Assembly (NCBI GenBank): GCA_029262195.1
Contig: JAJCZX010000014.1
Location: forward strand, 80,438-144,437
Origin: Gemmatimonadota bacterium
GTDB taxonomy: Bacteria > Gemmatimonadota > Gemmatimonadetes > Gemmatimonadales > GWC2-71-9
Reading direction: 5' to 3'
DNA: 64,000 nt
The notes below the pieces were generated by a model. That model had not been told where the DNA came from and did no database searches. It worked only from the letters and a program-made list of their open reading frames with translations. Positions 1 through 64,000 of this stretch are shown here, piece by piece (position 1 is the stretch's first letter; every line of letters begins with the position of its first letter). Made by a program: the position numbers and the translations under genes.

Positions 1-356
1 CAACAACACGCCATGTCGTTGACCAAATGAGAGAGCGAGGAACGAGGGTGGGCCTGGTGAAGATAAAGATGTTCCGCCCCTTCCCAACCGACGACATCCG
101 CCGTGCGCTTTCCGGTGCGATCAAGGTGGCTGTCCTCGACAGAAACATCTCACCCGGCCGTAGCGGCATTTTCGCCGAGGAGATCCGTTCTGCCCTTTAC
201 AACATCCCAATGGACGATCGGCCGAAGATTTTCGGATACATAGTTGGCCTCGGGGGCAGAGATGTCACTCCAGCAGTGATCGAAGACATCGTCGAACAGA
301 CACAGATCGCCACCCAACCAACTCGGGAAGACCTCTGGGTAGGAGTCAAGCCATGA
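1..356 (+). CDS. porA: Pyruvate/2-oxoacid:ferredoxin oxidoreductase alpha subunit, C-terminal part (5' truncated by window)
   Basis: VGLVKIKMFRPFP...VAVLDRN...GLGGRDVT motifs; frame open from position 3; ATGA overlap with the beta subunit. Confidence 0.85.
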   Translation, partial: TTRHVVDQMRERGTRVGLVKIKMFRPFPTDDIRRALSGAIKVAVLDRNISPGRSGIFAEEIRSALYNIPMDDRPKIFGYIVGLGGRDVTPAVIEDIVEQTQIATQPTREDLWVGVKP

Positions 357-1249
357 GCCAGACAATGATAAAGCACGAGATCCCGCGGAAGGAGTTTCTC
401 TCGCCCGGGCATCTGGCCTGCCCTGGATGCGGCGGATCCATAGCCATGCGCACTGTGCTCAAGGGTCTCGGCGAAGATACCATGGTTGTGCTGCCCGCAT
501 GCTGTTGGTCGATAATCGCTGGCCCGTGGCCACAGTCTTCACTCAAAGTCCCGCTGTACCACACCGCTTTTGAGACGGGTGGGGCTGTCGCGTCTGGTAT
601 AAAGGCTGCTCTAGAAGTGAGAGGTAACCATGAAACCACTGTTATGGCATGGGCGGGCGACGGTGGCACATTTGACATCGGGCTGCAAGCTTTGTCCGGC
701 GCCGCGGAGCGGAACGAGGATATCATTTACTGTTGCTACGACAACGAAGCCTATATGAACACCGGGGTACAGCGTTCATCTTCGACGCCAGCCGGTGCGT
801 GGACAACCACCACTCCGTCCGATCATCCCGAATCTCATCCGAAGAAAGACATTCTGTCGATCATCGCAGCACACCGCGTTCCCTACGCGGCAACCGCTTC
901 GGTCGCCTACCCGCAAGACCTACTCCAGAAGGTGAGAAGGGCCAAGAGCATCAGGGGCACCAAATTCATCCACATACTATCCCCCTGCCCTCCGGGGTGG
1001 AAGCATCCGGATGAATCGACGGTAGACCTGGCTCGCCAGGCTGTTCAAAGTAGACTGTTTCCATTGGTCGAGGTTGAAAACGGGCAAACCTGGCGATTCA
1101 CCATGGATCACGAAGGCTACCCGATCGCCCCCTACATAAAGGCGCAGGGGCGGTTTCGGCAGCTGTCTAACCAGCAGATCGAGGATATCCAGCAGCAAAT
1201 AAACGAACGGTGGACAGTCTGGGAAAACAGAGTGAAATACGGGACCTGA
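353..1249 (+). CDS. porB: Pyruvate/2-oxoacid:ferredoxin oxidoreductase beta subunit (TPP-binding)
   Basis: GHLACPGCG, GDGGTFDIG TPP motif, YDNEAYMNTGVQRS, SPCPPGW. Confidence 0.9.
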   Translation: MSQTMIKHEIPRKEFLSPGHLACPGCGGSIAMRTVLKGLGEDTMVVLPACCWSIIAGPWPQSSLKVPLYHTAFETGGAVASGIKAALEVRGNHETTVMAWAGDGGTFDIGLQALSGAAERNEDIIYCCYDNEAYMNTGVQRSSSTPAGAWTTTTPSDHPESHPKKDILSIIAAHRVPYAATASVAYPQDLLQKVRRAKSIRGTKFIHILSPCPPGWKHPDESTVDLARQAVQSRLFPLVEVENGQTWRFTMDHEGYPIAPYIKAQGRFRQLSNQQIEDIQQQINERWTVWENRVKYGT

Positions 1250-1256
1250 ACGCCGA

Positions 1257-2150
1257 CTAAAGTACTGCCTCCAGAGCGGCGGCTATTTCAGTGTCCAAGA
1301 ATTCGAACCCTGCTTCCAGCAACAGGCGGGGTGTGACACGCGCGCTGGCGAGTCCGACCTCCTCTATTACTTCGCCGAAGACTAGTTGAGCCGCAAATTT
1401 CGGGACGCTCATCACAGCGGGTCGGTGCATCGCTCGCCCGAGCGCCTTCGCGAACTGTCTGTTGGTTACAGGATTCGGAGCAACCAGATTGATCGCACCC
1501 GACACGGCTTCGCCTTCAACAACAAATCGAAAGGCACGAACCACGTCGCGCAGAGTAATCCACGACAACCACTGGGAGCCGTCGCCCAACCACCCACCTG
1601 TGCCAAGCTTGAAGGCGGGGATCATGGTCTCAAGCACGCCTCCGGCGGTGCTCAGGACAGGACCAATTCGAGGGAGGACCACCCTTATTCCGGCCTCACT
1701 CGCTGAGGTGGTGGCCATCTCCCACTCCCGACACAATTCCGCGAGGAAACCCGACCCGGCACTCGACTGCTCGAACAACTCTTCATCTCCTCGGCTCCCG
1801 TAGTAACCCACGGCCGACCCACTCACGAACACAGATGGGGGTTCGTTCATACCAGCGATCGCCTCGGCCAGGAGGCCGGTCGAACGGAGCCGACTTTCCC
1901 AAAGTTCTTCTTTGAACGCCCGGGTCCACCTACGGGCATTAAGATTGGCGCCGGCCAGATTGATTACAGCATCGACTCCGTCGAGCGCCTCCAACGGCGG
2001 GCCCTGGCCCGCAACCGGATCCCAGGAAAAACAATCCGGAGCCGACAGAGCCGACCGTCCAAGCCGCACCACCGAATGGCCGCCTTCTTCCAATTCCTTC
2101 CTCAAAGAAGAACCTATCATTCCCGAGGCGCCAGCTATCAATATCCTCAA
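1257..2150 (-). CDS. TIGR01777 family NAD(P)-dependent oxidoreductase (YfcH-like)
   Basis: ILIAGASGMIG Rossmann motif, VINLAGA, SGSAVGYYG, GSGFLAELCREWE; likely TTG start at 2150 because the ORF-track start lies inside the REP repeat. Confidence 0.85.
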   Translation of the reverse strand: MRILIAGASGMIGSSLRKELEEGGHSVVRLGRSALSAPDCFSWDPVAGQGPPLEALDGVDAVINLAGANLNARRWTRAFKEELWESRLRSTGLLAEAIAGMNEPPSVFVSGSAVGYYGSRGDEELFEQSSAGSGFLAELCREWEMATTSASEAGIRVVLPRIGPVLSTAGGVLETMIPAFKLGTGGWLGDGSQWLSWITLRDVVRAFRFVVEGEAVSGAINLVAPNPVTNRQFAKALGRAMHRPAVMSVPKFAAQLVFGEVIEEVGLASARVTPRLLLEAGFEFLDTEIAAALEAVL

Positions 2151-2159
2151 ATCCGAATC

Positions 2160-2362
2160 CTCGAAACTCCGTGCGGGCACAGCATGCTGTGCCCCGACGA
2201 TCTCATTTCCACACCAATCTCCGCCGCTACCTCGAAACTCCGTACGGGCACAGCATGCTGTGCCCCAACAATCTCAATTCACCCAATCTCCGCCGCTACC
2301 TCGAAACTCCGTACGGGCACAGCATGCTGTGCCCCAACAATCTCATTTCCACGCCAATCTCC
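2160..2362. repeat. Three tandem ~70-bp units, each with the perfect 20-bp palindrome GGGCACAGCATGCTGTGCCC (REP elements)
   Basis: Palindromes at 2175-2194, 2246-2265 and 2315-2334 (spacing 71 and 69) with near-identical flanks (CTCGAAACTCCGT...ATCTCA); adjacent to a RAYT gene. Confidence 0.9.
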
Positions 2363-2372
2363 ACCAGCAATC

Positions 2373-2948
2373 TTAAATCATCCAATCTTCGAGACCATAC
2401 TCTGGCCCCTCTTCACGCACCCTGCCTGATTTTCGGGCCAGGCGATCGGATTCCCACTTTTCAGGATTCCTCGCTATATAGCTTTGAATCCGACGCAACT
2501 CAGCTTCGTCCCGAACAACATGCTCCCAGTAACCTCGCTGCCAGACTTTCGCTCCAATAGTATTTCTGGTGCGGTTAACGCCGCGGGTGATCGCAGATTT
2601 CAGCGAACGCACAACCGTCGGAATCGAACCGGGCACCGCTGTCCCGAACCGCCGAATCACATTGGCTGCTACCATTGGATCATCCCGAATAACAACAATC
2701 CCATGGATGTGATTCGGCATTACCACGAATTCGTCGAGTTGTAACTTGGGAAAGTGCTCCGGGAGAGCATACCAGCATTGCAGAGCTATGCGCCCCGGTC
2801 CGTGGAGTTTCATTCGGCCCTGCTCAACGCGACCAAAAAGCCACTCCCGTTTGTGCGTACACATCGTCAGAAAATATGCTCCGGGCGCTGTGTAACAATG
2901 CCCCTTCAACCGGATCGACCTACGATTGCGCATGTTGCTACCTACCAC
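2373..2948 (-). mobile_element. REP-associated tyrosine transposase (RAYT; IS200/IS605-related Y1 HUH endonuclease)
   Basis: RRSIRL..Y...GAYF.T.C, VMPNHIHGI (HUH), WQRGYWEHVVRDE, YIARNP (catalytic Tyr); GGGAGG RBS at 2954-2959. Confidence 0.9.
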
Positions 2949-2966
2949 GTCTACCTCCCAAAACCA

Positions 2967-3019
2967 AAAAGAAAACGGACCACCCGGTCAGAGGACCCCG
3001 AATCAGCCCGTTTTCTTTT
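2967..3019. terminator. Hairpin/intrinsic terminator downstream of tmRNA
   Basis: AAAAGAAAACGGAC ... GCCCGTTTTCTTTT inverted repeat with a U-tract in both orientations. Confidence 0.65.
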
Positions 3020-3022
3020 CGA

Positions 3023-3381
3023 TGGAGGCGCGGGGATTCGAACCCCGGTCCGAACATCGATCCGAAACCGCCTCTACGTGCGTAGGTTGCGATTAAGGTC
3101 TCCACCGAATGGCCCGCAACCGGCCGGCCGGTGAACAAGCCTTCTTAAAAATCTCGCCGACCGCGCGAAGGCGACACGGTCAGCCAGCTCGAATTATTGA
3201 TACCCCTGGGGATGGCTCAAGCAACCATCGTCCGGAGCAGGTGCTTCAAGCGTTAAGCTTAAGCAGCCAATGCCATTTCATTGTTGGCAATTATAATTTC
3301 TCGATCGGTATTAACCAGGTAACCGAGAACCCTGGGCACGCAGCAATCACATCACAAAGCCCGTCGAAACCAGTCGCCCCC
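3023..3381 (-). ncRNA. ssrA: tmRNA, tag peptide (A)ANNEMALAA
   Basis: 5' GGGGGCGACTGGTTTCGACGG, 3' GGGGTTCGAATCCCCGCGCCTCCA; acceptor stem with G3-U alanine determinant; tag ORF GCC AAC AAT GAA ATG GCA TTG GCT GCT TAA at 3288-3259; CCA not encoded. Confidence 0.95.
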
Positions 3382-3391
3382 TCACTTCCTT

Positions 3392-3419
3392 AAGATAGCG
3401 GAACCCTGAGCGCGGTCAA
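3392..3419 (-). promoter_or_regulatory. sigma70-like promoter of ssrA
   Basis: TTGACC-16 bp-TATCTT about 10 nt upstream of the mature 5' end. Confidence 0.6.
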
Positions 3420-3422
3420 AGG

Positions 3423-4847
3423 TCACGCAGATTCAACCCGATTGCGTCCCCGCTCTTTGGCGCGGTAAAGAGCCGCATCAGCGGTGGTCGCGAGATTCGC
3501 CACCTGGGACACCGAACCCGGACAGGTTGCTACGCCAATTGAACAGGTAAGCTTGATTTCAGAACCGGCCCATTCCCAGGGATTTCCTTCCACGGCTCCA
3601 CGGATGGTTTCCGCTACCTCTGCAGCCTTTTCTCCAGGAGCACCCGGCAGCCAGACGGCAAACTCTTCACCACCCACACGGGCAACCATATCCCGTTCCC
3701 TTCCCAGATTGCCGAGGAGCACCTTACTGACATGTTGAAGTGCGGAATCGCCCGCCGCGTGCCCGAAGGTATCGTTCACACGCTTGAAGTGGTCCAGGTC
3801 CAGGGCCAGCATGGCACATGGCTCATCGGCATGAGTGGATGTCGCCCGTTCAAGAGCCCTGCGATTCGGTAGCCCCGTCAACTCATCCGTCATCGCGCGT
3901 TTTTCGGCTGCTCTTATCGCGGCGGCACTGGCCATTCTGGGCCCGGCATCAATTGCCAACCACATCACTCGCTCACGCAAACCGGGGTCAAGGCTTTCAA
4001 TGGGACCGAAAACCACGAGAGCGCCGATTCCTTCACGACCATCGCGAAGCGGGTATGCCGTTCCCCGCTCCTCTCCTTTGCGTCGGTCAGAGACCTCTTG
4101 TCCGTACAGCTCCTTAGCAGAGTCACCTACCACCGGCGCATCTCCCGAGCAAGCCCGCCCAATCGCCGAATCGGTGGTAATGTTCCGATCGAGTAGTCGC
4201 TTGTCGACTCCGTGAGAAACTGCCTCCACCCGCGCCGTCTTGGTGGTGATGTCTCTAACTATCACGGCCGTCGGTCGGTCGCAAAGGGCTGATGCAGCCT
4301 CGCACAGGGCGAGCGCCAACCCTTCGACCGACTCGCTTAAGATCGACGCGGATTCACTATCGCGAGCTCGCAAACGATTGTCAGAGTGTACCTGCTGAAC
4401 CCTGAGGCCCGCGACTATTCGTCTCAGATCTACGACGATCTGGTCTATTTCGTCGTCAGTATACGCTTCCTTTTCTCTTGCAATCGAAGCGCCAATCTTT
4501 CCGTCACCGACAGCGACCACAAACTCGCCTTCTTTGGCGATGTGCATTCGACCATCGCCGAGAGCAAGCCTGGCAACGGACGTAGCCTTGTCAACCAATT
4601 CCGGGCTCGGTCGCGGAGTCTTGTTTGCAACAACGGGTTCTTCTCTGTCGGCTACGCTGCACGCGACGTCCGCGCCCACCGCTCGCCTTAGAAGGTCCAG
4701 AGTATGGTGAAGGTCGGCCGGAGCCCCTCGTGCATACCGACGACGGCGGTTGTGGTTGGTCCATAACCAGACAACGATGCCCCCTCCAATTGCTCCGAGG
4801 ACAAATTCCACAATAGCGACTATATGTGCTGCGGTTGTTGGGATCAT
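3423..4847 (-). CDS. Membrane-anchored GGDEF diguanylate cyclase with GAF-like middle region
   Basis: N-terminal TM helix; TDELTGLPNRR, DLDHFKRVNDTFGHAAGD, RERD I-site, GGEEF, ADAALYRAK. Confidence 0.9.
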   Translation of the reverse strand: MIPTTAAHIVAIVEFVLGAIGGGIVVWLWTNHNRRRRYARGAPADLHHTLDLLRRAVGADVACSVADREEPVVANKTPRPSPELVDKATSVARLALGDGRMHIAKEGEFVVAVGDGKIGASIAREKEAYTDDEIDQIVVDLRRIVAGLRVQQVHSDNRLRARDSESASILSESVEGLALALCEAASALCDRPTAVIVRDITTKTARVEAVSHGVDKRLLDRNITTDSAIGRACSGDAPVVGDSAKELYGQEVSDRRKGEERGTAYPLRDGREGIGALVVFGPIESLDPGLRERVMWLAIDAGPRMASAAAIRAAEKRAMTDELTGLPNRRALERATSTHADEPCAMLALDLDHFKRVNDTFGHAAGDSALQHVSKVLLGNLGRERDMVARVGGEEFAVWLPGAPGEKAAEVAETIRGAVEGNPWEWAGSEIKLTCSIGVATCPGSVSQVANLATTADAALYRAKERGRNRVESA

Positions 4848-5599
4848 AAGAGATGGTTCACTCTGGATGCCGCCATCGCGGCCCCAAATCCGTTGTCAAT
4901 ATTAACCACGCACACTCCTGAGGCGCATGAATTCAACATAGATAGTAGCGCCGCCAACCCACCAAAAGACGCACCGTAGCCGACGCTGGTCGGCACCGCG
5001 ACGACGGGAGCCGACACCATTCCTCCAACAACGCTGGCCAGTGCCCCATCCATCCCTGCCACTACCACTATGACCGACGCACTCCACAACTCCTCTCGTT
5101 TGCTTAACAGGCGATGGATCCCCGCCACACCCACGTCATTGATGGCATCAACCTCATTACCCATAGCCCGCGCCACTACTACCGCTTCCTCCGCAACGGG
5201 CAGATCACTGGTACCTGCACACACCACCAATATCCGCCCTTTTCCAGTTATCGCCAGTCCCCCCGGCGGAGGCATAAAGCAGGTCCTCGCCAATTCATTG
5301 ACTTCAACGCGCTCGAATTCAGCGCGGAGAGCATCAATCGCTTCCACAAAGGCCCGTGTCACGAGAAAAGAGTCACTGGCTTTGCTCAGTGATCGACAAA
5401 TGGCAACAACTTGCTCCACAGTCTTCCCCTCGCAAAGCACCACCTCCGGATTTCCCTGGAACAGGGCGCGTGCGTGATCAACCTGAGCGAATCCGATGTC
5501 TTCGATCGGCAGCGACCGGAGACGCTCCAACGCCCCGTCAGAGTCTATTTCTCCTTTCGCCACTCCATCGAGAATGGCCTTGATATCAGATAGATTCAA
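4844..5599 (-). CDS. larB: Nickel-pincer cofactor biosynthesis protein LarB (PurE-like carboxylase)
   Basis: PEVVLCEGKT, AGTSDLPVAEEA, DVGVAGIHRL, VPTSVGYG, VVNIDNGFGAA. Confidence 0.9.
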   Translation of the reverse strand: MNLSDIKAILDGVAKGEIDSDGALERLRSLPIEDIGFAQVDHARALFQGNPEVVLCEGKTVEQVVAICRSLSKASDSFLVTRAFVEAIDALRAEFERVEVNELARTCFMPPPGGLAITGKGRILVVCAGTSDLPVAEEAVVVARAMGNEVDAINDVGVAGIHRLLSKREELWSASVIVVVAGMDGALASVVGGMVSAPVVAVPTSVGYGASFGGLAALLSMLNSCASGVCVVNIDNGFGAAMAASRVNHLL

Positions 5600-6579
5600 A
5601 CTCCGGCGCTCTCCATCTCCAGGTATTCATCAAGGACGTCAACGGCCTCGGCGATCGACTCGACCTTGAAAAGCCTCCCACGCAATTCCGTCGAGCTTCT
5701 TAAACCTCTCGTATACCATCCGAGGTGTTTTCTGAACTCCAGGGCGACCCGCCGCGTATCCCCGCTTGTTTCAACAATGAGACGAGCGTGCTCCCGGGCG
5801 ACGTCAAAACGTGCCGCAGCCCCCGGTGTCTCCTCCGGTTCTTCCCCTGATAAAAGCGCCCGTACCTGCCTAAAAATCCATGGTTGTCCAAAAGAGCCCC
5901 TCGCAACCATGATCCCTGCGCACCCGGTGTGCGCAAGCATCGCCACAGCGTCCTCCGCCACTTTGATATCGCCGTTGCCCACCACGGGAATGTCCAGCGC
6001 ATCGACCACACGGGCGATATCATCCCAATTGGCATCTCCCCGATACATTTGAGCCCGGGTTCGTGGATGAAGCGTCAGAACCTCGGCTCCTGCGTCCTGG
6101 CATCGCAGCGCGATCGCCACCGGGTCCCTTGAGGCTTCATCCCAGCCTGAGCGAATTTTCACCGTAACCGGGAGATTGGTCGCAGCCTTCACGGCCCTGA
6201 TTACCGACTCGACCAATCCAAGGTCCTGGAGGCAACCAGAACCACCGTTACGTCGCACCACTTTCTTCACCGGGCACCCGAAATTGATGTCGATGAAATC
6301 CGGTCCGTAATGCTCGCCGACCAGTCTAGCGGCTTCGGCCATCGTCTCGGGATCGGCTCCATAAAGTTGCGTTCCGATAGGCCGTTCGCCTTCAGTGAAA
6401 TGGGCTCCGTCGTGGACGTTCTTTATTCCCCGTCGCAGCCCCTCGCTGGAAAGAAACTCTGACACAACGACATCGGCACCGAACGACCGACAAAGCAATC
6501 GAAACGGGGATTCGGAGATACCGGCCATCGGAGCCAGGTAGAGAGGTGTCTCGTAGGGTGTTGTCACGGGGAAGCGCAT
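5596..6579 (-). CDS. dusB: tRNA dihydrouridine synthase B
   Basis: LAPMAG, DINFGCPVKKV, VTVKIRSGW, GNGDI. Confidence 0.9.
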   Translation of the reverse strand: MRFPVTTPYETPLYLAPMAGISESPFRLLCRSFGADVVVSEFLSSEGLRRGIKNVHDGAHFTEGERPIGTQLYGADPETMAEAARLVGEHYGPDFIDINFGCPVKKVVRRNGGSGCLQDLGLVESVIRAVKAATNLPVTVKIRSGWDEASRDPVAIALRCQDAGAEVLTLHPRTRAQMYRGDANWDDIARVVDALDIPVVGNGDIKVAEDAVAMLAHTGCAGIMVARGSFGQPWIFRQVRALLSGEEPEETPGAAARFDVAREHARLIVETSGDTRRVALEFRKHLGWYTRGLRSSTELRGRLFKVESIAEAVDVLDEYLEMESAGV

Positions 6580-6625
6580 CAGCGAAAATAACCCAGAGGG
6601 AGGTCCACGGGCAACACGATTCCAA

Positions 6626-6655
6626 TTGACAGCACGGCGGTCTCAAGATTACGTT
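6626..6655 (+). promoter_or_regulatory. sigma70-like promoter of the PTS IIA gene
   Basis: TTGACA-18 bp-TACGTT. Confidence 0.4.
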
Positions 6656-6687
6656 TCGCCTCCACATTCCGATCCAAGAACCTGCCT

Positions 6688-7140
6688 ATGCGCCTGCTTG
6701 ATTTTTTTTCTGAGGATGCTGTGAACCTGGACCTGCAAGGGTCCTCAAAGGACGATATCCTTCTCGACCTGATTGCCCAGCTTGGCCTGGACGACGAGGC
6801 GGAAGCAAAACTGCACAAAATGCTCAAACGCCGAGAGAATCTCGGTTCAACGGGAATCGGCAAAGGAATCGCAATTCCCCACTGCCGATCGAATGTAGTC
6901 GATTCTTTGCGCGTCGCGTTTGGAAGAAAAAAAGAAGGCGTGGAGTTCAGGGCGATTGATAACAAACCCGTATTCAATTTCTTCTTGATCGTCGCCCCGC
7001 CGCTGGAAGTTTCCAATCAATATTTGCCGGTACTCGGCAAGATCGCCCAGTTCGCCAAGGAATCCGATATAAACGACGAGTTGGAAAAACTGACCGAACC
7101 CGGACAATTCCTGAAACTGCTACAGAAAAGAAGCTCCTGA
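6688..7140 (+). CDS. PTS EIIA (fructose/nitrogen-regulatory PtsN-like)
   Basis: RENLGSTGIGKGIAIPH phospho-His motif. Confidence 0.9.
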   Translation: MRLLDFFSEDAVNLDLQGSSKDDILLDLIAQLGLDDEAEAKLHKMLKRRENLGSTGIGKGIAIPHCRSNVVDSLRVAFGRKKEGVEFRAIDNKPVFNFFLIVAPPLEVSNQYLPVLGKIAQFAKESDINDELEKLTEPGQFLKLLQKRSS

Positions 7141-7153
7141 TTCGGCCGAGAAT

Positions 7154-8385
7154 CTAATCCCGGTTTTCCCACTCCAGATCGACAACTTCGTTGGTAACGA
7201 TTTCAGCGAATTCATCCCGGGTTCTGATAACGGCAAACCGTTCACCGTCTAACAGAACTTCAGCCGGTCGCCTGCGACTGTTGTAGTGTGAACTCATAGA
7301 GAAACCGTAGGCGCCAGCTTGCTCTATCGCCACGAGCGCCCCGGGAGCCACTCCGGATAACGTTCTACCCAACGCTAGAAAATCTCCGGACTCACAGACA
7401 GGGCCGACAAAATCCCATTCCTTTTCTTCGCTCCCTACTGGTTGCAGGACGCTCAATCCGTGCTCGGCCTGGTACAAACTCGGTCGCAGCAAGTCGTTCA
7501 TCGCTGCATCGAGAATGGCAAAGTTGGTCCCTCCGGAACGTTTACAGTATAAGACCGATGACACCAGAAACCCGCTGCTCCCCACGATGGAACGGCCAGG
7601 CTCCATAAGAACTTTCAAACCCGATGCCTTGAGAGGCTCCCTGATCAATGAGAAGAGGGCCTCAAGGTCCATGCCAACCTTCCCGGCGTAACCAATACCG
7701 AAACCTCCCCCGATCCCAATGCAGTCGAGGGTCAGGGCGTCCTTTTCCCGAAGCATTGCAGCCACTGCGACTATCTTCTCAACGGCCCTGGCGTAGGGCC
7801 CCGGATCGGTTATCTGCGAACCAATGTGCACTCCCACACTGCGCAACCGAACGCTGCCAGACGCCTGTGCGCTCGCCACGATGTCGGCCACGTCAGCGAG
7901 CGCGACCCCAAATTTGGCTGCCCCGTGTCCGGTACTCGTGTATGGGTGTGCCTCAGCAGTGACGTCAGGATTAACCCGCAAACCATAATCCACGGTTTTT
8001 TTGAGGTCTTCCGCAACGGAAATCAGAGATTGCAACTCGCCATCCGATTCTACGTTGATGAGACCAACACCAGATTTGATCGCGTTGCGAAGTTCTTCCC
8101 TTGTCTTCCCAACGCCGCTGAACACCACGGAGGAAGGGTCAAAGCCAGCACGCAAACTGCGATAAAGTTCGCCCCCGGACACGATGTCAACTCCTACGCC
8201 AAGACCGTGAAGCAACCTGAGGATCGAATAGTTACTGTTGCATTTTACCGAGTAACATATCTCATGGGGCAGGTCGCCGATGGCAGCTTTCAGTGCGCGA
8301 TAATTGGCGCGTATGGTTTCGGCATCATAAACGTATGCCGGGGTACCCACCCGCTCAGCCACCGATATCAGCCGACGAGAATTAC

Positions 8386-8404
<19 letters not shown>
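7154..8404 (-). CDS. lysA: Diaminopimelate decarboxylase
   Basis: [47 protein letters not shown]; start overlaps the end of proS. Confidence 0.92.
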
Positions 8405-9828
<1,424 letters not shown>

Positions 9829-9852
9829 CTTTATCTCTACAACGTTGAATTC

Positions 9853-11151
9853 TTAAATGCTGGCCGCGAGGCCCGTCACACGTTCTATCACCAGCTCGCG
9901 AGACACCTTTGTCTCAGTGCCCGCCGCCATGTCTCTGACAACTACCACCGACTCCTCCCTCTCAGCAGCGCCGATTACCAACACGACACGAGCATCCCGC
10001 GATGCAGCAACTTTCATTTGCTTTCCAACGGACTGGCCTTTTAACGCATACTCCACGCTGAGACCCTTGTCCCGCAGCTCATGCGCCAGGCTGAGCACCT
10101 CAGGCAGGTCGTCGCTATCAACCGCCACCGCAAAAACGGAAATCTGAGATTCGACGCGCGGTAAAAGCCCTTTGTCCTTGAGAAGCTCTCCCAGCACAAC
10201 ATCACCCATTCCGAATCCCAACGCCGGTAGTGCAACTCCCCCGATGTCTCTCGTAAGATTATCGTATCGGCCGCCACCGCATATGGCCCGGAGGGATTTG
10301 CCCGCATCAAATAATTCGAACACGATGCCGGTGTAATAGTCCAGACCCCTCACAATCGAGCAGTCAATCTCAACGTACCCGTCCAGTCCCATAGCCCTGA
10401 GCGAATCGATACATTCGAATAGTTGCTTCGCGCTGTCCTCGTCAGCCAATCCCCTCAGAGCTGCCCTGAGGGCTTCGCCGCCTTTTATTCCCGCCACCTT
10501 TAGTACTTCCGCGCCCGCGGCTTCCGAGATTCCTCCGGCGACCATCTTCTCAATCAAAACCTCGGCCGGTTCTCTGTCGATTTTGTCGCAGGCGGCAAAC
10601 GCCTTGTCAACCAGGCCCTCCGGTACGCCAGCGGCAAGTACCAGCGCCCGCATCACGTTGCGATCTGACACTCTGACTTTGAAATCATTTTCAGTTAACC
10701 CCAGTTCGCGAAGCACGTCAATGGAGACCGCGATCACTTCCGCGTCTGCCAGAGGGGACGTTTCGCCGATCAGGTCAACGTTGAGTTGGAAGTGTTCGCG
10801 AAGTCGGCCGCGTTGCTGCCGCTCATACCGGAACAGTTGTGGAATCGAAAACCACCGTATCGGCTTCTTCAGGCCCTGTGCCCTGGCAGCAACCATCCTC
10901 GCCAGGGTAGGAGTCATCTCCGGTCGCAGCGAAATCTCGCGTCCGCCTTTGTCGAGGAAGTTGTAAAGCTGCTGTACGATTTCCGATCCGCTTTTGTCGG
11001 TATAAAGTTTCAGTGGCTCTAGCGGTGGCCCGTCATATTCTTCGAATCCGTAGCGCCCGGCAACCGATCGCCACACGGAAAAGATGTGATTGCGCAGTGC
11101 GGCTTCGGCGGGGTAAAAATCGCGGAAACCCGGAAGGGCCTGAGTTTTCAT
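9853..11151 (-). CDS. hisS: Histidine--tRNA ligase
   Basis: LRPEMT, FRYERQQRGRLREHFQ, VRGLDYYTG, GGGRYDNL. Confidence 0.95.
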   Translation of the reverse strand: MKTQALPGFRDFYPAEAALRNHIFSVWRSVAGRYGFEEYDGPPLEPLKLYTDKSGSEIVQQLYNFLDKGGREISLRPEMTPTLARMVAARAQGLKKPIRWFSIPQLFRYERQQRGRLREHFQLNVDLIGETSPLADAEVIAVSIDVLRELGLTENDFKVRVSDRNVMRALVLAAGVPEGLVDKAFAACDKIDREPAEVLIEKMVAGGISEAAGAEVLKVAGIKGGEALRAALRGLADEDSAKQLFECIDSLRAMGLDGYVEIDCSIVRGLDYYTGIVFELFDAGKSLRAICGGGRYDNLTRDIGGVALPALGFGMGDVVLGELLKDKGLLPRVESQISVFAVAVDSDDLPEVLSLAHELRDKGLSVEYALKGQSVGKQMKVAASRDARVVLVIGAAEREESVVVVRDMAAGTETKVSRELVIERVTGLAASI

Positions 11152-11160
11152 CGCATGAAT

Positions 11161-12363
11161 CTAGCCGAGTGGCGAGAGTCCGGGCAAGCGGGCCATGGCG
11201 TCTCCGACGGTGTAAGCCGAACCGGTGACCAAAACTGTTCTCGCAGCGACTTGAGTCCGTTGCAGGGCCACGTCAAAATCCGGTTCCAATGTGACATTCT
11301 CACATCCAATATCAGCATCGCGTAACGTCAACTTTCGAGCACCCGGAGCGCTTGGAGCCACTGTTACCCAAACGTAATCCGCGAAGTCGGAGAGATCGGC
11401 CAGAATCGGCTCGTAGTCTTTGTCTCGCAAGATCGCCACAAGGACGTGCAACGGACGTGCGATGCCCTCCGATTGCAATGTTTGGAGCAAGGCGTCGATG
11501 GCCTGGCGGTTGTGGGCAATATCGAAGATGAACGTTCCCCGTACATCATAGCGGCCGGGAATTCGGGCGCCGGAAAACCCACAAAGGATGTCTTCACCGG
11601 TAACGTTCCAGGAATCGGCGAGTTGTTCCAGGGTCGCCTGCGCCACGGCAGCGTTTCTCGCCTGATGCGCTCCCTTCAAAGAAAGTGGCCCCCCGTACTT
11701 CAACGCAGGATCAACGATGACCGGAACGGCTTCCCGTCCCACAGCAAGCGCCCCGAGGTCTTCAACCAACTGTGGGCTAGTTTCACCAATCACGAACGGT
11801 CGCCCGGGTTTGGCTACATGCCCTTTCTCAAACGCGATTTCACGGAGTGAATCGCCGAGGTACTCGGTATGGTCCATCCCGATTGAAGTGACCACTGACA
11901 CCAACGGGTCGATAACATTTGTGGCGTCGAGCCTGCCTCCCAGGCCTGTCTCGATAACGGCTACGTCTACTGCCCTCGCTGCAAAATCAGCGAAAGCGAT
12001 AGCGGTGTACGCCTCAAAAAAACTGGCGCCGGTTTTCTCGATAACCGGTTGTAGCCGGACGGTCCATTCAGTAAAAGCCTCAGCGGAAATGGGCTGATTG
12101 TCAACAAAGACGCGCTCGCGCAAATCGACAAGGTGAGGTGAGGTATACAAACCAACACTGTGACCGGCAGCACGCAAAGCCGACGCGATCAGTGTGGCAG
12201 TGGAACCCTTGCCGTTGGTACCGGCCACATGAACAGTGGGAAACATGCGATGGGGGTCGCCAATTTCACCAAGGAGTTCTTCTGTGGGACCCAGGGACCA
12301 CTTGCGTCCCCCACCCAGTCGTGGAACGAGGTATTCACACGCCTCGCCAAAGGACTGTATCAG
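11161..12363 (-). CDS. folC: Folylpolyglutamate/dihydrofolate synthase
   Basis: VHVAGTNGKGST, YTSPHL, ETGLGGRLDATN, DIAHN; frame open upstream of the ORF-track ATG (12246) to a CTG at 12363. Confidence 0.9.
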   Translation of the reverse strand: MIQSFGEACEYLVPRLGGGRKWSLGPTEELLGEIGDPHRMFPTVHVAGTNGKGSTATLIASALRAAGHSVGLYTSPHLVDLRERVFVDNQPISAEAFTEWTVRLQPVIEKTGASFFEAYTAIAFADFAARAVDVAVIETGLGGRLDATNVIDPLVSVVTSIGMDHTEYLGDSLREIAFEKGHVAKPGRPFVIGETSPQLVEDLGALAVGREAVPVIVDPALKYGGPLSLKGAHQARNAAVAQATLEQLADSWNVTGEDILCGFSGARIPGRYDVRGTFIFDIAHNRQAIDALLQTLQSEGIARPLHVLVAILRDKDYEPILADLSDFADYVWVTVAPSAPGARKLTLRDADIGCENVTLEPDFDVALQRTQVAARTVLVTGSAYTVGDAMARLPGLSPLG

Positions 12364-13217
12364 CCGGTCAACTCCAGGGCTTCCTTACCAAGCATCATTC
12401 GCAGCAATCGCCCGAGCGTATCCTTCATCTCCAGCCGACTGACGACCATGTCCAGCATACCATGTTCTAACAAAAATTCTGAACGCTGAAAACCGTCTGG
12501 AAGATCCTGTCCGATAGTTTGCTTGATAACTCGGGCACCGGCAAATCCGATCACCGCCTTAGGTTCGCCAATATTGACGTCACCCTGCATGGCGTACGAG
12601 GCGGAAACACCGCCCGTAGTGGGATTGGTGAGAACCGAGATGAAAGGGATGCCTTCTTCCTTGAGAGCAGCTATCATCGCCGAGGTCTTTGCTAGTTGCA
12701 TCAGGCTCAACACTCCCTCCTGCATCCGCGCGCCTCCCGACGTCGACACCAGCACTAGCGGTGCCCTGTCCTCGAGGGCCTTCCGGGCCAGCCTCGCTAT
12801 CTTTTCACCGACAACTGAGCCCATTGAGCCACCCATAAAGGCAAATTCCATCGCGCCGATACACGTCGTCACGCCGTGAATGTCCCCTACCCCGGTAAGA
12901 ATCGCATCTTGCTTTCCAACCTTGTTGTACGCGCGAGCCAGTTTGTCCGGGTATCCGTCGAAACCAAGGGGATCGACGGAGGTAAGGTCGCCAAATAGTT
13001 CGGTGAACGTTCCCGGATCGGTGATCAGTTCAATGTAGGTACCCGCGGGGATTTTCCCATGATGACCGCAGTTGTGACACACCATGTGAGATCGTTCGAA
13101 TTTATCTGTCAGGTCGACAGTGCCGCACGAAGAACACTTGTCCCACGCATCCTGCGGAATTTCGAGCTTTTCGCGCGGCGGCGGGCGTTCTTTTCGTTCT
13201 TTACGAAACCAGGCCAT
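12360..13217 (-). CDS. accD: Acetyl-CoA carboxylase carboxyltransferase beta subunit
   Basis: CxxC..CxxC zinc finger, FMGGSMGSVVGEK, SGGARMQEG, PTTGGVSAS. Confidence 0.95.
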   Translation of the reverse strand: MAWFRKERKERPPPREKLEIPQDAWDKCSSCGTVDLTDKFERSHMVCHNCGHHGKIPAGTYIELITDPGTFTELFGDLTSVDPLGFDGYPDKLARAYNKVGKQDAILTGVGDIHGVTTCIGAMEFAFMGGSMGSVVGEKIARLARKALEDRAPLVLVSTSGGARMQEGVLSLMQLAKTSAMIAALKEEGIPFISVLTNPTTGGVSASYAMQGDVNIGEPKAVIGFAGARVIKQTIGQDLPDGFQRSEFLLEHGMLDMVVSRLEMKDTLGRLLRMMLGKEALELTG

Positions 13218-13258
13218 TGGGATCTTTCATAAGGAGGTTAATTTCGCCTGACTGCGCG

Positions 13259-14524
13259 TCAGATGCCACCCCCACCAACGCCAAGGTATCCAGACAAAAG
13301 ACTGTCGCGATCAACTCTCATCGCGACCCCGAGGCCAAGAAAACACGCCAGGGTAAATGAGCCCCCATAAGAAAAAAGCGGCAGCGGGATTCCGGTAATC
13401 GGCATAAGGCCGACCGTCATCCCGACATTTTCCAAAACGTGAGTCATCAACAGGCCTACGAAACCGAACACGACCATATAGGAAAACGAATCGGCGGCCC
13501 GCTGCGCAATTTTCACCAATGACACCAGTAGTATGGCAAACAACAACATCGCCACAATGACACCAAGAAAACCAAGTTCTTCGCCGACAACCGAAAAAAT
13601 GAAGTCAGTGTGTTGTTCAGGGAGAAACGCCAGGCGTTTTTGAGTTCCGTCCAGATAACCCTTGCCAAAAATCCCCCCCGATCCTATTGCCACCTTCGAC
13701 TGGATCAGGTGCCAGCCCGTCGCCTGCGGATCTACTTCCGGGTTCAAAAACGACAGAAGGCGGCTGCGTTGGTACGGAGCAAGGGCACCCCACAGCCCAA
13801 AGGCCACAACACCCATGAATACATTAGCCGCCCAGATAATGATTGATTCAATTAGCGTGATCCGGGTGAACCACAAAACTCCTGTCACGAACACGATCCA
13901 GAATGCCCAGGACAGTGTCGAAAAAGAAAGGAGCAAACTCAAACCAGGGGAGGCCAGCAGAACCAGCAGCCACGGATTAACGCCCGCCCAAAAAAGCATT
14001 GCAAACAAAATACCGATGAAGACGATCGCACTTCCCAGATCAGGCTGTTGCATAACGAGAAGGAATGGAAGTCCGGCTACTATTCCCGCCGGGAGCAACT
14101 CCTTCAAAGAATTCGGTGGCTCCTGTCGGTGTGCCAGGACCCGGGCCAGCATGAGAATCAGCGCCAGTTTCGCAAACTCCGCCGGCTGACCGAGTCGCAC
14201 GCCACCTATGGACAGCCAGGATTTCACACCAGCTGCCGTACCTGCTCCCGTTCCGAACGCCAACGTAAACAGCAACAAGAGGATGGCGAAGATGTAGACA
14301 GGGAGAGAGAACGACTCCAATCCTCGTGAGGAGAACCGGTAACTAACCAGGCCGGCGACCAATCCGACTCCCAACCAAACCATTTGTTTCCGCCAGGCGA
14401 ACGCAGCTACCGTAGGTACGTCAGTCTGTCCGGCGGAGTAAACAGCTGCCAGTCCGAACAACGCCAGCATCAAGACCGACGCAGCGAAAGGCCAATTGAG
14501 GCCCTCTCGACGAGCCGGAGACAT
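13259..14524 (-). CDS. rodA: Rod shape-determining protein RodA
   Basis: SEDS motifs QPAEFAK, QPDLGSA, LPEQHTDFIF, LPLFSYGGS; follows mrdA. Confidence 0.93.
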   Translation of the reverse strand: MSPARREGLNWPFAASVLMLALFGLAAVYSAGQTDVPTVAAFAWRKQMVWLGVGLVAGLVSYRFSSRGLESFSLPVYIFAILLLLFTLAFGTGAGTAAGVKSWLSIGGVRLGQPAEFAKLALILMLARVLAHRQEPPNSLKELLPAGIVAGLPFLLVMQQPDLGSAIVFIGILFAMLFWAGVNPWLLVLLASPGLSLLLSFSTLSWAFWIVFVTGVLWFTRITLIESIIIWAANVFMGVVAFGLWGALAPYQRSRLLSFLNPEVDPQATGWHLIQSKVAIGSGGIFGKGYLDGTQKRLAFLPEQHTDFIFSVVGEELGFLGVIVAMLLFAILLVSLVKIAQRAADSFSYMVVFGFVGLLMTHVLENVGMTVGLMPITGIPLPLFSYGGSFTLACFLGLGVAMRVDRDSLLSGYLGVGGGGI

Positions 14525-16381
14525 CTACCGCAGCCTCCCTCTCCGGATGTCCCGCAGTACCTCCAACGGCTCCGGTGCAGAATCGGCGGGGAAATCGGAA
14601 AACTGTAAACCACGAGTGGGGCATTCGAATTCTGACCCGATAACGTGGCGGGCCACGATACAGTTAACCATCGGTGCCACAGATGACCCATGTTCGGCAA
14701 ATTCGACAATCGCCCCCACAACCACAACAGGATTATCGACCGGCGCGAACGCAATGAACCAGCCGTGGTCCTCGCCGTGAGAGTTCTGGGCCGTACCGGT
14801 CTTGCCGCCAATGCGCAGGTTGGCGATCTGCGCCGCACTGGCCGTTCCCTCAAGCACTACCTCTTCTAAAGATTCCCTCAGTCCCTCCAGGACACCAGCT
14901 CTGAAATCATAGTTCCTCCTGCCGGAAGGAAGACTATCGACCAGGTAAGGAACCGGTGCGGAACCCCCGTTGGCCAGCATGGAGTAGAAACGCATCATGT
15001 TGACGAGAGTTTGATCGTTTTCTCCCTGCCCGATCGCAAGGTTGAGGGTAACACCAGATGTCCAACCGCGCCGTCCGTAGAGCTCGTTGAAATAGTCCGT
15101 TGAGGCCGGATATAGCGACCTCGTTTCGCCCGGGAGGTCGATGCCTGTGAGATCGCTAAAACCAAGTGCTACTCCACCCTCAAGCAACTCATCCAATCCG
15201 AGCATTATCCCCAATTGATAAAAATAGACATCACAGGAATGTTGAATCGCTTCGAGTAACGTCACGGGCCCGTGGCCATCGGTCTTCCAACACCGAAAGA
15301 ACCGGTTCCCGTATTGATAGCCACCCGTGCAGGGGATCTGCATCTTGGTGTCCATCGTGATGAGCCCCTTCTCCAGGGCCATCGCAGCAACAGCAAGTTT
15401 CCAGGGAGATGCTGGCGGATATCTTCCTTGAATTGCGCGATTAAAAAGAGGCAGTTGGGGTGAACTCAACAGTTCAGCCCGCTCGCCAGCCGCGGAGGAC
15501 CCGATGAAAGCGTTAGGATCGTATGAGGGTGCTGAATGAAGAGCAAGCACGGCTCCATCCCGAGGGTCAATAGCCATCACCGCGCCACGACCGGCGATAC
15601 CGAAATCGCGTCGGAACAAATGCGATATGTACCGCTGCAACTCGACGTCCAGCATTGTGTGGAGGGTGTCGCCCTGGGTCGGCTCAACTCGTGGCCCGAC
15701 GCCGGTAGTGCGAACCGTCCTGCCCAGAGCGTCAACCTCGATAAAGCTTTCGCCATCAAGCCCTCTGAGACGGTCATCGTACTGGAACTCCAGGCCCACA
15801 CGACCAACCAGGGAACCGGATCGTGCTCCCGGGAAACGGTTTTCTGAAATATCAGTTGGAGTCAATTCGCCAAGGTATCCAATGGCATGCGCGCCGAGAG
15901 CGCCCGAAGGGTAACTGCGCTTGGGTTCAGCCTGAATTACGAGGCCCGGAAAGACTACCCTCCGCTCCTCCAGTCTGGCCACAACTTCCGGCGGAGCGTC
16001 GCGCAGTACGGTCACCGGATCTCCCGGCCGATCGCGCCAGTTTCTCACTGCTCGGCGCACGACCGCAGTATCGAGGCCCGCAAGTTCGCTGATACCGCTC
16101 AAAGTTTCCCGCAACACATCTTCGGCCTGGGCATGAATCAAAACCGTAAAACCGGGAACGTTCTCGGCGATCACCACTCCGTTACGGTCAACGATAATGC
16201 CCCGGGGGGCCGGAAGAATAACCCTCCGAAGTCGGTTTTCGGCTGACTGCAGAGTGAAGTCGTGCGCACCCACCACCTGAAGCCAGAAGAACCTCAGCAA
16301 AATGATTCCGACAAACCCGAAGATCAGAAATACTGATTGGTCGGCCCGGCGACTGTTGAGGTGGGGGTGGAACCAGTTCAA
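14525..16381 (-). CDS. mrdA: Penicillin-binding protein 2
   Basis: PRGIIVDRNG, SPWK (SxxK), SCD, KTGTAQ; mre operon context. Confidence 0.93.
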   Translation of the reverse strand: MNWFHPHLNSRRADQSVFLIFGFVGIILLRFFWLQVVGAHDFTLQSAENRLRRVILPAPRGIIVDRNGVVIAENVPGFTVLIHAQAEDVLRETLSGISELAGLDTAVVRRAVRNWRDRPGDPVTVLRDAPPEVVARLEERRVVFPGLVIQAEPKRSYPSGALGAHAIGYLGELTPTDISENRFPGARSGSLVGRVGLEFQYDDRLRGLDGESFIEVDALGRTVRTTGVGPRVEPTQGDTLHTMLDVELQRYISHLFRRDFGIAGRGAVMAIDPRDGAVLALHSAPSYDPNAFIGSSAAGERAELLSSPQLPLFNRAIQGRYPPASPWKLAVAAMALEKGLITMDTKMQIPCTGGYQYGNRFFRCWKTDGHGPVTLLEAIQHSCDVYFYQLGIMLGLDELLEGGVALGFSDLTGIDLPGETRSLYPASTDYFNELYGRRGWTSGVTLNLAIGQGENDQTLVNMMRFYSMLANGGSAPVPYLVDSLPSGRRNYDFRAGVLEGLRESLEEVVLEGTASAAQIANLRIGGKTGTAQNSHGEDHGWFIAFAPVDNPVVVVGAIVEFAEHGSSVAPMVNCIVARHVIGSEFECPTRGLQFSDFPADSAPEPLEVLRDIRRGRLR

Positions 16382-16872
16382 TCGGCTATCCTGATGTTGA
16401 TCCAGTCACGAAATAGAACGAGAACTAATACCCCGAACCCGGCCGTAAGAATCCCTTCCCAGATCGACCACGAAATCAGGCGCCAAAAGATGGTAGTGAG
16501 CCTAAAACCGCTTGCACTCATTACCAGCAGGTCGCTGAACCAGGAGCCGCCGAAAAAAAACGCAGCGTTTACAATTATGTTTTCGGCAAAAAACACAGCC
16601 CTACCCCACGCTGCCAGATACCCGACCACAGAGTACCCGATCACCCCCGATCCAAACGCGACCGGCGACACAGAATCGCTGATTATGCCGAAAAAGAAAC
16701 CCGCCAATGCTGCTGCCCCGGGTCGTGCGCGCATCGAGTAAATCAGGAGCGCCAGGAGAAGGAAATCAGGAGACTCTCCCAGGCCGCTGAGCCACGGCGA
16801 CAGTGAGAACTCCAGAACCACCAGAGCCGCCAATACACCATAAAGACCACCGCGGCCTCTGCGGGTACTCAC
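16378..16872 (-). CDS. mreD: Rod shape-determining protein MreD
   Basis: Hydrophobic multi-TM protein with PDFLL motif between mreC and mrdA. Confidence 0.85.
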   Translation of the reverse strand: MSTRRGRGGLYGVLAALVVLEFSLSPWLSGLGESPDFLLLALLIYSMRARPGAAALAGFFFGIISDSVSPVAFGSGVIGYSVVGYLAAWGRAVFFAENIIVNAAFFFGGSWFSDLLVMSASGFRLTTIFWRLISWSIWEGILTAGFGVLVLVLFRDWINIRIAD

Positions 16873-17717
16873 GGCACCAGCCCCTGGCCAGCTTCAAAGG
16901 CACTCCGCAAATCACCGATCGGTTCGAGCAGTACGATAACGTGTGAAACCGCCGCAGGATGAACGCTGGGTCGCACCAGATAAGTACGCTCCCAGCCCGC
17001 AGGCTCCGACGTATCCTCAATAATCGTTCCGACTTCGATTCTTCGGGGCCATACTCCCCCCAGACCCGACGTGTACACGACGGTTCCTACAGGTACTTCA
17101 TCCCGGTACGGCACGCCGCTTATTTGCATCAACTGAACATTAGGGCCTGACGGGGCGGCAGATTGGGCGTTACCAAAGAGGCCTGCATCCGCGGTCATCA
17201 CGTTGACGCGGAATTCCGGATGGGGCCACATCCACATCACCGAAAACCGTTCCTCTACGCTCTGCACGATTCCAACCAAACCTTCGGCTGTGATCACGGG
17301 AGATAATTCTCTTACGCCTTCCCGGGCGCCCACGGAAAGAAGGGCGGTCAGGCCCTGAGCGGGCGAGGACTGATGCACCACTTCTGCCGCGACGTGTCGA
17401 ATGGGTAGGGCGTTGCCGAGTGCAAGCAGTCTTCGTAAACGTCTGTTTTCAGTCACGGCAGCACGCGAATCAAAGCTGTCCATGGCCAGGGAGTCCCTCT
17501 GCGCGACTACTGCAGCGTGAGTGAACCGTGAGTTCTTCTGGCTCTCCGCGAGTTCCTGGAGACTGATAAGAGGAGATAGCACACTTCCTCTTATTCCTGT
17601 GGCCAGCGAGTTAGTGAAACCGTCGGGCGAAAACCGAATCAGGAGAGCTAGGACCAGACAAATGACAAACGTGAGGGTATCCCACCGAGTCGCGTAGCGT
17701 TCGGTTGCCGAAAGCAC
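16869..17717 (-). CDS. mreC: Rod shape-determining protein MreC
   Basis: TM, ENRRLRRLL coil, GLVGIV, TSGLGGVWP. Confidence 0.9.
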   Translation of the reverse strand: MLSATERYATRWDTLTFVICLVLALLIRFSPDGFTNSLATGIRGSVLSPLISLQELAESQKNSRFTHAAVVAQRDSLAMDSFDSRAAVTENRRLRRLLALGNALPIRHVAAEVVHQSSPAQGLTALLSVGAREGVRELSPVITAEGLVGIVQSVEERFSVMWMWPHPEFRVNVMTADAGLFGNAQSAAPSGPNVQLMQISGVPYRDEVPVGTVVYTSGLGGVWPRRIEVGTIIEDTSEPAGWERTYLVRPSVHPAAVSHVIVLLEPIGDLRSAFEAGQGLVP

Positions 17718-17720
17718 AGG

Positions 17721-18761
17721 CTAGGTCGTGAGAACTGATCGGTATTTTTCCGGATCATCCAGGATCCGGCCCGTACCTCGTACGACACACGTCAGGGGAT
17801 CTTCATCCACTTTGATCGGGAGTGAGGTTTCCTGGGACACCAAAACATCCAACCCGCGAATCATTGAGCCACCCCCCGCCATTACGATTCCACGGTCAAC
17901 GATGTCGCTGGCCAACTCTGGAGGAGTGATCTCCAGGGCTCGCCGTACGGCATCGACAATCTGTTGAATCGGCTCCTGGATGGCTTCGCGGATCTCGCTG
18001 GACAGAACAACAACAACTTTGGGTATTCCTGAAACCAGATCCCTGCCCTTGGCCTCAAATTCCTTGTCATCACCCAGCTTCACCGCGGTCGCGATTTGCA
18101 TCTTGATCAACTCGGCAGTGGGTTCGCCGATGAGAAGATTGTAGTTCTTCCGCATGTACTGCACGATAGCCTGATCCAACTCATCCCCGCCAACTCGAAT
18201 AGACGTGTCAGAGACGATTCCGGAAAGGGCGATAACAGCGATCTCAGTGGTCCCGCCACCGATATCAATCACCATGTTTCCGGTCGGCGTTTCCACAGGT
18301 AAACCGACTCCTATGGCGGCGGCCATAGGCTCGGCAACCATATACACTTCCTTCGCCCCTGCCGAGTGGGCGCTATCGCGCACCGCCCTTTTCTCAACCT
18401 CGGTAATACCGCTGGGCACGCAAATAATAACCCTGGGTTTTACTCGGAACATGTGTTTGGAAATAATCGAACTGAGGAAGTACCGGAGCATTTTCTCGGT
18501 GACATCGAAATCAGCGATAACGCCGTCTTTCAGAGGCCTAACAGCCTGGATACCGTCGGGGGTACGCCCGAGCATCCGCTTGGCTTCGAGACCGATACCC
18601 ATGATCTTGCCGGTCGCCTTCTCCACCGCAACCACCGAGGGCTCGTTCAGGACGATGCCCTCTCCCTTCACATAAATAAGCGTGTTCGAGGTACCGAGAT
18701 CCACGGCGATCTCGTTGGCTGGCATGAAATTGCCGAGACGAAAGTTTAAAAACTTCATCAA
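17721..18761 (-). CDS. mreB: Rod shape-determining actin MreB
   Basis: DLGTSNT, EPMAAAIG, DIGGGTTEIAVI, TPPELASDI. Confidence 0.97.
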   Translation of the reverse strand: MMKFLNFRLGNFMPANEIAVDLGTSNTLIYVKGEGIVLNEPSVVAVEKATGKIMGIGLEAKRMLGRTPDGIQAVRPLKDGVIADFDVTEKMLRYFLSSIISKHMFRVKPRVIICVPSGITEVEKRAVRDSAHSAGAKEVYMVAEPMAAAIGVGLPVETPTGNMVIDIGGGTTEIAVIALSGIVSDTSIRVGGDELDQAIVQYMRKNYNLLIGEPTAELIKMQIATAVKLGDDKEFEAKGRDLVSGIPKVVVVLSSEIREAIQEPIQQIVDAVRRALEITPPELASDIVDRGIVMAGGGSMIRGLDVLVSQETSLPIKVDEDPLTCVVRGTGRILDDPEKYRSVLTT

Positions 18762-18862
18762 TTACGACGCTTTTGGGTGCAATAGAAAAGAGTGGGAGGG
18801 ATGAAACACCCCTCATCCGGCCTTGAAAGCCGTAACATAACGAATGGGCTAAGTTGAAACAA

Positions 18863-18893
18863 GGTCGGGGGTTACGCACCCCCGACCCCTTTT
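18863..18893. terminator. Hairpin terminator after ald
   Basis: GGTCGGGGGT-TACGC-ACCCCCGACC 10-bp stem. Confidence 0.65.
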
Positions 18894-18913
18894 CATCGAC
18901 CGTTGCGCCTACC

Positions 18914-20026
18914 CTACAGTACCTCCGCGTAATCTACCAGCGGCAGACCGAAGGCCTCGGCGACACCCGGGTAGACAGTCTTACCGTTGACCACATTCAG
19001 ACCAAGAGCCAGTGCCTTATCCCGGCGACAGGATTCCTGCCACCCACGGGCGGCCAAGGTCCTGGCGTACGGGAAGGTGGCGTTGGTAAGGGCAAGGGTA
19101 GATGTTCGAGGCACGCCACCTGGCATGTTGGCTACCGCGTAGTGAATAACACCATCAACCACGTAAGTAGGATCTTCGTGCGTAGTCGCTTTGATGGTCT
19201 CGATACAACCACCTTGATCAACCGCGACATCAACGATTACCGAACCCTCCTGCATCAGCGAGAGGTCTTCACGCTTTATCAATTTCGGCGCCTTCGCCCC
19301 TGGCAATAACACGGCACCAACGAGGAGATCCGCCCTGCTCGCCTGCTCCAGGATATTGTGCCTGTTGGAGTGGAGAAGGTTGACGTTGGCGGGCATGACG
19401 TCCGACAGATAACGCAAACGTTCAAGCGAAAGATCAAGGATTGTTACGTTCGCGCCCAAACCAGCCGCCATTTTTGCAGCGTTGGTTCCAACAACACCAC
19501 CTCCGATGACCACAACATTACCGGGAAGAACACCCGGCACCCCACCGAGGAGGATCCCTCTTCCACCGGCCACCCTTTCGAGAATTCTGGCACCTTCCTG
19601 AACCGCCATCCGACCGGCAACTTCGCTCATCGGCGTTAGTAAAGGCAGCTCACCCGAAGGTAGCTGCACGGTCTCGTAGGCAATCGCCACACTATTCGAT
19701 TTGATGATAGCCTGAGTCAATTCCTCTGCGGCAGCAAAGTGGAAATAGGTAAACAGCACCTGCCCGTCCCTGATGCGCCCCCATTCAGGTTCAATCGGCT
19801 CTTTAACCTTCATTATCATCTCAGCGCGAGACCACACTTCGTCGGCATCTTTTCCGATGGTAGCACCCACGGACTTAAAGTCTTCGTTAGAAAAACCGCT
19901 GCCGACACCCGCCTGATCTTCGACAATCACTTGGTGCCCGTCACGAACCAGGACTTCCGCGCCAGCGGGAACGAGAGCGATTCGGTTCTCGTTGGTCTTA
20001 ATTTCTTTGGGGACTCCGATAATCAT
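18914..20026 (-). CDS. ald: Alanine dehydrogenase
   Basis: [41 protein letters not shown]. Confidence 0.96.
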
Positions 20027-20049
20027 TTTAGATCGCCCGTAAAAAGTGT

Positions 20050-21300
20050 CTAATTAGGACCTAACCACACCGTAGTCTGGCGGTCCGGTGAAAAGAACTC
20101 GTTTCCAACCTGTGCAATCTCATCCGCGCTTACCGCGTCGATCCTCTTGAGGACGTCATCTATACGGGTATAACTCTCTCCATAAAGTTCCGAACCCGCC
20201 AATCTGTACATACGTGCCGAAGTGCTCTCCAGCCCCAGGGTAATATGGCCCTTTATTTGCTGCTTTGCCCCACTGAGTTCTTCGTCAGTGAGCCCATTCT
20301 TTTCAATCTTCGACAATTCGTCTCGGATGGCCTCCACGGCGTCGCCCGCCGTGTCGGGATGGGTCCCGACATAGACTCCAGTGACTCCAGTATGGCCATA
20401 GAAAGACTGATAGGAATATACCGAATACGCCAATCCAAGCTCCTCCCTAACTCGTTGGAAAAGCCGACTCGACATCCCCGACCCCAGCACCGCGTTCACG
20501 AGCATAAGTGGATACCTGCGCCGGTCAGTGTACGGGAAGGTGTCGGTACCCATAACGATATGAGTCTGGGCCGAATCCCGCTCTACTCTCACCGTTTCCC
20601 TTGAGGCAGCCGGGACCGGATCAACCTCCGCAACCGCCGGTCCAGGTTCGAAGGTCAACCAGCCCGCTTTGGTCAGATACTTGAGCAGCACTTCATGATC
20701 AAGGTTCCCTGCCGCCGCGATAACCGCATGCCCGGGGTGATAAGCCCGCTGGTGCAGGGCCCGCACATCATCGCTGTGCAACTGGGCAACGGTCTCCTTG
20801 GTGCCGAGAATATTGAACCCGTAGGAATGGTCAGGCCAGAGGGTACGGGAATGTAGGTCAAAAACAATGTCGTCCGGGGTATCGTCAACGGTGCTTATTT
20901 CTTCGAGCACAACCCGACGTTCGAGTTCGAGATCTTCCTGCCGAAGGGTCGGCTCTCTAACAAGGTCCGTAAGCACGTCCACCGCACGCGGTAGATCTTC
21001 ATCAAGGATACGGGCCTGGAAACAGGTGTGATCGCGAGCGGTGTATGCATCCAACGATCCACCACGAACCTCGAGTTCAAGCGCAATCTGCCGGGCCGAT
21101 CTGCGGGAAGTTCCTTTGAAAACCATGTGCTCCAACAAATGAGACACACCCATCTTCGAGGGTGCCTCATGTGCTGATGCAGATTTTACCCAGATGCCTA
21201 TTCCGGCGGACCGTACGCCAGGAATCGACTCGGAGATGATGGTTAGGCCGTTTTCCGCTACGGTACGGAAAAGACCCTCATCAAGTCTCTCAGTTTTCAC
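20050..21300 (-). CDS. M16 family (pitrilysin-like) Zn peptidase
   Basis: HLLEH inverted zincin motif, MSSRLFQRVREELGLAY; usual position after pnp. Confidence 0.92.
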   Translation of the reverse strand: MKTERLDEGLFRTVAENGLTIISESIPGVRSAGIGIWVKSASAHEAPSKMGVSHLLEHMVFKGTSRRSARQIALELEVRGGSLDAYTARDHTCFQARILDEDLPRAVDVLTDLVREPTLRQEDLELERRVVLEEISTVDDTPDDIVFDLHSRTLWPDHSYGFNILGTKETVAQLHSDDVRALHQRAYHPGHAVIAAAGNLDHEVLLKYLTKAGWLTFEPGPAVAEVDPVPAASRETVRVERDSAQTHIVMGTDTFPYTDRRRYPLMLVNAVLGSGMSSRLFQRVREELGLAYSVYSYQSFYGHTGVTGVYVGTHPDTAGDAVEAIRDELSKIEKNGLTDEELSGAKQQIKGHITLGLESTSARMYRLAGSELYGESYTRIDDVLKRIDAVSADEIAQVGNEFFSPDRQTTVWLGPN

Positions 21301-21305
21301 AGTGG

Positions 21306-23390
21306 TTACGCTGGTTTGTCGATCAATGCCTTGCGGGAAAGCTTCATCTTACCGCGATCATCGATGGCGAGAAGTTTGACCCTGACCTGGTCACCCTTTT
21401 TGACCACCTCTTCGGTGTTTTCGGTCCGCGCATGCTGCAGTTCCGAAATGTGAAGCAATCCCTCCGTTCCCGGGAAAATCTCGACGAATGCACCAAAAGT
21501 CGTGGTGCTCTTGACAACCCCTTCGTAAATCTTGCCGACCTCGGGCTCCTCAAGCATGCCGGAAATGATCTCCCTGGCACGCTCGCCGGAGTCTCCGTCC
21601 ACCGACGAAATGGTTACCACACCGGTATCTTCTATATTGATCTCAGCACCGGTCTCTTCCTGAATACCGCGAATCGTTTTGCCCTTGGGCCCGATGATCT
21701 CACCGATACGTTCAGGGTTAACGTTAATCGAGATGATTCTCGGGGCGTACTCCGAGAGGTCGTCCTTGTGGGATGTGATGACCTTGGCCATCTCACCGAG
21801 AATGTGCAGTCGAGCAGTATTGGCTTTGCCGAGTGCTTCTCTCAACAGATCGAGGTCAAGGCCTGCAATTTTGATGTCCATCTGGATTGAGGTGATACCC
21901 TCACTCGTCCCCACAACTTTGAAATCCATGTCGCCAAGATGATCTTCAGCTCCGAGAATATCAGTGAGTATCGCGACACGATCCCCGTCTTTGATCAGCC
22001 CCATTGCCACTCCGGCGCAGGGAGTCTTGATTGGAACACCGGCATCCATCAAAGCCATAGAACCACTGCAAACCGTAGCCATCGATGAGGAACCGTTGGA
22101 CTCCAGAATCTCCGATACAACCCGAAGGGTGTACGGGAAGTCATCATAATCCGGCAACACCGCCTGAAGGCCGCGTTCTGCCAACATGCCGTGACCGATT
22201 TCCCGACGCGACACGCCGCGAATCGGCTTCACCTCTCCAACCGAGTAAGGCGGGAAGTTGTAGTGTAACATGAAGCTCTTGGTATCCAACTCAGGGTTGG
22301 TAATCGAGTCGATGCGTTGTTCGTCGCGAATGGTACCCAGAGTCACCGTGGCCAGGGCCTGTGTTTGTCCTCTGGTGAATAGCGCTGATCCATGAGTTCT
22401 GGGAATAACCGAAATCTCACCCGAGATCGGACGTACCGTGTCGGGATCGCGACCGTCGATACGACGGTTTTCGCTCAGGATTTGTTCCCTTACCGCCTTC
22501 GCCTCAACTCCTCCAACAAGTTCACCCACGAAACCTATTTCTTCCTCGAACTCCTCTTCAAGTTGCGCGGTGACGTCAGCTGCAACCTGGGAAAGAGCCT
22601 CGCCTCGAGCGGCCTTGCCCTCGGTATTGATCACAGCAGCAACAGGACCCGCGGCAAGCTCCTGAACCCTGGCCGCAAGTTCGTCTGAAGCTTTGTTAGC
22701 TGTCCAACTCATTTCGTCGACCGATACCTGGCCGATCATTTCATTCTGAAGGTCGATCAGGTCTGCGAGGTTTTTCTGAGCGTAAACCAACGCATCTGCA
22801 ATCTCATCCTCGGAGAGCTCAAGAGCTCCACCCTCAACCATCTGAATCGATTCCGCATTACCTGCTACGACCAGTTCAAGGTCGCTCTCGTTCAATTGCT
22901 GATAGGTTGGGTTTAGAACAAACTCACCATCAATTCTTCCGACCCGTACACAGGCCACAGGGCCAGCCCAGGGAAGCGGGGAAATCGCGAGAGCAGCAGA
23001 GGCTGCGTTCAAACCAAGAATGGATGCGTCGTTTTCCTGGTCGGTCGAAAGGACCGTCACAAAAACCTGTACCTCATTCTGGAAGCCTTTTGGAAAAAGC
23101 GGACGAATAGCCCGGTCAATCACTCGACAGGAAAGGATTTCCTGATCTGAAGGGCGCGCTTCCCGTTTGATAAATCCACCTGGGATTTTTCCCGCCGCAT
23201 AGGCCTTTTCGCGAAACTCAACTGTAAGGGGGAAAAACGGAAGGTGGGACTGCTTGTTGGAAACGGTAATTGTGGCGAGCACCATCGTGTCACCGTACTG
23301 GGCGAGAACGCTTCCCGCCGCCTGCTTGGCTAGTCGCCCGGTCTCTAAACCGAGCTGGCGACCGCCAACGTCTTTTGAACAATTAATCAC
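21306..23390 (-). CDS. pnp: Polyribonucleotide nucleotidyltransferase
   Basis: GKIPGGFIKRE, HGSALFTRG, SNGSSSMA, GDMDFK, KH and S1 domains. Confidence 0.97.
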   Translation of the reverse strand: MINCSKDVGGRQLGLETGRLAKQAAGSVLAQYGDTMVLATITVSNKQSHLPFFPLTVEFREKAYAAGKIPGGFIKREARPSDQEILSCRVIDRAIRPLFPKGFQNEVQVFVTVLSTDQENDASILGLNAASAALAISPLPWAGPVACVRVGRIDGEFVLNPTYQQLNESDLELVVAGNAESIQMVEGGALELSEDEIADALVYAQKNLADLIDLQNEMIGQVSVDEMSWTANKASDELAARVQELAAGPVAAVINTEGKAARGEALSQVAADVTAQLEEEFEEEIGFVGELVGGVEAKAVREQILSENRRIDGRDPDTVRPISGEISVIPRTHGSALFTRGQTQALATVTLGTIRDEQRIDSITNPELDTKSFMLHYNFPPYSVGEVKPIRGVSRREIGHGMLAERGLQAVLPDYDDFPYTLRVVSEILESNGSSSMATVCSGSMALMDAGVPIKTPCAGVAMGLIKDGDRVAILTDILGAEDHLGDMDFKVVGTSEGITSIQMDIKIAGLDLDLLREALGKANTARLHILGEMAKVITSHKDDLSEYAPRIISINVNPERIGEIIGPKGKTIRGIQEETGAEINIEDTGVVTISSVDGDSGERAREIISGMLEEPEVGKIYEGVVKSTTTFGAFVEIFPGTEGLLHISELQHARTENTEEVVKKGDQVRVKLLAIDDRGKMKLSRKALIDKPA

Positions 23391-23474
23391 TTTGCTAAAT
23401 CCTCAGAGCATAAGAAAACCGCGACACAGGAGTGCTCTGATCCCGTGCGTCGCGTAACGAAAACAAAAAAATGT

Positions 23475-23735
23475 TTAGTGGCGGAGGCCGAGATCCCCGA
23501 TGAGCTTACGATAGCCCTCGAGGTCTTTACTCTTCAGATAGGTTAGGAGGCTGCGCCGCTTGCTGACCATCTTGAGGAGGCCGCGTCTGCCATGGTGGTC
23601 TTTCTTGTGAGCGCGGAAGTGGTCGGTCAAGTGGTTGATACGTTCCGTAAGCAACGCGACCTGCACTGTAGTGGAGCCGGTGTCGCGGTCATTGATGCGA
23701 AACTTCGAAACGGTGGTGTCCTTGTCAAAACTCAT
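23475..23735 (-). CDS. rpsO: 30S ribosomal protein S15
   Basis: [28 protein letters not shown]; ATG at 23735 with a GAGG RBS. Confidence 0.96.
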
Positions 23736-23838
23736 TTGATGTGTATCCTCACAGGACACAAAAGTGCCCCTTAAGTCGCTTTTTACCTTGTGGTTAAGCA
23801 CAGAAACTTAAACGTACAAACTCCCACTGTAAAGGCTG

Positions 23839-24828
23839 ATGACCGACACCGCTGAAGATCTTGTTGGAACCCAAATCGGCGACTACATCCTTACTAGGTT
23901 GCTGGGCCAGGGTGGTTTCGCCTGGGTGTTTGCCGCCCACCGTGAGGGGGAGGACCAAGGGTATGCGTTGAAGGTACTAAAGCCACGTTTTTCAGGGGAT
24001 GCCGCGTTCGAAGCCCGGTTCCGTTCCGAAACCCAGGTCACAGCGGACCTGGACCACCGGGGAATCATCGACATCTCCGAGGTCTCCCAGGCAGGCGCCT
24101 TCACTTTTTTTGCGATGGAACTGTTCCCTGGTTCCCTGGCAGATTTCCTTGAGAAAGAAGAAATCGCCCCCGAACCCATGCTTCACAAAATCGGGATGGA
24201 TATTTCCGGGGCCCTGTCCTGCGCCCACGAAGCAGGGATTATTCACCGGGACATCAAAACGGCAAACATCATGTTGCGGGCAGATGGGTCGGCGGTACTC
24301 TCCGATTTCGGAATTGCGAGGGGTCGTTCGTTAAACTCTTCGGCCACCAGCGCAAACATGACTATCGGTACCCCGCACTATCTCTCCCCGGAGCAGGCAC
24401 AGGGCAGGCCGTTTGACGGCAGGAGCGACATCTACGCTCTCGGAGTCACCCTCTATAAGGCAGGAACCGGGCAACTACCCTTCCGGTCCACAGACTGGTT
24501 CGAACTCGCTCGAATGCACGTTGAGGAAGCCCCCGAGTTACCAACCGCACTGAACCCGAATCTGTCGAGACGTTTGGAGAGGATTATTCTCCGTTGCCTG
24601 GCCAAACACCCGGACGACCGCTACCAGACTGCGGGTGAACTCTACGCCGAACTGGAGCATGTTCACGACGCGCACAGATCCACTTCCCAGTTTGGAGCTG
24701 ATCAGGACGCAATTCTCGCGGCCATCGCGGCGTTGGACGGTGACACGAAAAAAAGTTTGCCCATGGTCGTGAAGATTGCAGCGGTCACAGTGATCGTGGC
24801 GCTGCTGATTTTTATTTCGATGGCCTGA
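23839..24828 (+). CDS. Hanks-type Ser/Thr protein kinase with C-terminal TM anchor
   Basis: GQGGFAWV, ALK, HRDIKTAN, DFG, GTPHYLSPE; hydrophobic C-terminus. Confidence 0.92.
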   Translation: MTDTAEDLVGTQIGDYILTRLLGQGGFAWVFAAHREGEDQGYALKVLKPRFSGDAAFEARFRSETQVTADLDHRGIIDISEVSQAGAFTFFAMELFPGSLADFLEKEEIAPEPMLHKIGMDISGALSCAHEAGIIHRDIKTANIMLRADGSAVLSDFGIARGRSLNSSATSANMTIGTPHYLSPEQAQGRPFDGRSDIYALGVTLYKAGTGQLPFRSTDWFELARMHVEEAPELPTALNPNLSRRLERIILRCLAKHPDDRYQTAGELYAELEHVHDAHRSTSQFGADQDAILAAIAALDGDTKKSLPMVVKIAAVTVIVALLIFISMA

Positions 24829-26190
24829 CTACGAAAACAGCCTGACAATATCGTTGGTCACAGCCATCGCCATGATGAGGAGGAGCAGCACCATACCGAC
24901 CTGGCTCAATCGCATTCGAACGTTAACCGAAAGTGGCTTTCGCCGCACCGCCTCAAGCATCAAAAACACCAGATGACCACCGTCCAACACGGGAATGGGA
25001 AGAAGGTTCAGGACCGCCAGGTTAACTGACAGAAACGCCATGAATAGAAGCAGCGATTCCGGCCCGATGGCAGCTGCCTGTCCCGAAAGTCGACCAATCG
25101 TAATTGGCCCTCCGAGCTCTCTGGGAGAAACCGCCCCCGAGAAGAGACCCTTCAGCGAAAAGAGGACAAGACCGATATTGTTCGCCGTCGCTCTGAAACC
25201 GACACCGATAGAGGCGATCGGACCATAGGTTACCCTTTCTGAGTCGGTCCACATACCGATACCGATCCGACCAACTTCTCTCGTCTCGTCGGACCCGGGC
25301 ACACTGACCTCCGCAGTTTCAGGCGTAATGTCGAAGCTCAACAACTCCCCGTTGCGAGCCACAGCAATGGTTATTTCTTCCCCCCCGCGCCCTTCAATCA
25401 TCCCCACCATCGCGTCCCACGTCGGAACGGTATCGACGCCAACCTTCACGACCCTGTCCAGGGAGTTCAGACCGACTGCAGCGGCAGGAGTGCCGGGGAG
25501 CACCTGTCCCACGATCGGTTGGCGAAGCTGCACAAGCGCGTCAAAAACCGCAACTCGCTTTTCGATTTCAAAAGCGCTTATCGGAACTTCAATCATCCCT
25601 GGTTCTCCGCTAAACTCGAAGACAAGCGTTTCAGTCGTTCCCGCCCTCAAGAGGTCCGCGACTTCGTTCCAGGATTCGATCGGTTCATCGTTGATCGACA
25701 GAATTTCAGTCCCGAAAGGAACAGCCGTGAGGGGTAATGCTTCGGCTGGTAATCCCTCTGCGCGCACCTCCGCCAGAGTCGTGTTGGGATCCACCCGATT
25801 TCCGTAGACGAAAGCCATTCCCGCGTAAACTACCCACGCAAAAAGGGCGTTCATTATGACGCCCGCAGAAATAACAAGTATTCGCGCGCTGACCGACTTG
25901 GTTTCGAAAAGTTTGTGTTCGGGGAATTCTTGTTCTACGTCGCCCCCTTCGATGTTTTCGACCCCGCCCTCGTCTTCTTTGGTGGCCATTTTCACATAGC
26001 CACCAAACGGGATCCAGGAAATTACATATTCAGTTTCCCCTCGCTGGAACCTCAGCGGTGTAATTGGGCCAAGGCCAATCGAAAACCGGGGGACACCAAT
26101 TCCGACCGACTTGGCCGCCATAAAATGCCCGAGTTCGTGAACAAAGATCAGAACACCCAGAACAAAAATTAACGAAACTACTGTGAGCAT
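24829..26190 (-). CDS. rseP: RIP metalloprotease RseP
   Basis: HELGH, two PDZ domains, NLLPIPVLDGGH. Confidence 0.95.
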   Translation of the reverse strand: MLTVVSLIFVLGVLIFVHELGHFMAAKSVGIGVPRFSIGLGPITPLRFQRGETEYVISWIPFGGYVKMATKEDEGGVENIEGGDVEQEFPEHKLFETKSVSARILVISAGVIMNALFAWVVYAGMAFVYGNRVDPNTTLAEVRAEGLPAEALPLTAVPFGTEILSINDEPIESWNEVADLLRAGTTETLVFEFSGEPGMIEVPISAFEIEKRVAVFDALVQLRQPIVGQVLPGTPAAAVGLNSLDRVVKVGVDTVPTWDAMVGMIEGRGGEEITIAVARNGELLSFDITPETAEVSVPGSDETREVGRIGIGMWTDSERVTYGPIASIGVGFRATANNIGLVLFSLKGLFSGAVSPRELGGPITIGRLSGQAAAIGPESLLLFMAFLSVNLAVLNLLPIPVLDGGHLVFLMLEAVRRKPLSVNVRMRLSQVGMVLLLLIMAMAVTNDIVRLFS

Positions 26191-27314
26191 ATTTGCTCCG
26201 CCTTCTCCCTGGCCCAGCGGTCGGCTTCCACTACAGCTTCAAGTGATGCCGCCTGCTGGACCTCATGAGCATTCAAAACTTCCTCTATCACGTCAGGAAC
26301 TCCACCCAACAGCATTCCCCCTTCGAGGAAAACGCGCACAGCTACCTCGTTGGCCGCATTGAAAACGGCCGGAGCGGTCCCCCCATCTCGACCCGACTGG
26401 ACACCCAGTCCGAAGGTTGGGAACGCGTCGTGCCTGACTTCTTCGAACTCGATATTCCCGGCCGCAACCGGATTGTAACGCCTCACTCCATCATCGGCCA
26501 ACCGCCCCGGGTGGGTCAGCGCGTAAAGAATCGGCAATTCCATATTCGGGAAGCCGACCTGTGCGAGGATTGAACCGTCCACAAAGTCCACGAACGAATG
26601 GACAATCGATTGGGGGTGCACTACGACCTCCACCTGATCATAGTCCAATCCGAACAGGTAGTGGGCCTCGATTACCTCCAACGCCTTGTTGGCGAGCGTC
26701 GCGCTATCGACCGTTATCTTGCGCCCCATTTCCCACGTCGGGTGATTCAGAGCTTGCTCCGCCGTGGCCTCACGGATTCTGTCCCTGGCAAGGCTGCGGA
26801 ACGGTCCACCAGAAGCGGTGAGGATTAGCCTGGCTACTTCAGATTTTCCGTAGCCCGTGATACATTGGAGAACCGCGCTGTGTTCCGAGTCGACCGGGAT
26901 CAACTCGCCCCCGCCCTCTTCCAAAGCCTCGTTGACAATGTCTCCGGCCATGACCAATGATTCTTTGTTCGCCAGGGCCACTCTCTTACCAGCACGCAAC
27001 GCAGCCAACGTTGCTCTTAAGCCAGCAGCTCCTACCACCGCGTTGACGACGACATCGACACCAGGATGGGTGGCGGCGTGCTCCAGACTGTCAGCGCCCT
27101 GTTCCGAAACCCACGCCGGACAGTCTTCACCGTCAGCACCTGAAAGACCGACGAAGTCTGGTTTCACCAACTCGGCCTGTTGTTTTAGCAAATCGATTGA
27201 CCGGTTCGCCGTCAGAGCAACCGCATGGAAATGGTCAGACTGTCTTTGGAGAACGTTCAGAGTGCTCCGTCCGATTGACCCGGTTGAACCGAGTACGGCA
27301 ACGCCGGTACTCAT
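26178..27314 (-). CDS. dxr: 1-deoxy-D-xylulose-5-phosphate reductoisomerase
   Basis: LGSTGSIG, LANKESLV, PVDSEH, HPTWEMGRKITVDSA. Confidence 0.96.
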   Translation of the reverse strand: MSTGVAVLGSTGSIGRSTLNVLQRQSDHFHAVALTANRSIDLLKQQAELVKPDFVGLSGADGEDCPAWVSEQGADSLEHAATHPGVDVVVNAVVGAAGLRATLAALRAGKRVALANKESLVMAGDIVNEALEEGGGELIPVDSEHSAVLQCITGYGKSEVARLILTASGGPFRSLARDRIREATAEQALNHPTWEMGRKITVDSATLANKALEVIEAHYLFGLDYDQVEVVVHPQSIVHSFVDFVDGSILAQVGFPNMELPILYALTHPGRLADDGVRRYNPVAAGNIEFEEVRHDAFPTFGLGVQSGRDGGTAPAVFNAANEVAVRVFLEGGMLLGGVPDVIEEVLNAHEVQQAASLEAVVEADRWAREKAEQICSQ

Positions 27315-28165
27315 ATCAACCCGAATAGTTTGAACACAATCGCTGTTGATGGTAGAACCCAGTAAAGCGAATCGAGTCTGTCCAGAACCCCACCATGGCC
27401 CGGAAAGAAGTTACCGGAGTCCTTGATACCCGCTTCCCTCTTGAACAATGATTCAACCAGGTCGCCGATTTGTCCCAGGACTCCGACAACGAACCCAACC
27501 GCCAACAAAAACATGAGAGGTAATTCGAGCCCGAAACGATCTAAAGCCAGGAAATCAAAGACTGGAGCCAGTGCAACCGACCCGAGAGCACCGGATATGG
27601 CACCGGACCATGTTTTATTGGGACTGACGACCGGAGCGAATTTCTTACCGCCGATCATGCCGCCGAAGCTCATTGCCAACGAATCACATGCCCACGTCAA
27701 CGCCAACGGTAACAACACGAGCCAGGTTGCAGCCAGCGCACTGGGCGTTTCGGGCAGATGCCTCAGGACGATGATTGCCGAGGACATGCCCGCAGTATAC
27801 AGGGCTGAAAACACAGCCACTGAGATAGAGGTTAGCGGGTTTCTGTTCGGGCCCCTTGAGAGAGAAACCAGCGAGACCAACACCACCCAGAGGGGGAATG
27901 CTGCAGCGAGCCACGCGACACCGATGGTGCCCGACACGTTGAGGTAAACGGCTATGGGGATCAAAAACGCGCCCACCGCCCCCGCAAGATCAAGGGCTTC
28001 ACCGCTTTTCGCCCGAAAGAGCCCCGAGAATTCGAGGCTACCCAGAGCCCCGAAAACAGCGATCAAACCGGTAAGTGCCCAACCTCCGAGGTAGATCAAA
28101 CCGAAGGCTGTGGGGATCGCGATCCCCGCGACACCGATTCGTGTCGCCATGTTACGAGAGATCAT
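27311..28165 (-). CDS. cdsA: Phosphatidate cytidylyltransferase
   Basis: SPNKTWSG, GDLVESLFKR, PGHGGVLDRLDS. Confidence 0.94.
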   Translation of the reverse strand: MISRNMATRIGVAGIAIPTAFGLIYLGGWALTGLIAVFGALGSLEFSGLFRAKSGEALDLAGAVGAFLIPIAVYLNVSGTIGVAWLAAAFPLWVVLVSLVSLSRGPNRNPLTSISVAVFSALYTAGMSSAIIVLRHLPETPSALAATWLVLLPLALTWACDSLAMSFGGMIGGKKFAPVVSPNKTWSGAISGALGSVALAPVFDFLALDRFGLELPLMFLLAVGFVVGVLGQIGDLVESLFKREAGIKDSGNFFPGHGGVLDRLDSLYWVLPSTAIVFKLFGLI

Positions 28166-28899
28166 ACCGGGACCTTACCGAAGCGTCGATCTCTGCCTTG
28201 AAAATCTTCGATGGCGCGGAATAATTCCTCTCGATCAAAATCAGGCCAGAGCACGTCCGTCACGTAAATCTCTGTGTAGGCAAGTTGCCAGAGGAGGAAG
28301 TTGGAGATTCTGAATTCACCTGAAGTTCGGATCAACAAATCGGGGTCGGGCCATTTAGACGTGTACAGTCTCGATGAAAATTCTTCTTCGGTAATTTCGT
28401 CCAACGACATCCCATCTTTCACATCACTGGCGAGCGCTCGGGCAGCTCGAACAATCTCTGCGCGGGAACCATAACTCACACAAATATTCAGGTTTAGTTG
28501 GTCGCCACCAGCTGTTTCCTGGATGAGTCGGTCAACTGCTTTGCGAGCCCGAGGACCCAACCGCTCAACCTCGCCGAGAACACTGACCTCAACCCCATTC
28601 TTCTTCAAATCGCCGATTTCCTTGGCAACGAACTCCTGAAGCAGTGCCATCAGCGCGCCCACTTCACTCTGGGGCCTGGACCAATTTTCCTGTGAGAATG
28701 CGAAGATGGTGAGTACTTTTACACCTGCGTCCTTCGCGCCTTCAACCGTTTCGCGAAGCGCCTTTACTCCCGCGCGATGCCCCATTGGGCGGGGCATGAA
28801 TCGGCTGCGAGCCCATCTCCCGTTGCCGTCCATAATAATGGCAACGTGGTGCGGCACTTCGCCGCCAACTTGGATCCTAGCCAGCAGGTCGTCGGTCAT
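28162..28899 (-). CDS. uppS: Undecaprenyl diphosphate synthase
   Basis: HVAIIMDGNGRWA, AFSQENW, RTSGEFRISNFLLWQ. Confidence 0.96.
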   Translation of the reverse strand: MTDDLLARIQVGGEVPHHVAIIMDGNGRWARSRFMPRPMGHRAGVKALRETVEGAKDAGVKVLTIFAFSQENWSRPQSEVGALMALLQEFVAKEIGDLKKNGVEVSVLGEVERLGPRARKAVDRLIQETAGGDQLNLNICVSYGSRAEIVRAARALASDVKDGMSLDEITEEEFSSRLYTSKWPDPDLLIRTSGEFRISNFLLWQLAYTEIYVTDVLWPDFDREELFRAIEDFQGRDRRFGKVPV

Positions 28900-28914
28900 G
28901 AGATGGTCTGAGGG

Positions 28915-29469
28915 TCAGACCTCCATCACTTCCTGTTCCTTGTGTTTTACGAGCTCGTCGATTTGGGCTATGTGCTCGTCATGCACCGACTGGATGTCCT
29001 TCTCTTCGTGGTGTTTTTCGTCGTCGGAGACGTGCTCGACTTTCTTCACCTTGTGCAAAGCCTCAGTACGGGCATGGCGGACGCCGATTCGACCCTCTTC
29101 CGCAAGCTTTTTGACAACTTTCACCAGGTCACGACGCCGTTCCTCGTTGAGCTGTGGTACGGGAACTCGCACAACGTTGCCATCACTGCTCGGATTCAAT
29201 CCCAGATCGGACTCGCGAATGGCTTTTTCAATAGCCGGAATAAGCCCTTTGTCCCATGGCTGCACCATAATGAGACGAGGTTCCGGCGAACTAACTCCTG
29301 CAACCTGATTGAGCGACATAAACTGACCGTAGGAATCAACCCGTACGGTGTCGAGCATGTTGGGGCTGGCTTTTCCACCTCGTATGGTGGACAACTCACG
29401 GCGGGTGTTTTCGACCGCTTTTGACATGGCAGTCCGGGTTTCGGCGGTGATCTTGGCTAGCTCACTCAT
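28915..29469 (-). CDS. frr: Ribosome recycling factor
   Basis: [24 protein letters not shown]. Confidence 0.96.
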
Positions 29470-30179
29470 TTTACTAACGTCCCCACTCTTTCGCCCTGCA
29501 CGACCTTGGCGACCGCACCAGGCTGGTTCACGTTCATAACAACGATGGGCAGTCCGTTTTCTTTGCAGAGGCCGAACGCGTTGGCGTCCATCACCTGAAT
29601 ACCTTTTACGATTGCCTCCTGGAAGGATAGCTCCGGAATGAACTCGGCGTCAGGATTCACTTTCGGATCTTCAGTGTACACCCCGTCGACCGTGGTCGCC
29701 TTGATGATCACGTCTGCCTCAATCTCAAGGCCCCGGAGTACGGCTGCCGTGTCAGTCGAAAAGTACGGATTCCCGGTGCCGGCCCCAAACAGAACAACCC
29801 GGCCTTTCTCAAAATGCCGTTGAGCACGGCGCCGAATATATGGTTCGGCAAGTTCATCCATGCGAATAGCGGTCATTACGCGGGTCTCGACATCACGCTT
29901 TTCCAACACATCCTGCATCGCCAGGGCATTGATCACTGTGGCCAGCATCCCCATGTAATCAGCCGAAACTCTGTCCATCCCGTGTTGACTGGCTACTGTA
30001 CCCCTCATAACGTTGCCACCGCCGACCACCAGACCAAGACTGACACCCAGTTCACGTATCCCCTTGAGTTCGTCCGCAAGTCGACCTATTACGTCAAAAT
30101 CCAGACCAAACCCCTGCTTTCCAGCGAGTGCTTCGCCGGAAAGCTTGAGAAGTACCCTTTTGTATGCCAGTTCAGCCAT
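29466..30179 (-). CDS. pyrH: UMP kinase
   Basis: [29 protein letters not shown]. Confidence 0.96.
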
Positions 30180-30785
30180 TTAGTCCTCTACCCCTACCTC
30201 GTAGCGGACAAACCGTTTTACCTGGATGTTCTCACCCAGCTTCGTGGCGGCTTCAGTAACGAGTTCACCAATTGTTTTCTTATCGTCTTTGACGAAAGCC
30301 TGTTGCAATAACACTCGCTCCGAGAAAAATTTCTTGATCTTACCGTCAACAATCTTCTCTCTGACTTGCTCGGGTTTACCCTGCTCGGCAACCTGCTGCT
30401 CGTAAATCGCTCGTTCCCGGCTAACTAGTTCAGCGTCCACATCTTCTTCGTTCAGCGCGATCGGGTTCGCCGAAGCTATGTGGATAGCGATGTCCTTGGC
30501 CAGCGCGGCGAAATCGTCCGTGCGGGCGACGAAGTCGGTCTCACAGTTGACCTCGATCATCACACCAACTTGGCCGTTGAAATGCATGTAGTTGGCAACG
30601 ATTCCCTCTGACGCACTCCTACCGGATCTCTTCTCGGCGCTAGCTATGCCTTTGGTGCGGAGGGCATCAAGCGCCTTGGCAAGATCGCCTCCGGCCTCGG
30701 TGAGCGCTTTCTTGCAGTCCATCATCCCCGCGCCCGTCTGAGCCCTGAGTGACGCAACATCTTTCGCAGAAATTTTCCCTGACAT
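30180..30785 (-). CDS. tsf: Elongation factor Ts (short form, ~201 aa)
   Basis: LRAQTGAGMMDCKKAL, EVNCETDFVA; ATG at 30785. Confidence 0.96.
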   Translation of the reverse strand: MSGKISAKDVASLRAQTGAGMMDCKKALTEAGGDLAKALDALRTKGIASAEKRSGRSASEGIVANYMHFNGQVGVMIEVNCETDFVARTDDFAALAKDIAIHIASANPIALNEEDVDAELVSRERAIYEQQVAEQGKPEQVREKIVDGKIKKFFSERVLLQQAFVKDDKKTIGELVTEAATKLGENIQVKRFVRYEVGVED

Positions 30786-30804
30786 TCTTACCTTCCAATT
30801 TATG

Positions 30805-30851
30805 AAAAGCCGCCCTCTCAAGCCCCTGGGGGCCCAGAGAAAGGCGGCTTT
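30805..30851 (-). terminator. Hairpin/attenuator between rpsB and tsf
   Basis: AAAGCCGCC...GGCGGCTTT inverted repeat. Confidence 0.6.
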
Positions 30852-30870
30852 ATTTTAGAACGATCCCGGT

Positions 30871-31818
30871 TTATGCCGGGTCTTTTTCTTCAGACGCACT
30901 CGCGACTTCAGCCGCGCTCTCTGGCTTGGTTTCAGGTTGAGCGACCGCCGCCGCTGGAGCGGCTTCAGGCGCTGCGGCCACATCGTCTTTCAACCGGGCA
31001 ACGATTGCCTCAGGTTTCGGCCGACGTTTACGTCGCGCAGTATTCCGCTTGGCCTTATCACCAGCATCGGCTTCGGTACCGGCTCCGGAACTGTAGGTGC
31101 TGGCGTCTCCTTCAACCACCGCCTGCTTAACCGGAGCAACCTTCCTGGTCTCAGAAATCGTCTCAACGATCGCACCGGCGATAACCGACACAGACCTGAT
31201 CGCGTCATCATTTCCAGGAATCGGCACAGTCAACAGATCTGGGTCCGCGTTGGTGTCGACAATCGCAACAACCGGTATCCCAAGCTTGTTAGCCTCGGCG
31301 ATCGCGATGCGTTCCTTTCGCGAATCGACGACGAAGATCACGCCTGGGATCCGCCCCATTTCTTTGATGCCTTCGAGATTACGGTTGAGTTTCACTCTTT
31401 CGCGATCGAGCATCAACTGTTCTTTTTTCGTGAAAAACTCGTAAGCACCTTCGGCCTGACCCTGTTCGATTTCCTTGAGGCGGCGCACCTGCTTCTTGAT
31501 CGTATTGAAGTTGGTGAGCATTCCTCCGAGCCATCTCTCCGAAACCCAGAAGGCGCCGGCGCGCTCAGCTTCACTGCGCACGACCTGCTTCAACTGTTTT
31601 TTGGTACAGACAAAGAGCACGCCTTCACCCTTCATTACCGTTTCGCGAACAAGCTCGCGGGCCTTATTCAATTGATTGAGGGTTTTCTTGAGATCTATGA
31701 GGTAGATACCGGATCTCTCAGCGAAAATAAATTTCCGCATCTTCGGGTTCCAGCGCTTCGTCTGGTGACCGAAGTGGACTCCGGCTTCTAGCAGGTCTTT
31801 TATCTGTACTTCACTCAT
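30871..31818 (-). CDS. rpsB: 30S ribosomal protein S2 with Ala/Glu-rich C-terminal tail
   Basis: LLEAGVHFGHQTKRWNPKM, RWLGGMLTN, PGNDDAIRS; ATG at 31818. Confidence 0.97.
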   Translation of the reverse strand: MSEVQIKDLLEAGVHFGHQTKRWNPKMRKFIFAERSGIYLIDLKKTLNQLNKARELVRETVMKGEGVLFVCTKKQLKQVVRSEAERAGAFWVSERWLGGMLTNFNTIKKQVRRLKEIEQGQAEGAYEFFTKKEQLMLDRERVKLNRNLEGIKEMGRIPGVIFVVDSRKERIAIAEANKLGIPVVAIVDTNADPDLLTVPIPGNDDAIRSVSVIAGAIVETISETRKVAPVKQAVVEGDASTYSSGAGTEADAGDKAKRNTARRKRRPKPEAIVARLKDDVAAAPEAAPAAAVAQPETKPESAAEVASASEEKDPA

Positions 31819-31905
31819 TTTTTTCCAATGGGTTGTTCCGTCCACCGCCTTCATCTCTTGCACCGATCCAAAAGGACACCCAGCGCAAGATCCGACGGTG
31901 TGATT
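31819..31905 (-). promoter_or_regulatory. Putative S2 autoregulatory leader
   Basis: CACACC...GGGTG...GTGGA...AACCC elements resembling the rpsB leader pseudoknot pattern. Confidence 0.5.
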
Positions 31906-31917
31906 CGGTAAGTTCTA

Positions 31918-32325
31918 CTAACGTTTCGAGAACTGGAAGCGCTTCCTGGCTCCCGGTTGACCCGGTTTTTTCCTCTCGACTTCGCGAGAATCCCGTGTGA
32001 GAAGACCCTGGGTACGAAGTTTTCTTCTATGCGTCTCGTCGGCCAGGCAAAGGGCTCTGGCAATCGCCATCCGGATCGCTCCGGCCTGGCCCGTGAGACC
32101 ACCACCATTGACGTTTACTTTGATGTCGAACGCACCAAGCGTGTCGGTCACACCGAACGGCAGCTGGATATGCTGGACATCAGAACGACGCGGGAAATAA
32201 TCGCCGAGCGTTCTGCCGTTGACTTTCCACTTCCCTGAACCAGGCACGAGGAAAACCCGCGCCACGCTTCTTTTGCGGCGCCCGATGGCATGCCACATTA
32301 ATTCCGGTTGTGCTACTGTGCTCAC
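31918..32325 (-). CDS. rpsI: 30S ribosomal protein S9
   Basis: GRRKRSVARV, GGGLTGQAGA, ERKKPG, QFSKR. Confidence 0.97.
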   Translation of the reverse strand: MSTVAQPELMWHAIGRRKRSVARVFLVPGSGKWKVNGRTLGDYFPRRSDVQHIQLPFGVTDTLGAFDIKVNVNGGGLTGQAGAIRMAIARALCLADETHRRKLRTQGLLTRDSREVERKKPGQPGARKRFQFSKR

Positions 32326-32326
32326 T

Positions 32327-32767
32327 CTATTCCCCTCTCAGATTCCACGCAACGGGATTCTGAGCTTCATGAGGATGCTCCGACCCAGCGTAAACTTTCA
32401 ATTTCTTGCGGAGCACCTGCTTGCCGAGGCTTCCCTTTGGCAACATCCCAAAAACAGCTTTTTCCACAACCCTCTCAGGATGCTTTTCGAGCATCGTCGA
32501 GACGGACGTGAACCGTTCGTGGCCCATGTAGCCGGTGTGCCTGAAGTATTCTTTCTGGCCGACCTTGTTGCCGGTAAGTTTTACCTTCTCGGCATTCACG
32601 ATCACCACAAAGTCTCCCATATCCATGTGCGGAGTATAGGACGGCTTGTGCTTTCCTCTAATAACCTGTGCGACTTCACTGGCCAGCCGGCCGAGTACGA
32701 CGCCCTCGGCGTCAACGACATGCCACCTGTGGTCGATATCTTTTTCTTTTGGCGAATACGTTTTCAT
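32327..32767 (-). CDS. rplM: 50S ribosomal protein L13
   Basis: WHVVDA, LGRLAS, GKHKPSYTPH, HPHEAQ. Confidence 0.97.
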   Translation of the reverse strand: MKTYSPKEKDIDHRWHVVDAEGVVLGRLASEVAQVIRGKHKPSYTPHMDMGDFVVIVNAEKVKLTGNKVGQKEYFRHTGYMGHERFTSVSTMLEKHPERVVEKAVFGMLPKGSLGKQVLRKKLKVYAGSEHPHEAQNPVAWNLRGE

Positions 32768-32844
32768 CGATCCCTAATACAACCAAGTCCTTCGTGGACG
32801 TAACTTTAGACAGACACGCAAGCTACTTACGCCTATATCTAGGG

Positions 32845-33345
32845 TCAACCCTCGGGGAGCACCTCAAAAAGAAGCGTTCCTTTCTCTACAGCCTGGCCCG
32901 GTTCCACACCAAAAGGCCCCACAACTCCACCAACAGGCGATTTGATCTCGTTTTCCATCTTCATCGCCTCCAGGACCAGCAAACCTTGCCCTTTTTGGAC
33001 CTTTTCGCCCTCGTGGACCAGCATCCGCAATACGAGCCCCGGCATCGGAGCTTTGATCGCACCACTAGCCTTGCTGGATCCGCCGGCTGCCGTGAACTTG
33101 CGGAGCAACCGGTCTCGTTCGGTCTCGACGGTGACGTGGGCCAGATCTCCTGATCGGCTGGCCACCCAGCCTTCTTCATTGGGGACAAACGCTATGCTGA
33201 CCGTGCGGTTGTTGAGACGCAGCACCATCGCCCCGTTTGCATTGGTCAGGATTGTCGCTGGCGTAGACGCGCCATCCACCCACACGGTGTCCCCTTTAAT
33301 CTCCACTTCGAACTGGCGTCCTTCTACATCGACTTGATACTTCAT
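32845..33345 (-). CDS. Biotin carboxyl carrier subunit of acyl-CoA carboxylase
   Basis: APMPG, EAMKMEN biotinylation motif. Confidence 0.92.
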   Translation of the reverse strand: MKYQVDVEGRQFEVEIKGDTVWVDGASTPATILTNANGAMVLRLNNRTVSIAFVPNEEGWVASRSGDLAHVTVETERDRLLRKFTAAGGSSKASGAIKAPMPGLVLRMLVHEGEKVQKGQGLLVLEAMKMENEIKSPVGGVVGPFGVEPGQAVEKGTLLFEVLPEG

Positions 33346-34556
33346 TCGGACCTGAGCACCATGAGGGTTTCCACGTGGCTTGTTTGCGGGAATAGATCAT
33401 AGGCGCGCAAACAAACGACGTGCATGTTCAGGTGCTTTACGTCCCGGGCCAGCGTAGCCGGGTCGCACGAGATATAGGCAAGTGACCGTCCGGGCTGGCG
33501 GGCCCAGTCGCTCAGCCACTCTCGCACCCTTTTAGAGAGACCCGAGCGAGGCGGGTTCAATATTATGGAATTCGGGTCTCCCAGGTCACCAAGAATTTCT
33601 TCTACTTCGGCAGCTTTAAACACTACCCCGGGCACATCTTGCTGAGCCCACTCGATCGCTCCCGCATCACTGTCCACCCCAAGCACCCTGGCTCCCGAAC
33701 CCGCCAGAATTGAAGCGGTGGCACCGGTACCACAATAGAGATCAAGAAGGTCCTTGCCATCTATATCGCCCAGGGCAGCGCAGGCCTCTTCTCTGATTTT
33801 TTGAGCAAGGCCCGGGCTCGACTGTTCAAATGCAGGAACCGGGGGCGAGGGTTCCCCTCCCACCTGAATCACCTTCTTGTCTTTGCCAACGACCCAGACG
33901 GTCCCGCCCGGCCCGAGGGTCTCAGAAAGAGTGGAGGCGTCATAGCCGTATTGCTTTGTCCACAGAACAAGATGAATACGGCTATCGACCTCGCGTAATA
34001 CGAGTTTGGTCAAATCTTCGGGCAACGCTTGATCGGAAGCCACGATCGCCTTCCACGCATCCCTTATTTTGTCGGTCGCAAGCAAGCAATCCTTCAGGTC
34101 AAAAATCTTTTCCGGATCCAGATAACTACGATACCCGATTCGACCTGCCGAGTCCGACGCTTTGGCGGTGAGTGTTACTTTGGACCGATAGCCCCACGAA
34201 CTGTCAGCCGGTTCAATGCCGGGATCAGTCGAGTCCAATCCGCCAAGCCGACGTAACGCATCCCCTACCATCGTCGCTTTGGCCCGCAACTGCGCAGTGT
34301 AGTGGAGATGTTGAAACTGGCAGGAACCACATTCGTCGGCTTCATAGTGCGGACATTTCGGCTCGATCCGGTCGGGCCCATCGGACACCAATCGCGCCAC
34401 AACTCCTCGCGAAAATCTTTTCTGTGATTCGAGCACCTCTACCTCAACCACATCACCTGGTGCGGTTCGTGGCACGAATACAACTTTGCCGTCCGGTAAC
34501 CTGCCCACACCTTCACCGCCAGAGGAGAGGCGTTCTATATCGACGGAGATATTCAT
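33342..34556 (-). CDS. TRAM-domain RNA (uracil-5)-methyltransferase, RlmD/TrmA family
   Basis: TRAM N-terminus, C-x6-CGSC cluster motif, DLYCGTG, NPPRSG, YISCDPATLARD, DLFPQTSHVE. Confidence 0.88.
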   Translation of the reverse strand: MNISVDIERLSSGGEGVGRLPDGKVVFVPRTAPGDVVEVEVLESQKRFSRGVVARLVSDGPDRIEPKCPHYEADECGSCQFQHLHYTAQLRAKATMVGDALRRLGGLDSTDPGIEPADSSWGYRSKVTLTAKASDSAGRIGYRSYLDPEKIFDLKDCLLATDKIRDAWKAIVASDQALPEDLTKLVLREVDSRIHLVLWTKQYGYDASTLSETLGPGGTVWVVGKDKKVIQVGGEPSPPVPAFEQSSPGLAQKIREEACAALGDIDGKDLLDLYCGTGATASILAGSGARVLGVDSDAGAIEWAQQDVPGVVFKAAEVEEILGDLGDPNSIILNPPRSGLSKRVREWLSDWARQPGRSLAYISCDPATLARDVKHLNMHVVCLRAYDLFPQTSHVETLMVLRSE

Positions 34557-36052
34557 CGCAGTCCTTCACGGCGCGCCAGCTTAACCCAATCGCTGTCGTC
34601 CCGGGTTACGGCACCGTCATCACTTCCAGATGCCTGTTGGTGTCTGAACAACGCGATAGCCACGGCCACTTCGCGAGCCCGGTCCTCGTCGACCTCGTTC
34701 CCCGTGAGCGCATCGCCAACCGTTGCGATGTATTCGATGTCGTAATCGCCGCTGGCGAACGTCTCCTCAACCATCACCTTGCGGTGAAAAGACTGAGACG
34801 TCGTCACTCCCCTGATTTCCATTTCCCCCAGAGCCCGCAACATTCGATGTCGCGCAGATTCGCGGTCCTCGGCCCAAACCACGAGCTTGGCAATCATCGG
34901 ATCATAGAACAGCTCAACCCGATCACCGATCTCGACACCTCCATCCCAGCGCACCCCGGGACCCGAGGGAATTTTTAGCTGAGTTATCGTGCCGGGAGAC
35001 GGGACGAAATTGTTGGCCGGGTCTTCAGCAATTATCCGACATTCGATCGCGTGGCCACTCGGTTCTATACTGTCCTGATCGATGTCCAGCTTGGCTCCAG
35101 CGGCTATTCTTAGTTGCCACCGAACGATGTCGATCCCATAAACTAATTCGGTGATCGGATGTTCGACCTGCACGCGCGTATTCATTTCGAGGAAGAAAAA
35201 CTCGCCGCCCGGAAGTACCAGAAATTCCACGGTCCCCGCCCCTACGTAGTCCACCGCCCGAGCAGCACGCACCGCAGCCTCACCCATTTTCCTGCGGAGC
35301 CCGGATTCAACGATGGGCGACGGGGCCTCTTCCACGAGCTTCTGATGTCGACGCTGGACTGAACATTCCCTTTCCCCGAGGTGAATGACGTTGCCGTGGG
35401 TGTCCGCAAGCAGTTGGATTTCTACGTGGCGAGGATGTTCCACAAAGCGCTCCACATAAACCGACCCGTCTCCGAACGATTTCAAAGCCTCCGAGGCGGC
35501 CTGTTCAAAGCTGGAGGCCAATTCGTCAGGCCCGCGGACCACGCGCATACCTTTTCCCCCTCCGCCAGCCGCGGCTTTGAGCATGATCGGGAACCCAACT
35601 TCGTTGGCGGCGCAAAGCACTGCGTCTGCGTCCGGAAGAGCTTCAGTAGTCCCCGGTACAATGGGTACTCCAGCCGCCTTCATCCGCGTCCGCGCCTCTG
35701 TTTTTTCACCCATCGAGGTCATCGCTTCTGCTGATGGGCCGATAAAGATCAATCCTGCAGCGACTACCGCATCGGCGAAGGCAGCGCGTTCGGCCAAGAA
35801 TCCGTAACCCGGGTGAATGGCATCCGCTCCAGTTGCTCGTGCCGCGGCAATGATCTTTTCAATCACGAGATAAGACTCCGAAGGTGCCGGCGGGCCGATC
35901 TCAACCGCTTCATCAGCAGCGCGCACGTGGGCGGCGTTGCTGTCAATGGTCGAATAAACTGCGACTGTTTTTATCCCCTCTTCCTGACAGGCGCGGATGA
36001 TCCGAATAGCAATTTCGCCTCGGTTGGCGATTAATACCTTTTGAAGTGCCAT
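34553..36052 (-). CDS. accC: Biotin carboxylase subunit of acetyl/propionyl-CoA carboxylase
   Basis: ANRGEIA, HPGYGFLAE, GGGGKGMR, ERECSVQRRHQK, EMNTRVQVEHP. Confidence 0.9.
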   Translation of the reverse strand: MALQKVLIANRGEIAIRIIRACQEEGIKTVAVYSTIDSNAAHVRAADEAVEIGPPAPSESYLVIEKIIAAARATGADAIHPGYGFLAERAAFADAVVAAGLIFIGPSAEAMTSMGEKTEARTRMKAAGVPIVPGTTEALPDADAVLCAANEVGFPIMLKAAAGGGGKGMRVVRGPDELASSFEQAASEALKSFGDGSVYVERFVEHPRHVEIQLLADTHGNVIHLGERECSVQRRHQKLVEEAPSPIVESGLRRKMGEAAVRAARAVDYVGAGTVEFLVLPGGEFFFLEMNTRVQVEHPITELVYGIDIVRWQLRIAAGAKLDIDQDSIEPSGHAIECRIIAEDPANNFVPSPGTITQLKIPSGPGVRWDGGVEIGDRVELFYDPMIAKLVVWAEDRESARHRMLRALGEMEIRGVTTSQSFHRKVMVEETFASGDYDIEYIATVGDALTGNEVDEDRAREVAVAIALFRHQQASGSDDGAVTRDDSDWVKLARREGLR

Positions 36053-36054
36053 GA

Positions 36055-37605
36055 TTAAAGGGGAATATTTCCGTGTTTCTTCGGTGGGTTCTTCTGCCTC
36101 TTATTGACGAGAGATTCCAGAGCGGATATCAACCGAGGCCTGGTATCCCTGGCTTCGATAACGTCATCGAGATAACCGCGCTCTGCTGCCTTGTAAGGGT
36201 GGGCGAACTCTTCCCTGTACTCCTCCTCCAACTCGGCCAGCATTTCTTCGGGGTTTTCGGCGGCGGCGATCCTGCGGCCATGCAAAATTTGCGCAGCACC
36301 TTTGGGACCCATAACGGCAATCTCGGCCGAGGGCCACCCAACGTTGTAATCGCCGCGGATATGCTTAGAACTCATCACATCGTAGGCCCCACCATACGCT
36401 TTGCGCGTAATCACCGTGAGCTTCGGTACCGTCGCTTCACAATATGCATAAAGAAGCTTTGCTCCATGTTTGATGATTCCGTTGTGCTCTTGGTCAACAC
36501 CGGGAAGGAAACCCGGTACATCTTCGAAAGTCACCAGCGGGATGTTGAAAGCATCGCAGAATCGAATGAAACGAGCCCCTTTGAGTGAAGCGTCGATGTC
36601 CAGGACTCCTGCAAGGACAGCGGGTTGGTTTGCTATCACTCCAATCGGATACCCGGCCAATCTCGCAAACCCGACGATGATATTTTCCGCGTAGGCTCCG
36701 TGCACTTCCAACAACTCCCCGGAGTCCACAACGCGACGGATCACACCTTTCATGTCGTAGGGAATGTTGGGGTTCTCAGGTACAATATTCTGGAGTTCTT
36801 CGTCTCTGCGGTCAACAGGGTCTGACGTTTCACGACGCGGAGGAGAATCGACGTTGTTTTGGGGGAGGAAGGACAGAAGGTTTCTGATCTCCATAAGCCC
36901 CTCAACTTCGGTGTCGTGAACAAACTGGGCGACCCCGGAAACTGAAGCATGAACATCAGCTCCCCCGAGCGCTTCGCTGGTAACCTCCTCGTGGGTAACG
37001 GTCTTAACAACGTTGGGACCGGTGACGAACATGTACGAAACCCCGCGAACCATGAACGTGAAATCTGTTATTGCAGGGCTATAGACCGCTCCGCCGGCGC
37101 ACGGCCCGAGAATCGCGCTGATCTGGGGGACCACCCCGGAAGCCATAGTATTCCGGAGGAAGATGTCAGCATAACCTCCAAGCGAAACCACACCCTCCTG
37201 GATCCGAGCACCTCCGGAATCATTGAGCCCTACAACCGGGACTCCGTTTCGAACGGCAAGGTCCATGATTTTGCAAATCTTCTGGGCATGAGCTTCAGCC
37301 AGCGAGCCCCCGAACACAGTAAAATCCTGCGAAAAGAGGTAGATCAATCTGCCATCCACCTTTCCGTACCCGGTCACCACGCCATCGCCGGGAATCCTCT
37401 GTTTTTCAAGTCCAAACGCCGTGCTGCGATGGGTAACAAACCGATCCAACTCGACAAAAGTCCCAGGATCAAGTAATACATCAATCCTTTCTCGCGCGGT
37501 GAGCTTGCCCTTTTCGTGTTGCTTCTTATACCGGGCTTCGCCACCGCCTTCGAGGGTTCGTTCGATCTGGTTTCTGAGCTCTTCTACTGTTGATTTTTTA
37601 GTCAT
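36055..37605 (-). CDS. pccB: Acyl-CoA (propionyl-CoA) carboxylase beta subunit
   Basis: [46 protein letters not shown]. Confidence 0.9.
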
Positions 37606-37646
37606 GAAAACCTGGCAACAAGATCCCTAAAAGTTTCGAACAATCG

Positions 37647-37684
37647 AAAAAAAGAAACGCCGGGACGAGTGTCACCGGCGTTTC
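37647..37684 (-). terminator. Intrinsic terminator of rpsA
   Basis: GAAACGCCGG...CCGGCGTTTC stem followed by U7 on the minus strand. Confidence 0.8.
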
Positions 37685-37708
37685 CTTGAACTAACTACCG
37701 AGCAGGGT

Positions 37709-39598
37709 TTACTCCGCTGCTTTCTCGCCTTCGTCTTTGGCTTCAGCTTCGTCGGCCGAAGCCTCCTCGGCGACAGCGTCCGGTGCAGCGGCCTCCGCGA
37801 CCGGCTCTTCAGCCGTTGCTTCTGCGACTACCACCGGACCGGGGTCTTCACCTTCGACCGCCTCATCACCGTCTTCATCCTCAGACGGTGTGAGCGACGG
37901 ATCGGGCTCCGGGGCTTCGGCGAACGAGAACGCGGCGAAGGTAATTTTCTGGTTGATCGGATCAACCTCAACGACTTTGACTTCGGCGATCTGCCCGATC
38001 ATCACTACCTCCTCAACCGGCTTTTCATCCCCGAAAGGCAGCTGCGTCGGAGGAACAACACCTTCGATCTGGTTGCCAACGTTGACGACGATCCCCTTAT
38101 CCTGATAGCGGGTAACCCGTCCCTGCATCTCTGTGTCGACCGGATAATCCTCGGCAATTTTCAGCCATGGGTCGTCCTGGGCCTGCTTGAGACCGAGGGA
38201 AATCCTCTTGTTGTCGGGATCGATGGACAGAATTACAACCTCCACCGCGTCGCCTTTCTTGACGACTTCCGACGGATGCTCAACCCTCATCGTCCACGAC
38301 ATGTCGGAGATATGGATAAGACCGTCGATTCCCGGCTCAATTTCCACGAAGGCTCCAAATGAGGTGAGATTCCTGACCTTACCGGCTATCCGTGTCTGCA
38401 GCGGGTATTTCAGCGGAAGCGTAACCCAGGGGTCCTGCTCCGTTTGCTTGATACCGAGAGAGATCTTCTCTTCCTCTGGATCAATGCTCAAAACAACCGC
38501 GTCAATTGCTTCACCAATCGAAACAAGCGCCGACGGATGCTTCACATTGCGGGTCCAACTCATCTCGCTGATGTGGACCAGACCTTCGATGCCCGGCTCC
38601 AGCTCGACGAAAGCACCGTAGTTCGTAATGCTGACAACCTTACCCTGGATTCGTGCGCCAACCGGATACCTCTCGGCTACATTCTGCCATGGGTAGGCCT
38701 GAAGTTGCTTGAGGCCGAGGGAGATTCGCTCGCGGTCCCAATCAATGTCCAGGATCTTCACTTCAATGTCCTGACCGAGTGAAACCAGTTCGGACGGATG
38801 CGACACGCGACCGTAACTCATATCGGTGATGTGCAGGAGTCCGTCGACACCGCCCAGGTCAATGAAGGCACCGAAGTCGGTGATGTTCTTGACCGTACCG
38901 ACGCGGACCTGATCCTGACCGAGGTCCTTCATCAGGGATTCCCGCTTCGTGGCGCGATCGGCTTCGAGGATTACTCTGCGCGAAACAACGATGTTGCGGC
39001 GACGCTTGTTGAGCTTGATGATTTTGAACTCGAACTTCTGACCAAGTAGCTCGTCGATGTTCGGAACGCGGCGTAGCGCTATCTGAGAACCAGGCAGAAA
39101 CGCGTCCACACCCATAAGATCGACGACCACACCACCTTTGATCTTCTTCTGAAGCGTGCCTTCGACGGTCTGTCCGGCTTCATGGGCCTCTCGGATTTTC
39201 TCCCAGACCCGCATGAAGTCGGCTTTCTTCTTGGAAAGAACGACGGCACCATCTTCGTCCTCAAGATTTTCCAGGAAGACCTCGACATCGTCACCCGGTT
39301 CAATTGCGCCGGAAGACTTGAACTCATCAAGAGGAACCGCACCTTCGGATTTAAACCCTACGTCGAGAATGACATGTGAGTCCGTAATTCTCAGGACTTT
39401 CGACTTTACAATCTCGCCTTCGACGATGCTCTGTAGCGTACCTTCGTACAGCTGCATCATCTCCGCATATTCTTCTTCTGAATAATCCTCGTCGTAGAGA
39501 TCGGCGCGAATGGTGAAGGATGCTTCGGGTGGGGAAACTTCGGTGGCTACTGCACTATCGGAGTCTACCACTGACTCCTCGTTGTGATCGTCAGACAT
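37709..39598 (-). CDS. rpsA: 30S ribosomal protein S1
   Basis: Repeated S1 domains (FGAFIDLGGVDGLLHI etc.); acidic N- and C-terminal extensions. Confidence 0.97.
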   Translation of the reverse strand: MSDDHNEESVVDSDSAVATEVSPPEASFTIRADLYDEDYSEEEYAEMMQLYEGTLQSIVEGEIVKSKVLRITDSHVILDVGFKSEGAVPLDEFKSSGAIEPGDDVEVFLENLEDEDGAVVLSKKKADFMRVWEKIREAHEAGQTVEGTLQKKIKGGVVVDLMGVDAFLPGSQIALRRVPNIDELLGQKFEFKIIKLNKRRRNIVVSRRVILEADRATKRESLMKDLGQDQVRVGTVKNITDFGAFIDLGGVDGLLHITDMSYGRVSHPSELVSLGQDIEVKILDIDWDRERISLGLKQLQAYPWQNVAERYPVGARIQGKVVSITNYGAFVELEPGIEGLVHISEMSWTRNVKHPSALVSIGEAIDAVVLSIDPEEEKISLGIKQTEQDPWVTLPLKYPLQTRIAGKVRNLTSFGAFVEIEPGIDGLIHISDMSWTMRVEHPSEVVKKGDAVEVVILSIDPDNKRISLGLKQAQDDPWLKIAEDYPVDTEMQGRVTRYQDKGIVVNVGNQIEGVVPPTQLPFGDEKPVEEVVMIGQIAEVKVVEVDPINQKITFAAFSFAEAPEPDPSLTPSEDEDGDEAVEGEDPGPVVVAEATAEEPVAEAAAPDAVAEEASADEAEAKDEGEKAAE

Positions 39599-39711
39599 CA
39601 GTTTGATACTACCCTTGAACTACGTGTCCGGGAAAACCGCTCACCGAACACCATTACGAAAAGGTTAATATTTGCCCTCCGGCCCAAAAAGCCGACGGTA
39701 TCTAGCCTTTA

Positions 39712-39740
39712 AGGGTAGATATGGACTGTCAGCGTGTCAA
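39712..39740 (-). promoter_or_regulatory. sigma70-like promoter of rpsA
   Basis: TTGACA-17 bp-TACCCT. Confidence 0.6.
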
Positions 39741-39767
39741 GGCACTCGGGGCAGCCGGTGGCGGGGG

Positions 39768-40430
39768 TCAACGCCCAAGACGGGAAATCACGTTTGAAGC
39801 CGATTCACGTAAACGCTCCACAAGGCGGACCCACTCTGGCGTTGGCGCACCGTTCCGCTCGAAATCGTCGAACTCCATGCCAGGCTCGAGAGGCTCAATG
39901 TAAAAGAGAATCAATTCGTGTCTGCGTTCGATGTCGGGCACCGCAAGAAACCGGTAAACAACCACGCTATCGACCATATCCAAACCCTGCTCGGTCACGA
40001 AAGCCGCAGTCAACGCCGCCTCTCCCAAAGGATTTTGCCGGGCTGCGTCTTTATGGCTGAAATAGAATCCATTGCTCCTCCACAACAGGCCCGCCACCTC
40101 CTCCGCATTCCTAAAAGAATAATTGTACTTTTCGGAAGACTCCGGAAGAAAACCCTCGAATTGAGCAACCACCATCCGCTGCACGACGCCCCCATTTAAC
40201 TCCGCAAAAACATAACGGTGTCCAGCCGCAACGTCCCTGATCCTGAACGGGTGGTTCCCAAGAAATTCAAAATTGGGGGCAACAACCACTCTGATTGCTG
40301 GCAACGAATCAGAAACGATCACATTCTGGTCAACCCGTCTGGCGTATTGCGCCGACGAGGCGTGTGGGGAGATTCCCGCGAGACCAATCGAGACAAGCCC
40401 GAGTAGGAGTGAAAACCGATATTCTTTCAT
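39768..40430 (-). CDS. Hypothetical secreted protein
   Basis: MKEYRF + hydrophobic signal peptide ending SSA-Q; no motif recognised; lies between cmk and rpsA. Confidence 0.65.
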   Translation of the reverse strand: MKEYRFSLLLGLVSIGLAGISPHASSAQYARRVDQNVIVSDSLPAIRVVVAPNFEFLGNHPFRIRDVAAGHRYVFAELNGGVVQRMVVAQFEGFLPESSEKYNYSFRNAEEVAGLLWRSNGFYFSHKDAARQNPLGEAALTAAFVTEQGLDMVDSVVVYRFLAVPDIERRHELILFYIEPLEPGMEFDDFERNGAPTPEWVRLVERLRESASNVISRLGR

Positions 40431-40483
40431 ATCTGTACAGAACATACATATACGAGAGAGGTAGCGCAACTACTCCTGGCGAG

Positions 40484-41170
40484 TCAGCTTTTTTCCGGAA
40501 ACAGAGCAGCCTTGGCAAGTTCTACCACCCGGTCAACCTGCTCTGCAAACCCGAGATCAGTAGTGTCAATCTCGATAGCGTCCTCCGCTTTGATCAACGG
40601 GGCAATATCACGTGAAGAATCCGCCGAATCTCTCGCCGCAATTTCACCTTCAACCCGCGCCACTGTAACTTCGTCGTCCGTGAGCCCCATATCGAGCACT
40701 CGGCGACGGGCACGGGTTGCAGGGGATGCCACAAGAAATACCTTAAGAGCCGCGTTGGGAAACACAACCGTGCCTATGTCGCGCCCGTCGACCACCACTC
40801 CCCGGGGATGGAGCTCGGATGCGCGAGCAAGGGCCCAGTTGACCCAGTCACGCACCTCTGCGATCGACGCGACTTCCGACACCCCGAGGGTCACCTCCGG
40901 CGAACGAATTGCTTGCGATACATCCCGCCCGGCAATCGTTGGCACATAGCCTGCGTCACTGAGACGTAACTCAATGGGGGCATCTTTCGCCCAGGCAGCT
41001 AGATTCGGTCCGTTGAGCGGCAGACCGTTTTCCCGAATCGCAAGGGTCATTGAGCGGTACAGTGCTCCGCTATCAAGGTGAGCCAACCGCAGGGCGCTCG
41101 CCAGGGCCTTAGCCGTAGTGGATTTCCCACTTCCCGCCGGGCCGTCAATTGCCACCACCTTTTGAGCCAT
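40484..41170 (-). CDS. cmk: Cytidylate kinase
   Basis: AIDGPAGSGKST, LDSGALYR, DGRDIGTVVFP. Confidence 0.96.
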   Translation of the reverse strand: MAQKVVAIDGPAGSGKSTTAKALASALRLAHLDSGALYRSMTLAIRENGLPLNGPNLAAWAKDAPIELRLSDAGYVPTIAGRDVSQAIRSPEVTLGVSEVASIAEVRDWVNWALARASELHPRGVVVDGRDIGTVVFPNAALKVFLVASPATRARRRVLDMGLTDDEVTVARVEGEIAARDSADSSRDIAPLIKAEDAIEIDTTDLGFAEQVDRVVELAKAALFPEKS

Positions 41171-42429
41171 CAGGACACCGAATCCAGGTGTTCGAAAAAC
41201 CCCGGATAACTCACCGAAGACGATGCTGTTTCTGAAAACGTGAGATCCACGTCAGGTAATCTCCCAAGAACACTAAACGCCATGGCCATTCTGTGGTCTC
41301 GCCCGGTTTGGATGTGCCCGGCTAGACCCCTTTTTGACCCCATTACAGTGAGCGTGTCATTTTCCGCGCGCGCCTCAACACCTATGTTTTGGAGGTTTTC
41401 AGCCAGCAGCCCGAAACGATCACTTTCTTTAAATTTCAACTCCCCCACCCCTTCAAACGTGGTTTCTCCATGAGCCCGTGCGGCCAGTACCGCCAGAATC
41501 GGGATCTCATCAATCAACGATGGTATCTCTTCAGGAGCAACCCTAACGCCGGTGAGAACTGACGCCCTCGTCATCAAATCCGCCACAGGTTCCCCAAGTT
41601 GTTCGTACTGCGAAACAACTTCCACCGAGGCGCCCATCCTTTCAATTACCGAGATCATTCCGGTTCGGGTCGGGTTATACCCCACCCCTTCTATCGTTAT
41701 TTCGTCTCGTTGCGACATGATGGTCGCCGCGATCAAAAACGCTGCGGAGGAAATATCGCCTGGGATTGTCACGTCAAACGGATTGAGGTCTGTAGTTGGT
41801 AAAAACCGCACCGTACCGTCTTCGTCCGAGCTTAGTTCTTGCCCCAGCGACCGAAACATCCGTTCTGTATGATCGCGAGATCGGGGGGATTCCCTCAAAG
41901 TCACCGACACTCCCCCGACGTAACCAGCCAACAACAATGCAGTCTTCACCTGAGCGCTGGATTTGGGCGAGACGAAATCGTCGAGGCGCTTCAGTGCCCG
42001 GCCATGTATCACCAGGGGCAATCCGTCTCCAGACTCCTCCGCGAACCGCGCCCCCATCAACCCGAGGGGTTCTGTCACCCGCCTCATTGGTCGGGCGCTC
42101 AGAGAGTCGTCGCCTACGAGTCGAGATTGGAACGGATGCCCGGCGAGCGCGCCGATAAGCAACCGCGAGGCCGTTCCCGAGTTTCCGCAATCGATATCTT
42201 TATCCGGGGTGAGCAACCCGTTGCGGCCCTTGCCAGATACCACGATGTGTTGGTCCTCCTCCCTGATTTCAACACCCAGGGTTCTCAAGGCTCCGATCAT
42301 GGAAGCCGTGTCGCCAGATCTCAACGGCGACCGCACGGTGCTGATACCGTCGGCCAGTGCTCCAAAGAGGAGAGCACGTTGGGTAAGGCTTTTATCCCCT
42401 GGAGGGCGGATTTTTCCGTGGTGTACCAT
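41170..42429 (-). CDS. aroA: 3-phosphoshikimate 1-carboxyvinyltransferase
   Basis: PGDKS, CGNSGT, RPMRRV, SAQVK, DEIP, KESDR, DHRMAM; likely ATG at 42429. Confidence 0.95.
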   Translation of the reverse strand: MVHHGKIRPPGDKSLTQRALLFGALADGISTVRSPLRSGDTASMIGALRTLGVEIREEDQHIVVSGKGRNGLLTPDKDIDCGNSGTASRLLIGALAGHPFQSRLVGDDSLSARPMRRVTEPLGLMGARFAEESGDGLPLVIHGRALKRLDDFVSPKSSAQVKTALLLAGYVGGVSVTLRESPRSRDHTERMFRSLGQELSSDEDGTVRFLPTTDLNPFDVTIPGDISSAAFLIAATIMSQRDEITIEGVGYNPTRTGMISVIERMGASVEVVSQYEQLGEPVADLMTRASVLTGVRVAPEEIPSLIDEIPILAVLAARAHGETTFEGVGELKFKESDRFGLLAENLQNIGVEARAENDTLTVMGSKRGLAGHIQTGRDHRMAMAFSVLGRLPDVDLTFSETASSSVSYPGFFEHLDSVS

Positions 42430-42432
42430 AGT

Positions 42433-42477
42433 AAAAAAAAGCAGCGTTGGCGACGCTATACAAGTCGCCAACGCTGC
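42433..42477 (-). terminator. Strong intrinsic terminator
   Basis: Perfect 14-bp stem GCAGCGTTGGCGAC/GTCGCCAACGCTGC followed by U8 on the minus strand. Confidence 0.85.
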
Positions 42478-42495
42478 CGCTTACCAATCGTGGGA

Positions 42496-43356
42496 CTATC
42501 TGCTGTAGACACCTACACTGTAGAAGCAGGGCTCTACCGAGCAGGAATACATCTTCACTTTGATCCTATAATCTCCGGTGCGGCGGGGGTTAACCGATAC
42601 AGTCGGAATGGCGTCGACAGAGACATCACTGTCAACTTCGTCGCCGTCTTCATCGTACAGGAAAAGGTCGAGATCGCCGCAGTCGTTATCGCATGCACCG
42701 AGGAACGTATAGGAGTCGCCACGGTAAAGTGTGACCCAGTGGCTCTCTTCTTCGCCGGAGTCCAGGGAACTATCGAACTGATCGTCGGTGGGGTCATAGC
42801 CGCGATCAGCAAGCATATCGTCATAAGCGTTGCGTAACGCCCTACGAACCTGGGCAGTGGGACTACTGCCGCCGGATGAGCTTCTATTGGCAGACGCAGA
42901 CCTCGAGCTTCCGGCTCTACGGTAAACCCCAAAAGCGTAGTAGCAGGGCTCTGTTTCGCAATTGTACATCCGGACTTTCACCCTGTACTCACCGGCCCTT
43001 CGAGGGCGAATCTCGAGGACGGGGACATCGTCGACCGAGACATCGCTATCGACTTCGTCTCCATCTTCGTCATAAATGTAGAGGTCGATATCATCACAAT
43101 CGTTGTCGCAAACGGCCACAATCGCGTACTCGCTTCCGCCGCGCAGATCAATCCAGACATCCTCAGTTTCGCTGGCATCGAGAGCGCCGGTAAAAACATC
43201 CATTTCGCGATAGCCCTCGTCAGCCAACGCGTCGGCGGAGGCGCCGAGGTACTCCTGGACCTGCCGCTCATATTCGTTTTGGGCTTGGGCAACATTGGCC
43301 CCGAGCGTGAAAACGAACAAAACGCACGCCAACGACCAAAGAATCTTCTTAAGCAT
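42496..43356 (-). CDS. Secreted protein with two tandem acidic, Cys-containing PPC-like beta domains
   Basis: Signal peptide (AQA-Q); duplicated CDNDC.D.DL..YDEDGDEVDSDVSVD..P.....P.R.G.YR.KV.MY.C..EPC.Y..GVY; Ser-rich linker. Confidence 0.75.
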   Translation of the reverse strand: MLKKILWSLACVLFVFTLGANVAQAQNEYERQVQEYLGASADALADEGYREMDVFTGALDASETEDVWIDLRGGSEYAIVAVCDNDCDDIDLYIYDEDGDEVDSDVSVDDVPVLEIRPRRAGEYRVKVRMYNCETEPCYYAFGVYRRAGSSRSASANRSSSGGSSPTAQVRRALRNAYDDMLADRGYDPTDDQFDSSLDSGEEESHWVTLYRGDSYTFLGACDNDCGDLDLFLYDEDGDEVDSDVSVDAIPTVSVNPRRTGDYRIKVKMYSCSVEPCFYSVGVYSR

Positions 43357-43589
43357 TTCTCACTCCCTGGAACAGTTCTAGAAATCCTATTGAATACCGG
43401 CCAGCCCGACAACGTTTTACCAAGGTGCGCGGAACCGGAGACTCAGTACGATAACACAGCAGTCTTAACTCTTGATCAAGTTAAGAAAAAACGCTATTGG
43501 GAGCAAATGTTCATCCGCTAAAGCCGGAAACCAACCCAAGCTTCACCATGACGGGATATGGTTTTCCCGTGGCAAATAGTGGGCCCTTC

Positions 43590-44432
43590 TTAGTTTTCAA
43601 CCAGGAGAAACAGGTTCCCTGAGACTGTGTTTATCTCCAGATCGCGCCCACCTTCACCGATGGTGCCCCTCAAGGAACCGGAGGAGAATCCAGATCGTCG
43701 GCGAATGGTAATCGGAAAATCGGATTCCATGTCGCCGGTAACTGAGCGAAAGCTCACATCGGCGTCCAGTTCCTCTGGTACGTAGACGCTGACATCACCG
43801 CTGACCGTCGAGAACGACAACTCTCCAGACCAGTCGGTGCGTCCCAGGTGTGCTTCGATCGAACCGCTAACCGTGGTGGCCTCAGCAATGCCAGTGGTGG
43901 AGACAAATACGTCCCCTGAAACTGAGTTACCAGAGACTTCTCCGGTCAAGTTTTCTATTGTAACATCGCCAGAAACGGTCGAGGCTCGAAGGTTTACTCC
44001 AGCGGGAATCCGGATTTCAAAATCAACGTCGACGTCGATGTCTCCGGAGTGGGAACTATTGGATCCGTGTCTGCAGGGGCCGTTTCGATCCGAACCTGAT
44101 CTATCTCGGCGACCACGATTGCGTTGCGGATAAATGACACAGACGGTAATTCCATCGGATTCTTCAACAAGTTCGATTTCAACAAGGTCGAAATTCCGAC
44201 TCCGGCCCGATTTTACAGCCGAAATCACAACCTCCGAACCCGGCGCCGGTTCAGCAGCAATAAATCCCGTGATATTACGAATTTCTACCCAATCCCCGCG
44301 GTCAACTGATCCAGACCAATTGAATTCGTCATCCTGCGCCTCTGCGACATTCGGAATGCTCGCGGCTATGGCAACAATCGAAGCAAATGCTATTGATTTC
44401 AACTCAACCCTCTCGGTAATTGTGGTTTGCAC
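43590..44432 (-). CDS. DUF4097/adhesin-like beta-strand repeat secreted protein
   Basis: Signal peptide (AEA-Q); repeated (S/T)VSG(D/S/N)V/I units; GTIGEGG. Confidence 0.8.
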   Translation of the reverse strand: MQTTITERVELKSIAFASIVAIAASIPNVAEAQDDEFNWSGSVDRGDWVEIRNITGFIAAEPAPGSEVVISAVKSGRSRNFDLVEIELVEESDGITVCVIYPQRNRGRRDRSGSDRNGPCRHGSNSSHSGDIDVDVDFEIRIPAGVNLRASTVSGDVTIENLTGEVSGNSVSGDVFVSTTGIAEATTVSGSIEAHLGRTDWSGELSFSTVSGDVSVYVPEELDADVSFRSVTGDMESDFPITIRRRSGFSSGSLRGTIGEGGRDLEINTVSGNLFLLVEN

Positions 44433-44441
44433 TTTTGTCCT

Positions 44442-44471
44442 TTAGACGGCTGACGGAGCCGTAAGGTTGAA
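44442..44471 (-). promoter_or_regulatory. ECF-type promoter of the DUF4097 gene
   Basis: TTCAACC-17 bp-GTCTAA, same spacing as the motifs at 49737 and 50982. Confidence 0.55.
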
Positions 44472-44575
44472 AACCAGGGAATGCTCAGAGAGGTCCAGAG
44501 GCTTCCCCGGAGGAAGCTCAAAGGTTAATCATCACCTAACCCCTTGCGCACCAACAGGTTAACTTCATATGGCCG

Positions 44576-44941
44576 CTACTCGTCGTCTCTGTTGACAGTG
44601 TGCGGCGAAAAGGCGGGGAGGCAAATGGCTACGTATTCGGCTCCACCATCTTCGGGTGACGAATACCGGACCCAATCGCCCGGGGAAGTCATGATGGCCT
44701 GGCCAGCCCTGACATCGAAACTCTCTGCCCGGGTCTCGACTCGCAGCATACCTCCGAGAACTACCGTGATCTCGTCAAACTCCGGGGTTTGCCCGGGCTC
44801 CACCCATCCGGCGGGGCTTTTCATGCGAGCCACGCTGACATTAGAATTTCCCGAGTTCACCATTCCCACAAACTCTTCGATGATTTTCGGGGGTTCACCG
44901 GCAGCGGGGATGACAGTGGGGGTTTCGATCAACCTTGCCAT
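44576..44941 (-). CDS. Cupin domain protein (EutQ-like)
   Basis: GWVEPGQTPEFDEITVVLGG, VRAGQA, PAFSP. Confidence 0.8.
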   Translation of the reverse strand: MARLIETPTVIPAAGEPPKIIEEFVGMVNSGNSNVSVARMKSPAGWVEPGQTPEFDEITVVLGGMLRVETRAESFDVRAGQAIMTSPGDWVRYSSPEDGGAEYVAICLPAFSPHTVNRDDE

Positions 44942-45027
44942 GATTCACTCTCTATAATGGTGATGAATTTGAGGACGACTCGACGGAGCCGTGCACTTCC
45001 CAACCTTGCACATTACGTCAATTTTGG

Positions 45028-45741
45028 ATGATGGGAAACATCAAAATAGTCGCCTTCGACGCTGACGATACACTATGGCACAACGAGCCGATCTTCATTT
45101 CCACCCGGCAGATCTACGTCGACATGCTCTCACGGTATCATGACCAGGCATGGATCGAGTCGCGGTTGAACGACACGGAGATGAAAAACCTGAGGCATTT
45201 CGGCTATGGTGTGAAGAGTTTCGTACTCTCGATGATCGAAACAGCGATCGAACTTACGGAAGGACGCATTGAGGCGGAGAGTATCAGTCGTATCGTAGGG
45301 ATGGGCAAAGAAATGATTGTGCACCCTACTGAGCTACTTCCCGGGGTGGAGCAAACTGTGTCCGAGATGTCGCGTAACTACCGGCTGATGATCGCCACAA
45401 AAGGTGACCTTTTCGACCAGGAATCCAAAATAGCGAGGTCAGGATTGGGAGACCATTTCACCAACGTTGAAGTGATGTCAGATAAGAAAACGGCTGTGTA
45501 TTCAAAGTTGTTGGACCGTTACGAACTGTTGCCGGAGCAGTTCGTAATGATCGGAAACTCCTTGAAATCAGACATCATTCCGATTTGCGAGTTGGGCGGG
45601 CACGCCATCTTGGTCCCCTACGACACTACGTGGGAGCATGAGAATGTGTCCGAAGATGTCGCCGCCAGGTTCAACTATGCCACCGCGGATTCCATAGGCG
45701 AAGTGCCGGACCTCGTAGCTGCCATCGACTCGGCTGGCTAG
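45028..45741 (+). CDS. HAD-superfamily hydrolase
   Basis: FDADDTLW, TKGD, MIGNSLKSDI. Confidence 0.9.
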   Translation: MMGNIKIVAFDADDTLWHNEPIFISTRQIYVDMLSRYHDQAWIESRLNDTEMKNLRHFGYGVKSFVLSMIETAIELTEGRIEAESISRIVGMGKEMIVHPTELLPGVEQTVSEMSRNYRLMIATKGDLFDQESKIARSGLGDHFTNVEVMSDKKTAVYSKLLDRYELLPEQFVMIGNSLKSDIIPICELGGHAILVPYDTTWEHENVSEDVAARFNYATADSIGEVPDLVAAIDSAG

Positions 45742-45757
45742 GAGTTCCGGCAAGGTC

Positions 45758-46483
45758 TTAAATCAGGTTGCGCTCAAGAAAATCATCGATCAGCATCCAC
45801 GATACCCGGGTTGCTACTGGATCGAGGTTGGAACCTCCGTTCCAGAGAGGTTGGGCAAAGCCATGTCCGCCGTTGGGATAAACATAAACCTCCGCAGCCT
45901 TCTCGACCGTTACGAGGGTTTGTTGAACTGACTCAACAGAACCCATAGCCCACCCGTCCACCGATCCCGAGATCAGGAGCACGTTGGCTGGCATCTGGGT
46001 CAAACGAGTCGGATCCACCTGTTCGAGGTTCCCCCCGTATACGCCAACCATTGCGCGCACCTCATGGTTCAAAGCGGCAGCGCGCAAAGCGGGCAACGCG
46101 CCGGCACTGAACCCGACAACTGCCACCGGTCGATCGTCGGACGAAACGTACGCCAAGGCGGCGGCGATAACCTGCTGAGCCGCGTCTTGATCAAGGCCAC
46201 CGAGCAGTTGACCGGCCGTTTGATGATCCGTAGCAGATTCACCACCATAGAGGTCAACTGCCACCGTTCTGTAACCCATCGAACCAAGCCGGCGCACGGT
46301 CGCTTTAGTCATATCGCTGATCCCAAACCAGTCGTGCACGACAATGACTGAGGCAGCGGCATTCTCGGGTCCCGCTACGAAGGCGCGGCTTCCCCCGATG
46401 CTCGTGAGTTGCTGGGCTGAAACCGGAACGGCAAGCCCCAATACGACTAATGAAAAAAGAACGGACAGTGAAAACTTTTTCAT
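45758..46483 (-). CDS. Dienelactone hydrolase family protein (secreted)
   Basis: VVHDWFG, AVDLYGG, GFSAG nucleophile, GHGF; signal peptide. Confidence 0.85.
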   Translation of the reverse strand: MKKFSLSVLFSLVVLGLAVPVSAQQLTSIGGSRAFVAGPENAAASVIVVHDWFGISDMTKATVRRLGSMGYRTVAVDLYGGESATDHQTAGQLLGGLDQDAAQQVIAAALAYVSSDDRPVAVVGFSAGALPALRAAALNHEVRAMVGVYGGNLEQVDPTRLTQMPANVLLISGSVDGWAMGSVESVQQTLVTVEKAAEVYVYPNGGHGFAQPLWNGGSNLDPVATRVSWMLIDDFLERNLI

Positions 46484-46558
46484 TGCGACTCTTCGGGAAT
46501 AGGTTTTGTTTCACCAAAGAACCCCGCACCTCCCGAAAAAGTTTCCCCGTTCACCCCA

Positions 46559-47140
46559 TCATCGGGTGTCACCCACGCCCCATTTGGAAACAGGTTGCGG
46601 CTTAAATGTCTCCAGAAAATCTAATATATCGCGCGGCGAGCGAGAAAGCCGCAAAAATTCGCGATGTTCTGGCTTCACAAATCCTTCGGCTACGGCATGG
46701 TCCAACATCGCAGCCAGTGGATCGAAGTATTTTTCGACATTCAACAAACCGTATGGTTTGGAGTGATAACCCAACTGTCCCCACGTGTATACCTCAAAGA
46801 ATTCTTCGAACGTGCCGATTCCTCCGGGGAGCGCTACGAAGCCATCTGACATGTCGGCCATAAGGGCCTTTCGTTCATGCATTGTGTTGACGACATGCAA
46901 CTCGGTGAGGCTTTCGTGGGCCACTTCCCTCTCAACCATCGCTTCGGGAATCACTCCGTATGCCTTTCCCCCCGCTTCAAGGCATGCATCGGCGAGCACG
47001 CCCATGAGCCCGACATGGGAGCCGCCGTACACCAATGCCATCCCGCGACTCGCAATAAGGGTCCCCAATTCACCTGCAGCTTCTTTATATCCGGGTCGGA
47101 AGCCTTCGCTCGACCCGCAAAAAACGCAAACCGTTTTCAT
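46559..47140 (-). CDS. LOG family nucleotide phosphoribohydrolase (TIGR00730)
   Basis: VCVFCGSS, YGG..GLMG, MHERK, PGGIGTFEE. Confidence 0.92.
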   Translation of the reverse strand: MKTVCVFCGSSEGFRPGYKEAAGELGTLIASRGMALVYGGSHVGLMGVLADACLEAGGKAYGVIPEAMVEREVAHESLTELHVVNTMHERKALMADMSDGFVALPGGIGTFEEFFEVYTWGQLGYHSKPYGLLNVEKYFDPLAAMLDHAVAEGFVKPEHREFLRLSRSPRDILDFLETFKPQPVSKWGVGDTR

Positions 47141-47841
47141 TTGTCAGCCAACTCCATAAATGCCTGTCCCATGGCGGGGCCGGTTGCTTCGTCTTCGTGT
47201 TTGAAGAAAACGTAGGCCTCCCCCCAATCCTGTGATCTTATTTTGTCTGCCCAGGCTGCAAGCTCGTCGGAAGTGTAGTCCTGACCTCTGAGCCGTAGGT
47301 AACCGAAATCAGCCGTTGGTTCCAGGTCGGCTTCAACTTTCGAATCTTCAGCGTCCACATGGACGAGGCAAACGTTCCGCTCCCTCAGGAAATCGTAAAC
47401 CTCGCCAACGAACCACGACTGATTCCGGAATTCCATTGCAATCCGCCAGCGCCGTGGAAATTGACCGAGAAAGTTGTTCAAACGAACGAGGTCCTTCTGG
47501 GAATAGGGGGGTAACTGGACGAGAGTCGGGCCAAGTCGCTCACCAAGCACAGCTGAGGTCCGCACAAAATAGTCGGTCGAATCAGGTTCCTCATCGAACG
47601 CCTTCCGATGGGTAATACGTTTGGACGTTTTCAGGACAAATTTGAAGTTTTCTGGAACTTGCTCGGTCCACTGCAACAACACACTTTCCTTCGGCATGCG
47701 GTAAAACGTGCTGTTGATTTCTACACACCCGAAATTTTCCGCGTAGTAGGAGAGGAATTGTTTTTGCGGCAATTTCTCCGGATAGAATTTTCCCTTCCAC
47801 TCCTTATATGCGAAACCGGAGGTGCCGGTGTGTATTTTCAC
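47137..47841 (-). CDS. DUF72 (YecE-like) protein
   Basis: GTSGFAYKEW, VEINSTFYR, QLPP, EFRNQSW, YLRLRG; GTG start overlapping the upstream stop. Confidence 0.9.
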   Translation of the reverse strand: MKIHTGTSGFAYKEWKGKFYPEKLPQKQFLSYYAENFGCVEINSTFYRMPKESVLLQWTEQVPENFKFVLKTSKRITHRKAFDEEPDSTDYFVRTSAVLGERLGPTLVQLPPYSQKDLVRLNNFLGQFPRRWRIAMEFRNQSWFVGEVYDFLRERNVCLVHVDAEDSKVEADLEPTADFGYLRLRGQDYTSDELAAWADKIRSQDWGEAYVFFKHEDEATGPAMGQAFMELADK

Positions 47842-48455
47842 TATAAGTATCCCTTGTCTTCCTTCATTGTCGTTTCCGAACGCCAACCAATATCCACCCG
47901 CTGTACCGGAGTGTCGCGCGAGTCCCGCGCCGCCCAGTAGTCCTCTATGAACCAGACTACCATCTCGGACACGCGCCCACCAAGTTGCGATAGATTCTGG
48001 TTACCAATCGACCCCAGGATACTCCCCGCCGACCAGGTTGGGGAATGCACGATTTTGGTCGTGTCTCGAGTCAATAAAGACATCTGCCGTAGCTCCAGCG
48101 TCATCCGGTAGATACTGAGGAACTGTGACACGCGGTTTAACTCGAACTTTACGACAAGTGACGGATTACCAATTAGCACCTGCCACTCTGGTTGTGCGAG
48201 GGTCGGAATGTTAGCCGCTGCGAGTTGTTCCTCGACAGTTTTTACGATCGAATCCGGGACCAACCCATCAGCGATGGCCGCGCTATCAATCCCTTCAACC
48301 TCGACGAAAACAGCCGGCACCGCAGCGAGACTCTTCGTGCTCATAGATGACCGCTGAGCGGAAACCTCCTGAGCAACGGCTGATTGCAATAATAGAGCCG
48401 CAAAAATAATTCCCAAATAGTCGAATCTGCCGGACGGGTAGCCTCTCTGGTTCAT
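47841..48455 (-). CDS. Hypothetical exported protein
   Basis: Hydrophobic N-terminal signal (AVA-Q); stop overlaps the DUF72 start; start uncertain. Confidence 0.6.
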   Translation of the reverse strand: MNQRGYPSGRFDYLGIIFAALLLQSAVAQEVSAQRSSMSTKSLAAVPAVFVEVEGIDSAAIADGLVPDSIVKTVEEQLAAANIPTLAQPEWQVLIGNPSLVVKFELNRVSQFLSIYRMTLELRQMSLLTRDTTKIVHSPTWSAGSILGSIGNQNLSQLGGRVSEMVVWFIEDYWAARDSRDTPVQRVDIGWRSETTMKEDKGYL

Positions 48456-48503
48456 TCTTAATTCTAAACTCCGCATTCTCAAATCGGCATTCTGTCGTTT
48501 ATC

Positions 48504-49106
48504 TTGAGGGTATACACAACCCACAGCCAATTGAATCCAAACACACCCGAAAACCCACTCGGCCTACCAGAGGAACCGTCGAGTCCTGTTGCGATAGTCG
48601 CCACCCAGGAACACCTGCAACTTCGGATATCCGAAACCGAAGACGAACGCACCCCTGAAGGGGCGACCTGCATGGTGACCTCCCTGGGGGACCGCACCAT
48701 CGCTCAGAGTATCGTGTCTCCCGAAGCGCTCCAGGACCTCGAAAACCGTGCCGTGTTCGAAGATCCACGCCAATTAGGTCTCGCAGCGGTTGCACAGGAA
48801 CCGGGGATTCAGGCGCGACTTTTTGCCTTGATTCCAGCGATTATCTTGAGGTCCGAGATCGAAGATGATGAAGAGAAGGAACCCTGGGCCTCTAGCGTCC
48901 CGAGCTTCGAGGAAGAACAAGAAAGAGCAGACATTGACCCAGACGAGCTTGTCCCCATTCTCCTTGGTCACATCGTCAGGTTCGAGAAAGACAGAAAGCA
49001 CCCCGAAGATCTTCCGTCAGAAGCAGCCGACATTCTCCAGTCCGTGGTTTCGGAGGAAAACCAGTTGAAGACGATTGTGGACAAAATGCTAGAGGATCTC
49101 TTTTAA
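48504..49106 (+). CDS. Hypothetical acidic cytoplasmic protein
   Basis: 200-aa ORF with protein-like composition, divergent from the previous operon. Confidence 0.65.
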   Translation: MRVYTTHSQLNPNTPENPLGLPEEPSSPVAIVATQEHLQLRISETEDERTPEGATCMVTSLGDRTIAQSIVSPEALQDLENRAVFEDPRQLGLAAVAQEPGIQARLFALIPAIILRSEIEDDEEKEPWASSVPSFEEEQERADIDPDELVPILLGHIVRFEKDRKHPEDLPSEAADILQSVVSEENQLKTIVDKMLEDLF

Positions 49107-49191
49107 ACCCCACCGTTTCGACCGATCGGTTTTCCACGCCGTGGAAAACTTACCCACGCCTTTTTATCCACAAATCAACATTCGTGGATAA
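49076..49191. promoter_or_regulatory. Cluster of DnaA-box-like 9-mers
   Basis: TTATCCACA (49164-72, perfect); TTATCCACG (rev 49183-91); TTTTCCACG (49130-38 and rev 49140-48); TTACCCACG (49150-58); TTGTCCACA (rev 49076-84). Confidence 0.7.
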
Positions 49192-49275
49192 ACCCGTTTT
49201 GTCCCTAAATAATAGGGCATACAGTCCACCCGACAATTCAACACAACAGCAACGGGACCGAAAAAACAGCGGCGC

Positions 49276-49303
49276 TTGCGTGTGCTGCTCCGGCCTCTAA
49301 GTT
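49276..49303 (+). promoter_or_regulatory. sigma70-like promoter for the candidate ncRNA
   Basis: TTGCGT-16 bp-TAAGTT. Confidence 0.5.
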
Positions 49304-49310
49304 GATAATC

Positions 49311-49728
49311 AAAGCGTTGGTCTTGGGAAGGACACGGTTTCAACCGGGTTACGCCAAAGCCAACGGGTTCAGGTGGGGAATTCCGGTTAGAACGCCGAGA
49401 ATTTAGGGCTCAGGTGTTCTGAGATCCGGGTGGCCACACCAGCCTGAGCAGATGGGGATTTTCGCAATCCCTGTCCATCCGGGGCCAGCGTTCCGGGATG
49501 CAGTGCGGGAAGACATCGCGAAAATGTCCAGACCCGCAGCGCCTTCGCCGGTGAAACAGATGACCGTGGCCCGGTTTTCTGCGGATGGAGGCCGGAGCTT
49601 CTGTTAGCCCTACCTGGACACATGTCAGGCGGCTACAGGGAGAAGAACGATGGGAGCGATCCCTCGGCTCCGGGTAACTGGTGAACGGGACGGTCGGCGG
49701 TTCTCTGGAACCGGCGACCGTTCTTTTT
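49311..49728 (+). ncRNA. Candidate large structured non-coding RNA (~420 nt), family unassigned
   Basis: About ten consecutive or nested helices with G-U pairs on the + strand, a GCGA tetraloop, an upstream promoter and a terminal terminator; no credible ORF. Confidence 0.6.
49687..49728 (+). terminator. Intrinsic terminator
   Basis: GGGACGGTCGGCGGTTC-TCTG-GAACCGGCGACCGTTCT followed by a T-tract. Confidence 0.8.
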
Positions 49729-49736
49729 CCGCCGAT

Positions 49737-49766
49737 TGTAACCACGCCTGGTATTCCCCGGTCTAA
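49737..49766 (+). promoter_or_regulatory. ECF-type (autoregulatory) promoter
   Basis: TGTAACC-N11-TCCCC-G-GTCTAA upstream of the ECF sigma; near-identical architecture at 50982. Confidence 0.7.
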
Positions 49767-49793
49767 CACGCGTAATGACTTTCGGGAGAACAT

Positions 49794-50336
49794 TTGAGCC
49801 ACAGAACTGATGAGCAGCTCGTCGTCGCAGTAGGAAAAGGCGACAAAGGTGCTCTTGGTATCCTATATGAGCGGCACCACCGGCGGGTTCATTCGTTGTG
49901 CTACAGGATGTCCGGCGACCCGGCAACTGCAGACGATCTCCTTCAAGAAACCTTCCTGAAGGTCCTGCGCCACGGGCGCGGATTCAAGTCGAAAGCAACG
50001 TTCACGACCTGGCTCTATCGCGTGACGCGGAATGTCTGCCTTGATCATCTGAACGCCGAAACCAGAAAACAGGAGCGCGCCGCCGAGTTAAGCCAGGCGG
50101 TGGAAATCGACATGCAGGTGCCCACAGCGAACCCCAATCTGGAAAAAATCCGAGAAGCTCTTTATCGATTGCCTCCGGACAAACGTGAGATACTCGTCCT
50201 GAGCCGTTACGAAGGTCTCAGTTACAAAGAGATAGCGGAGGTTTGTAGCACCACGGTCGGAGCAATAAAAGTACGAGCACATCGAGCCATCAGAGAACTA
50301 CGTAGAAATTATGAAGAGTTGGAGAATCTCACATGA
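49794..50336 (+). CDS. ECF RNA polymerase sigma factor
   Basis: ADDLLQETF, FTTWLYRVTRN, region 4 HTH GLSYKEIAE...GAIKVRAHRA; GGAG RBS before TTG. Confidence 0.93.
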   Translation: MSHRTDEQLVVAVGKGDKGALGILYERHHRRVHSLCYRMSGDPATADDLLQETFLKVLRHGRGFKSKATFTTWLYRVTRNVCLDHLNAETRKQERAAELSQAVEIDMQVPTANPNLEKIREALYRLPPDKREILVLSRYEGLSYKEIAEVCSTTVGAIKVRAHRAIRELRRNYEELENLT

Positions 50337-50986
50337 AATGTGAAAACGTACAGGACCTTATCGCAGATTCTTTGATGGATACGCTGCCCGCCGAAGAACA
50401 GCGCGATTTGGACTCCCACATCGCGACTTGTTCGGTCTGCGCCGAAGAGCTTTCGAAACTAACCCAACTCTGGTCAGGTCTGGCCGAGTTGCCGGCACCG
50501 CCAGTCCCGGCTGACTCCGCATTGAGGTTGGGCAAACACACAAACCCCGACCGAAGCTCGGCGACGACCCATTTGAAAAAAGCAGCCGGACTGGTCGGCC
50601 TTTTGTTGTTAAGCGGAGGCTATGGGTATCAGATGGGGGTGCGGCGAACGGGTCCTCCAGCAAACTCGGAAGGCACGTTCATAATGCTGGTCCGGGGTGA
50701 AGAGCAGAACCTAAGGGCTTCCGAAGAAACCCTCATGCAGGAGTATTCTGCCTGGGCGAACTCCCTGGCGGAACGCGGATTGTTTGCGGGAGGGGAAAAG
50801 CTCACGGATGAACCGGGGAGATGGGTTGCGTCAGCCACGGCGGGCGAGACCAGATCATCATCGGACATCTCGGGCTACTTCTTGATCACAGCTCGAAACT
50901 ACGATGAAGCGGTGGCCATCGCTAACGAGTCGCCGCATATCCGATACGGGGGGTCGTTCGAGATACGACAAATCGACGACCTGTAA
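50333..50986 (+). CDS. Anti-sigma factor: zf-HC2 (ZAS) + TM + YCII/DGPF-like domain
   Basis: HIATCSVC (HxxxCxxC); TM AAGLVGLLLLSGG; C-terminal GGEKL...ISGYFLITARNYDEAVAIA...GSFEIRQI. Confidence 0.8.
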   Translation: MKCENVQDLIADSLMDTLPAEEQRDLDSHIATCSVCAEELSKLTQLWSGLAELPAPPVPADSALRLGKHTNPDRSSATTHLKKAAGLVGLLLLSGGYGYQMGVRRTGPPANSEGTFIMLVRGEEQNLRASEETLMQEYSAWANSLAERGLFAGGEKLTDEPGRWVASATAGETRSSSDISGYFLITARNYDEAVAIANESPHIRYGGSFEIRQIDDL

Positions 50987-51011
50987 CCTCCGGCGAGCGT
51001 CCCCAGTCCAA
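50982..51011 (+). promoter_or_regulatory. ECF-type promoter of the downstream secreted protein
   Basis: TGTAACC-N11-TCCCC-A-GTCCAA. Confidence 0.7.
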
Positions 51012-51034
51012 AGTGAAACTAACAGGACTGGAAG

Positions 51035-51658
51035 ATGAGAAAGACATTTGCGACCCTTGGCATTTTCGGGTTTGTCGCCACTACGGCACCCGCCGGACTG
51101 GTGGCCCAGACGGAATTATCTGAAACACAAGAAATCGCGTTGGCGGTCAGCGCAGCCCCCTCCAATTTGTCGGATGATGCTACCGTGCTGGTACTCGACG
51201 GTAACCGCTACCGAGTCGCCCGTGAGGGCAGCAACGGTGTCACCTGCATGGTGTCCCGCTCCAGGCCTCTTTCGATGGAGCCGATTTGCTACGATCCGGA
51301 AGCCTCGCGTACGATCCTCGAAATAGAAAAGAGGCGAGTTGAGTTGAGGCTTGATGGCCTCAGCCCGGAGGAAATCGAATCCCGTGAACGAGCAGCCATC
51401 GATTCCGGCGAGATCACTCTCCCTGAGGGACCGGCCATGGCCTACATGATGTCGGCCAATCAGGTGCTTTACGCCGACGATACAACTCTAGTCGGGTCGT
51501 GGAACCCGCACATGCATGTTTACTCGCCTTACGCCACTCCGATCAAGCACGGCATTTCGGGGAGTCCATCTTTGGAGGCGACGATGGTCGCGGACGAAGG
51601 GGAACCCAACGCGAGCCTGATCATCATTCTGAGAGAATTCACTAGTCGGGAAGAATAA
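51035..51658 (+). CDS. Hypothetical secreted protein, probable ECF target
   Basis: Signal peptide; ALAVSAAP, GSNGVTC, PICYD, AYMMS, PHMH motifs. Confidence 0.75.
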   Translation: MRKTFATLGIFGFVATTAPAGLVAQTELSETQEIALAVSAAPSNLSDDATVLVLDGNRYRVAREGSNGVTCMVSRSRPLSMEPICYDPEASRTILEIEKRRVELRLDGLSPEEIESRERAAIDSGEITLPEGPAMAYMMSANQVLYADDTTLVGSWNPHMHVYSPYATPIKHGISGSPSLEATMVADEGEPNASLIIILREFTSREE

Positions 51659-51665
51659 AGAACAG

Positions 51666-51703
51666 AACGGGCCCGGTGCCAATAACAATCACCGGGCCCG
51701 TTT
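51666..51703. terminator. Bidirectional terminator between convergent genes
   Basis: AACGGGCCCGGTG...CACCGGGCCCGTT 13-bp stem. Confidence 0.8.
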
Positions 51704-51725
51704 CGCGATAGAATATTTTCGGGGC

Positions 51726-52994
51726 CTAAAGCCTGTCCATCCTCGGGTTAACTACGTTATTAAAAATGGACCCGAACCGGTACGAAATATTGAAGTTCAC
51801 GAAATATCGGAAATCGGTTTCGGTCTGTCGACGCCGTAGAAGCCGGTCTTCATCGCTTATGCCTCCGCCGGGAATGTGGATCTGATCTTTAATTCTGGCG
51901 ATATTGCCAAAAATCCCAAAATCCAAACCGCGGATGATCCGAAAATTAGCGCCCCCTGAAATCTCCAACCGGTGTTTCTCTATGTCATGGAGGAAGGCCG
52001 ATGCCTCAACAGAGACGTTCGCCGATCCCCAAGGCTGGCGCACCTCATAAGCGGCCTCAAGGCTGCTCACTAGACGTGTTTCTGCGTCCCGCAGGAAGAC
52101 CGTTGTCTCTTCGTAGTTCAGGTAGGCCAATCCAATTTTATACAAAAACGTCATCTGCCGTCGGGTGGACTCGGCATACGGAAAAATATTGTATTCCAGT
52201 GCAGGTTCGAAGGACCACCTGAGATCTCGGTTCGTGAATGTTGACTGACTGGCATCAGTAACGAAACCCACAGACCAGTGGTCGGTGATACTATTGATCA
52301 ACTCCACATGTCCAAACGTAAAATTTTTGTCGATGGAAATAATCGATGGGACATCGTTGAGATCGGTACGGTTTCTCGTATAACGACCGCTTCCGAAAAA
52401 GAAAATTTTCCATTCCTCAGTGGTGCGATTCGCGCTGACCGAGCCGTTAATAGAAGCCCGACTCGACTGACTCTGTCCGCTAAAGCTGCCCCCACCCCCG
52501 ATGCGGAAAACCCAGAAGTTCCAGGGATCGGATTCCGGTTGTGCGTTTGCGGCAGCAGCAGCCTCTTCAGAAGGTGGTTCGTATCCTATCGTGATTCTGC
52601 TTGCCAGCGGCGTTCCGACCAGATAGCGCATCAGGCCCATGGTGAACGTCCGAACCATCCCGTCTCTCCGCTCGGTCTCAGTATCGGTCGAACTTGAAGA
52701 GTAGCCCAATGTATCAGCCCGGCCTTCGTACTCCCTCAGTCCCATGAAATGGAACGTGAACTCGAGCCCACCGCCGGTGCCCTGAGTAGTGACCAACACG
52801 TGCACCTGGGCGTCCTGGCGGTCGCGCATGTAATCGACGTAGGGCACGACTCTTCGGAAGTGGTCGAAATCACAAAAAAAATCGCAATCAAGAAAAACCC
52901 TGATCGCGTTTCCATTGGCCTCTTGCGCTTCCGATGTGGAGGCAAGACCTAAAGCACACGCCAACACCATCCCTGTAAATAGTCCGCGTCCCAT
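51726..52994 (-). CDS. Hypothetical outer-membrane beta-barrel-like protein
   Basis: Signal peptide; N-terminal FLDC..C domain; alternating amphipathic strands; C-terminal YRFGSIFNNVVNPR. Confidence 0.7.
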   Translation of the reverse strand: MGRGLFTGMVLACALGLASTSEAQEANGNAIRVFLDCDFFCDFDHFRRVVPYVDYMRDRQDAQVHVLVTTQGTGGGLEFTFHFMGLREYEGRADTLGYSSSSTDTETERRDGMVRTFTMGLMRYLVGTPLASRITIGYEPPSEEAAAAANAQPESDPWNFWVFRIGGGGSFSGQSQSSRASINGSVSANRTTEEWKIFFFGSGRYTRNRTDLNDVPSIISIDKNFTFGHVELINSITDHWSVGFVTDASQSTFTNRDLRWSFEPALEYNIFPYAESTRRQMTFLYKIGLAYLNYEETTVFLRDAETRLVSSLEAAYEVRQPWGSANVSVEASAFLHDIEKHRLEISGGANFRIIRGLDFGIFGNIARIKDQIHIPGGGISDEDRLLRRRQTETDFRYFVNFNISYRFGSIFNNVVNPRMDRL

Positions 52995-53181
52995 TTATTT
53001 CTCACAAAATTTTGTTGTTTATGACGGCCCAGCTGCTCCGGGAGGGTATACCGCCCCCGGGTTGGGAAGGTCCCGAAACCGACAGTATGACACACTCAAA
53101 CTCAAAAAGGTTGCAGAAAGAGGTAGTCCTCACCCACCCCTAACATTAGAGGGCCGTTCCAGCGGATGTTTTTATCGAGTT

Positions 53182-53694
53182 TTAGTTTGCCGGGTCGGTC
53201 TCAGCCTGCAACGTTCTTCCCGCCAGTTGGCTATCCATCAAAAGCAGCGCCGGACCGTCACCACCTACCATTTTTAACTGGGCAACGATATCACCAACCT
53301 GCTTTTCTTCTTCAGCCTGTTCTGAGATGAACCACTGGAGGATGATCTGGGTGGGATACTCGTTTTCCTTCGCCGCCGTTTCATAGAGCGCGTTGATTGA
53401 GGCGGTGATTTCTTTTTCGTGATCGAGAGCAGCTTCCATGATTTCAACCGGCGTACCAAACTCTGAGGGAGGCTTGGCAATCGCTTGTAACTCAACCTGG
53501 CCATCGTTGTCCACAAGAAAGTCGTAGAGCTTGATGGCGTGGGTCAACTCTTCTTCGTATTGGAGTCTCATCCAGTGCGCGAATCCGCCGAGGCTCAGAC
53601 GCTCAAAAAACGCCGCCATCGAGAGATATAAGTAGGCCGAAAAAAATTCTTTCGAGATCTGCTGATTTAGAGCCGTTTCAACAGCGTTTTTCAT
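53182..53694 (-). CDS. ftnA: Ferritin (non-heme)
   Basis: LNQQISKEFFSAYLYLSMA, EELTHA, HEKEIT, LQWFISEQAEEE; ATG at 53694. Confidence 0.92.
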   Translation of the reverse strand: MKNAVETALNQQISKEFFSAYLYLSMAAFFERLSLGGFAHWMRLQYEEELTHAIKLYDFLVDNDGQVELQAIAKPPSEFGTPVEIMEAALDHEKEITASINALYETAAKENEYPTQIILQWFISEQAEEEKQVGDIVAQLKMVGGDGPALLLMDSQLAGRTLQAETDPAN

Positions 53695-53799
53695 GAAAAA
53701 TCTCCGTTTGCTTTCTTGTGTCACAATAATCTAAACGCCCCGGCGAATCCCCGCTCCCGTTTTGCTCTCCCAACCCAAACACGGGTCGATTAACTTTGG

Positions 53800-54960
53800 G
53801 TGATGGAGCTTATCCGAAACGCGAGAGTCTTCGCCCCCAGGCCTCTGGGCATCGTTGACATATTGATAGCTGGCGAGAAAATCGAACTAATTCAACCCGG
53901 GATCGAAATACCTGAATCCCTGCTGAGCCAAACCATCGACCTCGACGGTCGTTCAGTGGTACCCGGACTTATTGAAGGACACGCCCACGTCACGGGCGGA
54001 GGAGGCGAGGCAGGTGCCCGCAGCCGAGTCCCCCGCCAAGTCCTCACCGATTTCACCGCAGCAGGTGTAACCACGGTGGTCGGTTTGCTCGGGACCGATG
54101 ACATCACCCGCTCGACCGAGGAACTCCTGGCCACGACGCGAGCCCTGAACGAAGAGGGCATCACAGCGATGTGTCATACGGGCGGATATCACATACCCCC
54201 CCGAACTCTCACCGGTTCGGTGGCGTCTGATATCGTCAACATTGAAGTTGTGATCGGAATCGGAGAAGTGGCAATCAGTGATCACCGGTCCAGCCAGCCT
54301 ACTCTGGAGGAGTTACTCCGCATCGCATCCCAGGTCCACGTGGCCGGGATGATGACCGAAAAAGCGGGGATAATGCATCTCCATGTCGGAGATGGGCCCG
54401 CTGGATTGGAGTTAATTCGCCGGGCGATCGCAGAATCTGAAATTCCGGCTCGAGTCTTCAACCCGACCCACGTCAACCGCCGCAAACAGCTTTTCGAGGA
54501 GGCGACAGACCTGGCCTCCACCGGGTCTACGGTCGACGTGACCTCTTTTCCGGTTGCGGGGGATGAGGACGCGTGGCCTGCGTGGAAAGCGCTGGAATTG
54601 TACTGGGAAAGAGGCTTACCCACCGACAAAATCACGGTCAGTTCCGACTGCGGAGGCTGCCTTCCTGAATTCGATTCCGAAGGTCGCATTGAGAGTTATG
54701 AGATTGGGGAATCACACAGCCTGGTGCAAACGCTGCAGACCCTGATTGAGAATGGGCATCCCGTGGAAGCGGTATTACCCCCCTTCACCACCAATCAGGC
54801 CAGACTGCTGCGCCGAGAGACAAAAGGCGAATTGAGGGTTGGGGCGGATGCGGACTTGGTTGTAGTCGAGGACCCGTTTAAAATCACCGACGTAATGGCG
54901 CGCGGCCGCTGGCATATCCGCGCTGGTAAACGACAAATAACAGGCACGTTCGAGAAATAA
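53800..54960 (+). CDS. iadA: Isoaspartyl dipeptidase (beta-aspartyl peptidase)
   Basis: PGLIEGHAHVTGGGGE, GVTTVVGLLGTD, GEVAISDHRSSQP, HLHVGDG, PTHVNR, SSDCGG. Confidence 0.93.
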   Translation: MMELIRNARVFAPRPLGIVDILIAGEKIELIQPGIEIPESLLSQTIDLDGRSVVPGLIEGHAHVTGGGGEAGARSRVPRQVLTDFTAAGVTTVVGLLGTDDITRSTEELLATTRALNEEGITAMCHTGGYHIPPRTLTGSVASDIVNIEVVIGIGEVAISDHRSSQPTLEELLRIASQVHVAGMMTEKAGIMHLHVGDGPAGLELIRRAIAESEIPARVFNPTHVNRRKQLFEEATDLASTGSTVDVTSFPVAGDEDAWPAWKALELYWERGLPTDKITVSSDCGGCLPEFDSEGRIESYEIGESHSLVQTLQTLIENGHPVEAVLPPFTTNQARLLRRETKGELRVGADADLVVVEDPFKITDVMARGRWHIRAGKRQITGTFEK

Positions 54961-54963
54961 ATC

Positions 54964-55794
54964 ATGAGTCCCTCTAATGCTGGACATGACGCCCGGGGCC
55001 TGATAATCCCGATTGGCGGAGCTGAAGAAAAATTTCGTGACCCGGTAATACTGAAACGATTCGCAGAAGCCTGCGGCCCTGCGTCAACTATCGCCATCAT
55101 CCCAACTGCATCCCAACTCGAAGACACAGGCGCCCGCTACGTCGAGATCTTCAAAGAACTGGGCATCGCTAACCCGATCTCCCTGGCCTTCAACACGAGA
55201 GAGGACTGTCACAACGAAGCGATGCTCGCCGAGTTGATTACGGCCGCTGGAATCTTCCTTACCGGGGGCAACCAATTGAGACTCTCCACCACGCTTGGTG
55301 GAACACCCGTTGCCCAGGCGATTCGACGCCGCAACGCCGAAGGGGTGCACGTGGCCGGCACCTCCGCAGGCGCAGGTTTCATGTCCGAACATATGATAGC
55401 TTTTGGTGACGAGGGCTACACGCCGCGCGCTAACATGGTCACTCTGTCCCCCGGACTCGGCCTTACCAACAAGATCATCGTCGACCAGCATTTCCACCAA
55501 CGAGAACGTCGCGGTCGTCTGCTGACAACTATTTCCTACAACCCCTTCGCCGTAGGAGTCGGACTCGGAGAGGACACCGCTGCGATCATCGGGCCCGATG
55601 ATACCCTTGAGGTAATCGGATCAGGGGGAGTTACGATCATTGACCCTTCTGGAATCGAATACTCATCGATGGACTCTGCCCATCGCGACGACCCGGTGTG
55701 CATTGTCGGAGCCAAGCTCCACATCCTCGTCGACGGTTGGAGGTACGACCTCGTTACCAAGAAGGCGATTCAGCCTCAGGAGGCGAGAGTCTAG
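54964..55794 (+). CDS. cphB: Cyanophycinase
   Basis: IIPIGGAEEK, IPTAS, TGGNQLRL, GTSAGA (catalytic Ser), DQHF, GEDTA. Confidence 0.93.
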   Translation: MSPSNAGHDARGLIIPIGGAEEKFRDPVILKRFAEACGPASTIAIIPTASQLEDTGARYVEIFKELGIANPISLAFNTREDCHNEAMLAELITAAGIFLTGGNQLRLSTTLGGTPVAQAIRRRNAEGVHVAGTSAGAGFMSEHMIAFGDEGYTPRANMVTLSPGLGLTNKIIVDQHFHQRERRGRLLTTISYNPFAVGVGLGEDTAAIIGPDDTLEVIGSGGVTIIDPSGIEYSSMDSAHRDDPVCIVGAKLHILVDGWRYDLVTKKAIQPQEARV

Positions 55795-55869
55795 ACAGGG
55801 AGCTGGGGGCGGGGAGCGGGGAGAGCACACCCTCTCTCCACTCTTTTCTGCATCCAATCTGCCTCTTGA

Positions 55870-55897
55870 ATATAGTATAATAGCAATTATACTATAT
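55870..55897. promoter_or_regulatory. ArsR-type operator (perfect 12-4-12 inverted repeat) overlapping the promoter
   Basis: ATATAGTATAAT-AGCA-ATTATACTATAT; TTGAAT (55866-71) 16 bp TATACT (55888-93). Confidence 0.8.
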
Positions 55898-55899
55898 CT

Positions 55900-56205
55900 A
55901 TGAAAAAGAGCCCAAAAGTGCGATCGGTGAAACCCGAGGTGCTGGCGCGGGCCGCCGAAATCATCAAGATGCTCGGACATCCGCTACGACTAAAAATCGT
56001 CGAAGTACTGGAGGCCGGAGACTCAACCGTCACCGAAATCCAGAAAACCCTCGACATCCAGCAAGCTATTGTTTCACAACAACTTGCGAAACTCAAAAGC
56101 CTCGATGTGGTTACCTCAAAGAGGGACGGAGTAAACGTTGTTTATTCTCTGGTCGAAGCCAAAGTACCCAGGATTTTAAACTGTATTCGTGAGTGCGACA
56201 CCTAA
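55900..56205 (+). CDS. ArsR/SmtB family repressor
   Basis: KMLGHPLRLKI, VSQQLAKLK, R.G..V.YSL; C-terminal CIREC. Confidence 0.92.
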   Translation: MKKSPKVRSVKPEVLARAAEIIKMLGHPLRLKIVEVLEAGDSTVTEIQKTLDIQQAIVSQQLAKLKSLDVVTSKRDGVNVVYSLVEAKVPRILNCIRECDT

Positions 56206-56229
56206 CGGAGTTTTTTTCGGAACATATAT

Positions 56230-57528
56230 ATGACTATAGCAATAACTTTATTACTTAGTGTCGTGACGGTAGCCGATACCACGACACTCTCTCTTCAACA
56301 GGCCATCAATTTGTTGCGCGAGAGAAATCCAATGATGGCGGCCGAGCAGGCTTCTGCCCGCGCAGCTCGCGCCGGGGTTGGGATGGCGAGCCCGGCCTTC
56401 CTACCATCATTGACGCTGGGCGTCGACGCCGTCCGCACGACAGACCCGGTCGCCGTGTTCGGCATGAAACTGCGCCAGGAAAATTTCCAGGGAGCTGACC
56501 TGGCACTCGACCCACTGAATCGGCCATCTCCCTACGGGGGTTTTTCATTCCAGGCCAACCTCCAGCAACCGATTTTTTCGCCCGAGGGAATCTTCGGGTA
56601 TAGAGCGGCCAGTAGCCAGGCCAGCTCGATGGAGGCGATGGCACGCCACGTCGGCGGCGTCGTGGTTAGCAATCTCGTGCGTGCGTACTGGGGCACCAAA
56701 CTGTCGGATGCGAACGTCGCAATGTTGGAATCAGCACACGCAACCGCCCTCGCTCACGCTGAACAAGCCGATGCCCTGCACCAGGAGGGCCTCACCACAG
56801 GGCTAGATGCCCGGCTCGCCCGGGTTGGAGCGGCAGACATTGAAGCCCGGTTGATCTCGGCCCGTGCCAACGCCATGAACGCCCGTTCGACGCTTTTGGC
56901 CATGTTAGATCTGCCCGGTTCAACTCATTTGAATCTTTCGGATCCACTCAACGTGGAGCAACAATCTTCCTGCGAGGTCGGATCCTGCGAATTGAGACGA
57001 GCTGACATTGAAGCCGCTCAAGCGGCCGTCGACGCATCTGGTTTCGCAGTCAAACAGGCGTGGTCAACCAATCTCCCCGCGGTGGTGGCATTCGCCAATG
57101 TCGCTACCTACGGTCAGAACGGTTTCTCTGGCAGTGGAGATTGGACGGTGGGCATTGCAGTGAAATGGAACCCGTTCCGCGGTACTGCGGGCACTTCCGC
57201 AATTGGCCAGGCACGGGCGGTGAGAGATGTCCATCGAGAACGGCTCCGTGCGCTAACTGCCCAGAGTCAGATGGCAATCACCGCAGCCGAGCGCCTGTTG
57301 GAAGCCAACCGCCAACGGCACCGAGTCGCCCGGGCTGCGTTGGTCGAAGCCAATGAAGCCCTCGCCCAGGCAACACTCCGTTATTCGACTGGAGTCTCTG
57401 CCATCACTGAACTGTTGGATGTCCAAACGGCTCGCAATGCCGCAGAACTAAACCTCCTCACAGCCGTGCACGACGTTTTGGTGGCACGCGCGAACATCGA
57501 CTTTGCCTACGGAGTATTTGATCAATGA
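56230..57528 (+). CDS. TolC family outer-membrane efflux protein
   Basis: LSLQQAI, helical repeats, RYSTGVSAITELLDVQ. Confidence 0.9.
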   Translation: MTIAITLLLSVVTVADTTTLSLQQAINLLRERNPMMAAEQASARAARAGVGMASPAFLPSLTLGVDAVRTTDPVAVFGMKLRQENFQGADLALDPLNRPSPYGGFSFQANLQQPIFSPEGIFGYRAASSQASSMEAMARHVGGVVVSNLVRAYWGTKLSDANVAMLESAHATALAHAEQADALHQEGLTTGLDARLARVGAADIEARLISARANAMNARSTLLAMLDLPGSTHLNLSDPLNVEQQSSCEVGSCELRRADIEAAQAAVDASGFAVKQAWSTNLPAVVAFANVATYGQNGFSGSGDWTVGIAVKWNPFRGTAGTSAIGQARAVRDVHRERLRALTAQSQMAITAAERLLEANRQRHRVARAALVEANEALAQATLRYSTGVSAITELLDVQTARNAAELNLLTAVHDVLVARANIDFAYGVFDQ

Positions 57529-58535
57529 CGTACCCACGATTGTTGTTATCCCTTTCCCTGATCACCTGGGCCTGTGGCGGTCAAGTCGAAACCGAGCCTC
57601 AACACTCAGCCGAACAGCCCGTCGTCGGACAGGTCATAGCACTGGAAGAGATTACAACCGCAGTCCCCTCCCCAGGTACAGTCAGAGCACACCGAAGGGC
57701 GGAGATAGCCACCCGATTGATGGCGCGCGTCAGCGAGATAAGAGTGGACGTAGGCTCTCAGGTGCGGACAGGACAATTGCTCGCGGTGCTCGGCAGTGAA
57801 GACCTTGCAGCGAGTCGAGCGCTGGCGGAGGCAGCGGTAACCGTGGCCGAAGCTGCCCGAGAAGAAGCCGAGCGACAGTCCGTCAGGATGGACACTTTGC
57901 TGGCCCGCGATGCTGTCCCGATGGTGCAGCGAGATGGGGCGAAGCTGGCGTTAGTCCAGGCAGAATCAAATTACGCCGCGGCGAGGGCGGCATTGGCTCA
58001 GGTCGAGTCGCAGGCCAGCTATTCGGAGTTGGCCGCTCCTTTCCCCGGCAGAGTCGTCGAGCGATTCGCAGATCCGGGTGATCTGGCAAACCCGGGAATG
58101 CCATTGCTGGTCGTTGAAGACATGTCCCGCGAGGGCGTGGTCCATGTACCCGTCGAGATAGCGACTTCCCTCCGCACCGGCACCCAGGTGGCGGTTAGTG
58201 CCGGCTCCGCACGAATGACCACGGTACCGATCGCCAGGGTGGCCTCCGGAGCCGACCCGGCTACGAGAACCGTAGCAATCCATTTCGATCTTCCCGAAGA
58301 TTGGCCAACAGGAGCCGACATCACCGCATTGATTCCCCGGGGAACGCACTTTGGCATCGCAATCCCTTCTAATTCAATCGTACGTCGCGGCCAGTTAACG
58401 GGAGTGAGAATTTCGACTTCGTCCGGGGTTCAACTCCGCTGGATTCGCCTGGGCAGGTCCTTTACCGGGGCGGACGGCATTGTTCGTTTCGAAGTCCTGA
58501 GCGGTCTTGTTGCAGGTGAAAGGATCACCGAATGA
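57525..58535 (+). CDS. RND efflux membrane fusion protein (lipoprotein)
   Basis: Lipobox-like ITWAC; lipoyl half-motifs, APFPG, DPATRT, LSGL..GE. Confidence 0.9.
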   Translation: MTYPRLLLSLSLITWACGGQVETEPQHSAEQPVVGQVIALEEITTAVPSPGTVRAHRRAEIATRLMARVSEIRVDVGSQVRTGQLLAVLGSEDLAASRALAEAAVTVAEAAREEAERQSVRMDTLLARDAVPMVQRDGAKLALVQAESNYAAARAALAQVESQASYSELAAPFPGRVVERFADPGDLANPGMPLLVVEDMSREGVVHVPVEIATSLRTGTQVAVSAGSARMTTVPIARVASGADPATRTVAIHFDLPEDWPTGADITALIPRGTHFGIAIPSNSIVRRGQLTGVRISTSSGVQLRWIRLGRSFTGADGIVRFEVLSGLVAGERITE

Positions 58536-61500
58536 AGACAGGCGTCTCCGGGGCGATAGCACGGAAGTTCCTCCATTCGAAGTTAACCCCGCTGCTAACC
58601 GTCGCGTCCATTTTTGCTGGAATCGCGGGTCTGGCGACCACGCCGCGGGAAGAAGAGCCGCAAATCCGCGTGCCCATGATCGACGTGGCGGTGGGGTTTG
58701 TCGGGGCCACACCCAGAGAAGTAGAACGCAGAATCGTCGAACCACTGGAACGTCTCATCTGGGAGGTTCCGGGAGTGGAATACGTTTACTCCGCGAGTTA
58801 CGCCGACGGTGCCTTGGTTACAGCCCGGTACGAGGTCGGCACGGAACCTGAGGCGGCGGTTACCCGTATGTGGAGCAAGATCTTTGCCAACGTTGACAAG
58901 ATCCCCCCGGGCGCCACACAACCCTTTATCTCACTCCACGGAATAAACGAAGTACCCATCCTCACCATCACTCTATCAGGCGGCTCGGATGCCGGTGATG
59001 GATACCTTCTGCGCCAACAGGCAGGGGAACTGGTTCGAGAGCTCAAACGCATCCCAAACATCGCCGAGACCTGGGTGATCGGCGGAGCCCCGAGGGAATT
59101 GACGGTCACTCTGAACCCGCAGGCGCTAGCAGTGCGCGGTCTGTCGGCCGGCGCAGTAGCAGGGGTGATAACCTCGTCAAACGACGAATTCCCCGGCGGC
59201 GACGTTGTCAACGCGAATACCAACGTCCCCTTCAGACTCGGGAACCTGATTAGAAATCGGGAACAGGTTGAACAACTTGTCATAGGCATTTCGGGGGACC
59301 GTCCGATTTTACTAAGCGACGTTGCTGAAGTGCGCGACGGTCCAGCTGAGCCGGTGGCCTATGTTGAGTTCCTTTCTGGCGGTACAGAAGGCGAATTCGA
59401 ACCGGCCGTCACCATCGCGGTCGCGAAACGGGAGGGCACCAACGCAGCAACCCTTGCCCACCAGGTTGAAGAGCGCCTCCACACCCTGACCGGAAGCGTG
59501 ATCTCCAACGACGTTAACGTCACCATTACTCGTGACTACGGAGAAACCGCTACCGAAAAATCCCGAGAGCTTCTGCTCCACATCATGATTGCGACTTTCG
59601 GTGTGGTACTGCTCGTATGGCTGGCCCTGGGTTGGAGGGAGGCTGTGGTGGTTCTAGTTGCAGTTCCGGTGACTCTGGCCCTGACCCTTCTGGTCTACCG
59701 CCTGTACGGTTACACACTCAACCGGATCACTCTCTTCGCGCTGGTTTTCGCGATCGGAATTCTCGTTGACGATGCCATCGTGGTTGTGGAAAACATTGCA
59801 CGACACATTCGAACGGGTAAAAACACCCTCGTGGAAGCAGCCGTCCTTGGAGTCGACGAGGTCGGAAACCCGACCATCCTCGCGACACTCACGGTGATCG
59901 CGGCGATCCTGCCCATGGCTTTCGTTTCCGGCCTTATGGGGCCGTATATGAGACCCATCCCGGTGGGTGCTTCCGTGGCGATGGTTTTCTCGCTGGCCGT
60001 GGCGTTTGTCGTGACCCCCTATCTGGCAGTGCGCCTCATCAAGGAAAAAACACCGACGGGTTCCAACCATGAAGGACTACCCGACGGAAGACTGGCTCGA
60101 AGGTACCGCCAGTTTTTCGAATCGCTGGTCGATTCTTCTGGGAAACGGACCTTCGTTTATGCAGTCATGGTCGTGATGTTGCTCGGAGCGGTCCTGCTTG
60201 TACCCGCCAGGCTCGTAACAGTGAAGATGTTGCCGTTCGACAACAAAAGTGAGTTCCAGTTGATCATCGACATGCCCGAGAGTACAACCCTGGAGCGAAC
60301 CGCCGAAGTTACCAAAACACTCGCGCTCGCTGTAGTCAACGATGAGGCGATTAGCAACATTCAGACATATGTTGGCACCGCCGCGCCATTCAACTTCAAC
60401 GGATTGGTGCGACACTACTTCCTGCGAAAAGGCCCGACGGTTGCTGACATTCAGGTAAACCTTTACCCCAAAGACGAACGCGATGCCAGCAGCCACGAAA
60501 TCGCGCTGAGGCTCCGCCCAATCATCGACTCAATAGCATCCGCGAACGGAGCGAGTGTCAAGTTAGCCGAGATTCCGCCGGGACCGCCGGTACTCGCGAC
60601 TCTTACTGCTGAAGTCTATGGGCCGACACCCCAGGCCCGCATGTCGTTGGCCCGCGGTTTGAAATCTGTTTTCGAAGGGACCGAAGGCGTAGTGGACGTG
60701 GACTGGAGCGTTGAGAGCAGCCACGATCAACTTCGTGCCGTCATCGGTCAGGCAGAATTGGCTCGGGCCGGGTCCTCAACCGAAGAAGCCGTCGGCGCGT
60801 TGGTCGCGGGTCTTGGCGGATTCACCGCCGGTCTGCTCCACGATGACGAGGCGGCTGAAGATATACCGATCCGACTGAGGATGTCCGATGCAGCGTCCGG
60901 TTCCGAGGAAGAGCTTTCCGCTTTGCCGCTGAGCACACCCGGCGGAGCACGGCTCCTGGGGACGTTCTCCAGCTTCCAGCGGGAAACGGCCCCCCAACCG
61001 ATCTTCCACAAAAACCTCCGACCGGTCATCTACGTCACAGCCGATGTGGCGGGCGCCCTTGAGAGCCCGGCCTACGCCATGATCGAGATGACAGAGGCGA
61101 TTGAGGCCTTAGACGGGGGTACCGAGGTGTACTGGGCCTCATCACCAACCGTGACAGAAGATGCGTTTGTGGTATGGGACGGTGAGTGGCAAATAACCTA
61201 TGAGGTGTTTCGAGACCTGGGAATCGCATTCGCCGCAGTGCTGGTGCTGATCTATTTCCTGGTGGTAGCCTGGTTTCAGTCGTTTTCAATTCCGCTGGTG
61301 ATCATGGCGCCGATTCCACTTACGCTGGTCGGTATTCTGCCGGCACACGCTCTTACAGGAGCGTTCTTCACCGCGACATCCATGATCGGGATGATCGCAC
61401 TGGCAGGAATCATCGTGCGCAACTCGATCCTGCTGGTTGATTTTATTGAGTTGGGCCTCGAAAATGGCGCTACCCTCAAAGAGGCAGTGGTGGCATCGGG

Positions 61501-61681
61501 AATGATCCGCGCCCGACCCATCATCCTCACCGCGGCCGCAGTTGTGATCGGCGGCGCGGTAATGGTAACGGATCCCATTTTTCAGGGCCTCGGCGTGGCG
61601 ATGATCAGCGGAGCAATTGTTGCCACGGGTTTGACGCTCGTGGCGATTCCGTTGCTTTACTATGAGATTAGTAAGAAGTGA
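58532..61681 (+). CDS. RND efflux permease (AcrB/CzcA superfamily)
   Basis: PREEEPQI, GILVDDAIVVVEN, GIIVRNSILLVDF, RARPIILT. Confidence 0.93.
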   Translation: MKTGVSGAIARKFLHSKLTPLLTVASIFAGIAGLATTPREEEPQIRVPMIDVAVGFVGATPREVERRIVEPLERLIWEVPGVEYVYSASYADGALVTARYEVGTEPEAAVTRMWSKIFANVDKIPPGATQPFISLHGINEVPILTITLSGGSDAGDGYLLRQQAGELVRELKRIPNIAETWVIGGAPRELTVTLNPQALAVRGLSAGAVAGVITSSNDEFPGGDVVNANTNVPFRLGNLIRNREQVEQLVIGISGDRPILLSDVAEVRDGPAEPVAYVEFLSGGTEGEFEPAVTIAVAKREGTNAATLAHQVEERLHTLTGSVISNDVNVTITRDYGETATEKSRELLLHIMIATFGVVLLVWLALGWREAVVVLVAVPVTLALTLLVYRLYGYTLNRITLFALVFAIGILVDDAIVVVENIARHIRTGKNTLVEAAVLGVDEVGNPTILATLTVIAAILPMAFVSGLMGPYMRPIPVGASVAMVFSLAVAFVVTPYLAVRLIKEKTPTGSNHEGLPDGRLARRYRQFFESLVDSSGKRTFVYAVMVVMLLGAVLLVPARLVTVKMLPFDNKSEFQLIIDMPESTTLERTAEVTKTLALAVVNDEAISNIQTYVGTAAPFNFNGLVRHYFLRKGPTVADIQVNLYPKDERDASSHEIALRLRPIIDSIASANGASVKLAEIPPGPPVLATLTAEVYGPTPQARMSLARGLKSVFEGTEGVVDVDWSVESSHDQLRAVIGQAELARAGSSTEEAVGALVAGLGGFTAGLLHDDEAAEDIPIRLRMSDAASGSEEELSALPLSTPGGARLLGTFSSFQRETAPQPIFHKNLRPVIYVTADVAGALESPAYAMIEMTEAIEALDGGTEVYWASSPTVTEDAFVVWDGEWQITYEVFRDLGIAFAAVLVLIYFLVVAWFQSFSIPLVIMAPIPLTLVGILPAHALTGAFFTATSMIGMIALAGIIVRNSILLVDFIELGLENGATLKEAVVASGMIRARPIILTAAAVVIGGAVMVTDPIFQGLGVAMISGAIVATGLTLVAIPLLYYEISKK

Positions 61682-61723
61682 GAAGTCGGGAAGAAAAAAG
61701 CGTTCATTGAAGAGGAAGGCATA

Positions 61724-62119
61724 ATGAAATCGGTCGAATATTCGCTATACAAAAAGCTTGAAGGAGTTCCCTTTGACGAGGCAGTCAGCAGGGCGACCGC
61801 CGAGTTAAAAGAAGAGGGTTTTGGGGTACTAACGACGATAGACGTCAAGGCAACACTCAAGGAAAAAATCGACGTCGACTTCAAGGCCTATACGATCCTG
61901 GGAGCGTGTAATCCTGTCCTGGCGCACCGCGCGTTGAGCGAGGATGACAACATCGGTTTGTTGTTGCCGTGCAACGTGGTGGTGGGAGAAACTGACCGTG
62001 GTTCGGAAGTCGGGATCATCAATCCTATCACCATGATGTCGATGGCAGGCTCTCCGGGATTAGAGTCCGTGGCAAAAGAGGCGAACGAAAAGCTTTCGCG
62101 AGTGCTGGAACGGCTATAG
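61724..62119 (+). CDS. DUF302 domain protein
   Basis: GFGVLTTIDV, ILGACNP, IGLLLPCNVVV. Confidence 0.9.
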   Translation: MKSVEYSLYKKLEGVPFDEAVSRATAELKEEGFGVLTTIDVKATLKEKIDVDFKAYTILGACNPVLAHRALSEDDNIGLLLPCNVVVGETDRGSEVGIINPITMMSMAGSPGLESVAKEANEKLSRVLERL

Positions 62120-62122
62120 AAT

Positions 62123-62143
62123 AACGGGCCGAATTCCCGTTTT
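62123..62143 (+). terminator. Weak terminator-like hairpin after DUF302
   Basis: AACGGG-CCGAATT-CCCGTT-TT. Confidence 0.4.
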
Positions 62144-62187
62144 CGGACTTCGGTGATACGTTTCCGTCTCACCCTAATCTTGAAAAC

Positions 62188-64000
62188 ATGAAAGTTTTAG
62201 AACGCTCCGTCTACGTCGGCCCCAGCCAATACGCTCATTTTCCGGTCATTCGTCTCAAACTGGACCTCGGTCCCCTCGAAGAATGGTCCTCCACCAGATT
62301 GGGCGACTCATTTGTTAGGGCACTGGTCGAAGCCCTGCCAGGGTTGCAGGAACACGGGTGTTCCTATGGAGAGCCCGGTGGGTTCATCCGGCGACTGACC
62401 GAAGACGAAGGCACGTGGATGGGGCATGTCCTCGAACACGCTGCTATCGAAATTCAGAACATGGCCGGCGAGGATGTCACGTTCGGCAAGACTCGGGGTG
62501 CGGGTGAAAAGGGGGTCTACAACGTCGTCTACGAATACGTCGACCGAAAAGTCGGAATCGAGGCGGGCAAACTGGCCCTCGCTTTGCTCCACTCGCTGGT
62601 TCCGCAAGAGTTAGTGCTTGAACCGGACGACCCCGAGTTCGACTTCGAGGAAGCGCGCGACGACTTCATCCGCTACACACAGAAAAATGCGTTTGGACCC
62701 AGCACGGCTGCACTGGTCAAGGCCGCCGAGGAGAGGGATATTCCCTGGATCCGCCTGAACGACTACTCTCTCATTCAATTCGGCCACGGCAAACACCGGC
62801 AAAGAATACAGGCGACCATCACCAGCCAAACTCCCCATATCGGGGTCGAGATTGCGTCCGACAAAGAGGAAACCAACCAACTTCTGGGCCGACTGGGTTT
62901 GCCGGTCCCCCGTCAACGTCTGGTGTACCGGGAAGAAGACGCCGCCGTTTTCGCCGAGAGGATCGGTTTCCCGGTCGTGGTCAAACCGCTCAACGCCAAT
63001 CACGGTCGCGGCGTTTCAATTGCTGTGCCTGACTCGGAGCATGTGAGAATCGCTTTCCAACAGGCCCGCGAACATTCTCGAGGAGTCATTGTTGAGACCT
63101 ACGTAACTGGCCTGGACCATCGGATGCTGGTCGTCAACGGCGAACTCGTGGCGGTAGCCAAGCGCGTCCCGGGCCACGTCGTAGGAGATGGCAAGAGTAC
63201 AATCGAAGAACTGGTTGATGAAGTAAACAGCGATCCGCGTCGCGGCATCGGCCACGAGAAAGTTCTGACCAAGATTGAATTCGATTACCAGGCCAATCGT
63301 CTGCTGGGAATTCTAGGTTACGAAAAAACCACTGTCCCGCCCAAGGATGAACCTGTTTACCTCCGATCAACCGGAAACCTCTCAACCGGAGGAACTGCGG
63401 TCGACGTAACGGACCTGGTTCACCCGGACAATCGAGATATGGCCGAACGGGCAGCAAAGGCTATCGGATTGGATGTGGCAGGTGTGGATTTCCTGACCGA
63501 CGACATCAGCCGTTCCTTCAAAGAAATCGGCGGTGGCATCTGTGAAGTAAATGCAGCGCCAGGCTTCAGGATGCACACTAACCCCAGTGAGGGTATGCCT
63601 CGAGACGTGGCCGGCAAAGTGATGGATATGCTTTTTCCCGAAGGGTCTCCTGCGAGGATCCCGATACTTTCGCTAACGGGGACAAACGGAAAAACAACAA
63701 CGGTCCGAATGCTCGCCCACATCTATAAGATGGCCGGAGCAAGCGTGGGCCTAACCACTACTGACGGCGTTTATATAGACGGACAGATGACCGTTGAAGG
63801 AGACATGACGGGGCCAACATCAGCCAGGATGGTTTTGCAAGACCCGTCTGTGGACGTGGCGGTGTTGGAAACCGCACGAGGCGGTCTCTTGCGATCCGGA
63901 ATGGGCTATCGCCGCTGCGATGTCGGCGCATGTCTAAACGTCGCCGCAGATCATCTGGGCCTCAAAGGAATCGACACCCTCGAAGATCTGGCGGAAGTAA
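62188..64000 (+). CDS. cphA: Cyanophycin synthetase (3' truncated by window; absent from ORF track)
   Basis: Manual translation MKVLERSVYVGPSQY...HGCSYGEPGGF...GTWMGHVLEH, FGPSTAALV, KPLNANHGRG, NLSTGG, EVNAAPG, TGTNGKTT, ETARGG. Confidence 0.93.
   Translation, partial: MKVLERSVYVGPSQYAHFPVIRLKLDLGPLEEWSSTRLGDSFVRALVEALPGLQEHGCSYGEPGGFIRRLTEDEGTWMGHVLEHAAIEIQNMAGEDVTFGKTRGAGEKGVYNVVYEYVDRKVGIEAGKLALALLHSLVPQELVLEPDDPEFDFEEARDDFIRYTQKNAFGPSTAALVKAAEERDIPWIRLNDYSLIQFGHGKHRQRIQATITSQTPHIGVEIASDKEETNQLLGRLGLPVPRQRLVYREEDAAVFAERIGFPVVVKPLNANHGRGVSIAVPDSEHVRIAFQQAREHSRGVIVETYVTGLDHRMLVVNGELVAVAKRVPGHVVGDGKSTIEELVDEVNSDPRRGIGHEKVLTKIEFDYQANRLLGILGYEKTTVPPKDEPVYLRSTGNLSTGGTAVDVTDLVHPDNRDMAERAAKAIGLDVAGVDFLTDDISRSFKEIGGGICEVNAAPGFRMHTNPSEGMPRDVAGKVMDMLFPEGSPARIPILSLTGTNGKTTTVRMLAHIYKMAGASVGLTTTDGVYIDGQMTVEGDMTGPTSARMVLQDPSVDVAVLETARGGLLRSGMGYRRCDVGACLNVAADHLGLKGIDTLEDLAEV

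Follow-up and report, generated by a model that had tools for sequence, protein, structure and literature searches.

The window, a stretch of 64,000 nucleotides from a Gemmatimonadota genome, contains at positions 49311-49728 of the forward strand an intergenic unit of about 418 nt, whose 5' end is estimated from a -10 box. A sigma-70-type promoter lies immediately ahead of it on the same strand (49276-49303), with a -35 element TTGCGT (49276-49281), a spacer of 16 nt and a -10 element TAAGTT (49298-49303). The unit ends in an intrinsic terminator (49690-49728, + strand) whose stem (49690-49703 with 49708-49721) forms 13 of its 14 pairs, the exception being a G-G mismatch, and is capped by a loop of 4 nt and followed by the tract TCTTTTT. 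An ECF sigma / anti-sigma operon (49794-50986) follows on the same strand, the ECF sigma gene starting 66 nt after the terminator.

Judged against the consensus, the promoter is weak, and it is absent from the output of a consensus promoter scan, and the terminator is likewise missing from the output of the scanning tool. Alignment of 61 upstream regions (the window copy and 60 relatives) places the window promoter in exact register with a strongly conserved promoter of the form CTTGCGCG...N16-17...TATATT, including a conserved -35-side sequence, CGGCACTTGCGCG, that precedes TATATT in the relatives. These relatives also carry a hairpin and T-run at the equivalent position, unrelated in sequence to the terminator of the window, such that each related copy closes with its own terminator. 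The extent, promoter and T-tract terminator proposed by the first-pass annotation, which was made from this DNA without any database search, are thus borne out. Expression and abundance of the RNA remain predictions from sequence, and its probable transcript ends are those set by the conserved promoter and the terminator.

The predicted fold of the window RNA reaches a minimum free energy of -195.8 kcal/mol (z = -4.07), which none of 100 shuffled sequences equalled; the reverse strand of the locus folds with z = -3.26. Covariation was assessed on MAFFT alignments, which are blind to structure, so that pairs were not fitted. Among the 111 pairs predicted from a first alignment of 20 copies, 66 exhibit compensatory change. 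In the main set of 62 copies, filtered to less than 93% identity, the consensus fold comprises 20 helices and 110 pairs, and standard pairing is found in 95.3% of 6792 cells, versus 34.4-45.6% when partners are slid by one to three columns. Changes on both sides affect 79 of the 110 pairs (811 cells), and none of 500 shuffles reached any of the five measures used, a control that overstates significance because the 62 sequences are kin and is not to be read as a probability. Of these 110 pairs, 101 can form in the window copy, a divergent paralogue within the family. Read on the + strand, the 62 sequences give 95.3% standard cells, against 85.5% on the - strand, with 763 G-U cells against 91 A-C cells, in agreement with the strand that had been called from G-U pairs in the window alone.

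The fold is organized in four domains. Domain 1 (49318-49362, + strand as are all the following) is a 5' hairpin built of H1-H3, in which the internal loop GGGAAGG / ACGCC is conserved; the domain is dispensable, as it is absent from a copy in a sister genome (L002) and from short-form paralogues. Domain 2 (49367-49449; H4-H8) encloses GAUCC and a near-invariant loop containing AAGGGCUCAGG. Domain 3 (49451-49537) consists of H9 (49451-49475), H10 (49476-49500) and H11-H12 (49505-49537), with 99.6%, 99.8%, 97.6% and 96.5% of cells paired in H9, H10, H11 and H12, respectively, and compensatory change in 21 of 27 pairs. Its H10 loop (49487-49491) forms a 5-bp pseudoknot with the linker at 49539-49543, paired in 99.4% of 310 cells versus 19-63% with slid partners. 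One of its pairs switches from C-G (37 sequences) to U-A (24 sequences), yielding 24 compensatory cells, and the window copy keeps four of the five pairs. This pseudoknot is the sole credible new helix of a strict column scan; an earlier all-against-all scan was too permissive and was discarded. Finally, Domain 4 (49544-49685), the most conserved, is closed by H13 (49544-49552 with 49677-49685) and contains H14-H15, the invariant H16 (49590-49597 with 49668-49675) and H17-H20, together with the near-invariant single-stranded runs GGUGAAC, GGGGAUGGAAG, GAAGAAGAAC and GGGUAAC. The 3' two-thirds (H9-H20) constitute the conserved core of the RNA, the 5' domains being variable or missing in paralogues.

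About half of the helices drawn by the first-pass annotation belong to this covariation-supported structure. The 5' hairpin at 49315-49365 corresponds to H1, GATGGGGAT/ATCCCTGTC to H9, CATCCGGG/CCGGGATG to H10, GACAT/ATGTC within GCGG/CCGC to H11-H12, and CCTGGACA/TGTCAGG to the H19 region. The GGGA/TCCC stem lies inside H20, but only the window copy has the GNRA loop, the relatives having a loop of 6-7 nt. Three helices are replaced. Instead of GAATTCCGG/CCGAGAATT, CCGGT (49383-49387) pairs with TCCGG (49425-49429) to form H6; the 3' strand of GCTCAGG/CCTGAGC pairs with GTTCAG (49367-49372) to form H4, with compensatory change in all six pairs; and in place of AACAGA/TCTGTT enclosing CCGGTTTTC/GGAGGCCGG, GGCCGGAG (49590-49597) engages in long-range pairing with CTCCGGGT (49668-49675) as H16. 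The suggested alternative pairs TAGGGCT/AGCCCTA and GTTAC/GTAAC find no support, and H13, H16 and the pseudoknot were absent from that fold. In the AGGGC/GCCCU pairing of the first of these, the GCCC strand is already taken by the covarying H18, though the pairing might still form as a tertiary alternative.

Altogether, the locus displays a conserved, covarying fold above controls, with no protein-coding signal (see below). We therefore regard 49311-49728 (+) as a stand-alone, highly structured non-coding RNA gene of about 418 nt, belonging to a family outside Rfam, with a probability of roughly 0.85. The promoter is conserved, the position of the terminator is kept despite its varied sequence, and the genes that follow in related loci are of different kinds and for the most part convergent, all of which argue for a stand-alone unit. 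How such an RNA would operate is a more tentative matter. By analogy with OLE and raiA-type RNAs, it would act in trans as a stable and specifically folded scaffold, whose near-invariant junction nucleotides would form the binding site of a protein or a small ligand, a proposal to which we grant a real chance, if somewhat less than an even one.

Rather than a scaffold for a protein or ligand, the molecule could be a ribozyme or an RNA-only homo-oligomer resembling ROOL, GOLLD or OLE. The many invariant unpaired junction nucleotides and the pseudoknot would fit this view, as would dimensions and an intricacy of the kind seen in large ribozymes, and so would the near-invariant CGCG-containing loops of H9 (UCGCG) and H12 (CGCGA), which are mutually and partly self-complementary and might establish kissing contacts within or between molecules. 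Ornate RNAs that assemble into cages have been described (PMC12286853). However, the contact between the H9 and H12 loops lacks covariation, both loops being invariant, the window copy has UCGCA in its H9 loop, and neither a processing site nor a substrate is evident. We consider a ribozyme or homo-oligomer unlikely.

The distribution of the RNA bears on a possible association with mobile DNA. A BLAST search of 61 related genomes located the stretch in 25, with a single copy in the source genome; the homologues, and the heavy covariation, that the first-pass annotation had proposed to look for are thus present. About 130 full-length copies were recovered. A covariance model (R1), which covers only the 155-position 3' domain and would miss remote relatives keeping other parts only, retrieved the RNA from 58 genomes when applied to 151 sampled across the phylum. 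By family, it was found in 55 of 71 genomes of f1 and in both genomes of f3, and in none of the 31 genomes of f2 or the 46 genomes of nine other families; laxer filters applied to five complete or near-complete f2 genomes gave no match either. Among sampled genomes, the RNA is hence confined to two uncultured Gemmatimonadales families, f1 and f3, at one to three copies per genome, and it was not found in several of their genera. In a wider genome collection, 71 of 80 listed loci with the diagnostic pattern were confirmed, all carrying Gemmatimonad-type labels except one labelled 'uncultured bacterium'; eight of the nine unconfirmed loci are labelled as other phyla and one as Longimicrobiales, an order of the same phylum.

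Carriage of the RNA by a prophage, a defence island or another mobile element, as known for ROOL/GOLLD or the guide RNAs of insertion sequences, would explain its patchy presence within f1 and its extra copies, which include two tandem copies at one locus (L111) and short-form paralogues at unrelated genomic places. Against this, the canonical copy occupies a conserved chromosomal site, which in five genomes is separated from dnaA by 40-196 kb and, in 51 of 68 loci, lies downstream of a same-strand gene for an uncharacterised protein of about 206 aa. No true match to the RNA was found in a viral collection of 2.9 million contigs. Finally, none of the ten flanking ORFs of the window encodes a transposase, integrase or phage protein according to a Pfam scan, which among the recurrent neighbour clusters of related loci covered the 206-aa protein alone. 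Carriage by a mobile element is very improbable.

Membership in a catalogued family is just as improbable. At Rfam 15 gathering thresholds, tmRNA (RF00023, 168.6 bits, 3020-3381, - strand) is the sole match in the whole window, in line with the first-pass annotation, which had placed tmRNA elsewhere in the window, and the RNA locus has none. Using cmscan against all 4227 Rfam families with the window copy and two typical relatives, L109, whose canonical copy lies at 2541-2942, and L016, only chance matches on the terminator hairpin were returned at E <= 10. The reported lack of RNase P, SRP, TPP and complete cobalamin signatures is confirmed by this search. RNase P RNA (RF00010) scores 313 bits on another contig of the genome (G000:C21:91852-92217), relative to a gathering score of 100 bits, and does not match anywhere within 49150-49850 even at E <= 10; SRP RNA was located on contig C7. 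Cobalamin and other Rfam riboswitches or leaders gave no match at E <= 10, and what lies downstream changes from one related locus to the next, mostly in convergent orientation. The models of OLE, GOLLD, ROOL, HEARO and raiA, all presumably included in Rfam 15, matched none of the three queries. No description of such an RNA was found in the literature; supplementary tables of RNA-discovery papers, which lay outside the search, might list it. The family is new in that it is absent from Rfam and from the literature found.

The RNA might still be a very divergent 6S RNA, RNase P RNA, cobalamin riboswitch or group I/II intron piece overlooked by the Rfam models. The new RNA is close in size to RNase P RNA, and 6S RNA (RF00013) matched neither the RNA locus nor any of five Gemmatimonadales genomes, including the source genome, which leaves one housekeeping role without an assigned RNA. 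Nevertheless, three divergent members of the family fail to match Rfam at E <= 10, the RNase P, tmRNA and SRP RNAs are accounted for elsewhere in the genome, and 6S RNA is equally undetected in f2, a family without the new RNA. 6S RNA is a long, rod-like and mostly double-stranded molecule of about 180 nt with a central bubble, unlike the multi-branched fold of 20 helices in about 420 nt observed here. Moreover, 16 of the 71 sampled f1 genomes yielded no copy, from which we conclude that the RNA is not essential; such a distribution would ill suit a universal housekeeping RNA.

The first-pass annotation had also mentioned, as less likely, a long attenuator leader, and the gene neighbourhood supports this ranking. 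A cis-acting leader, attenuator or riboswitch controlling the ECF sigma / anti-sigma operon would be in keeping with the proximity and shared strand of the ECF sigma gene, with the usual attenuator layout of a structured element followed immediately by a terminator, and with the similar sequence found downstream of the L002 copy. Yet the ECF gene adjoins the RNA only in the genus of the window, and across 68 related loci the downstream genes vary, encoding for instance a putative PlsB-like acyltransferase or an M48 peptidase (named from motifs in their translations), and lie mostly on the opposite strand, in convergent orientation. No conserved alternative anti-terminator is evident for the terminator hairpin, at about 420 nt and 20 helices the RNA greatly exceeds any riboswitch in size, and the ECF gene is preceded, on the near side of the terminator, by a separate putative ECF-type promoter motif. 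Given that downstream genes differ or are convergent and that every copy is self-terminated, control of the operon by a leader is largely refuted for the family and has scarcely any likelihood left.

Coding potential was evaluated in all six frames, as the first-pass annotation had advised, and its judgement that the overlapping ORFs are spurious holds. Synonymous differences amount to 19-21% in every frame with no frame in excess, variability by codon phase is flat (0.175/0.202/0.200) with no 3-nt periodicity, gap runs in the alignment are mostly not multiples of three, and the longest open frame of each copy (82-134 codons) is as expected at about 65% G+C. A small protein, encoded for example by the 51-aa ORF at 49452-49607 (+) or the 130-aa ORF at 49410-49802 (-), would account for the long open frames of the window locus and its relatives, but is refuted at the level of the tests applied, with next to no residual probability, as neither synonymous change, codon phase nor indel length bears a coding signature, the - strand ORF has no Pfam match, and substitutions track base pairs.

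The 206-aa protein has the same family-level distribution as the structured RNA, being present in 70 of 71 f1 genomes, in both f3 genomes and in none of 77 others. In f3, its gene is adjacent to the RNA but convergent. In six f1 genomes, the protein gene is present but the RNA is lacking from the surrounding 2 kb or so and, reciprocally, the protein was not found in the source genome (92.6% complete), even by profile search, though the RNA is present. The upstream ORF of the window (48504-49106) was examined as a divergent copy and rejected (hhalign probability 0.3%). The protein, encoded for example at L054:972-1592, is not basic and belongs to no Pfam or NCBIfam family. Its best match among PDB sequences, a designed repeat protein (E = 1.8e-4 over 44 residues), is not credible, and its AlphaFold model (pLDDT 80.8) has no Foldseek match in the PDB at E <= 0.001 and no usable match in the Atlas. 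That this protein is a functional partner of the RNA next to which it is encoded at canonical loci is conceivable, if on the unlikely side.

Upstream of the promoter, a cluster of DnaA-box-like sites spans 49076-49191, with sites at 49076-49084 (-), 49164-49172 (+) and 49183-49191 (-). The second is a perfect TTATCCACA, and the cluster gathers within 116 nt three of the 13 matches of the window. At least two TCCACA/TGTGGA cores occur in the 150 nt upstream in 55 of 61 regions (window copy and 60 relatives), with a mean of 2.69 cores, versus 0.14 in 150-nt stretches taken at random from these loci. Two points weigh against control by DnaA: the source genome has two places with three boxes in 300 nt, which a rough estimate puts at about chance level, and TCCACA, the core that is conserved, covers the DnaA 9-mer only in part. 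The upstream motif, considered as a shared promoter element, was not found ahead of the tmRNA or RNase P RNA genes. DnaA may bind these boxes, as their sequence suggests, and the chance that DnaA or another factor acting on the conserved TCCACA-type boxes tunes transcription of the RNA is, in our view, not far short of even.

The window also presents a local GC-skew plateau and a switch of gene strand at about 48.5-49.7 kb. Together with the DnaA-box-like cluster, these features suggested a location of the RNA at oriC itself, which was rejected for two genomes. In the source genome, the cumulative skew minimum lies on contig C21 at about 85-90 kb, beside dnaA, and the skew of the contig bearing the RNA (C14) falls past the window; in a second genome (G172), the minimum is at dnaA, 40 kb from the RNA. 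A third genome (G038) is less clear, with a broad minimum at about 1030-1075 kb, some 5-50 kb from the RNA, ending at dnaA.

A bolder reading would make the RNA the catalytic or scaffolding core of a novel ribonucleoprotein or RNA-only machine of these two Gemmatimonadales families, its synthesis being coupled to the state of replication initiation through the DnaA boxes of its promoter, and working in most genomes with the 206-aa protein. We deem this combination distinctly doubtful.

With the stand-alone RNA described here, the few large bacterial RNAs that lack an assigned job gain one more. To our knowledge, only about a dozen classes of large and intricately folded bacterial RNAs have been recognized, and new biochemistry has come from every class that we know to have been solved (RNase P, tmRNA, group I and II introns and, lately, the IscB guide RNA). 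The OLE, ROOL, GOLLD and raiA RNAs, still unsolved, are active research targets. The new RNA shares their hallmarks, being about 420 nt long with 20 covarying helices and a pseudoknot, and having numerous invariant bases at its junctions. Gemmatimonadota are abundant in soil and hardly cultured, which is probably why the RNA is absent from Rfam. Its taxonomic range is narrow and the strongest functional clue is its gene neighbourhood; still, the alignment and the model make it directly testable, with the DnaA-box-like promoter elements and the linked protein as starting clues.

Among known large RNAs, type A RNase P RNA resembles it in length, helix number, long-range helices, pseudoknot, stand-alone gene and proximity to the replication origin. 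However, the true RNase P RNA of the genome is encoded on another contig, P4 and the other motifs that we take to be universal in RNase P RNA are absent from the new RNA, and even the family in which the latter occurs has genomes where it was not found. OLE, the ornate, large, extremophilic RNA of Bacillota, is about 610 nt long and encoded near the genes of its protein partners. Like the new RNA, it is large, many-helixed and lineage-restricted, with heavy covariation and invariant junction nucleotides, and its role is known in outline only (PMC3413148). The new RNA differs from OLE by its phylum, its smaller size of about 420 nt, the lack of a sequence or structure match in the Rfam search, and the lack of an adjoining membrane-protein partner gene, its neighbouring 206-aa protein not always being present. 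ROOL and GOLLD are likewise ornate, several hundred nucleotides long and sometimes multi-copy; they are often borne by prophages and form RNA-only cages (PMC12286853), whereas the new RNA is smaller, chromosomal and syntenic, and was not found in viral contigs. Finally, the raiA motif RNA, whose function is presented as unsolved despite knock-out phenotypes (PMC10861870, PMC12968392), measures about 200 nt and occurs across Bacillota and Actinomycetota, in species numbering in the thousands, whereas the new RNA, for which Rfam gives no match, is twice that size and was found in two Gemmatimonadales families only. Both are nonetheless stand-alone, highly structured RNAs with their own promoter and terminator, a conserved intergenic site and a pseudoknot.

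Sequence comparison shows that the RNA of about 418 nt at 49311-49728 (+) is a conserved, independently terminated, non-coding unit. It sits in roughly 690 nt without a credible gene, between the end of an ORF at 49106 and the ECF sigma gene, whose start lies at 49794 (+), 3' of the RNA terminator. The + strand of 49305-49735 folds at -195.8 kcal/mol, against a mean of -168.2 for dinucleotide shuffles (z = -4.07; equalled by 0 of 100 shuffles), and the reverse strand folds with z = -3.26. The terminator reported in the first-pass annotation is evident, its arms (49690-49703 and 49708-49721) forming 13 of 14 pairs ahead of TCTTTTT. Since the promoter (TTGCGT, a 16-nt spacer and TAAGTT) matches the consensus weakly, and since a consensus scan of the locus picked up neither the promoter nor the terminator of the RNA, the case from this one sequence is suggestive, not proven. 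Of the two ORFs on the 5' side, 48504-49106 (+; 200 aa) and 47841-48530 (-; 229 aa), neither matches a family, and the product of the former would be very acidic.

A BLAST search with a 441-nt stretch was positive in 25 of 61 related genomes and gave only the self-match in the window's own genome. Alignment of about 600 nt around 19 matches revealed conservation of the whole unit, promoter included, with the relatives' terminator hairpin in the same place and unrelated in sequence; RNAalifold predicted 111 pairs from 20 copies, 66 of them with compensatory changes. An nhmmer profile gave 157 matches in 175 loci (132 full-length, of which 131 were cut out), and 61 of these 131 copies were left after dropping those at ≥ 93% identity. 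Alignment A3, built with MAFFT from the 61 copies and the window copy without fitting to any structure, yields an RNAalifold consensus of 20 helices (H1-H20) and 110 pairs, 101 of which are formed by the window copy. Standard pairs fill 95.3% of 6792 cells, against 34.4-45.6% with partners slid by 1-3 columns, and two-sided changes occur in 79 pairs (32-39 after sliding) and 811 cells (80-138 after sliding). None of 500 shuffles reached any of five measures, a count that is not a probability because the aligned sequences are related; the slid control preserves this relatedness and is separated equally clearly from the true pairing. A stricter scan of A3 for extra helices left a single credible candidate, a 5-bp pseudoknot joining the H10 loop to the linker before H13, which pairs in 99.4% of cells (19-63% with slid partners) and in which one pair alternates between C-G (37 sequences) and U-A (24 sequences). 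The fold is complex, with long-range helices and a pseudoknot, and its conserved core of about 270 nt carries near-invariant single-stranded runs at the junctions.

When the same pairs are read on the opposite strand, pairing falls to 85.5%, G-U cells outnumbering A-C cells by 763 to 91; this drop and this excess place the RNA on the + strand, where it had been called at first reading. The longest open frame per copy spans 82-134 codons, and long frames are expected at about 65% G+C. The aligned copies display no codon-phase signal (variability is flat, at 0.175/0.202/0.200), the lengths of most gap runs are not divisible by three, and 25 copies picked at random from 62 exhibit no synonymous excess in six frames, each with a share of 19-21%.

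The first-pass annotation had favored a stand-alone ncRNA over a leader. Clustering of the ORFs (≥ 100 aa) lying up to 2.5 kb away in 68 related loci bears this out, as the recurrent genes 3' of the RNA lie mostly on the opposite strand and every RNA copy has its own promoter and its own terminator. Motifs in the translations of these recurrent genes point to a putative PlsB-like acyltransferase and a putative M48 peptidase; the pair seen in the window, ECF sigma with a zf-HC2/YCII anti-sigma, does not generally accompany the RNA in the 68 loci. The anti-sigma gene (50333-50986) is a fusion of a zf-HC2 and a YCII domain, and GTAACC-17 nt-GTCTAA, at 49738-49766 in the gap that separates this operon from the RNA terminator, resembles an ECF-type, self-regulated promoter.

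Some genomes harbor two or three copies of the RNA, and one locus (L111, 3013-4137) holds two full copies in tandem. For 19 secondary copies, the profile match starts only at about position 95-140 (at 59 in one); most are devoid of H1-H3 and of most of domain 2, and keep H9-H20, promoter and terminator. These short-form paralogues (loci L207-L225) belong mostly to genus g24. The copy of a sister genome, G001 (L002), is missing the 5' hairpin. Few full-length members diverge as far as the window copy, which scores 245 bits with nhmmer (up to 365 in others) and 128 bits (up to 177) with R1, the covariance model built for the 3' domain (155 positions); in G002, from the same genus as the window's genome, a canonical copy adjoins the gene for an uncharacterised 206-aa protein. 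Given these low scores and the canonical copy of G002, the window copy is read as a probable divergent paralogue; the window's assembly, 92.6% complete, yielded no canonical locus.

At gathering thresholds, cmscan of the whole window matched only tmRNA, at 3020-3381 (-) with 168.6 bits, which agrees with the earlier placement of tmRNA elsewhere in the window. Searching 49150-49850 at E ≤ 10 with permissive filters gave one chance match, of 11.6 bits, to the terminator hairpin, and two typical relatives (L109 and L016) had hairpin-driven Rfam matches only, far under threshold. The RNase P RNA of the window's genome (313 bits) is on a different contig, and its SRP RNA on contig C7. In five Gemmatimonadales genomes (the window's own, G000, with G012, G038, G045 and G057), the SRP model gave one match each and the Rfam 6S RNA model none, whether or not the new RNA is present; the 6S RNA of Gemmatimonadales may be too divergent for this model, or missing. 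Full-text literature searches, and one within a 2026 preprint on the non-coding sequence space of prokaryotes, turned up no such RNA. Each membership test applied places the new RNA outside the known families, as neither a member nor a variant.

R1, which remote relatives retaining other parts only may escape, matched 58 of the 151 genomes in a phylum-wide sample: 55 of 71 in family f1, 2 of 2 in f3, 0 of 31 in f2 and 0 of 46 in nine further families, the zeros meaning "not found" and not "absent", with stricter filters applying above 40 genomes. Five complete or near-complete f2 genomes still gave no match under laxer filters; by BLAST, 8 of 12 f3 genomes were positive. As complete, few-contig genomes fall in f2, this family probably includes the cultured Gemmatimonadaceae, and its lack of R1 matches would explain the RNA's escape from curated libraries. 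Scanning one genome per species for an exact pattern returned at least 119 stretches. Among the matches listed, R1 confirmed 71 of 80, all labelled Gemmatimonad-something but one "uncultured bacterium"; the other nine listed, eight with other phylum labels and one from Longimicrobiales, an order of the same phylum, all look like chance pattern matches. The same pattern had one match in a viral collection, which was not confirmed. The RNA is restricted to one lineage, and it is dispensable. No claim hangs on the two unpublished genomes included: G016 (locus L012) supplies a row to RNA alignments A1-A3 and R1 and a neighbour-protein gene row to protein alignment A4, and G099 enters with locus L225 and is counted in the 151-genome R1 and 206-aa protein tallies.

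In 61 aligned upstream regions (the window's and those of 60 relatives), TAACCCGAAGAAACATCGGCACTTGCGCG lies upstream of the -35 box and continues into it; they also share a TCCACA(N5)TGCACA element, with an inverted pair, TCCACA(N3-4)TGTGGA, farther upstream. At least two TCCACA/TGTGGA cores fall within 150 nt upstream in 55 of the 61, the mean being 2.69 cores per 150 nt versus 0.14 in windows drawn at random from these loci, and a 9-mer within one mismatch of TTATCCACA, the DnaA box, occurs in 24 of the 61 versus 1.8% of background windows; because the regions are homologous, these figures reflect conservation, not independent enrichment. Upstream of the window's RNA promoter are a perfect TTATCCACA at 49164 and one-mismatch DnaA-like boxes at 49076 and 49183. 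Three boxes within 300 nt occur twice in the window's genome, about chance by a rough estimate, the sole other site (DnaA-box-like 9-mers with at most one mismatch) being G000:C30:432504-432708. Short-form paralogues carry oppositely oriented elements, TGTGGAAA and GGATAA, and the upstream element is not shared by tmRNA or RNase P RNA genes. DnaA may bind these upstream boxes, whose conservation suggests control of the RNA by a transcription factor, DnaA being the obvious candidate; we would put such control at slightly less than even odds.

In five genomes whose contigs are long, dnaA and the canonical copy are 40-196 kb apart. Cumulative GC skew places the origin at dnaA in G172 and has a broad minimum at about 1030-1075 kb in G038, with a rise after dnaA. 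In the window's genome, the minimum, at about 85-90 kb of contig C21, is adjoined by dnaA (G000:C21:95249-95734, -) and the RNase P RNA gene (G000:C21:91852-92217, +), and C21 at about 85-96 kb is likely the replication origin; a skew plateau in the window at 45-64 kb, also considered, is only local. These distances and minima make the RNA origin-proximal, not located at the origin.

The 206-aa protein gene lies upstream of the RNA on the same strand in 51 of the 68 loci. The protein is single-copy and, at family level, is distributed as the RNA is, being present in 70 of 71 f1 genomes and both f3 genomes, and in 0 of 77 from f2 and the remaining families. In the f3 genomes G038 and G040 the gene adjoins the RNA downstream and convergently, so that adjacency has outlived a rearrangement. 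Coordinates compared by eye put one RNA copy some 1 kb or less from the gene in nearly all genomes with both features, the exceptions noted being G077 and G093, along with G174, whose RNA sits at a contig end. The association is not strict, since the protein was not found in the window's genome, even with a 31-sequence profile, and since six f1 genomes lacking an R1 match possess the protein and show no RNA copy within some 2 kb of it. The window's upstream ORF, compared with the protein, proved unrelated. Neither Pfam nor NCBIfam assigns the protein to a family, and none of its PDB sequence matches is credible. AlphaFold models it with confidence (pLDDT 80.8, pTM 0.74); the model has no Foldseek PDB-fold match at E ≤ 0.001, and Atlas gave no usable match. 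When a representative gene (L054:972-1592, +) is aligned with its relatives in A4, the invariant residues include R16, R32, W53, D64, H67, R82 and D112 in the first half, and R124, H130, R148, H154, R157, W158, W179, Y200 and E202 in the second. A functional partnership of RNA and protein is conceivable, yet rather unlikely, being weakened by the genomes that have only one of the two, or both apart.

The conserved unit, complex fold, near-invariant junctions and restriction to one lineage suggest that the functional entity of the RNA would be its three-dimensional shape. Our best guess, with a probability of roughly 35%, is that it serves as a binding scaffold for a protein or a ligand. That the RNA acts as a ribozyme or forms an RNA-only assembly seems improbable, even with the two taken together, and its role could be something else again. 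As a kind of object, the RNA recalls the orphan large ornate RNAs OLE, raiA, ROOL and GOLLD.
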